Of a stretch of 64,000 nt of DNA, positions 1 through 64,000 are shown piece after piece (the first letter of the stretch is position 1; the number at the start of each line of letters is the position of its first letter). A model generated the notes under the pieces. The model was not told the origin of the DNA. It made no database searches and saw only the letters and a program-made list of their open reading frames with translations. This DNA comes from Raja brachyura (taxonomy: Eukaryota). The stretch covers positions 36,022,001-36,086,000 of the forward strand of contig OY740806.1 in assembly GCA_963514005.1 (NCBI GenBank), read 5' to 3'. The translations under genes were made by a program, and so were the position numbers.

Positions 1-13564: not shown

Positions 13565-14789
13565 TTCTAATGAAAACAAAATTGAATACTATATTATAAT
13601 ATTTACAATAAATCAGATCTATTTCTACATTCAAGTTTAATACCGTACATATATTATGCTTTCAAGTTATTGGTGTTCAAGGTGCTCTGGCCAACATTGG
13701 ATGTCAATCCATATTTTCAACACTGAAGGAGTTTAAGATCTCAACTTCTAACGCTCAAATTAAAACTTCTTATCCCTTTCTTACAAGAAAATGCAATGCT
13801 TGTTTCTGGACTTTATTGATTAAAGTGAATAGAAAAAAACATCACGTCAACCATATATAAATAAAGTTATATTTCATCCATTCTTCACATTTGTGGGCAA
13901 TTTATCGCCTATGAAGACAGGAAGGCTGGATTGCGGCTTTCTTGGAACTTCAATTCAAAGTCAGGCAATTCATGGGAGAAATTAGGAATATTGTTTATGC
14001 AAAGTGAATATAGGTGTGGAGGTACTTCTTGCAAAAACAAATGGGTGCTAACTAAATGAAAGTTAACTCTGAGATGAGTGGGCTTGGGTTAGGTAAGTGT
14101 TAGTGTGTTCTTTTCACAACTTCCCAATGCCTCAGTATTCCCTACCATGGTAACCCATCAAGCCTCTGGCACTCGGTAGTTCTGGGTTCCTGTGCAGTTG
14201 TCCCCTCTCAGCAGCTGTACCTTCTGCTGCCTGGTCTCCATTCTTTGGAGTCCTCTCCTTAACCTCTCCTCTAGCTCTCTCTTCTTTCAGAAAAAACTCT
14301 GTCTTTCACCCAATAGTTGAGCCCTGAGATCTCCTTATGTGCCTTGCTATTACATTTTGTTAGATAATTTCCCAATAAAGTGTCATGTGCGTTTTTGCTA
14401 CATCAAAGGGCTGTATAAATGCAAGTTGTTATCATTATAGGCAGCCCACATTTGAGGTCAATGAGGTAAAACAAAGCTGGAATTGGACTTGGAGGAAGGT
14501 GGTGAAAACTACGATAATGATAGGGCGCACAGCCAGGGACCAACAGCAGGGCACAGGTTTATAGAGTGAGTCTTTGCTTCATACAGCATGGAAACAGCAC
14601 TGAGTCCATACCATGCATCAAGCATCAATTTCATCTAATAATCATCACATTTTATTATCCTCACATTGCCGATGTAATCTCCTCAGATGCAGAGCACTCA
14701 CGCACGTAACAGGAGCTGTCTACAATGGCCACTAACCTGCATATCTTTGGGATGTGGGGGGAAAGCAGGAGCATCCATACAAATGTTGA

Positions 14790-15080
14790 AAGTTTAAGAA
14801 TAAGCGGTAAGCCATTTAGAACAGAGATGAGGAAATACTTTTTCTCACAGAGAGTGGTGAGTCTGTGGAATTCTCTGCCTCAGAGGGCGGTGGAGGCCGG
14901 TTCTCTGGATGTTTCAAGAGAGAGCTAGATAGGGCTCTTAATGATAGCGGAGTCAGGTGATATGGGGAGAAGGCAGGAACGGGGTACTGATTGGGGATGA
15001 TCAGCCATAATCACATTGAATGGCGGTGCTGGTTCGAAGGGCCGAATGGCCTACTCCTGCACCTATTGTCTATTGTCTAT
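14790..15080 (+). mobile_element. CR1 3' end
   Basis: FRTEMRKYFFSQRVVSLWNSLP; (CTATTGT)n tail. Confidence 0.88.
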
Positions 15081-16281
15081 AAAACACATAAGGCCACAGG
15101 CTTTTACAGGCCGTAGAATGAAGGAAAGGCACATTCTTAAAGCTTTTCAATAACTTTAAAAAGATCCATGATCCTTGGATTTGGCGTTTTTTTTAATGAT
15201 AATGTTTTGCTTTTTTTAAAAGATAATCAAGGTCTTTCAGAAGATGTGACCACACGATGGTGTCAGGGAGGTAGTGGAGTTGCAAGCTGAGTGATGATGT
15301 TGTCCAATATACAAGAAGGTTGAATTGCCACATGACTGCCTAATCTCATTCCTTCTGTCCTGATGCTCAATTGATATCAGTGACCATTGCAGGAGCCCCG
15401 ATCTGCACACTGACACTGAACAGAAGCAAGTCATATCCTGGCCAAACTCTGATGAGCAGCTACAGCCCTAGAGCCAGTCTATTCACAACCTTTGTTCATA
15501 GTGTATGGCCAACTGCTATTTGCTGCACTCTGTCCCATATTTGCCCGATTCTGTGCAAAAAGGCAGATTTTGAAATGCAAATGTTAAGGCATGTAAACTG
15601 AGTTTTGCATTAGTGTGCAAACAATATGGTGGGCCAGGGGTGCGTCTACAAGTCTAAACACCATTGGCCAATCCTTTCAACACACACACTCCCAGCCGAT
15701 ATTCACTGCCACTTGCACTCATTTGTACATCCTTTGAGTCTGTGGAAATTAAACTGTCTCTTCAAGTCAAAGAGCCACTAATAAGCATTTTTGAACCTTA
15801 ATGAACATGATTATTTTCTAAATTTCCAAAGAAACATACTGTATTTCAGGCTCTGTATCTTAAAACTAATTTTCAGTCATAATAAATTATGTTTTGCTGG
15901 ATCTCCAATTGAAAATCTCTGGCAAAACCTTTGAAAGGAGGGAGCATTTACATTCAGAGCCAAAGTCACATCCCAATAACCTTTGGATTCTGTAGGAATG
16001 TTCACAATAAAGTAACATGAAGTAGTGAAAGGCGGACAAAGTAGTCTGATCGACAAGGTGTGGCATCCCCAGTTGATGTGCGGAGAAATGTTCTCTGTGT
16101 TGATTGAGTTAACCTGCACTCCGCACCAACACAAACTCTCATCCCCGTAGCTACTCTCAGTGCCGGACAAGTGAAAGGCAAAGTCTCTCGCCCTGATGAA
16201 CTTCTTTTATAAAAGTGCCAGAGTCTGGGATGAACAATCATGGCCGGTAGTTGACTACGTATTCACTGTCGGTCATTGTCA

Positions 16282-16293
16282 TTACTTGTTACT
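16282..16293 (-). CDS. TMPRSS13: TMPRSS13-like terminal coding exon (SNK-stop)
   Basis: Strong acceptor ctaatgttttgccctttattttcacag|AGT AAC AAG TAA. A short last coding exon is typical of this subfamily. Confidence 0.65.
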   Translation of the reverse strand, partial: SNK

Positions 16294-17342
16294 CTGTGAA
16301 AATAAAGGGCAAAACATTAGATATGGGAAGATGCAATTGAACTCTGCACTTGTTCATATTCAGTAACAGTGGTTGACTTCATAAAATGATTAACAATGAA
16401 TGCTTTACACAATATGATAATCACTTCAGACTGAATAGAGAATTCATCCTGTTCAGACACACACCCTACACTCACTCCCTTGGAAATACCAACACATTTC
16501 GCCACCTGTCTTAATATAAATAACTTGCCTGGATACATGTTCCTTGGGCAACACTTGGAAAATTCTACAACATCCTAGCCGACTGGCAGCAAGACCAATC
16601 TAAATATTATATAATAAATATGAATACACTTTATACTAAATAATCTAAATATAAACATTCTCTCCTCCATGACCCGGTGTGTCTGCAGTGTGTTGACTGC
16701 ATTAACTCATCAAGATTTCTTCAAAGGTAGACACAAAATGCTGGAGTAACTCAGTGGGACAGGCAGCATCTCTGGAGAGCAGGAATGGGTGACGGTTTGG
16801 AAGAAGGGTCTCTACCTGAAATGTCACACATTCCATTTTTTTCAGGCCTGGGATTTCTACAAGAGCTATGGGTACCATCTGAAAATTCCTCTCCAAATCA
16901 CATACCAGCCTAACTCGCAAATACATTGCTGAATAATTTGGTATAATCCTTAATAGTAAGCCTGAGCATAGCAGCAGTACCATCACAGAGACATCTATCT
17001 TGTACCTTGCAACCATGTCCTAACCCATGCCCCACTCACTCTGAGCTACCTGTTCATTAGTTCCTAATGTATCTACAGCTCGATTTTAACAGCTGTCATG
17101 CATACAAACATCCCCAAGGCTTTGTCATTTTATCTCTGTGACCTCCTCCAGCCTCCTGTAATCCTCCAAGAGTTCCCTACTTTTCCAATTCTTGCCTTTC
17201 ACACATCCTGAATTTCCTTCACCCAACTATGGTCTGTTGACATTCTCGTGAAAACCCAGGGATATTTTAGTAGATTAAAGGAAGATCATTCTTATCACAC
17301 ACGATTTTCCATCATGAGCATAGGACTGGGTGCCATTGTTAC

Positions 17343-17495
17343 CTCCATTTGTGCGTAGGTCCATTGTATGTATTTCAGCATGTTTGTGTAAACACCCGGC
17401 TTGTATACGCGAGCACAACCATTGCCCCAGCTTGTAACTCCAGCGAGGTAATAGATGCCATCTGCTTTACATACCAAGGGCCCACCGCTGTCACC
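17343..17495 (-). CDS. TMPRSS13: TMPRSS13-like exon 12, catalytic Ser
   Basis: Encodes [51 protein letters not shown]; cctag| and GAG|gtaaca; 153 nt. Confidence 0.95.
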
Positions 17496-18170
17496 CTAGG
17501 TTTGAAAGAGAACATTTCCACAGTTAGTCTTAAGGGGATTGAAACATAGACCACGAGCACTATCGAAGGGCTTGCCGCTTGTTTCTAACACATTGGCATT
17601 TATTTCATATTGAACTGCTGGAAAGTTTAACCTTGTATTTGAAAGGTGAAGTATGATTACTTAGAACAGAACATGGAGGATTGGTAGGGGTTTTTTGCAC
17701 AGCCATTTTTATGCCTGATTAGACACTCCAGCACTCCTCGGGATGACCAAAGATTAGAGCATCAATTTATCTCAGTGATTGTACTGATTGTCCTCCGTGA
17801 CTCTGTCAAATGGCACTCTGTCATTCCTACGCTAGAACATCAGGGTTTCATGTTCCAGCTTCGAGAGTTGAGCACAAACGCTACCCTGTCCAGTGCAGAG
17901 TGGTGAGGGGCCTATGCCATCTGTGGTAGCAGTTTTTCCTGGGGCATTGAAACAATGTCTTTCAAAGTTGCCCTTACTCGTGCAATAATACAAGCTTCCT
18001 ATTTAAGGAATGTCGATCTCTGTGAATGAGATGAGTAAGGAACATCCAGTGATGCCCACCCCCATTGTCGTCAGCAAGCAGGCAATGATCAGACCCGGTA
18101 CGTTTGGGACTTCATGGTGGACCTCTAGTGCTGACAGACAGTGTGGATTTGCTAAGTTTCTAACTCGCAC

Positions 18171-18313
18171 CTGACAGGAGTCGATTCCCCCCATGAGATG
18201 GCCAGCACAGATCATGTTTTCTGTTATACGTCCACTGTAGATTTGTCTCGTGTTACACTTTGTTCTGCTGATGATGTTAACTGGAGCTTCCAGGAGGTTG
18301 TTAGAAGCCGATT
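18171..18313 (-). CDS. TMPRSS13: TMPRSS13-like exon 11
   Basis: Encodes SASNNLLEAPVNIISRTKCN...ITENMICAGHLMGGIDSCQ, with the S1 Asp present; tttcag| and CAG|gtgcga; 143 nt. Confidence 0.95.
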
Positions 18314-19122
18314 CTGAAATGAATGACACAGGGAATTACACTCAAGAGGTCGGACAGGCTGACTACCCAGCCTTGAACGAAACAGGCAAATTAATTAAAG
18401 TTGCTACATCAAACATCATTAGAGTAGCGAATGAGTATTATTATTGAAAATTAATGGCATATTACACACCTGGTAGTTCAAGCACACCTTTAACATATCA
18501 GAACAAACCAGGAACTTTCACAAAACATAATTATTTAAACCTACACACCTCGCCAATAAAAGTGATATTAGGACATAGGTTCATGATTATAAATCTGAGT
18601 CAAAGATTTTCAAAGGGGAAAGCGAGAGAGATTTAAGGAGGGGATGGCAGAGTTGAGGGCAACATTGGGAGCTAAAAGCAAGACCTTCAATAACCGGCAG
18701 ATCAAAATCAGGGATGTACGAGATATCAGATCTGAAGACACACCACAACCTCCAACACTTTGAGCTTAAGGGAAAATCCAACCCCATACCTTTTATTTAG
18801 TTATGGAGAGGTTTTGTACCTACATTTCAGAGTTTCCATTGATTCATTAAAACTGATGCCATTGACATGCCCTGACTAGAGTTACTGGTCAGAAATCAAC
18901 ATTTTTTTTTTGCAATGATAACTTCAGCTTTTAGCATTTCCCAATGAAGAAACAACAACCTTGATCCACATAAAAAAAGGCAAGGTCTTGTGAAGGAATG
19001 TTATTTTAAGAAGTTGCCACACTCTTCAAACCCCTTTGCAAAATGAGCAACGTTTATTTTGTCTAACTACGGTGATGCTGGCAAATTACAGACAGGACAT
19101 AAGAGGATGGAAACACAAGATG

Positions 19123-19907
19123 CCCACTGCATTGCCCCACTGCATTGCCCCACTGCATCGCCCCACTGCCTCGCCCCACTGCATTGCACCACTGCATTGC
19201 CCCACTGCATCGCCCCACTGCATCGCACCACTGCATCGCCCCACTGCATCGCCCCACTGCATCGCCCCACTGCATCGCCCCACTGCATCGCCCCACTGCA
19301 TCGCCCCACTGCATTGCCCCACTGCATTGCCCCACTGCCTCGCCCCACTGCATTGCCCCACTGCATTGCCCCACTGCCTCACCCCACTGCATTGCCCCAC
19401 TGCATCACCCCACTGCATTGCCCCACTGCATCGCCCCACTGCCTTGCCCCACTGCCTCGCCCCACTGCATTGCCCCACTGCATTGCCCCACTGCATTGCC
19501 CCACTGCCTTGCTCCACTGCATTGCCCCAGTACCTTTCCCCACTGCCTCGCCCCACTGCATCGCCCCACTGCATTGCCCCACTGCCTTGCCCTACTGCAT
19601 TGCCCAGTACCTTTCCCCACTGCATTGCCCCAATGCCTCGCCCCACTGCCTCGCCCACTGCATTGCCCCACTGCATTGCCCCAGTACCTTTCCCCACTGC
19701 CTCGCCCCACTGCCTCGCCCCACTGCATTGCCCCACTGCATTGCCCCAGTACCTTTCCCCACTGCCTCGCCCCACTGCATTGCCCCACTGCATTGCCCCA
19801 GTACCTTTCCCCACTGCCTCGCCCCACTGCATTGCCCCACTGCATTACCCCACTGCATTGCCCCACTGCCTCGCCCCACTGCATTGCCCCACTGCATTGC
19901 CCCACTG
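19123..19907. repeat. 13-bp minisatellite (ACTGCATTGCCCC)n, ~60 units, in intron 10
   Basis: Tandem units with variants ACTGCATCGCCCC, ACTGCCTCGCCCC and AGTACCTTTCCCC. It explains the repetitive ORFs in all frames. Confidence 0.97.
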
Positions 19908-19917
19908 TTTTACTTAC

Positions 19918-20016
19918 GTGCCATTTCATCCACAAGACCGAATCCTGTGATCCAGCAACTTGATCCATCGGGGAATTGCTGGTTGGCGGTTGGCAAACAG
20001 GCAGGCATGATTTTAT
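19918..20016 (-). CDS. TMPRSS13: TMPRSS13-like exon 10
   Basis: Encodes KIMPACLPTANQQFPDGSSCWITGFGLVDEMA; tttttcag| and C|gtaagt; 99 nt. Confidence 0.95.
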
Positions 20017-20590
20017 CTGAAAAATAAATGATGCATGACGCTACAGTAAAGATAACATGATTTCACAAGCATGTACGTTACAGCAGATCATTACGGGATT
20101 TCCCTGGCCTCCACAATAGACACCACCAGTCCCGATGTGTTTGGTCTAGTCGTGGTCTGATTTCACACCACTGTGGCATTTGTGCAAGATGTCACATTTG
20201 AGGAAACCAGCATCTCCAACGCTTCGAGATTAAGGGAAAATCCCACCCCATGTATTTTGTTGTTCAATGCTCTGAAAGCTGGCACAAGGTTCTGTCCATA
20301 GCCCCGTAGGGATCGTGGTGTAGAGGGATTGGGGTCAACCTCCACAAGGTTAGAACTTACAAAGGTCCCATTCACCAGCCCCTACAACCTCTCCTGTGAG
20401 AATGAGAATTTGCTCAAAATTAAGAATAATTGCTGTAATAACAAAATTGATTTCGGACATTGACTGGGTATCTCAGAAATGAATGTTAGGGTGATGGTCA
20501 ATATACAAAGGTGTGATACTTTAGAGGATTTGTGAGAATGCAACAAATGTGTCATTGGCCGTGGCCCAAGTGGCATCACCAGGACATTAC

Positions 20591-20769
20591 CTGTAAACGC
20601 CAATGGTCTGCGAAGCTTCAACAATGCAATGTCATTATCATTGGAGTCTCCATTGTAGTCCCTGTGCAGGATAATCTTTGAGATGAAACTCAGTTTGGCG
20701 TTTGAGAGTTTCCTTTGTGAAATGAAACCACTGTAGACTTTCCAATTGGACGTTTCAAGTGCTTCATCT
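20591..20769 (-). CDS. TMPRSS13: TMPRSS13-like exon 9, catalytic Asp
   Basis: Encodes DEALETSNWKVYSG...IILHRDYNGDSNDNDIALLKLRRPLAFT; ttgcag| and G|gtaatg; 179 nt. Confidence 0.95.
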
Positions 20770-21080
20770 CTGCAATGAAAGAAAGTCCAATGTCAGTTTC
20801 TAAGGCTTTGATTGATTCTCTCACTGGGTGATACACACCTTTCCTCCCCCAAACTAGTTGACCACAATGCCAAGCAGCATGAACACTCATGAAATGTCAG
20901 GGGTGCTCATTCAGCCTAATAGTAACCCTGACGATATCACTGAAGCCCCAAGCAGATATTTGATCCCAAGGACTAACAAGATATCAGTAAGCATATTCCC
21001 ACCAGGAGTCAAAGGCCATAAGGCAAAGCCTTTACATGTTTTGTACAGTTTCCTTGTGGGACTTGGAGGTTTTAGTGTTA

Positions 21081-21364
21081 AAAATACAGCGTAAAACAGG
21101 CCCTTTGGCCCACTGAGTCTGCGCTGACCAGCGACTTCCCATGCACTACTTCTATCCGACGCACTAGGGACAATTTACAGAAGCCAATTATTCTACATAA
21201 ACGTGCAAGTCATTGGAATGTGGGAGAAAACTGGAGCACCCGGAGAAAACCCATGCAGTCGCAGAGAGAACGTACAAACTCTGTACAGACAGAACCCATG
21301 GTCAGGATCGAACCCGGGTCGATGGCGCTGTGAGGTAGCAACTCTAAAGTAGCACTGTGCCGTC
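21081..21364 (-). mobile_element. tRNA-derived V-SINE (HE1-like), near full length, in intron 8
   Basis: B-box GGTTCGATCC, V-domain-like ttttctccgggtgctccagttttctcccac, and CR1-like 3' tail gggccaaagggcctgtt. Confidence 0.82.
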
Positions 21365-21452
21365 TTTTACATCGCGCTTCAACTCCCCCACCCTAGATCC
21401 TGTCCCCCTACTGCTCATTTTGCACTATAACTGAAGACTCATTTATACTCAC

Positions 21453-21618
21453 TCAAAGATGCAGTGATGTGCAGTGATCACCCAGTCCCGTGCAATGATG
21501 GTGCCACCACACACTGGGCGTGACTTGTAGTGGAGACTAACTTGCCATGGCCATTTCCCCGCTTGGCTAGCTGTTCCGCCCACAATTCTGGATGACGTCT
21601 TGTATCTTTTGCCACAAT
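21453..21618 (-). CDS. TMPRSS13: TMPRSS13-like exon 8, activation site and catalytic His
   Basis: Encodes [14 protein letters not shown]...WPWQVSL...CGGTII...VITAHHCIF; aatag|AT and GA|gtgagt; 166 nt. Confidence 0.95.
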
Positions 21619-22611
21619 CTATTTGCAAAGAGATAATATTCAAACAATTTAGTTTCTATTCTTTATTGTTCCTATGGATATTGATTGCATGCAGATAAGT
21701 TCCAAATTCATTATATGCCCCAGTCCATCATGGGCATAGCCCTTCCCTCCATTGAAATCATCTACATGACGTACTACTTCAAGTAGGTGGCATCTATTAT
21801 CAGGGATGCCCAGTCTCCGGGCCATGCCTTCTTCTCACTGCGACCGTTAGGCAGGAGGTACAGAGACTGAAGTCCCACATTAACAGGTTCAGAAATAGCT
21901 ACTTTCTACCACCGTCAGCCTCTTGAACCAACCTGCACAACGCTAACATTAGCTCAGCAACTGAACTCAATGGACCACCTCTGGAACTATCATGGACATG
22001 TTTCCTAATTGTATCTTACACTCAGGCAACACACAAAAACATAAGTTACACATAAACTCTACAAGACAGTGAAAAGCAAAAGACTAGCTTTTTTAGCAGT
22101 GTTTTTGTCTTGTAGAATGTATGGGTAGTTTATGTTTTACTCCACGGTCTGAGTCTGTGAACCCGTCTTGCTGCTGAGGACAACGACCTGGCTGCTCAAC
22201 ACCTGGATTGAGATCTAACTATTCCTTTGGTTTATGTTTCATTCGCAAGAAGAAGCTGCTGAAAGCCACATTGTCATCATACCTGGACCTCACTGCACTT
22301 GGCTAGGCTTGAATTATCATTGATATGTTTACCTGTATTGTGTCAACAAAATGGTTGACATTTAGTGGCAATGATATAAACCTGCATTATCAATGGATTA
22401 TAATAAGTAATAGCATCTTGAACAGGGTAGAGGAGGAGCATAGACTGCAACAGACAATGTAACGGGGATTTCATTACATTTCTAACCTGTGCTCAACCTA
22501 CCTAGTAAGTAGATAACACTAGCACCGTGTTTAGGATTCAATGAGTCCCGTTGCCCAGGATTGAAAGTTTTTAGAAATAAAATGATTTAGTTTGAGCATA
22601 ATTATGCTTAC

Positions 22612-22655
22612 CAACACATCGGAGACTGACGACATCTTTGGTCGGGCACTTGGAG
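22612..22655 (-). CDS. TMPRSS13: TMPRSS13-like exon 7 (44 nt), end of SRCR
   Basis: tttttcag|CTCCAAG...GTGTTG|gtaagc; encodes SKCPTKDVVSLRCV. Confidence 0.92.
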
Positions 22656-24303
22656 CTGAAAAAGAGGGCAAGTCATTAATGATCAATGAAATGAAAAATG
22701 GATCCATCACAGATCAATGTTACGCCCAAGCAGATTACAGCGCAGATTCATGTGACATAGGGCAAGGTCATTGCAGGGTAGTGTAACAGCCTGGTAGCTG
22801 TGATGTGTGTATTAACACACATGTGATGTGATACATGTGATATGTGTATTAAACACAAGGTGTATTCAAATCTGAGCATAAAAATGAAAACTATCCGCCA
22901 CAGATTCTTCAATCCTTTTTCGTGACTACATTCAAATTGTGACACTGTGTGTATTTGAGAAACAATGACTTCTCCTCAAACTGCAAGCAATGTCCTCTCC
23001 TGTAGACACTGATTCTCATGTTCAGTTTGTGGGCTTCAGTTATTTGCATCACATTTGCAATGGGGGCAGTAAGATAAACAAGCCCAACCAATGGAAATGT
23101 CTTTAGATGAACCAGTAAACCCAAGGCTGAGCCTAGAGCACTGGGGATGGGAAGGTTGCTTGTCCAGCTGAAGTTACATAGAACATAGAACAGTACAGAA
23201 CAAGAACAGGCCATTTGGTCCACAATGTCTGTGTTGAACAAGATGCCACATTAAACAAATCTACTCGACCTTTTGATGATCCTCCATTCCCTGCATATCC
23301 ATGTGCCTATGCAAAAGCCTCTTAGACCCCACTATCTGATCAGGCACATATCACCTTGTGTAAAAAACTTCAAGCACACATCTCCTTAAAACAATGCCCT
23401 TCTCAACTTAAAACTATGCCTTCTGGTCTTTGACATTTCAACCTGGGAAAAAGGTTCTGACTGTCTCCGCTATTCATGCCTCTCATAATGTTATAGACTT
23501 CTATCATGTCTTCCCACTGCCTACAACACTCCAGAGAAAACAACTTCTTAGCGTGACATTGGGTAGAACATAGAACCAAAGCCTGCTGCAGCCTGAGCTT
23601 CCTGGTCTTTGGGACCTCATCCGATACACTGAATGTTGATCTTCTCCATGGAGTCATTTGTCAGTGTCTTGACATTATATCTCCACGTGACAACTTAACC
23701 TCATAATTTAACCTCATGCAATTATTTGTATTTTCTTTCACTGGTTATTTTTGGTTCGGCCATATCACAATCTAGATAATTCTCTAGAGCTGAAAGACTA
23801 TATTCTACACTCTGGAATCTTCCCTATTCACTGCCTGTTGTACTTGTGTTTTGGATTGATTCTACTCATGTACAGTACGGTTTGACTAGATAGCGTACAA
23901 CCTAGCGTACAAATAAGAGAGAATGCAACAATATTTAACTGGAGGGCTTCCTGCCACACCCTGTACATCTGCTCCTTGTGTCCTGCGCGACTTTTACCTT
24001 CTGCAGGTGACAATAATAAACCAATGCCAATGCCTCGGTGTTCTGGTTCCTTCCGCATCCCAAAGACATAGGGTTGGTAGGTTAATTGGCTGCTGTAAAT
24101 TGCCCCTGGAATGTAGGTGAGTGGTGTCATCTGGGAGAGTTGATGGGAATGTGGGGAGGATAAAGTGGTGGGTTCCGTTTGTGGGATTAGTGTAGAGGTC
24201 ATCCTACACGCGGTTTGTTCCTCTGCTCTATGACCTGACGACAAGTCTCTCCAATGAGCTCAACAGCCCCTGTTCTTATTTTATTTAACAAACAGTAACA
24301 CAC

Positions 24304-24402
24304 CTGTAGGTCAGGATACTTTGCAGGTTGGTCAGTTTTTGTGCTTCGTTGATAACAAGGTTTGAAGAAGAGTCTCCAATCACACGCTTGGTTTGGTAAT
24401 AA
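24304..24402 (-). CDS. TMPRSS13: TMPRSS13-like exon 6, SRCR domain part 2
   Basis: ttttttcag|TTATTAC...ACCTACAG|gtgtgt; encodes YYQTKRVIGDSSSNLVINEAQKLTNLQSILTY; 99 nt, phase 2 to 2, fitting both neighbours. Confidence 0.82.
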
Positions 24403-25028
24403 CTGAAAAAACAATTGCACAAGATGATCTTCCAGTGGTCGAACAATATTGTATCCATTTAATCTGAAAGAATATAAATTATGCTACAGCACAACAAAAT
24501 GCTACCAAAGCCACTGCAGATGAATGTGCAGATACTCGCGTTCAGAGGCAAGGGGGGAGACTGCTGGAACTTAAGTGAGAATGCAATAACATGCCCTTAC
24601 GGTCAGTGAAGGATATGGGGGCAATCAGGGGCTGAGCAGGAAAGCTGCTCATTACAAGCATGATGGGTAAATCCAGCAACTGCAGGCCAATCAGAGGTGG
24701 CCAAAGTGTTGGAAAAGATAATCAGGGGTAGAACTAACAATCAGTTGGGCAAGTATGGTTTGATTACTAAAGTCCACATGTGCTTTTTAAAGGTTTTGAA
24801 TGACAATTGTGTCAAACTTTGCTTTGAATGGACCTTGACCTTCATGCAATTAACCCTTCACATTCTGTACCAATATTCAACTCCTGTCTGTCATAACTTA
24901 GCATCCCCATCATAGACGACTGCACCTCCTACAAGCCTCCAGTATCCCAACAGTCGGCCTTCCTGCTACACCCTGTACATCTGCTACTTGTATTCTGTAT
25001 GCCATGTCTAGATACTCGATCAGTGTAC

Positions 25029-25158
25029 CTTGTGAATCCCAGTTGTTGACATGTCTTGATTGCCAAAGCTTGACTCCAGTCTGTGTAACAAACAGGTGAC
25101 CATTGCTTTTGTTGCCACCCATAGACTTCCAGCTGTGATTCCATTCCGTTGAATCGCA
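25029..25158 (-). CDS. TMPRSS13: TMPRSS13-like exon 5, SRCR domain part 1
   Basis: ttccag|TGCGATTC...TTCACAAG|gtacac; encodes RFNGMESQLEVY...WSPVCYTDWSQALAIKTCQQLGFT; 130 nt. Confidence 0.92.
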
Positions 25159-25247
25159 CTGGAAGAGTAAATTAAGTAATGGTTTAATTAAGTTATTTCC
25201 CTTTAATGGAAGATGTTTAATGAATGAGTGTGGGTCAAGCAGCTTAC

Positions 25248-25358
25248 CACATCCCAGTTCATCACTGTTGTCATCACATTCACTGATGCCATTGCACCGG
25301 GTCACCGAGCTGGAGCAGCGGCTAATCGACTCTGTTGGACTGTCCATCATGAACTTGA
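25248..25358 (-). CDS. TMPRSS13: TMPRSS13-like exon 4, LDL-receptor class A-like module
   Basis: ctgctag|TCAAG...GGATGTG|gtaagc; encodes CSSSVTRCNGISECDDNSDELGC; 111 nt. Confidence 0.9.
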
Positions 25359-25888
25359 CTAGCAGGAGGAAGCAAAGTAACGTGTTGACATTGTGTCAGT
25401 ACATTATGAGATGTACATGTACTTGTGAGCGATTGTAAAGGACATTGTGGGGTGAGTAGGCAATTATTCCCCTGAATATCGACCATTATCTAATTGAATG
25501 GTGAGAACTGCAACAAGGGGGCTGGATGGTGTGTCTCTGTCCCCATGTCCTAGCTAGAATATGGCTAGCTGTTCAACTGACCCGAATCACCCATGGAGTG
25601 ACCAGTAATGTTGGAAATGAAGAACAGAAGTAGACAACTTCTTCTTATGATACAAACCCTCTATGTCAGTGAATGGCGGTTCCAGGGGATGAATGGCCTG
25701 CGTGTCCCTTGATTCCTGATATCCCTTCTGTACCATTAGGCAATGCCAAGTAACAGATGCATCTGCTGGACTGTGTGTGTGCTTCCCACTGGACCTACAG
25801 CTGTCCATTTTAGCCTCGTGTTCTTCAGTTACTGTCATCCACTCAACTATTCATGTTTAACCAACGTGACTAGTTTAAATTTACTTAC

Positions 25889-25993
25889 TAACAATCCAAG
25901 CACCAACGCCAACAATGGAAAGGCCCAGAAACAGAGAGATGATATAACAGTAGGTCTTCCTCTTTGGATTGCAGCATTGTGTAGATTTGGGAC
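25889..25993 (-). CDS. TMPRSS13: TMPRSS13-like exon 3, transmembrane signal anchor
   Basis: tttcag|GT CCC AAA...ATT GTT A|gtaagt; encodes PKSTQCCNPKRKTYCYIISLFLGLSIVGVGAWIV, a basic stretch followed by a hydrophobic helix; 105 nt, phase 1 to 1. Confidence 0.88.
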
Positions 25994-26669
25994 CTGAAAG
26001 AAAACAGAGAAGATACTAAGGATTTTACACTAAGGGCAGACTGAAATACCTTATGACTGAAGTGAACATTCATATTGGTGAATCTCCTTGCCAAGTCTCC
26101 AAACTTATTGGATGCACAATTGATACACAACTGTGACAACCAGGGAAAATTGCCATTAAGTTACACCAGGCTCATGACAAATTGCCACAGAAGTTTATCC
26201 ATAAAGTGTACAGTGAACAAGTAAAATTAAATATTCTGTGGTCTGAAATGTGCTGACCCAAAATGTCACCAATCCAGATATTGCCTAATCTCTGTACTTG
26301 TCCTGTGACGTGACTCACTGAACATTCAGGGGCTCTCCATCATGCACCTTTGCCCAAAGACTCTATTACTCAACACTATAGTTTACAAATCCCTGTTTCA
26401 TTCGTCAATAGAATTTATCTTGATTAATTTCTTAACTCAAACAACTTTCCCTGCTATAAGATCGACATCTGTTCATGAATATGCATCCACACTGAGTTAT
26501 GTATCTGACACACTATAATCAGGAACAAGAGTCTGATCATTAGACCCATCAGTCGTACACATGCACTCACTCATACATGGACAGGTTCACCTGCAGAGTT
26601 AAACTCAGTCACGAATACAACACTCCCAGACACAATAAGACATGTGTTAAAGACACATCCAAAACCTAC

Positions 26670-26904
26670 CTGTGCCTTGGGTGACTTGAGTTGGTGGATG
26701 TCTTGGTCCTGGAGTGGGGATGTAATAAGGTTGGTATGGAGCATTCCCAGCGCTGGGGTAAGGTGCAGAAGGATATGGTCCAGAGCTGTTGTAAGGAGGT
26801 TGGCCCTGTGGCATGCCGGGGTAGGATGGTGTTGGAGACCATTCCTGGGTCTTTCCGTACGCTGGAGGTTGAATGTGTTCTGGCAAGTAATTGCCATAAA
26901 TGTT
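26670..26904 (-). CDS. TMPRSS13: TMPRSS13-like exon 2, Pro/Tyr-rich cytoplasmic tail
   Basis: ttcattacag|AACATTTAT...GGCACAG|gtaggt; encodes NIYGNYLPEHIQPPAY...QVTQGT; 235 nt, phase 0 to 1. Confidence 0.85.
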
Positions 26905-27909
26905 CTGTAATGAAGAAAGAAAGGACTTCAATATAAAATAATTAATTTCACACCTTTCCTATTGGCACCAATTGCATGGGGTCTGAAGAAGGGTCTCGAC
27001 CCAAAACATCACCTAGTCCTTCGAATATGCTGCCTGACCTGCTGAGTTACTCCAGCACTTTGTGTCTATCTGTGTGTCTAGTGATTTATTTTACCCAAAT
27101 CGAATGGTTGGACACACAGTGTACCACTGTAGACAGTGTTTTGTGCCAACACTGACAAACTGCTCATTATATTTTTGGTGTTGGTGGGAAATGTAAAGTT
27201 GCATTCTGACATTGCCGCTCCAATTACACCTCATGGGCTGTCATGGTTTTGTTTTGGGATGTTGTCAGATTGTGAGAGGTGCCATATAAATGCAGTTATT
27301 GCCTCTTCTGCTCCACCAGCAGGGCATACGAGTTCCTTTGGCATCAGTCAACTTGAGGGTGGTTGTAAATTTGGGCCAAGTTGCAATGGGGGGTTAACGT
27401 CAGGAAGGTCACAGGGAAACAAGTGAGTGCCAGCATTCTTACCTTCAGGGTGGGTGGGGTTTGAACTGATTCCAAGCGTTACAAGGCAGAACAGTAATGA
27501 ATCACAGGTTTCAATGCAATTTAGTCTAAAAACGCCTTTGTGTGCACAGTGTTGACAAATCACAGTAACAGGCGGTTACATTTTATTTGACATGATCACA
27601 GAATCGTTAAATTTCACACAGAACATGGGAAGTTCCAGATTTAGTTCACAGCTTGAAATCAATTAACTTAAAGCTAACAAGACTACAATAGGTGTTGGAA
27701 AAACTTAAAAGAAAATCAGCATCTCTTCTGGCATGTTCTGCTTGGTATGTTTTTTGGTAACCTCACTGACAGCCTCTAGACTGGCATTGTCACACCTGCC
27801 CTTGTTTGAGATGGACTCAGTCACACCCATTGGTCCCAGGCTCATGCTGACTGGTGCTCGACAGATACATATACTTTCCAGGTTGTTCGTTCACACTGTG
27901 GAACTGGAA

Positions 27910-28315
27910 CGGGCAGCAATGGTGGTGCAGCAGGTAGTGCTGCTGCCTTGCTCCTGATCACCAGTGCTGATTGGGTGTTTATATGTTGCATGGGCTTCAA
28001 CGCACCTCCCACATCCCAATAATGTGCTGGCTGGCAGACTGACTGACGAGTGCAAACCGCCCGTGTTGTGGGTGGGGGGGAAGGAGAATCCTCTCCAGAC
28101 TCTACCCCTCACCCCTACACTCAATGCAATTTACAGTGGCCACTTAACTGATCAACCTGCGCATCTTTGGGACATGAAAGGAAACCAAGCATCTACACAG
28201 AGGCCACAGAGAGAGTCAGAGGGAGAATGAGCAAACTCCACAGAGACACTACCATTGGCCAGAACTGAACCCAGATCTCTGGTGCTGAGAGACTACTGGA
28301 TGTGCCACGTTGATG
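27910..28315. mobile_element. Two diverged V-SINE copies in opposite orientation
   Basis: Plus copy ~27910-28080 (tggtgcagcaggtag A-box-like) and minus copy ~28090-28315. Confidence 0.55.
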
Positions 28316-28907
28316 CCCAAATCACACAAGGCTTTGATGTGGTTGTTGAAAATGCAACAAAAGGTTCAATTCTCTCTGTAGATGCCCATCTTATCTCTCT
28401 CTACCACAGCTTTTAATTAACAGCGGCACTTTGCTTTTGAATAGCGTGCTTCCCCACTTGTGAGGAAGAGCAACTTTAGAGAATTCATAAAGATTTTCGT
28501 TACTTATCGGTTAGAATATTAAATCTGTTACTGGGGTAATACTTGATAAAAATATCTAGATGAAGAGATGGAATGAAAATGTATTTATTTGATGAAATAG
28601 CTGCTGTAAATATTGCAACAAGACATGTTGAAAATATGCAAACAATAAAAAGAAAAAGAATATCATGGAGAGGTGGATGGTAAGGTAAATCTTCCCATCC
28701 TCAGTTCAGATGCCGGAGGCTAGCTGCCTGATTTAATTAACACATTTTACAATGTGAAACTCATTCAATATTGGGAATTTGGTTTTCAAATGAGAGGCCA
28801 CGCCACATCAATCTGTTTGATGCCAAGACTATGCCAGTTTCCACCAGATACAGTAATAATGACTATTTTGGCAGTAATGCCGACAAACCTATTTACGCTT
28901 CACAAGT

Positions 28908-29117
28908 TTATAAATGATAGGAGCACAATTAGGCCTTTCGGCCCATGAAGTCTACTCCGCCATTCAATCGTGGCTGGTCTATCTCTCCCTCCTAACCCCA
29001 TTCTCCTGCCTTCTCCCCATAACCCCTGACACCCGTACTAATCAAGAATCTGTCAATCTCCGCCTTAAAAATATCCATTGACTTGGCCTCCATTGGTGTC
29101 TGTGGCAATGAGTTCCA
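28908..29117 (-). mobile_element. CR1 3' end
   Basis: RVVNMWNSLPQ...GVRGYGEKAGEWG. Confidence 0.85.
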
Positions 29118-29649
29118 CATGTTCACCACCCTCTGGATCGATGGACCGCCACAGTCCTCATTAGAAGCACGGATCAATATAATTGACATGCATTTCAGCA
29201 AAAATCACTTCAAACTCTCATGCTCTTCTGCACAAGGTCCAATTGAAAATTTAAATGGAAAAATACAAAAAATGTTTAATTATATAACTCATTTCAAACT
29301 CTCCGTAGATCTTTACGCAAAATCCTTTGGCATCAATTTGAAGAACGGTACAAAGGTTCTCCCAGAGTCTTGGTCAATAGTTATTTTGTGGCTAATACCT
29401 ACATTAGAAGACCTAGTCTTCATCACACTGCTATCTGTGGGAGCTTGTGTACAAAACTCTTGCAGAAGAAAAGTGAAATACCCAAGATATATAGTCATAT
29501 AAGGGATGTTAACCTGGAGTAGGAATGTTCAATATATTAGCTAATGTGTCTAATTGACAATCTGAATGCAATTAAATTCATTTATATTGATAAATATATG
29601 ATTCCTTTCACTAGTAAAGGTAAATAATAATGTACAAAACTTGCGTTTT

Positions 29650-29830
29650 TCGTTTTAGTTTAGAGATGCAGCATGGAAACAGGTCCTTCGGTCCACCAAG
29701 TCTGCGCCGACCAACGATCCCCTATACACCACTTCTGTCACACACTCAGGCAATTTACAGAGGCCACTTAACCTTCACACCTGACTATCTTTGGAATATG
29801 GGAGGAAACCGGAGCACCCGGAAAAAATTC
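29650..29830 (-). mobile_element. V-SINE 3' half
   Basis: Homologous to 21081-21250. Confidence 0.72.
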
Positions 29831-30028
29831 ATGTATCGCAGATAAACACTGTCACTTCTCTTTGTTCCTTTCTTATCTCCTGACATGGGGATCAGCACAG
29901 CCTGACCCTCCCTGTCATCTCTTCCTTCTCTGCATCTTGCAACGCCTACCATCTTTCATAAATGTTCTTTTGTTTATGTTCTCATTCTCTAACTGTTTGC
30001 ATTGACTCATTCACCAAATAGTCTTGTT

Positions 30029-30270
30029 TATAGAGTTACACAAAAAGCTGGAGAAACTCAGCGGGTGCAGCAGCATCTAAGGAGCGAAGGAGATAGGCGA
30101 CGTTTCGGGTTGAGACCCTTCTTCAGACTGGGACTTAGCAGACTGAAGAAGGGTCTCGACCTGAAACGTCGCCTATCTCCTTCGCTCCTTAGATGCTGCT
30201 GCACCCGCTGAGTTTCTCCAGCTTTTTGTGTAACCCTCGATTCTCCAGCATCTGCAGTTCCTTCTTTAAC
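30029..30270. mobile_element. Fold-back Penelope-derived short element, in intron 1
   Basis: ~96-bp inverted arms (30035-30130 and 30139-30234), near-identical to the Penelope end at 60353-60485; 9-bp TSD agtcttgtt at 30020-30028 and 30271-30279. Confidence 0.9.
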
Positions 30271-33200
30271 AGTCTTGTTCACAGTTTGTCCCAAATGGAC
30301 ACCTGTGTTTTACCCGATCAGATGCTGTCCTGTCCACCACCCTCCCTGCTGTTTAATGGGCTTCTTTTGTCTCTGTTCTGCCAAATAATCTACAACCAAT
30401 ATGTTCCCCATTTCAAATCCACAGATGTGGACTGACCTGATGAGTATTTCAAATTGTTTTCTCAAAGTTTTCCAGCATCTGCAGTTTTATTTGTTTTTCA
30501 AGAGATAAATAGACCTGCTCCTTCAGTCAACATCAATATTTCTTGTTCCAAGGTTCATGTTTAATTGCTCAGTAGCAATAAAGCTTAAGTAGAAGATGTG
30601 ATGTGCTTTCAGATCATGGTGGGCTTTGTCAGTTTGTTAGTTCATGTATAAAGTTTCGAGAAACTGCTGCTGTAAGTAGCTACACCCAACTCTTGACATT
30701 TGAAACTGCCAAATGTTTCACAACTCAAAAGGTATTGCTGAACCTGTAACTGTCAACTACAGCTCACATTTGCACTTTCAATGCAGCTACACACAAACCA
30801 TCGGCTCACCTTGGAAAGGAGAGGGTATGCCTCCCATTTGGTATAATTAAAAGTGAGATATATCAGCAACATATACAAAGAGGTTGCTCTAAAGTCACCA
30901 AGTATCTAAGGATAGATCTCCAGACTAGAACAAACATCATGAAACTACAAAACAATGGCTGAGATCGATAAACAAGTAATGTTGAATTGAAAGTCTATAT
31001 TTATGTTGGTGAAAAATCTCCGTGCATTCCATCGGGCTCTACATTGATCAGTGAAGTGAACAGCAATCGTGAGGAATGTGGAGGCAATACAAATGGGAAG
31101 GATGTAATCCAACTTTTGGAATTTGCCCAATCATATTAGAGGTAACCCTCTAATTCTCCATTTAACAAATTCTGCTGCATTCTTTGTTTGTGTGCATCTT
31201 TACAGTACATGGGAGAGAACGGCAAGGAAGCCTCCAAAGTGCCAAAATGTCTCAAGGTGATTCATTAGTATTTTCAGCCAAAACATGGCACTGAAATTCA
31301 TGGAGAATTATTAGGACAGTTGACTAAATGCAGGGTTAAAGAAGTGTTTTAAAGCATTGTTCCAATATCTCTTTATGTGGTTTAATGTTCGATGTTTTGT
31401 TTAAAACTCAGACATTAAAGCACCTTACAAGGGTTTAATGCTGCTGGAGTATTACATAAGTACGTTGCTGTTTAACAATGAACTTAAGGAATGGACTTTG
31501 GAAGAGGCGAGGAAAGTTTTTAAACATTGATCCCTCCAGGACATTGGCAGGACCTTCGTAAAAAAGAACACAAAACTCCAAATGTTTTCAACCACAATTT
31601 AAACCAACTTTCCACTTTCTCATAATTTCTATTGTTCCCGAATCAACCATTTTATCAGTATCACATCTGCAATATTCAGCTTGCCTTACGATTTTGATTA
31701 TAGATGACTGTTTTAACTAAAGGAATGCCACATCCCAATGATCTATTTAACCTGAGCCAATCGATGTAACCACTGGGGATCCGTTGGATTACAAGAGAAG
31801 CTTAGTCTTTCAGGAGGAGCTGGCCTACCTGAAGGGGAATAGATGAGGTGAATTTGTGAGATTAACACCCTGTAATGACATGTCCACACTTATTTATGAG
31901 GGGAGAATTTAAAAAAATCACAGCAATATCAGTTATTGCTGTTTGGGGTAGTGGATTAAAATGATCACTTGTCGATCAGTTGCTACAAGGCAGTTGATCC
32001 TGGGCCTCTCAAAATGAGAGTGTGAAAGAGTAAGAACACATAACAAATAGAAGATTGCAGAGGCCATTCACTGAGATCATGGTTGCTCCTTCATGCATTA
32101 AATACTCTAGTGCATGGGACATACCCTGCCTTTGGAAGCAGATTATAACAAGCGTACCCTCCATAATGTGTATAGGAGACTTTCTACAATGACCTTTAAT
32201 GTTCACATTACGTATGAGGAAAGAACATTTCTTTAACACAAGATCAACCATTGGTGTTGGAGGCAGTGGAAGAAGCTGGCCGCTGTCAACCAGTTACTGC
32301 AAGGCAGCTGGTCCGTGGCCTCGCAGAATGATAGTGTTAGAACGAGAGCCAGAGGGGGCTATTCAATAAGATCATGGTTGATACTTCATTTGTCCGTTTC
32401 CCACTGCCCAAAAAACTATCAATCTCAACCCTCAACATATCCAGTGACTGAGAAGCATTGACATCAAGAACTGAAACAATGCAAAGAGTTACAATGCTCT
32501 GCTGAAATATGTCCAAAGACTGCACCCATTTTACAAGGGCAGGTCCCAAGATGACTCACATTCTGCCTCCAAACAGCCTCTCCACTGTCTGCAAAGCATG
32601 ATTCAGCTTGCATTGTCTAGGCAGGGACATGCACACGATAGAGTGGGAGTGTGTGCTGGGCGGTGTGTGGGGTCAGGGCTGCAAGCCCTGCAGTAATCAC
32701 AATTGTAGCATGAGTTCATGGGCACAGGCACAAACATACCCCCATAACGCTAACACACACACACACACCTCCTGAAAAACAACCCACCTTATTCATATTC
32801 TCACCAAGATGAACACATTTCCATCAAGATTCAATAAGCTCAACATTATCAAGGATAATCCAGCACACTCAAGCATCACCCAATATTCCACTGAACACAG
32901 GCACTTCTTGCCACTCGATTCTCCAATGGAAATTATGGCCAAGCGGAAATTGCTAGGTTTTGCCAGTGATGCCACGTCCCGCAACTCAATGCAACCTGTT
33001 CCTGTGCTTTGTACTCCGATCTTGTCCCGTGAATATTCTTTCCAGTACATACTCCATTACATGTAAAAATGCTATTGCATGATTCTCCCCTGATCATAGA
33101 TGTTTTCAGCGTTAAAACCTCAGCACACAAGCTGTCCATGCCCCAAGTTGTGCAAGGACTCCAGTGCACAGGTTTTAGACCAAACACATATATCCTGTTG

Positions 33201-34125
33201 ACACATGAGACCTTGTCTGTGAATTCCATCTGGAACGGACCTTGTCTCAGGTCTGAACACTTTCCTCGGTCTAGCGGCAACTATAAGAAGCAGAAAATGA
33301 CCAATCAGCTCCACCATTGTGTTCGCTCATCAATCTCTTACCTCAGCCTCAATCTCCTGCACTACCCCCATACGCTTTGATTTTCTTAACATTGAAAAAG
33401 TCACCAATTATTGTCTTGAATGTACTGAGGAGCTGATACTCTAAAGCCACTTGCTTAGAGAATTCCAAAGGTGCCACCCTGTCCTGAATGACTTGAGTGT
33501 GTGATACCTTGATCCATACATTCAGCCATATAGACATTCTCTGGTATCCAAGTACTGTCTTGTGTATCAATACCCTTCACATTGACCCAAACCCCTTCCA
33601 TGTTGATCCTACCTGTGCATTTACCTTAATTACCTTCATATTGACGCTAACCCTCTCCACATTGATCTGAACTCCTGCACAAACACTGCTGCAATCCTAT
33701 ACACACATTCTGTGCACACTAACCAAACTCAATGTAAAGATTTTCCTGAGAATTGACACTTTCCTGTGCACATCTTTATCAGACTCTGCCTTTAGTCATT
33801 GTTCTGCAGGCGTTCAAATAAAGAATCTAATCTAATCTAATTCGCTATTCCGATAGAAACCACCACGTCCTAAGCACACATCCTGTATCAGTCCTGTACG
33901 TCCAAACCTACCCAATGACACCAAACAGGAGCAGTAGTTACCATCAGCGACCAACAACAAAATGACAATTTCTGTTCATAAATGGACATTCATTAATGAA
34001 TATCCATTTTCAGAAACTGCACGTATAACACTGGGGGAAGCATGAATTTCCCCAATTGTTCTATAGAGAGGAATCAGCAATCCAGACTTGAGAATGAATC
34101 AACCATATATAGTATAAATAACTAC

Positions 34126-34140
34126 CTTAGAGGAAGACAT
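34126..34140 (-). CDS. TMPRSS13: TMPRSS13-like coding exon 1 (MSSSK)
   Basis: ATG TCT TCC TCT AAG|gtagtt. The phase 0 donor matches the phase 0 acceptor of exon 2, and a TATA box lies ~75 nt upstream. Confidence 0.65.
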
Positions 34141-34212
34141 TGCTGGAGTTTTGAAGCGTAGAGTTTCTGCCAAAGTCCTGATGTCTGAAGTACCGCACTA
34201 CACTTGCAGTGC

Positions 34213-34218
34213 TTTATA
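34213..34218 (-). promoter_or_regulatory. TATA box of the TMPRSS13-like gene
   Basis: TATAAA on the minus strand ~75 nt upstream of the predicted ATG. Confidence 0.5.
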
Positions 34219-35316
34219 GAAGGCTGTAGGATGAACTGAATGTCAGAGAAACTCCACAGACTGTGTGAGCATACCGACTGTTGTCATCGACTTTATTAAA
34301 TAAAACTTGACGAACCAGTTTGACGTGAAGAGCTTGCCCCTGTGTTTTACGTACATTACCACGCCCAGGTGCATGGAGTTTGATTTGTGCGTTGAATATT
34401 TAACAGCTGCCAATAGAAATGACTTACACTTGTACAGCAACGTAATGCAGTAAATTATCTAGACAAGAATTCACTGCAGCATAAACAGTCCAAATTTGAT
34501 ATTAAGATATATAAAGGAGATTAGAACACTTTTAGAGCTTTTAAGAAGCACCTTAACGGAGGAGAAGGAGAGAGATGTACAATTTTAGAAAATAAATTAC
34601 AGAACTTAGTGTCTAAGCAGCAAAAAATGCATCATCATCAATAATGAAGTGAAACAACACAGATAGATGTAAAGAGCAGAAGTGCAGACATGTGGAGGAC
34701 CAAATAAATCTTATGGCTGCATGAAGTTTTTTTTTCACAGTCCATTAGGATTGAGAATGTGCAGGAAGGAACTGCAGATGCTGATTTAAACCGAAGATAG
34801 ACACAAAAAAGTGGAGTAACACAGCAGGTCAGAGAGCATCTCTGGGAAAAGGAATAGATGACCTTTCCGGGGTGACACCCTTCTTTAGATGAACAAATGC
34901 AGTAAATGATCTCAATCTCTAGGATTGAGAATGTCTCTGGTTTTGTGGTGATGCACTCCTGCCATTTACGCAAAGCTTTGATACTCCTAACAAATGGACT
35001 GGAAGTTCTCAATCCATCCCAAACTCTCCTTCTCCAAACTGAGCAGCCTTGGGCCCGGAGATGCAGGAATCAGGGAAGGTGCACATTTCCAGAAGGCTTT
35101 GAATACATCCTTGAATTGTTTCATCATCCAGCCAGTAATCTTGGCCAAGACAGTGCTTGGAATAAGATCTGGTTTGGGGGAGTGTAGGGCACAAACTATG
35201 CCATTTGTCCATCATAATCGACTGACTGCGCTTAGGGCTTCAGTGGTTGGAATGTTGACTGGGGAAAGGATACTTTAGTTCCCTTCACTCACTTCAATTT
35301 TCAGACAACTCTCACA

Positions 35317-35710
35317 ATAGACAATAGACACCAGGTGCAGGAGTAGGCCATTCGGCCCTTCGAGTCAGCACCACCATTCAATGTGATCGTGGCTGATCAT
35401 CCACAATCAGTACCCCATTCCTGCCTTCTCTCCATTATCCCTAAGAGCTCTATCTAACTCTCTCTTGGAAGCATCCAGAGAACCAGCCTCCACCGCGCTC
35501 TGAGACAGAGAATTCCACACACTCACAACTCTCTGTATGAAAAAGTTTTTCCTCATCTCCGTTCTAAATGGCTTACCACTTATTCTTAAATTATGGCCCC
35601 TGTTTCTGGATTCCCCCAACATCGGGAACATGTTTCCAGCCTCTATCGTGTCCAAACCCTTAATAATCTTATATGTTTCAATAAGATCCCCTCTCATCCT
35701 TATAAATTCC
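35317..35710 (-). mobile_element. CR1 3' fragment
   Basis: MRGDLIETYKIIKGLD...; (CTATTGT)n tail. Confidence 0.9.
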
Positions 35711-35844
35711 TCTCACTCTGAACTAATTGCATATGCCCAACATCAGCTGAAGAAATAGAAACTTATCTCTTGTTTGCGTCCATGGCAGTCATCAGAACCT
35801 AATATCAAATTTAACAATTTCAAGCAATCCCCTTTTTTCCACTG

Positions 35845-35970
35845 TGTTAAAGAAGGAACTGCAGATGCTGGAGAATCGAGGGTTACACAAAAAGCTGGAG
35901 AAACTCAGCGGGTGCAGCAGCATCTAAGGAGCGAAGGAGATACGCGACGTTTCGAGTCGAGACCCTTCTT
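35845..35970 (-). mobile_element. Penelope terminal-repeat fragment, same subfamily as the 60353 and 30035 copies
   Basis: Near-identical to 60353-60478. Confidence 0.85.
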
Positions 35971-36051
35971 CCCTTTTTTCCTTTCTCTTTCTATGGATAA
36001 GGCTGTACGCTTCTGTTTCAATTTCCTTTTAAGCCCATACCTGTTGTTTTC

Positions 36052-36355
36052 ATAAGTTCATAAGTTCTAGGAGCAGAATTAGGCCATTCGGCCCATCAAT
36101 TCTACTCCACAAATCATGGCTGATCTATCTCGCCCTCCTATCCCCAGTCTCCTGCCTTCTCCCCATATCCCATGACACCCTTCATAATCAAGAATCTGTC
36201 AATCTCCCCTTAAAAATACCCAATGACTGCCTCCACAACATCTGCGGCAATTAATTCCACAGATTCAACATCCTCTGACTAAAGAAATTCATCCTCAGCT
36301 CCTTTCTAAAGATATGTCCATTATTCTCAGGCTATGACCTCTGCTCCTAGACTTT
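36052..36355 (-). mobile_element. CR1 3' fragment
   Basis: Homologous to 28908-29117. Confidence 0.8.
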
Positions 36356-36679
36356 TTCAGTAATTGTTATCTTGTCAGCTTTGATTTATTTCCAGTCCTT
36401 GCCATTTGCTCTTCCTTCTTCCCACTCTCTCTCGGCAACTCAACAGGTGCTTATTTCTCCCTATTTTATTTACAGTTCTACAGAAGGGTTCTTGCCCCCA
36501 AAGCACCAGCCTGTTTCATCTCCCTGCACGATATACTTCATGCCTCCAATGTTGTCTGTTTTTGTAGGGATAAGGAACTACTGATGTGGGTTTACAAAAG
36601 AAGATACAAACAGCATCTCTGGAGAACACAGTAGGGGTGTTTCAGGTTGAGACCTTTCTTCAGACTGATCCAAAACTTT

Positions 36680-37574
36680 CCCGCTCACTCCCACTAAACC
36701 CGCATTTCCTTTCAATCTTGCCTCAACTATATTGTGCTGAAGCCCACGTTGGTGACAGGACGGGCCCTGGTTGTTTACGTTGCACATCACCTCGACAATG
36801 CTGAATAAATTGATGTTTTGGTTTGTTATCAGTAACTTGACAGTCTGGGATTGAGAGACTGTGGACTTGGAGCACCAGGTGGGCTACTTGCTCCACAGGT
36901 ATTCTGAGAGAGATTCACAGCTTTCATCCAGGTTAGCAGCTGCGCGGCCACAGGCTGGAGGGTGGTTGGATTCGGTGGGAACCAGGGAATGATGACGGAA
37001 AGGTAATGAGTGAGTTTAGTGGGTTAGCTGGAAGAGCAGGAGGCTTTTGATGCTCGCTGTCTATTTATGAGCTATAACCTGCCACATTGCCGAGTGCAGC
37101 ACCTACAGGATACAGCACAGCTCCCACTGACCGATCCATGAACACTGTCATCATCTGCTCTGGCTCCTTGCCGAACCCAGCACAATACTAAAGGAATTCC
37201 ATGCAGAGACGGAGTACGGGATCTGCCTTAAGCCTGAATGGAAAGGAGGGCAATGGTGGGGTGAGCAGGGGGTTGCTGGGCATGTGATGGATGTGGACAG
37301 GCGGCGTGGGCAGTAGATTTCTACACAAAGTAAACAATAATAAATGTGAAGTGTTGATGGATTGGGAGGAAATGTAGATCACACGAGTGGCACACATAAC
37401 TGTGAAATAGGGCAGTGACAGTCACGTTTTAGAGGAATTGGTTTACAGAGAATTGTAAACACGAGTAAGTAAGATTACTGCATCGTCTAGAGGCGATAAA
37501 CTCACAAATGTGGGCTTTAGCAGAAAATTGTTGAAGCAGCCAGTCTTGTGGAACCAGTCTTGTTGATGGGAGAG
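36680..37574 (+). repeat. 895-bp direct duplication, copy 1 (copy 2 at 41318-42212)
   Basis: Colinear match with only a handful of substitutions seen by eye. Confidence 0.92.
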
Positions 37575-37861
37575 GTTTTTTTGTTTTTTTGGTATCAAAA
37601 ATAATTGATTTAATTACGAACACAATACAAAACCCCCAAACCATGGTGACGTACCCACCACTATATTACAAAATCACCAACTTATTCCAACACTAAATTC
37701 CAAACAACTATGTTACAAATATACTAAATAACTACTATACAACGATGTTCCTCTCTAACACCACCCGGGCGCGGACATAACCTCGGTAAAGGGGCAAACA
37801 TCTAGCTCGGACAAAGCCCTCTTCTGCCTGGCGCCGTGACTAGTGGATGGCCAGCTTGGCC
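37575..37861 (-). mobile_element. Tx1/L1-clade LINE 3' end with A-rich tail
   Basis: AKLAIH*SRRQ...LPLYRGYVRARVVLER; flanked by gatgggagag / gatgcgagag; the empty site is at ~42212. Confidence 0.7.
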
Positions 37862-38009
37862 GATGCGAGAGTGTTGGATGGAAGTGTAGCTCAAGGACCA
37901 GTGAGTGGGTCAGGAGCATTTTGTTCTACATTATGGCCCAGGATATCGTGCTGCCAGAACCGCTCACTACCACTAAACCTGCAAAAGGCGTGAAGAGCAG
38001 ATTTCCACA

Positions 38010-39260
38010 ATACGATAAAACTTTATTTATCCCAGGAGGGAAATTGGTCTGCCGTTATAAACCTCAACAAGATACATGAAACATGAAACTAAAGTGACGT
38101 GTGGAAAGTCCAGGATTGGGGATAGGCAAAGATTGGGGAGGGGAGGGTGGGGGGGAAGGTGAGTCAGTCTACCCCATGACAGAAGGGGGAGGAGTTGTAG
38201 AGTTTGATAGCCACAGGGAAGAAGGATCTCCTGTTGCGTTCTGTGCTGCATCTTGGTGGAACCAGTCTGTTGCTGAAGGTGGTCCTCAGGTTGACCAGTG
38301 GGTCATGGAAGAGGTGAGCTGTATTGTCCAGGATGCCCCACAGTTTGACGAGCATCCTCCCCTCCAAGACTACCTCCAGTGAATCCAACTCCACCCCCAG
38401 GATGGAGACAGCCTTCCTGATGAGCTTGTTGGTTCTGTTGGCATCCATGGCCTTCACTCTGCTGCCCCAGCACGAGACAATGTAGAAGATGGCACTGGTC
38501 ACCATCGATTGGTAGAACATCTGCAAAATCCTACTCCAGATGTTGATACAGTGGAGCCTTCTCCAAAAGTACAGACGGCTCTGTCTCTTCTTATAAAGTG
38601 CCTCAGCGTTCCTGGACCAGTCCAGTTTACTGTCCAGCTAAAGTCCAAGGTACTCCTTGGTAAACTGCACATCCACACCCATGATGGAGACAGGGGACAT
38701 GGGGCTTTCCTCTCCAGCACCAACTCCTTAGTCTTGTCAGCGTTGAGCTGCAGGTAATTCAGCCCACACCACTCAAAAAAGTCGTTGAGTACACCTCTGC
38801 TTTCAGCTTCCCTCCCCTCACTGATGCAGCCCACAATTGCAGATTCATCCAAAAACATCTGTAGGTGGCAGGATTCTGAGTTCTATCTGAAATCTGAGGT
38901 GTAGATGGTGAACAGGATGGGAGAGAGGACCATCCCCTGTGGGGCCCCCGTGTTGCTCACTACCGTGACCGAGACACAGTTCTGTAGCCTGGCATATTGT
39001 GGTCATCCAGTCAGGTAGTTGGTGATCCAGGACACCAGTGGAGCATCGATCCACATCTTCATCAGTTTGCACCCCAGCAGTGCAGGCCGGATGGTGTTAA
39101 AAACACTGGAGAAGTGAAAAAACATGACTCTCACAATGCTTCCCAGCTTATCCAGGTGAGCACAGGAACAATGGAGCAGGTGGATGATGGCATCCTCCAC
39201 CCCACCTTTGTTTGTTAAACAAACTGCAGGGGGTCCAGGTAGGGTCTAAACAGGGGTCAC
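38010..39260 (-). mobile_element. Rex/Babar-like LINE, 5'-truncated, degenerate RT
   Basis: EDAIIHLLH...FSSVFNTIRP; GAPQGMVLSPILFTIYTSDF; RRSFFPVAIKLYN. Confidence 0.88.
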
Positions 39261-51131: not shown

Positions 51132-52261
51132 AAGAATGTATCTATTTTAACACACAATTTGGGTGATTGCTACAATGACCTCAATAGCGAGTTGTACAAC
51201 ATGAACATTCTTTGAATGACGGGATCCTCCCAAAGCTGCACGCATGAACACACCTGCAATTTGCAAGGGCATACGTGCACCAGAGCAGGTGATTCCAGTG
51301 CACATGTCTGCAGGTAGTGGATATACACGTGTATGTCTCTCACCTGTATGGAGATCTGATTTATCTATCACAGGCCACGACTGGAACACATGCTACTTGC
51401 ACAGGTCTGCTCTTCAGGGTTGCACTACTTATGATGATGGTCAATGTTCTGTATGAAGTATATAGAACATAGAACAATAGTTTAGTTTAGTTTATTGTCA
51501 AGTGTACCAAGGTACAGTAAAAAGCTTCTGTTGCATGTTATCTAGTCAGCGAAAGTCTATACATGATTACAATCGAGCCATCCACAATGTACAGATGATG
51601 ATGGGAATACTGTTTAGTGCAAGATAAAGTCCAGTCAAGTCCGATTAAAGATACTCTGTGGGTTTCCAATGTGGTAGCTAGCAGCTTAGGACTGCTCAGT
51701 ACAACATAGAAACAGGCCTACTGACCCATAATGTTTGTGCTGAACATGATGCTTATTTAAACAATGATAAAGTAACAAAGATAAAGATTAAAAGTAAATC
51801 AAATCTCTACTTGATCAGCCATTAGTTTCTCTACTAATGACCACAACATAAATATGCTACCCGTCAAGGGCTGCCTTACAAACGGTGTCATTGATAGCAT
51901 AACATATATTATTCCTTTGAAGAGCTACACAACACTGATCATGTAAACTAAACTTAACTCTATGTGTTTAGTTCAGAGATATAGCATGGAAACAGGCCAT
52001 TCAGCCCACGAGTCCACGCCAACCTGCACATGATATCAAAGACGCACAATGTTATAATCAAAGGCACACACCACCCTCTCATCTCATTGGGGTGAAGATA
52101 CAGGAGCCTGAGAACCGTTACCTCCAGGTTCAAGAACAGCTTCTTCCCATCTATCATTCATCAGGCTTGTGCACTATTCGCACAACTCTAACCAGAACCC
52201 CCTGCTCTCCCACAAACTGCTATCGACTTTGTATAAGGTTGTACTACTTTTTGGCCTATTA

Positions 52262-53030
52262 TCATCGTCCCTTCCAAGCTGGTTACCAAGCTCATGGAAC
52301 TGGACCTCTGCGCATCTCTCTGCAATTGGATTCTCATCCACAGACCACAGTCAGTTCGAATTGGAGGAACCACTTCATCCTCAGTAACAATTAGTACGGG
52401 ATTACCTCAAGGCTGCGTGCTCAGCCCCCTGCTGTACTCACTCTATAACCATGACTGCGTAGCTGGTCATAGTGCGAACTCCATGTTCGCCGATGACACC
52501 ACTGTGGTTGGACGAATTACAGTTGGGGACGAGTCAGAGTATAGAAGTGAGATCGACCGAATGACCAAATGGGGCCAGCACAACAACATGGCTCTCAACA
52601 TCAGTAAGACCAAGGAACTGATTGTGGACTTTGGTAGGGGAAGGATGAGGACCCACAATCCTGTTTACATCAACGGGACGATGGTGGAGAGGGTCAATAA
52701 CTTCAAATTCATGGGCATGCATATTTCAGAAGATCTTTCCTGGACCCAGCACACCGATGCGATTGTAAAGAAGGCACATCAGCGACTCTACTTCCTGAGA
52801 AGATTACGGAGATTCGGCATGTCGAAGAGGATTCTCCTAAACTTCTACAGGTGCTAGAGAGCATTCTGACTGGTTGCATCGTGGCCTAGTTCGGCAACTT
52901 GAATGTCCAGGAGCAAAAAAGACTACAGAAAGTTGTGACCACTGCCCAGTCCATCACCGGCTTTGACCTTCCCACCGTCGAAGGGATCGCAATGGTTTCA
53001 CACACAGTTGAAGGCAGCATCCAACAATTA
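52262..53030 (+). mobile_element. Rex/Babar-like LINE RT fragment (different subfamily)
   Basis: [18 protein letters not shown]; FADDTTVVG; [13 protein letters not shown]; [13 protein letters not shown]. Confidence 0.88.
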
Positions 53031-56000
53031 TCCGCACCAAAATAAGAAAGGAATCAGCTCTGAAATGCAATTTCCACATGACAGCTAAACACCAGCAATG
53101 CACACTGTCGCTGACAAGTGGAATCAGAGTGGGGAAGGAAAAGTGGGTGCCACGAGGTTTAGTGAAGGAACATGAAGATATGACAAACAGGAGCAATCAG
53201 CATATCTGGCCTCCACCATTCAATAACGTCATGACAGGTCCAGTCTTGGCATCAACACCATTTTCTTCCTGTACCGGCTGATTCATTTGTAATTCAAATG
53301 TCTGTCAATTTATGCTTTAAAGATACTCAATGGCTTCACAATTCTCTGGGGTAAAGAACTCCACTGAGTCATAATCGTCTGGGAAAAGGAATCTTTCTTC
53401 GCCTCTGATGTAAATGGGCAATCTCCTGGTCTCCATCCAACGCTTCATTAATTATGGAGACTAAAACTGTACATGCTACTCCAGGTGAAGCCTTATCATC
53501 ATTCTATAAAGATGCACCAAGACTCTGCATCTGTTATATTCCATACCCTTCACAATAAAGACCACCATTCCATTTGCTTTCATATCTCTTAAGCTCCATG
53601 CGTCAGGAGCTCCACACTCCTTTATACCTACAACACCTGGCTAAGTCACTCTATTTAAATAATATGTATATATATTTTTTAATTTTCCTTTTAGATTTTG
53701 TAATCTCATACCTTTAATGTGTCCCCTTAACAAATGCGTCCTGGAAATGAACTGATTTTTCCGTAATCCATTCTGTTATTTCTTCAAGATCTGTGGGAAA
53801 TGTGTCAGGCACGGTTTCACTTTCATAAGACCATGTTGCCTCCACTGATGGGAATGATGTTCTGCTCCCACTGCCACCTACTGAACAACGGTGGTCAGCA
53901 TTGGTCCGATGAGAGGCGTTACGTTAACCGGCCTGTAATTTGTTGCTTCCTGCCTCCTTCCATTCTTGAATTTTGGCAATGCATTTGTGGTTTTATAATC
54001 CTGTGGGACCGCTTCAGAATGCAGGAATTTTAATAGATTACGACCAGTGCATCCATAATAATCTAATTTCCCTAGACTTCTATAGCCTTCATTGAACTTG
54101 GCAACTCGAGTACTCATCCAGATACTTCTTAAATATGGTGAAAGCAACTACCTTCACCACTTCCCAGGCATTGTGTTCCAGTCTCTAACCACTCACTGTG
54201 TGAAAACATTCTTCCAGAAATGTCATCTATTCCTTCGCTCCATAGATGCTGCCTCACCCGCTGAGTTTCTCCAGCATTTTTGTCTATCTTCGAACCATGA
54301 TCTTTGTTCATACGATGTCGGAACAGAATTCGGTCATTCAGCTCATCTACTCTACCATTCAATCATAACTGATCTATCTTTCCCTCTCTACCCCATTCTC
54401 CGGCCTTCTCCCTATAACTCCTGACACCGGTACACATAATGTCCTCTAGTATTAGACCCCTCTGCCTAGGGGAAATGTTTCTTACCATGTGCCTGCTCTA
54501 TACTTCTCACACCTCTATCAGGCAGCCCGCAGCCTCCTCTGCTCCAGTGGAAACAAATAGAATCTACCCTGTCTCTCCTCCAAGCAACAGGCTGGTGAAT
54601 CTCTCTGAATCTTCTCCAGTGCAGCCATGTCCCTCATCAATTCTCCAGCTGTGGTCTAACCAATGTTTCTTAAAGTTAAACCAAACCCCCCCTTGTTCTT
54701 ACACATTATGCCATGACTAAAACAAACAAACCTTCTTCAGCACCCAGTCTACCTGTGCTGCCACCTTCAGGTATCTTTTCACCTGTACAAGGTCCTTTTG
54801 TTCCTCAATGCTCCCAAGGGCCCGATGTCCTACCCGTATTAGACCTCCCTAAATGTATCACCTTACAATTATCAGAATTAAATTCCATCTCCCATTACTC
54901 TGCCGAGTTTACAGAACCAATCAACATTGTTCTATACCTACCTAACTATCACCAGTAGCAGCAATTTTCATGTCAGAAATCCACTGCAGAAACTTGGAAA
55001 AGTTCCCTCTGGTGGGGAAATCAATGTGATCTTGACTTCCATGGAGAGAGCAGTGCCTAGCTATGTTCTGACAGCCATGGTAAAGCCAAGACAGTGAATA
55101 CATTTGTAGGAAGGAACTCCAGATGCTGGTTTACACCAAAGATATACACAAAAGGCTGGAGTGTGGAGAAGTGTGGGAGATCTCAGAGTGGGAGAAGCCT
55201 GAAGAAATCTCGACTTCGAAACGTCACCTATTCCTTTCCTCCATAGATGCTGCCTGACCCGCTGAGTTAATCTATCTTTTTGTGTCTATGTTCTGCGAAT
55301 ACATAGTTTAACAGAGAGGCTGAGGTAAGAATTGGTGTCGCTGATGGCCCTTTGGCAGGAGAATGTCGATGTTTCTGCCTCCAGCCTAACCCACTCTCAG
55401 TGACAACCATGGCCAGGATGATGTTGAATGTCGCCAGAGCAAGCAACACTGAGACATGCATGAAATCTCTGTAGCTAAATGGTGGAGAAAGCACTTACGG
55501 CTTGAGCAGACTTGGCAGATTTTGGAAGATGCTTGAGCCACATGCTATCAATCTTGGAAGTGATTAGTCAAGGGTCTAGTGCAAAGAGGAAAGTGTAAAG
55601 GAGTTGGGTGGGCAAGTTTTTTACACAGGGGGTGGTGAGAGCCTGGAACATGCTGCCAAGGGTGATGGTTGAAGCAGATATGTTAGTGGCATTTAAAACT
55701 CTTTTGGATAGGCATATGATATGCAGGAAATGGAGGGATATGGGTTATGTGTAGGGAGGTAAGTGATGATCTTGGCATCATGTTGAGCCCAGGCATTGTG
55801 GGTCGATGGGCCTGTTCTTGTGTTGTACTGTTCTATGTCTCCTAATGTCAGCAGAGTCCCTTTAAGTAGCAAAAAAGTAGCAAATTAGCACAGATCACCA
55901 ATGAGGTGTGACTCTAAACCAAGGCCCTATATACGCCTGGAAGATAGATAGTAAATATTTTTGGTGCTGATTTGAGGCTGAACTGGAGTGTTCTGATGGT

Positions 56001-56526
56001 TAATAGTTATTCCTCAGCTGTATTATTATAAACCCATTATGTGATCATTGCTGTTTCTGTTAGTGGGAGACCACAGTGTACAAGTTGGTTGGTGATTCTC
56101 TGCCCATCTTGAAATTCACACACAAAAGGGAGCAACTCTAAAGTTCCAGCTTGTTGTCAACCACCAAACTGTTCAACCAAACTTTGGCCCACAGTTTGCC
56201 ATGGTGAGACTTGAACACAATTTGCTTGGCTGAAATGGAGACCTGAGAGACTGTCGATGCTGGATTTTACTTCGGAGTCACGTGAGTGATTCCGTGAAGA
56301 AGACCCGCCAGGCCGCATGCGCACCAGTATGTCAGCCGCATTGACGCATGGAGGCTGTGAGGAACAGAGCTCCTCCAGCGGTAAGTATTCGTACTCCAGG
56401 TAAGTGACAAAACTTTCACTGGAGTTCGAGTCCGTGCTGGCCGGTACGCTATCTACCGATCGCTAGCATGGAAAAAAAACAGGGAAGGGAAAGTGGCGAG
56501 TCGCAACCAGCCGCGGCAGCTCAGGC

Positions 56527-57667
56527 ATGGAAGCCCTGCCTCATACCCCTGTACAGTCACTAGCTACAGAGTTAGCGACTGCAGACTTAGTGCTACACAG
56601 CACAGAGCCATCGCCATTAGGGCGCAAGGCACCTGAAAAGTCTGCTAGGCCCACGGAGTCGGGGGATGATTCCTCACCGGGGCTGGATAGAGTGTGTTCA
56701 CGCCCATCCCAAGTAGAGGAGCTGTTGCATACAGTCCTCCAGAGAATTTCATTCCAAGAGAAGGAGTGTCAGCGATCAGAGAAAGAGGCGCCAGCAGCAG
56801 CAGTGCTGCCAGATAACCATTTTACTTTTGAAGGCAGTGCAATGGGTCAGATCAGTCCTGATCCCGAATCTGATGGGGAAGTTCAGCCAGGAGAAACAGT
56901 GGAGTTACCAGATGTTCCACCACTGGCACTACCATTTGCTGTCCCATCAGGAGCAGGGGAGCCGCTAGGTGAAGAGCTGGCCACCACAATAAATTACATG
57001 GTTTCTCATGAGCTCCAGGAGCTTACTATGGATGAGACAGCCAAACAAACATGAGCCTCCAAGCAACTGTGAGTTGTTAAAAGTTCCAACTGTGAATCAG
57101 GTTATATGGGGTCAAATGGGACCCGGCATGCAAAGTCAAGAGATTAAAATGCAGAAGATCCTAAAATTATTGGCTGCTGGCATTACGGCGTTCGCATGAA
57201 CAATGGATGGTGGTTATGTGACCAGAACACACCAAGAGGCTCTAGGGTTGCTATGTAACACCTATTTTGAGATCAATTGTCTCAGGAAAAGGGCTATAAA
57301 GCCCACCATTAATCCCAGATATGCTGCACTTTGTAAGCCAGCAAATATCCAACCACCTGATCTGCTGTTTGGCGCAGACCTTACCAAACAGGTCAAAGAA
57401 ATAAATGAAGACGCAAAAACAATGAGCCTGATGAGACCAATGATGCCCGGCAGACCACTGAAGAGAAAGTATCCTTACAGAACCATCTCAGCGTCTGGGG
57501 CTACTCCAGAGACAAGTCGGTCCTCAGCGCAGGGGCGCGGATGGTACCCTTCGGCTGGAGCACGAGCAACCATGGGGGCCACTGCCAGAGGCTGGAGTCA
57601 GCAGGGTGCACCAGTTACCACAGAGGTAGGTGGACCTGGTTCTCATAAAAACATTATGGCAGTTTAA
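56527..57667 (+). pseudogene. DIRS ORF1 (gag-like), fragmented by stops/frameshifts
   Basis: Three ORF pieces at the ORF1 position (PSNCELLKVPTVNQVIW; LRKRAIKPTINPRYAALC...LLFGADL). Confidence 0.75.
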
Positions 57668-58800
57668 GGCACTGCCGAATGGGTTAACCTCAGCTCCTAG
57701 AGTATTTACTAAATTGTTAAAACCAATTTTGGGGCTACTAAGAGGTCAGGGCCATGTAATTATGGCCTATCTGGATGATATTTTAATTATCGGACAAACA
57801 AAAGAACTAGCTGAAAAATCAGTGGCAATTGTCAAATTCACACTTGAAAAACTGGGGTTTGTTATTCATTTGGAAAAATCTAAATTGACACCAATTACCA
57901 CAATTGATTATTTAGGGTTCACAATTGACTCATTTAAAATGATAATTACCTTGCCCAGGGAGAAACGTGTAGAGCTAATTGAGGATTGTATAAAGCTTGT
58001 AAATAAACATCAACCTTCAATTAGACAAGTGGCAAGGCTGCTTGGGAAAATGGTAGCAGTAATTATGGTAGAAGCAATTACTGATATTTTATGGTGGATC
58101 CAACATGTCTCCAGTAGTTTCAGCACAGTGGTGCTAGAACAACCTTCCATGGTCTTACAGACTGATGTCAGTGCAATTGGGTGGGGTGCCACGGATACAA
58201 CTTCAAGTTGTGGAAGAAGATGGAGTATGGAAGAAGCTTTGCTTCTGCACACATGGGGAATAAACCATTGAGAGCTTTTAGGAGCATTTTATGGGCTCAA
58301 GGCTTATTGTTCTAACAAAAGCAGTCTGCATGTCCAGCTCCAAATTGATAACACTACGGCAGTTGCATATGTTAATCACATGGGTGGTACCAAGTCGGTA
58401 TCTTGTGACACACTGGCAAACCAAATCTGGATCTGGTGTATTTGGCTCTCAGCTATATATCTGCCAGGGAAATTCAATACTGTGGCAGAGACCAGGTCAC
58501 GAAAGTTCCATGACAACATAGAGTGGATGTTGAATCGAGATGTGTTCAAAGAGACCATTGGAACGCCAGATGTCGACTTGTTTGCATCCAGACTTAACCA
58601 CCAGCATCCCAAATATGTATCATGGGAACCAGATCCTGGGGCAGTAGCGATTGACGCTTTCTCGCTGAATTGGGGATGATATGTATATATATGCATTTTC
58701 ACCGTTCTGTCTCATAAATCATTGTCTGCTTAAAATCAAGCAGGATGATGCTTCACGGGTACTGGTGATACCCGACTGCCATGGTACTCTTTGATCCTGC
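57630..58800 (+). pseudogene. DIRS ORF2: RT (N-terminal part deleted), RNase H, methyltransferase-like domain
   Basis: QFKALPNGLTSAPRVFTK and AYLDDILI (RT); LQTDVSAIGWG and YVNHMGG (RNase H); DLFASRLNHQ...DAFSLNW and YAFSPF (MT-like). Stops and frameshifts present. Confidence 0.9.
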
Positions 58801-58905
58801 AGCTGATGACACAACCCCGATGGCTGTTCCCAAACGAAGGGATTTATTGGTGTATCCGGTAACTGGCGAATGCCATCCGTTCTATGACCGTATTGATTTG
58901 TTAAT

Positions 58906-59858
58906 TTGCAGATTCTAAGAAGGCCATATCTGGGGCATGGATTGCCGGGTCGAACTGTGGATATGCTTACTGCATCTTGGAGATCGAGTACTCAAAAGCA
59001 GTATATTTGTTATGTAAAAAAATGGAAAGTTTACTGTGTACAAAATAATATTGATTATTGTACAGCACGTATTTCACATGTTCTGGAGTTTCTGTCAACC
59101 CTCTACTATGATGAAAGACTAAGTTATAGTGCAATCAATACAGCAAGAAGTGCTTTGTCATCATATTTCGTGATGAAGTCAGACAAACATCGATTGGATC
59201 TCAACCTCTCGTTGTTCGATTAATGAAAGCGATTTTCAATTCCAGACCTCCCAAACCTAGATATATGGCTATTTGGGATGTGAATATGGTCCTCAGAATA
59301 CTATGTGAGTGGTTTCCTGTCTCATCTTTGTCTTTGACCAAAATCACCATGAAGGTGGCCATGCTCATGGCATTGGTTTCAGCACAAAGGGTACAGACGT
59401 TACAAAAATTACAGTTAGATAGAATGGAAACTGCTGCAGACAATGTTACATTTTACATTTATGACCTCCTTAAGCAAAGCAGTCCAGGTGTCACAGGGTT
59501 CAAAATAGTATTTTCAGCATATCCCACGGATCCATCCTTAAGTGTAAAAACACATCTGATGCAATACATTAGACAGGATTGTTTATCAGTTATAAAAAAA
59601 ACACATAAGAGAGTGTCAGTTAACACTATTTTGAGATGGCTGAAACAAGTCTTGATTGATGCAGGTATTAACACTGATGTGTTTACATCTCATTCCACTA
59701 GGGCAGCAGCTACGTCGGCGGCCAAAGCAAGGGACGTGCCCGTTGACCATATTTTGGCGGCCGCCGGATGGGCAAATGAGCTGATGTTTCAGAATTTCTA
59801 TCATCGGCCGATTGTCGATCCAGGGCTATTTGCCAATGCCATTTTAAGTTCTGTTTAA
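58906..59858 (+). pseudogene. DIRS tyrosine recombinase ORF (frameshifted)
   Basis: SYSAINTARSALS, ALVSAQRVQTL, FTSHSTRAAATS and ILAAAGW...FQNFY, carrying the R/H-x-x-R/W/Y catalytic set. Confidence 0.92.
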
Positions 59859-60451
59859 GTTCCCTGGGATTAAGGGGTACTGTTGTTTGTTTATATTTTT
59901 AAATAAACCTTATTACTGCATTAAATGCAATGTTAATACTAATGCATTAATTGCTCATTCGAGTCAATCAATGCAGTGAGATGCCGAGATTTGTAATCTA
60001 CGACATGAAATCACAAAGCTTTGAACTCTTCACAGAATCACTCACGTGACTCCGAAGTAAAATAGTAAGATTAAACGAGAACTTACCAGTTTGAAATTTG
60101 ATCTTGATTTTATGAGGAGTTACGTTGGTGATTACGTGCCCGCCACGCTCAACCCTCTCTCATAAAGGATCATATGGTAGTTCTCGAGTCAGTCATCTTA
60201 CTATGTCACTTCGGTGTTGTTATTTGTGATTCCATACCACTGCTTTGAAGATTGGTGCGCATGCGGCCTGGCGGGTCTTCTTCACGTAATCACCAACATA
60301 ACTTCTCATAAAATCAAGATCAAACTTCAAACTGGTAAGTTCTCATTTAAGTTGTTAAAGAAGGAACTGCAGATGCTGGAGAATCGAGGGTTACACAAAA
60401 GGCTGGAGAAACTCAGCGGGTGTAGCAGCATCTAAGGAGCGAAGGAGATAG

Positions 60452-60486
60452 GCGACGTTTCGGGTCGAGACCCTTCTTCAGACTGG
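60452..60486 (-). ncRNA. Minimal type I hammerhead ribozyme motif in the Penelope 3' terminal repeat
   Basis: Minus strand reads ccagt CTGAAGA a GGGT ctcg ACCC GAAA cg TC gcc: conserved core, 4-bp helix II, palindromic ACGT in place of helix III. Minimal hammerheads are known from Penelope-like elements. Helix I is weak here. Confidence 0.7.
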
Positions 60487-60713
60487 TCAGGGATCAGGGA
60501 AACGAGAGATATAAACAGTGATGTGGAGAGATAAGGAACAATGAGTGAAAGATATGCAAAAAAGTATTGGTGATAAAGGAAGCAGGCCATTGTAAGCTGT
60601 TTGTGGTGTGAAAATGAGAAGCTAGTGCAACTGGGGGGGGGGGGGGGGGGGAGATGGAGAAGGAATGTCAGGGCCAGAGGGCTGAGGGAGAGGTGGGGGG
60701 GAGGCAGTCTGGG

Positions 60714-61655
60714 TTAACAGAATTGAGAAAATTCAATGTTTAAGCCCAGAGGATGCAGACTCCCCAAGCGGAATATGAGGTGCTGTTCCTCCAACTTGCG
60801 GTGTTGATCACTCTGGCCGTGGAGGAGGCCCAGGACCGAGAGGTCGGATACGCAGTGGGAGGGGGAGTTGAAGTGCTGAGCCACCGGGAGGTCCGGTTGG
60901 TTATTGCGGACCGAGCGGAGGTGTTCGGCGAAACGATCGCCCAGCCTCCGCTTGGTCTCACCGATGTAGATCAGCTGGCATCTGGAGCAACGGATGCAGT
61001 AGATGAGGTTGGAGGAGGTGCAGGTGAACCTCTGTCGGACTTGGAATGACTGCTTGGGTCCCTGAAAGGAGTGGATGGGGGAGGTGAAGGGACAAGTGTA
61101 GCATCTCTTGCAAGGGAAAGTGCCCGGGGAAGGGGTGGAGCGGGAGGGAAGGGAAGAATTGACGAGGGAGTTGCGGAGGGAGCGGTCTTTGCGGAAGGCA
61201 GACAGGGGGGGAGATGGGAAGATGTGGCGAGTGGAGGGGTCACGTTGGAGGTGACGAAACTGGCGGAGGACTATCTGTTGTATGCGCTGGCTGGTGGGGT
61301 GAAAGGTGAGGACCAGGGGGACTCTGCCCTTGTTGTGAGTGGGGGAATGGGGAGAGAGGGCAGTGTTGCGGGGTATGGAGGAGACCCTGGTGCGAGCCTC
61401 ATCTATAGTGGGGGAGGGGAAACCCCGTTCTCTGAAGAACGAGGACATTTGCGATGACCTGGTGTGGAACACGTCATCCTGGGAGCAGATGCGGCGTAGA
61501 CGGAGGAATTGGGAATAGGGGATGGAGTCCTTACAGGAAGCAGGGTGGGAGGAAGAGTAGTCCAGGTAGCTGTGGGAGTCAGTTGGTTTGTAGTGGATGT
61601 CAGTCAGGAGTGTGTCACCTGCAATAGAGATGGTGAGGTCAAGGAATGGTAGGGA
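60714..61655 (-). CDS. Penelope-like RT thumb + GIY-YIG endonuclease (partial, open frame)
   Basis: LPFLDLTI...DIHYKPTDSHSYLDYSSSHP...IPYSQFLRLRRICS; NLIYCIRCSRCQLIYIGETKRRLGDRFAEH. Confidence 0.88.
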   Translation of the reverse strand, partial: SLPFLDLTISIAGDTLLTDIHYKPTDSHSYLDYSSSHPASCKDSIPYSQFLRLRRICSQDDVFHTRSSQMSSFFRERGFPSPTIDEARTRVSSIPRNTALSPHSPTHNKGRVPLVLTFHPTSQRIQQIVLRQFRHLQRDPSTRHIFPSPPLSAFRKDRSLRNSLVNSSLPSRSTPSPGTFPCKRCYTCPFTSPIHSFQGPKQSFQVRQRFTCTSSNLIYCIRCSRCQLIYIGETKRRLGDRFAEHLRSVRNNQPDLPVAQHFNSPSHCVSDLSVLGLLHGQSDQHRKLEEQHLIFRLGSLHPLGLNIEFSQFC

Positions 61656-62380
61656 ACCTCATTTAATCTTACTATTCTGTGCAAGAAAAACCTGCCATCA
61701 AATTGAGCTACTAATGACATCACTGGAAGTCTCCAGTATTCCATTACAAAGTCCTCAACCATTTCAGATAATCATCACCACATCCATGCCATCAGAGAGC
61801 TTTAAACGTAAGCAATTACAATTCTTCTGGACTGACCTTTAGTTCTTATGTACATCCATTGGCACTAATGTTTGCTTTAGACCGTCATCGCTTTCATCAT
61901 TTCTAATAACTCAATCACGCATTTTCCTTTAGTTTCTTCCTCCTCGCCGTCATTTTTCTTGTGAATATTTAGACAAAAGATCAGAGTTTAAATATTAAGA
62001 CTGATGCTCTACACAGATGCTTTCTTATTTTTTCTCTTTCTTTCATTTGTTTCCCCAGTACCCAGACCATTTCTCTTGTTATAATAATTATCATTCATTT
62101 CCACCAGCGGGTGGCACACTTCACCAGAAGGAGAAGTTCTAGTTACTCGACCCAAAAACCACCCATTCCTCCGCTCCAGAGATGCTGCCTGTCCCGCTGA
62201 GTTACTCCAGCATTTAGTGCCTATCTGTAGTTACTCTGCCTGTCACAGCTGGAACATGCGATCATCAACCCTCTGTACTTCCTGTGTTGGTGGCTTATGT
62301 TTGCCTGCTTGCTGGAATTGAAGGAATGCAATTCCTTCTCTCCAAAGATGCTGCCTGTCCCACTGAGTTACTGCAGCTTT

Positions 62381-63124
62381 TCAAGTTCAAGTTCAAATCT
62401 ATTGTCACATGTACCAATTAAGGTACAGTGATATTTGAGTTACCATACAGCCATACTAAGTAAAAAGCAACAAGACACACAGCACATGAAATAAAATTTA
62501 ACATGAACATCCACCACAGCGGAATCCACATTCGTCTGTGATGGAAGGTGATAAAGTTCAATCATCGTCCTCCTTTGTTCACCCGTGGTCAGGGCTGTTG
62601 AACCCTCGCGGTCTCCGCTGCCAGCGGTCCAATGTCCGAATCCCTCACGTCGGGATGATCAAAACTCCGTCGTCGGGACGGATTGGAACACTCGCAGCAT
62701 GGAGCTCCTGAGTCAGCCTCTTCATACCAGAGACCACCTGGTTCACGATGTTAAAGTCCATAGGCCCCGCGGTTGAAGCTCTTCCACAGGCGATCCTCGG
62801 CAAAGGATCACAGGCTCCTTTGATGTTCAAGTCCGTGCGCACGCGGCTTGAAGCGCTGGGCCGCTCTTCAGGAAAGGCAGCACCACTCCATGTTGTCAGG
62901 CCGCAGGGGAGAGCGGACATACGATACAGAGGAAAATTGCATCTCCATTGAGGTAAGTGATTGAACATAGTTTCCCCCAATTCCCCCCCCCCCTCACCCC
63001 CCACATGAAACAGACCAAGAAACATTAAATCATACTTTTGAAACATACTTAAAATAATAAAAACAGAGAGGAGACAGACAGACTGTTGGCGAGGCAGCCA
63101 CTGATGGTGGCGCCACCCGGTGGA
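62381..63124 (-). mobile_element. Unclassified GC-rich non-autonomous retroposon with LINE-like 3' tail, nested in a Penelope-derived repeat
   Basis: (TTGAAC)n tail. Its 3' end ctgtaccttaattggtacatgtgacaata resembles the Rex-like end at ~9260-9283. The host cagcttt|ttttgtgtctatc is split by it. Confidence 0.65.
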
Positions 63125-64000
63125 TTTTGTGTCTATCCTGAAAATGAAGACCAGGCTTGCGGTAAGATGTAGTTGGTATTGGCTGAGGAATGAATCCGCA
63201 CCACAAGGACATCCCTGGGCATCTGAGTTAGAAATAATGGGTGAAGTGTTGTGAAAATGTGAGTGCAGAGGACTGAGAGATGTGGGACTCCAATGCAGTG
63301 CTGAGGCAGTGCTGCATTGTGAGGAGGCATCTCGTGGAAAATATTATTTAGCTGAGCATTGAAACTGAGGTTCTCTGAGGGGGAACTTCAGCTTCGGCAG
63401 CAGTGCAGCGCTGAAGTACCAGCGCGGGGCCGGCGATGCCTTACTGAGGGTCGCCGTGTGGTAAGTTCCGGAGTGCTGTGACCGCTGACTCCGACATCAC
63501 GGAGCTGTCGTTGCGGAGCATCCAGCCGCGGGCGGCACTGAGTTTAAACACCGTGGACCCTGCGATCTCTCGCCAAGATTGCCAGCGTTGGAGCTCTGAC
63601 CAGCGCGGCCTGTGGACTTCGGAAGCCGCGGTCTCTGGCAGCAAGCGGCTGTTCTAGACACTTCAAGCCGCTGAAGATTGTTCTCCCGACGCCAGAGCTC
63701 CATCCGGTGAGAGGGCCTGATACATTGGGCCACCGTTGTGGTGACTTCAGAGGCTTCAAATAGGCCCTGAGCACGGGGTGAACAAGAGAAAGACGACTGG
63801 ACTTTGCTACCTTCCCTCACAGTGGGAACCATTGTGGGGGGATGTTTTTATGTTTTATGTTAAATTCTTCTTTAATGTTGAGTCTTATTTTTATTGGTGT
63901 GCTGCAAATGAGAAATTCAGAAAATGGCTGCCGGAAGTGAGAGTGAGCGCTGGCGCGACTAGCTGCCGCTGCGCCCTCTCCCAATTATGTAACTTGTTTG

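Follow-up and report, generated by a model that had tools for sequence, protein, structure and literature searches.

A hairpin of two Penelope 3'-end stubs with minimal hammerhead motifs in a TMPRSS-type intron of Raja brachyura, probably a dead-on-arrival insertion

The window analyzed here is a 64,000-nucleotide stretch of the Raja brachyura genome (contig OY740806.1), and all coordinates refer to it. It contains a minus-strand TMPRSS-type gene whose recognizable coding exons begin at 34197-34126 and end at 17343; among named proteins, its nearest relatives are TMPRSS-type proteases from skate, rays, and shark. A fold-back element at 30020-30279 lies between the first (34197-34126) and second (26919-26656) recognizable coding exons. 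Its placement in intron 1 by the original prediction therefore holds for the first coding intron, in a numbering that counts recognizable coding exons and allows for further untranslated exons upstream. The parts of the element are as follows.

30020 to 30028, plus strand: left target-site duplication (TSD), 9 bp, AGTCTTGTT
30029 to 30031: filler between the TSD and the left arm, 3 nt
30032 to 30131, minus strand: inverted pLTR arm without a tail, spanning -5 to +94 from hammerhead C3 in the Penelope sense
30099 to 30126, minus strand: minimal type I hammerhead core of the left arm, with G>A in loop 2 (30111) and a helix I of only 2 bp
30132 to 30138: head-to-head junction spacer, 7 nt
30139 to 30270, plus strand: direct pLTR arm with tail, spanning -4 to about +127 from C3
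30143 to 30170, plus strand: minimal hammerhead core of the right arm, with C11.1>U (30162) and a U>A at 30142 that breaks the first helix I pair
30238 to 30270, plus strand: one-sided tail of a Penelope-like element (PLE), 33 nt
30271 to 30279, plus strand: right TSD, 9 bp, AGTCTTGTT

The element body (30029-30270) comprises 242 bases flanked by the two AGTCTTGTT copies. As originally described, it is built of inverted arms (30032-30130 and 30139-30237), which are 96% complementary over 99 nt with four differences, and both arms are 96 to 97% identical to the end of a Penelope copy at 60353-60486. The 9-bp TSD was likewise recovered at both ends; in a strict search, it was matched by 5 of 1,000 random boundary pairs. 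The 5' ends of both arms face the center, and the fold-back is asymmetric, with the tail on the right arm and none on the left. Words of 8 to 10 nt across the junction spacer have no second occurrence in the window. The predicted RNA fold (-197.6 kcal/mol; z = -24) was equaled by none of 200 shuffles, and a hairpin of about 100 bp in the pre-mRNA of the TMPRSS-type gene is a sound prediction.

Each arm contains CUGAAGA, an unpaired A, a 4-bp helix II, GAAA, a palindromic CG, and UC. The claim of a hammerhead-like core on both strands was borne out, with all invariant core bases present at 30126-30099 (minus strand) and 30143-30170 (plus strand). One substitution per arm near helix II had also been reported; the left arm indeed has one, in loop 2, but the right arm has two. 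Compared with the published descriptor of minimal type I hammerheads, the core, the bulged base, helix II, and the palindromic helix III agree, whereas helix I, specified at 4 to 5 bp, has 2 bp in the left arm and in the parent element and is disrupted at its first pair in the right arm. The available text on metazoan PLEs lists, for their minimal hammerheads, the core bases, an unpaired base between positions 9 and 10.1, G10.1-C11.1, and the palindromic 15.2-16.2 (PMC4209133). The present motifs share all of these and differ in a helix I of 2 bp (as in D. virilis) and a helix II of 4 bp. The same text describes dual hammerhead motifs on opposite strands, 100 to 700 bp apart, in Schistosoma.

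An Rfam search of the window returned five matches at E ≤ 1, of which not one exceeded the gathering score or belonged to a hammerhead family; the hammerhead call is thus one of motif inspection against the published minimal descriptor. A match to MIR1507 at 42530 reflects hairpin shape. Since the two hammerheads lie on opposite strands, one RNA carries only one of them. In the predicted fold of the hairpin RNA, the core bases are paired on either strand (unpaired probability ≤ 0.005); as modeled, a fully paired core is unable to fold as a hammerhead.

Two long copies lie in the window.

60351 to 61657, minus strand: 5'-truncated, probably Neptune-type PLE copy, comprising the 3' part of the ORF with a CX2CxxC linker and GIY-YIG, the 3' UTR, the hammerhead, and the tail
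60480 to 60513, minus strand: TATA (60513-60510) and initiator-like CCAGTCT (A at 60484), the latter abutting the hammerhead core
10895 to 11186, plus strand: long copy of an older subfamily with TATA at 11076-11079, likewise at -29; the left end is approximate

The copy at 60351-61657 belongs to the same subfamily as the 30020 fold-back and has a 9-bp TSD of its own (60342-60350 and 61658-61666). It lacks most of the RT core, and the GIY-YIG match in its frame (E = 3.6e-4) is just under Pfam's cutoff. Most of the 120 relatives listed for this frame (E ≤ 1e-20) have RT domains, and a CX2-5CxxC linker precedes GIY-YIG in the window frame and in 112 of those 120. Linkers of the CX2CxxC type are described for Neptune and Nematis elements in the available sections of PMC8557442, and by this shared linker the parent is best classified, from sequence, as a Neptune-type PLE. 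None of the 120 related proteins listed has an N terminus that matches arm sequence. The A of CCAGTCT is preceded by TATA at a distance of 29 nt in each of the two long copies.

The 30020 element is one of many. In the 62,912 called bases of the window, we found 23 PLE loci with 34 arms, of which 11 are fold-backs and 12 are single copies, including the two long ones. Stubs make up 21 of the loci, and the 23 loci together correspond to one stub per 2.7 kb. Apart from the 30020 element and the long copies, the loci are as follows.

640 to 858: subfamily A fold-back, with a second at 1694-1893
2570 to 2766: subfamily B fold-back, with others at 3968-4121, 4677-5003, 11694-11891, and 16726-16845
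7396 to 7496 and 55108 to 55290: fold-backs of unclear subfamily
42468 to 42692: subfamily C fold-back with a perfect CAG-A-CTG overlap at the junction and a 16-bp TSD with two mismatches
35845 to 35971, minus strand: single arm with a tail, sharing the subfamily of the 30020 element, with an 11-bp TSD
8249, 10235, 12511, 26981, 34765, 36639, 54214, 62146, and 62333: other single arms

The similar fold-backs and single arms on the first list of copies were found again, except that two of the supposed single arms, 4874 and 55198, each form one half of a disrupted fold-back (4677/4874 and 55110/55196); a further fold-back, at 16731, was added. Inspection of alignments gave four sequence subfamilies, all of which include fold-backs, and both arms belonged to one subfamily in all nine fold-backs that could be judged. 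TSDs of 8 to 16 bp exceeded a random control (≤ 0.033) at 12 of the 20 loci tested, and none above chance was found at the remaining 8. Of the nine fold-backs that could be assessed, eight had a tail on exactly one arm (P = 0.02 when tested against independent choice), which suggests that two priming events are coupled. In five of the eight tailed fold-backs, the 5' extent of the tailed arm equals or exceeds that of its partner; in the other three (2570, 30020, and 55110), the tail-less arm extends further. The partner arm was the closest match by identity in only 1 of 11 fold-backs. Because arm-to-arm identity was not above identity to other copies, it is uninformative on whether one or two templates were used. 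Scans with exact patterns gave no matches in viral contigs and none in metagenome contigs.

Two readings of such fold-backs had been offered originally, an independent retrozyme-like family and a recurrent by-product of Penelope by extreme truncation plus inversion, with shared versus unique junctions as the check. Carried out within the window, this check gave 11 different centers for 11 fold-backs. Old hairpin centers may erode after insertion, and such erosion can make junctions look unique and arms uneven; the centers are therefore weaker evidence than the tree. The tree was built from 21 of 33 arms, those of at least 80 nt (12 shorter arms were dropped, and 8249 was not aligned), and it rejected a single fold-back clade (p-AU = 8.65e-30). 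Both 30020 arms cluster with two copies that are not fold-backs, the 35845 single arm and the 60353 long copy, and away from other fold-backs. Fold-back arms thus group with single-arm and long copies, and every center is its own, which supports the by-product reading. Truncation, however, is probably the wrong word for it: arm 5' ends accumulate at a single place, an indication of an RNA template's end rather than of random truncation.

An independent family, in which the fold-back itself would be a self-propagating, ribozyme-bearing noncoding unit, was not upheld in the window, and we consider it very improbable. In its favor are a CAGACTG-type core common to three centers (7392, 30020, and 42465) and, in contigs of one public run (X4), a single opposite-strand joint with a summed depth of 6681 over 10 contigs. 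The three centers belong to arms of different subfamilies, however, as recurrent microhomology predicts, and annealing of two cDNA ends through CAG-N-CTG would give a CAGACTG-type overlap. Besides the differing centers and the rejected clade, the predicted full pairing of the core in RNA of either strand speaks against such a family, as does neutral decay of the cores. The excess conservation of core nucleotides that had been linked to ribozyme function was not seen in the window: non-CpG sites differed from the subfamily majority at 20 of 245 core positions versus 98 of 1,637 downstream positions (P = 0.20), and the core is intact in 10 of the 19 arms that span it. The hammerhead is conserved in the source elements across subfamilies and is not maintained in inserted copies. 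Nor does the window hold a head-to-tail array. Non-LTR retrozymes, as described in the available text, form head-to-tail arrays of 150- to 450-nt units that yield circular RNA (PMC7229834; bioRxiv 10.64898/2026.07.22.740005). They resemble the 30020 element in being short, noncoding, and pLTR related, with a type I hammerhead and TSDs of more than 4 bp (same sources). Unlike them, the 30020 element is arranged head-to-head with one sense motif per strand, shows no head-to-tail tandem units, and in the tree forms no lineage apart from the autonomous element.

Inverted arms and TSDs might also suggest a MITE moved by a DNA transposase, an explanation to which we attach a negligible probability. 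TSD length is not fixed but varies from 8 to 16 bp, the terminal inverted repeats are not symmetric because the ends differ by one tail, and the arms are the 3' end of a GIY-YIG retroelement.

The closest published counterparts are the complex insertions of EN+ PLEs. In Adineta, the available text describes a PLE unit in which an inverted, tail-less pLTR lies head-to-head with a direct pLTR, with a 31-bp one-sided tail and a 9-bp TSD (PMC3846280). The same scheme is drawn generally in the legend of figure 2 of PMC8557442, as an inverted 5' pLTR, a one-sided tail of 30 to 40 bp, and a TSD. The 30020 element shares the head-to-head tail-less copy, the tailed direct copy, the 9-bp TSD, and a hammerhead within the pLTR with the insertions in these two sources, and it has the origin from the pLTR of a GIY-YIG element, the inverted 5' copy, the 33-nt one-sided tail, and the TSD of an EN+ PLE insertion. 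It differs from the forms given there in that only 95 to 130 nt of the pLTR are present and the 5' ends are sharply placed. The element is dead debris of a known kind, and its anatomy is the published PLE pattern shrunk to the end of the pLTR. Overall, it is best explained as an insertion that was dead on arrival and was produced by a Neptune-type PLE through its RT/GIY-YIG protein, which we regard as probable, and the identity of the element as such we hold with high confidence.

The sharp placement of the 5' ends was examined further. In manual calls relative to hammerhead C3, 21 of 34 arm 5' ends fall within -5 to +6 and 29 of 34 within -5 to +28; of those outside the latter range, 3 begin further downstream, and only 2 extend beyond it on the upstream side. 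Four public runs (X1, X4, X9, and X15) supplied contigs that were aligned to 60330-60630 at 85% likeness. Just upstream of the core, across 60484, summed contig depth falls 3.5- to 4.0-fold in X1, X4, and X9 and 2.1-fold in X15, where contig depth is no copy number and the core bins are inflated by other subfamilies that share the core and differ upstream. Tail bins have about half of the arm-bin depth or less in these contigs. Loose contig ends are numerous at 60483 (468, 431, 505, and 72 contigs in the four runs) and at 60484 (406 in X4 and 407 in X9), and the agreement among them (0.31 to 0.34) is that of unrelated flanks. A larger pile at 60485 reflects in part a subfamily with different upstream sequence.

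An additional base recurs at this wall. The first loose letter is C, equivalent to an extra G before the arm in the sense orientation, in all six entries listed for 60483 and 60484, and the remaining consensus is mostly A/T in five of them. Of the joints listed from 60482-60484, seven of eight likewise begin with C. Within the window, a clear extra G occurs only at 640L and 26981, and most arms at the wall begin at C(-4) or C(-5), 1 to 2 bases upstream of the proposed +1 A. CCAGTCT fits the initiator consensus, and we infer that the parent would start transcription at the 5' wall of the stubs; the extra G would then probably derive from the cap, but it could also be a template variant. Contigs cannot show transcription starts, and X15 is probably DNA.

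Hammerhead cleavage was considered as the cause of the wall and rejected, because the cut, at +27, falls some 30 nt downstream of the wall; for the same reason, the templates appear to have been uncleaved. A 3' splice site at CAG/TCTGA is a conceivable cause of the wall that was set aside. It would be consistent with a pyrimidine-rich stretch upstream and with a D. virilis intron that ends at helix I (available text of PMC4209133), but the arms keep the CAG, and no common exon-like sequence lies upstream.

A sharp 5' end and an initiator-like motif kept in the arms would also be expected if single arms of about 130 nt formed a SINE-like nonautonomous family that is transcribed and recopied, with fold-backs as its insertion products. 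The very high copy number (73,125 to 91,407 contigs aligned in three runs) agrees with this, as do, in the available portions of two papers, the internal promoter of Drosophila Penelope (PMC2377424) and the finding that pLTR sequence alone can support insertion in trans (PMC3846280). We nevertheless consider such a family unlikely. For subfamilies B and D, the window also contains long copies that correspond to the arms, and the upstream TATA is absent from stubs. The two positions that separate the three subfamily D arms from the 60353 copy show the majority letter in X1 contigs and are not specific to stubs. Furthermore, the anole protein required an RNA that extends to +172 of the ORF, possibly beyond the extent of a stub (PMC11167929, as far as its text is available).

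For dead-on-arrival insertion by the PLE protein, the most likely route, which in our judgment has an even chance of being correct, is the joining of run-off cDNAs. A capped parent RNA would start at the initiator immediately 5' of the hammerhead. The PLE protein would cut both target strands with a 9-nt stagger, and the two DNA ends would prime RT at two internal start sites of the 5'-proximal pLTR that lie one tail length apart, about 95 and about 130 nt from the RNA 5' end. Both cDNAs would run the 95 to 130 nt to the cap, often gaining a C at the capped end, and their 3' ends would be joined head-to-head through microhomology or filler. One primed end would then give a single arm, with or without a tail, and two primed ends would give a fold-back of one tailed and one tail-less arm. 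If both arms were copied from one RNA, strand displacement would be needed; to our knowledge, RNase H is absent from PLE RT.

Without displacement, the product would be the tail only plus an inverted arm. The opposite-strand joint 60391/60484, present in X4 (10 contigs; depth, 6681) and in one contig of X9, for which no orientation is given, fits such a two-primer product; it is not among the joints listed for X1 and X15. The joint tables hold the best 15 of 121 and the best 12 of 621 entries. The known 30020 junction is not among them either, so the lack of a dominant head-to-head joint among those listed is no evidence.

Two general processes are comparable in part. LTR strong-stop DNA is cDNA that runs off the 5' end of an RNA, and in L1 twin priming both target ends prime, with inversion and without duplication. 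In contrast to the latter, the 30020 arms duplicate one stretch, which would require displacement or two RNAs.

Biochemical parallels come from the anole element PAc, here taken from the available text of PMC11167929. In vitro, both target strands were cut and extended, RT initiated internally at two sites a tail length apart, and the product shortened with the template's 5' end; uncleaved RNA was the main substrate. PAc thus resembles the present stubs in having two start sites one tail apart and in using both strands, and its copies contain the hammerhead part 5' of the cut site, as would be expected from uncleaved RNA. It is a Poseidon element, whereas the window parent is probably of the Neptune type, and in the portion available the account does not trace either inverted copies or short stubs to the pair of start sites. 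Figure S2 of that paper maps genomic ends and may bear on the run-off reading.

The main competitor concerns mechanism and not identity. The same dead PLE insertion could have arisen if the cDNA, or an antisense template, primed itself, the endonuclease resolved the resulting hairpin to leave a one-sided tail, and RT stalled or fell off near the hammerhead, in which case the short length would not reflect an RNA end; we see this as possible but doubtful. Self-priming has been proposed for head-to-head PLE palindromes (PMC3846280) and resolution by EN for the tail (PMC8557442), in both cases according to the text available, although later work linked the tail to a pair of RT start sites (PMC11167929, likewise). 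CAG-N-CTG at the wall is self-complementary, and the 42465 fold-back has exactly that overlap; a GGTCA microhomology is present at 11692. The tailed arm's 5' reach, at least equal to its partner's in five of eight tailed fold-backs, is also compatible with self-priming, but the longer tail-less arm in the other three is not expected of simple snap-back, and the 30020 spacer is nontemplated. A stall would leave the constant extra base and the TATA at -29 unexplained, and the hammerhead region of the sense arm folds no better than shuffles.

Extended to PLEs in general, the run-off route would mean that PLE RT starts mostly in the 5'-proximal pLTR of its own mRNA, at both target ends and from two internal sites, and that the run-off products insert directly. 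We advance this tentatively, at a little less than an even chance. In a search that covered mainly main texts in the open literature, the two-primer run-off reading was not found in print, and no PLE paper on twin priming was found by title.

The 30020 element as such matters little, being debris of a known kind, and its value lies in the data to which it belongs. The insertion pattern was already known; the sharp 5' wall with its extra G and the coupled tails provide a useful, testable mechanistic lead. The way in which inverted pLTRs and tails arise in PLEs is an open question in the literature, judged mainly from open sources, and a genome with the density of this window, one stub per 2.7 kb, offers natural start and stop points in very large numbers. 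Should the 5' wall be the end of a capped RNA, PLE start sites would be readable from DNA alone, and the two-primer model would be testable by counting. If the run-off reading is true, one mechanism would account for why the pLTR is inverted, why the tail is one-sided, and why lone hammerhead motifs are in vast excess in animal genomes, and long copies would need a template jump or a ribozyme-made circle. Finally, many intronic hairpins of about 100 bp, as predicted here, could contribute large amounts of double-stranded RNA in these fishes.

The 5'-truncated Neptune-type Penelope-like copy (60351-61657, minus strand) lies within a degraded DIRS-type element recognised by its reverse transcriptase and tyrosine recombinase matches. 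Inverted repeats of 68 nt occupy 60071-60138 and 60283-60350 of this DIRS-type element, and its terminal repeat holds the Penelope copy. Other repeats in the window are listed with it.

Further repetitive features of the window
4677-5003: fold-back (two head-to-head Penelope-end arms) with about 140 nt of unrelated sequence at its centre
18994-20040: tandem repeat within an intron of the minus-strand TMPRSS-type protease gene
39202-40185: MITE-like element, with 96% complementarity between arms that are 221 nt long or more
41153-41393: inverted-repeat element, unrelated to the Penelope pLTR
41974-42472: inverted-repeat element, likewise unrelated
44582-45018: inverted-repeat element, likewise unrelated
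48495-49089: inverted-repeat element, likewise unrelated
56.5-60.35 kb, resuming at 61658-61690: degraded DIRS-type element

The inverted match of the MITE-like element runs on into its flanks, and the fold-back at 42465 adjoins the right end of the 41974-42472 element. Several frames of the tandem repeat stay open over 200-330 codons. Within the 4677-5003 fold-back, the centre looks like a LINE fragment; judged by eye, a 15-bp target site duplication with mismatches likely surrounds this copy. At two single arms, filler of approximately 25-30 nt (12484-12510 and 34890-34919) separates the 5' end of the arm from its own target site duplication.

Contigs from four public runs were compared with 60330-60630 at 85% likeness. 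Among the joints listed, an opposite-strand joint, 60391/60484, was found in X4 (depth 6681, 10 contigs) and X9 (1 contig), and in neither X1 nor X15. It may be a precise two-primer product, a junction amplified in the source organism of X4, or an artefact.

In helix III of the hammerhead, the palindrome ACGT (60454-60459, minus strand) falls at about +27 to +30 from the proposed transcription start, A at 60484. Drosophila retroelements are described as carrying a downstream promoter element, RGACGTGY, at about this position (PMC2377424); the motif may have a double role, in the ribozyme and as a promoter element. Contigs of X1, X4, and X9 covering the 60447-60485 region also contain joints that lead from 60483-60484 back to 60447-60451, with C or CT alone between, at low depth (122-217). 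These are apparently head-to-tail duplications of a 35-39-nt hammerhead module, which could form cis dimers.
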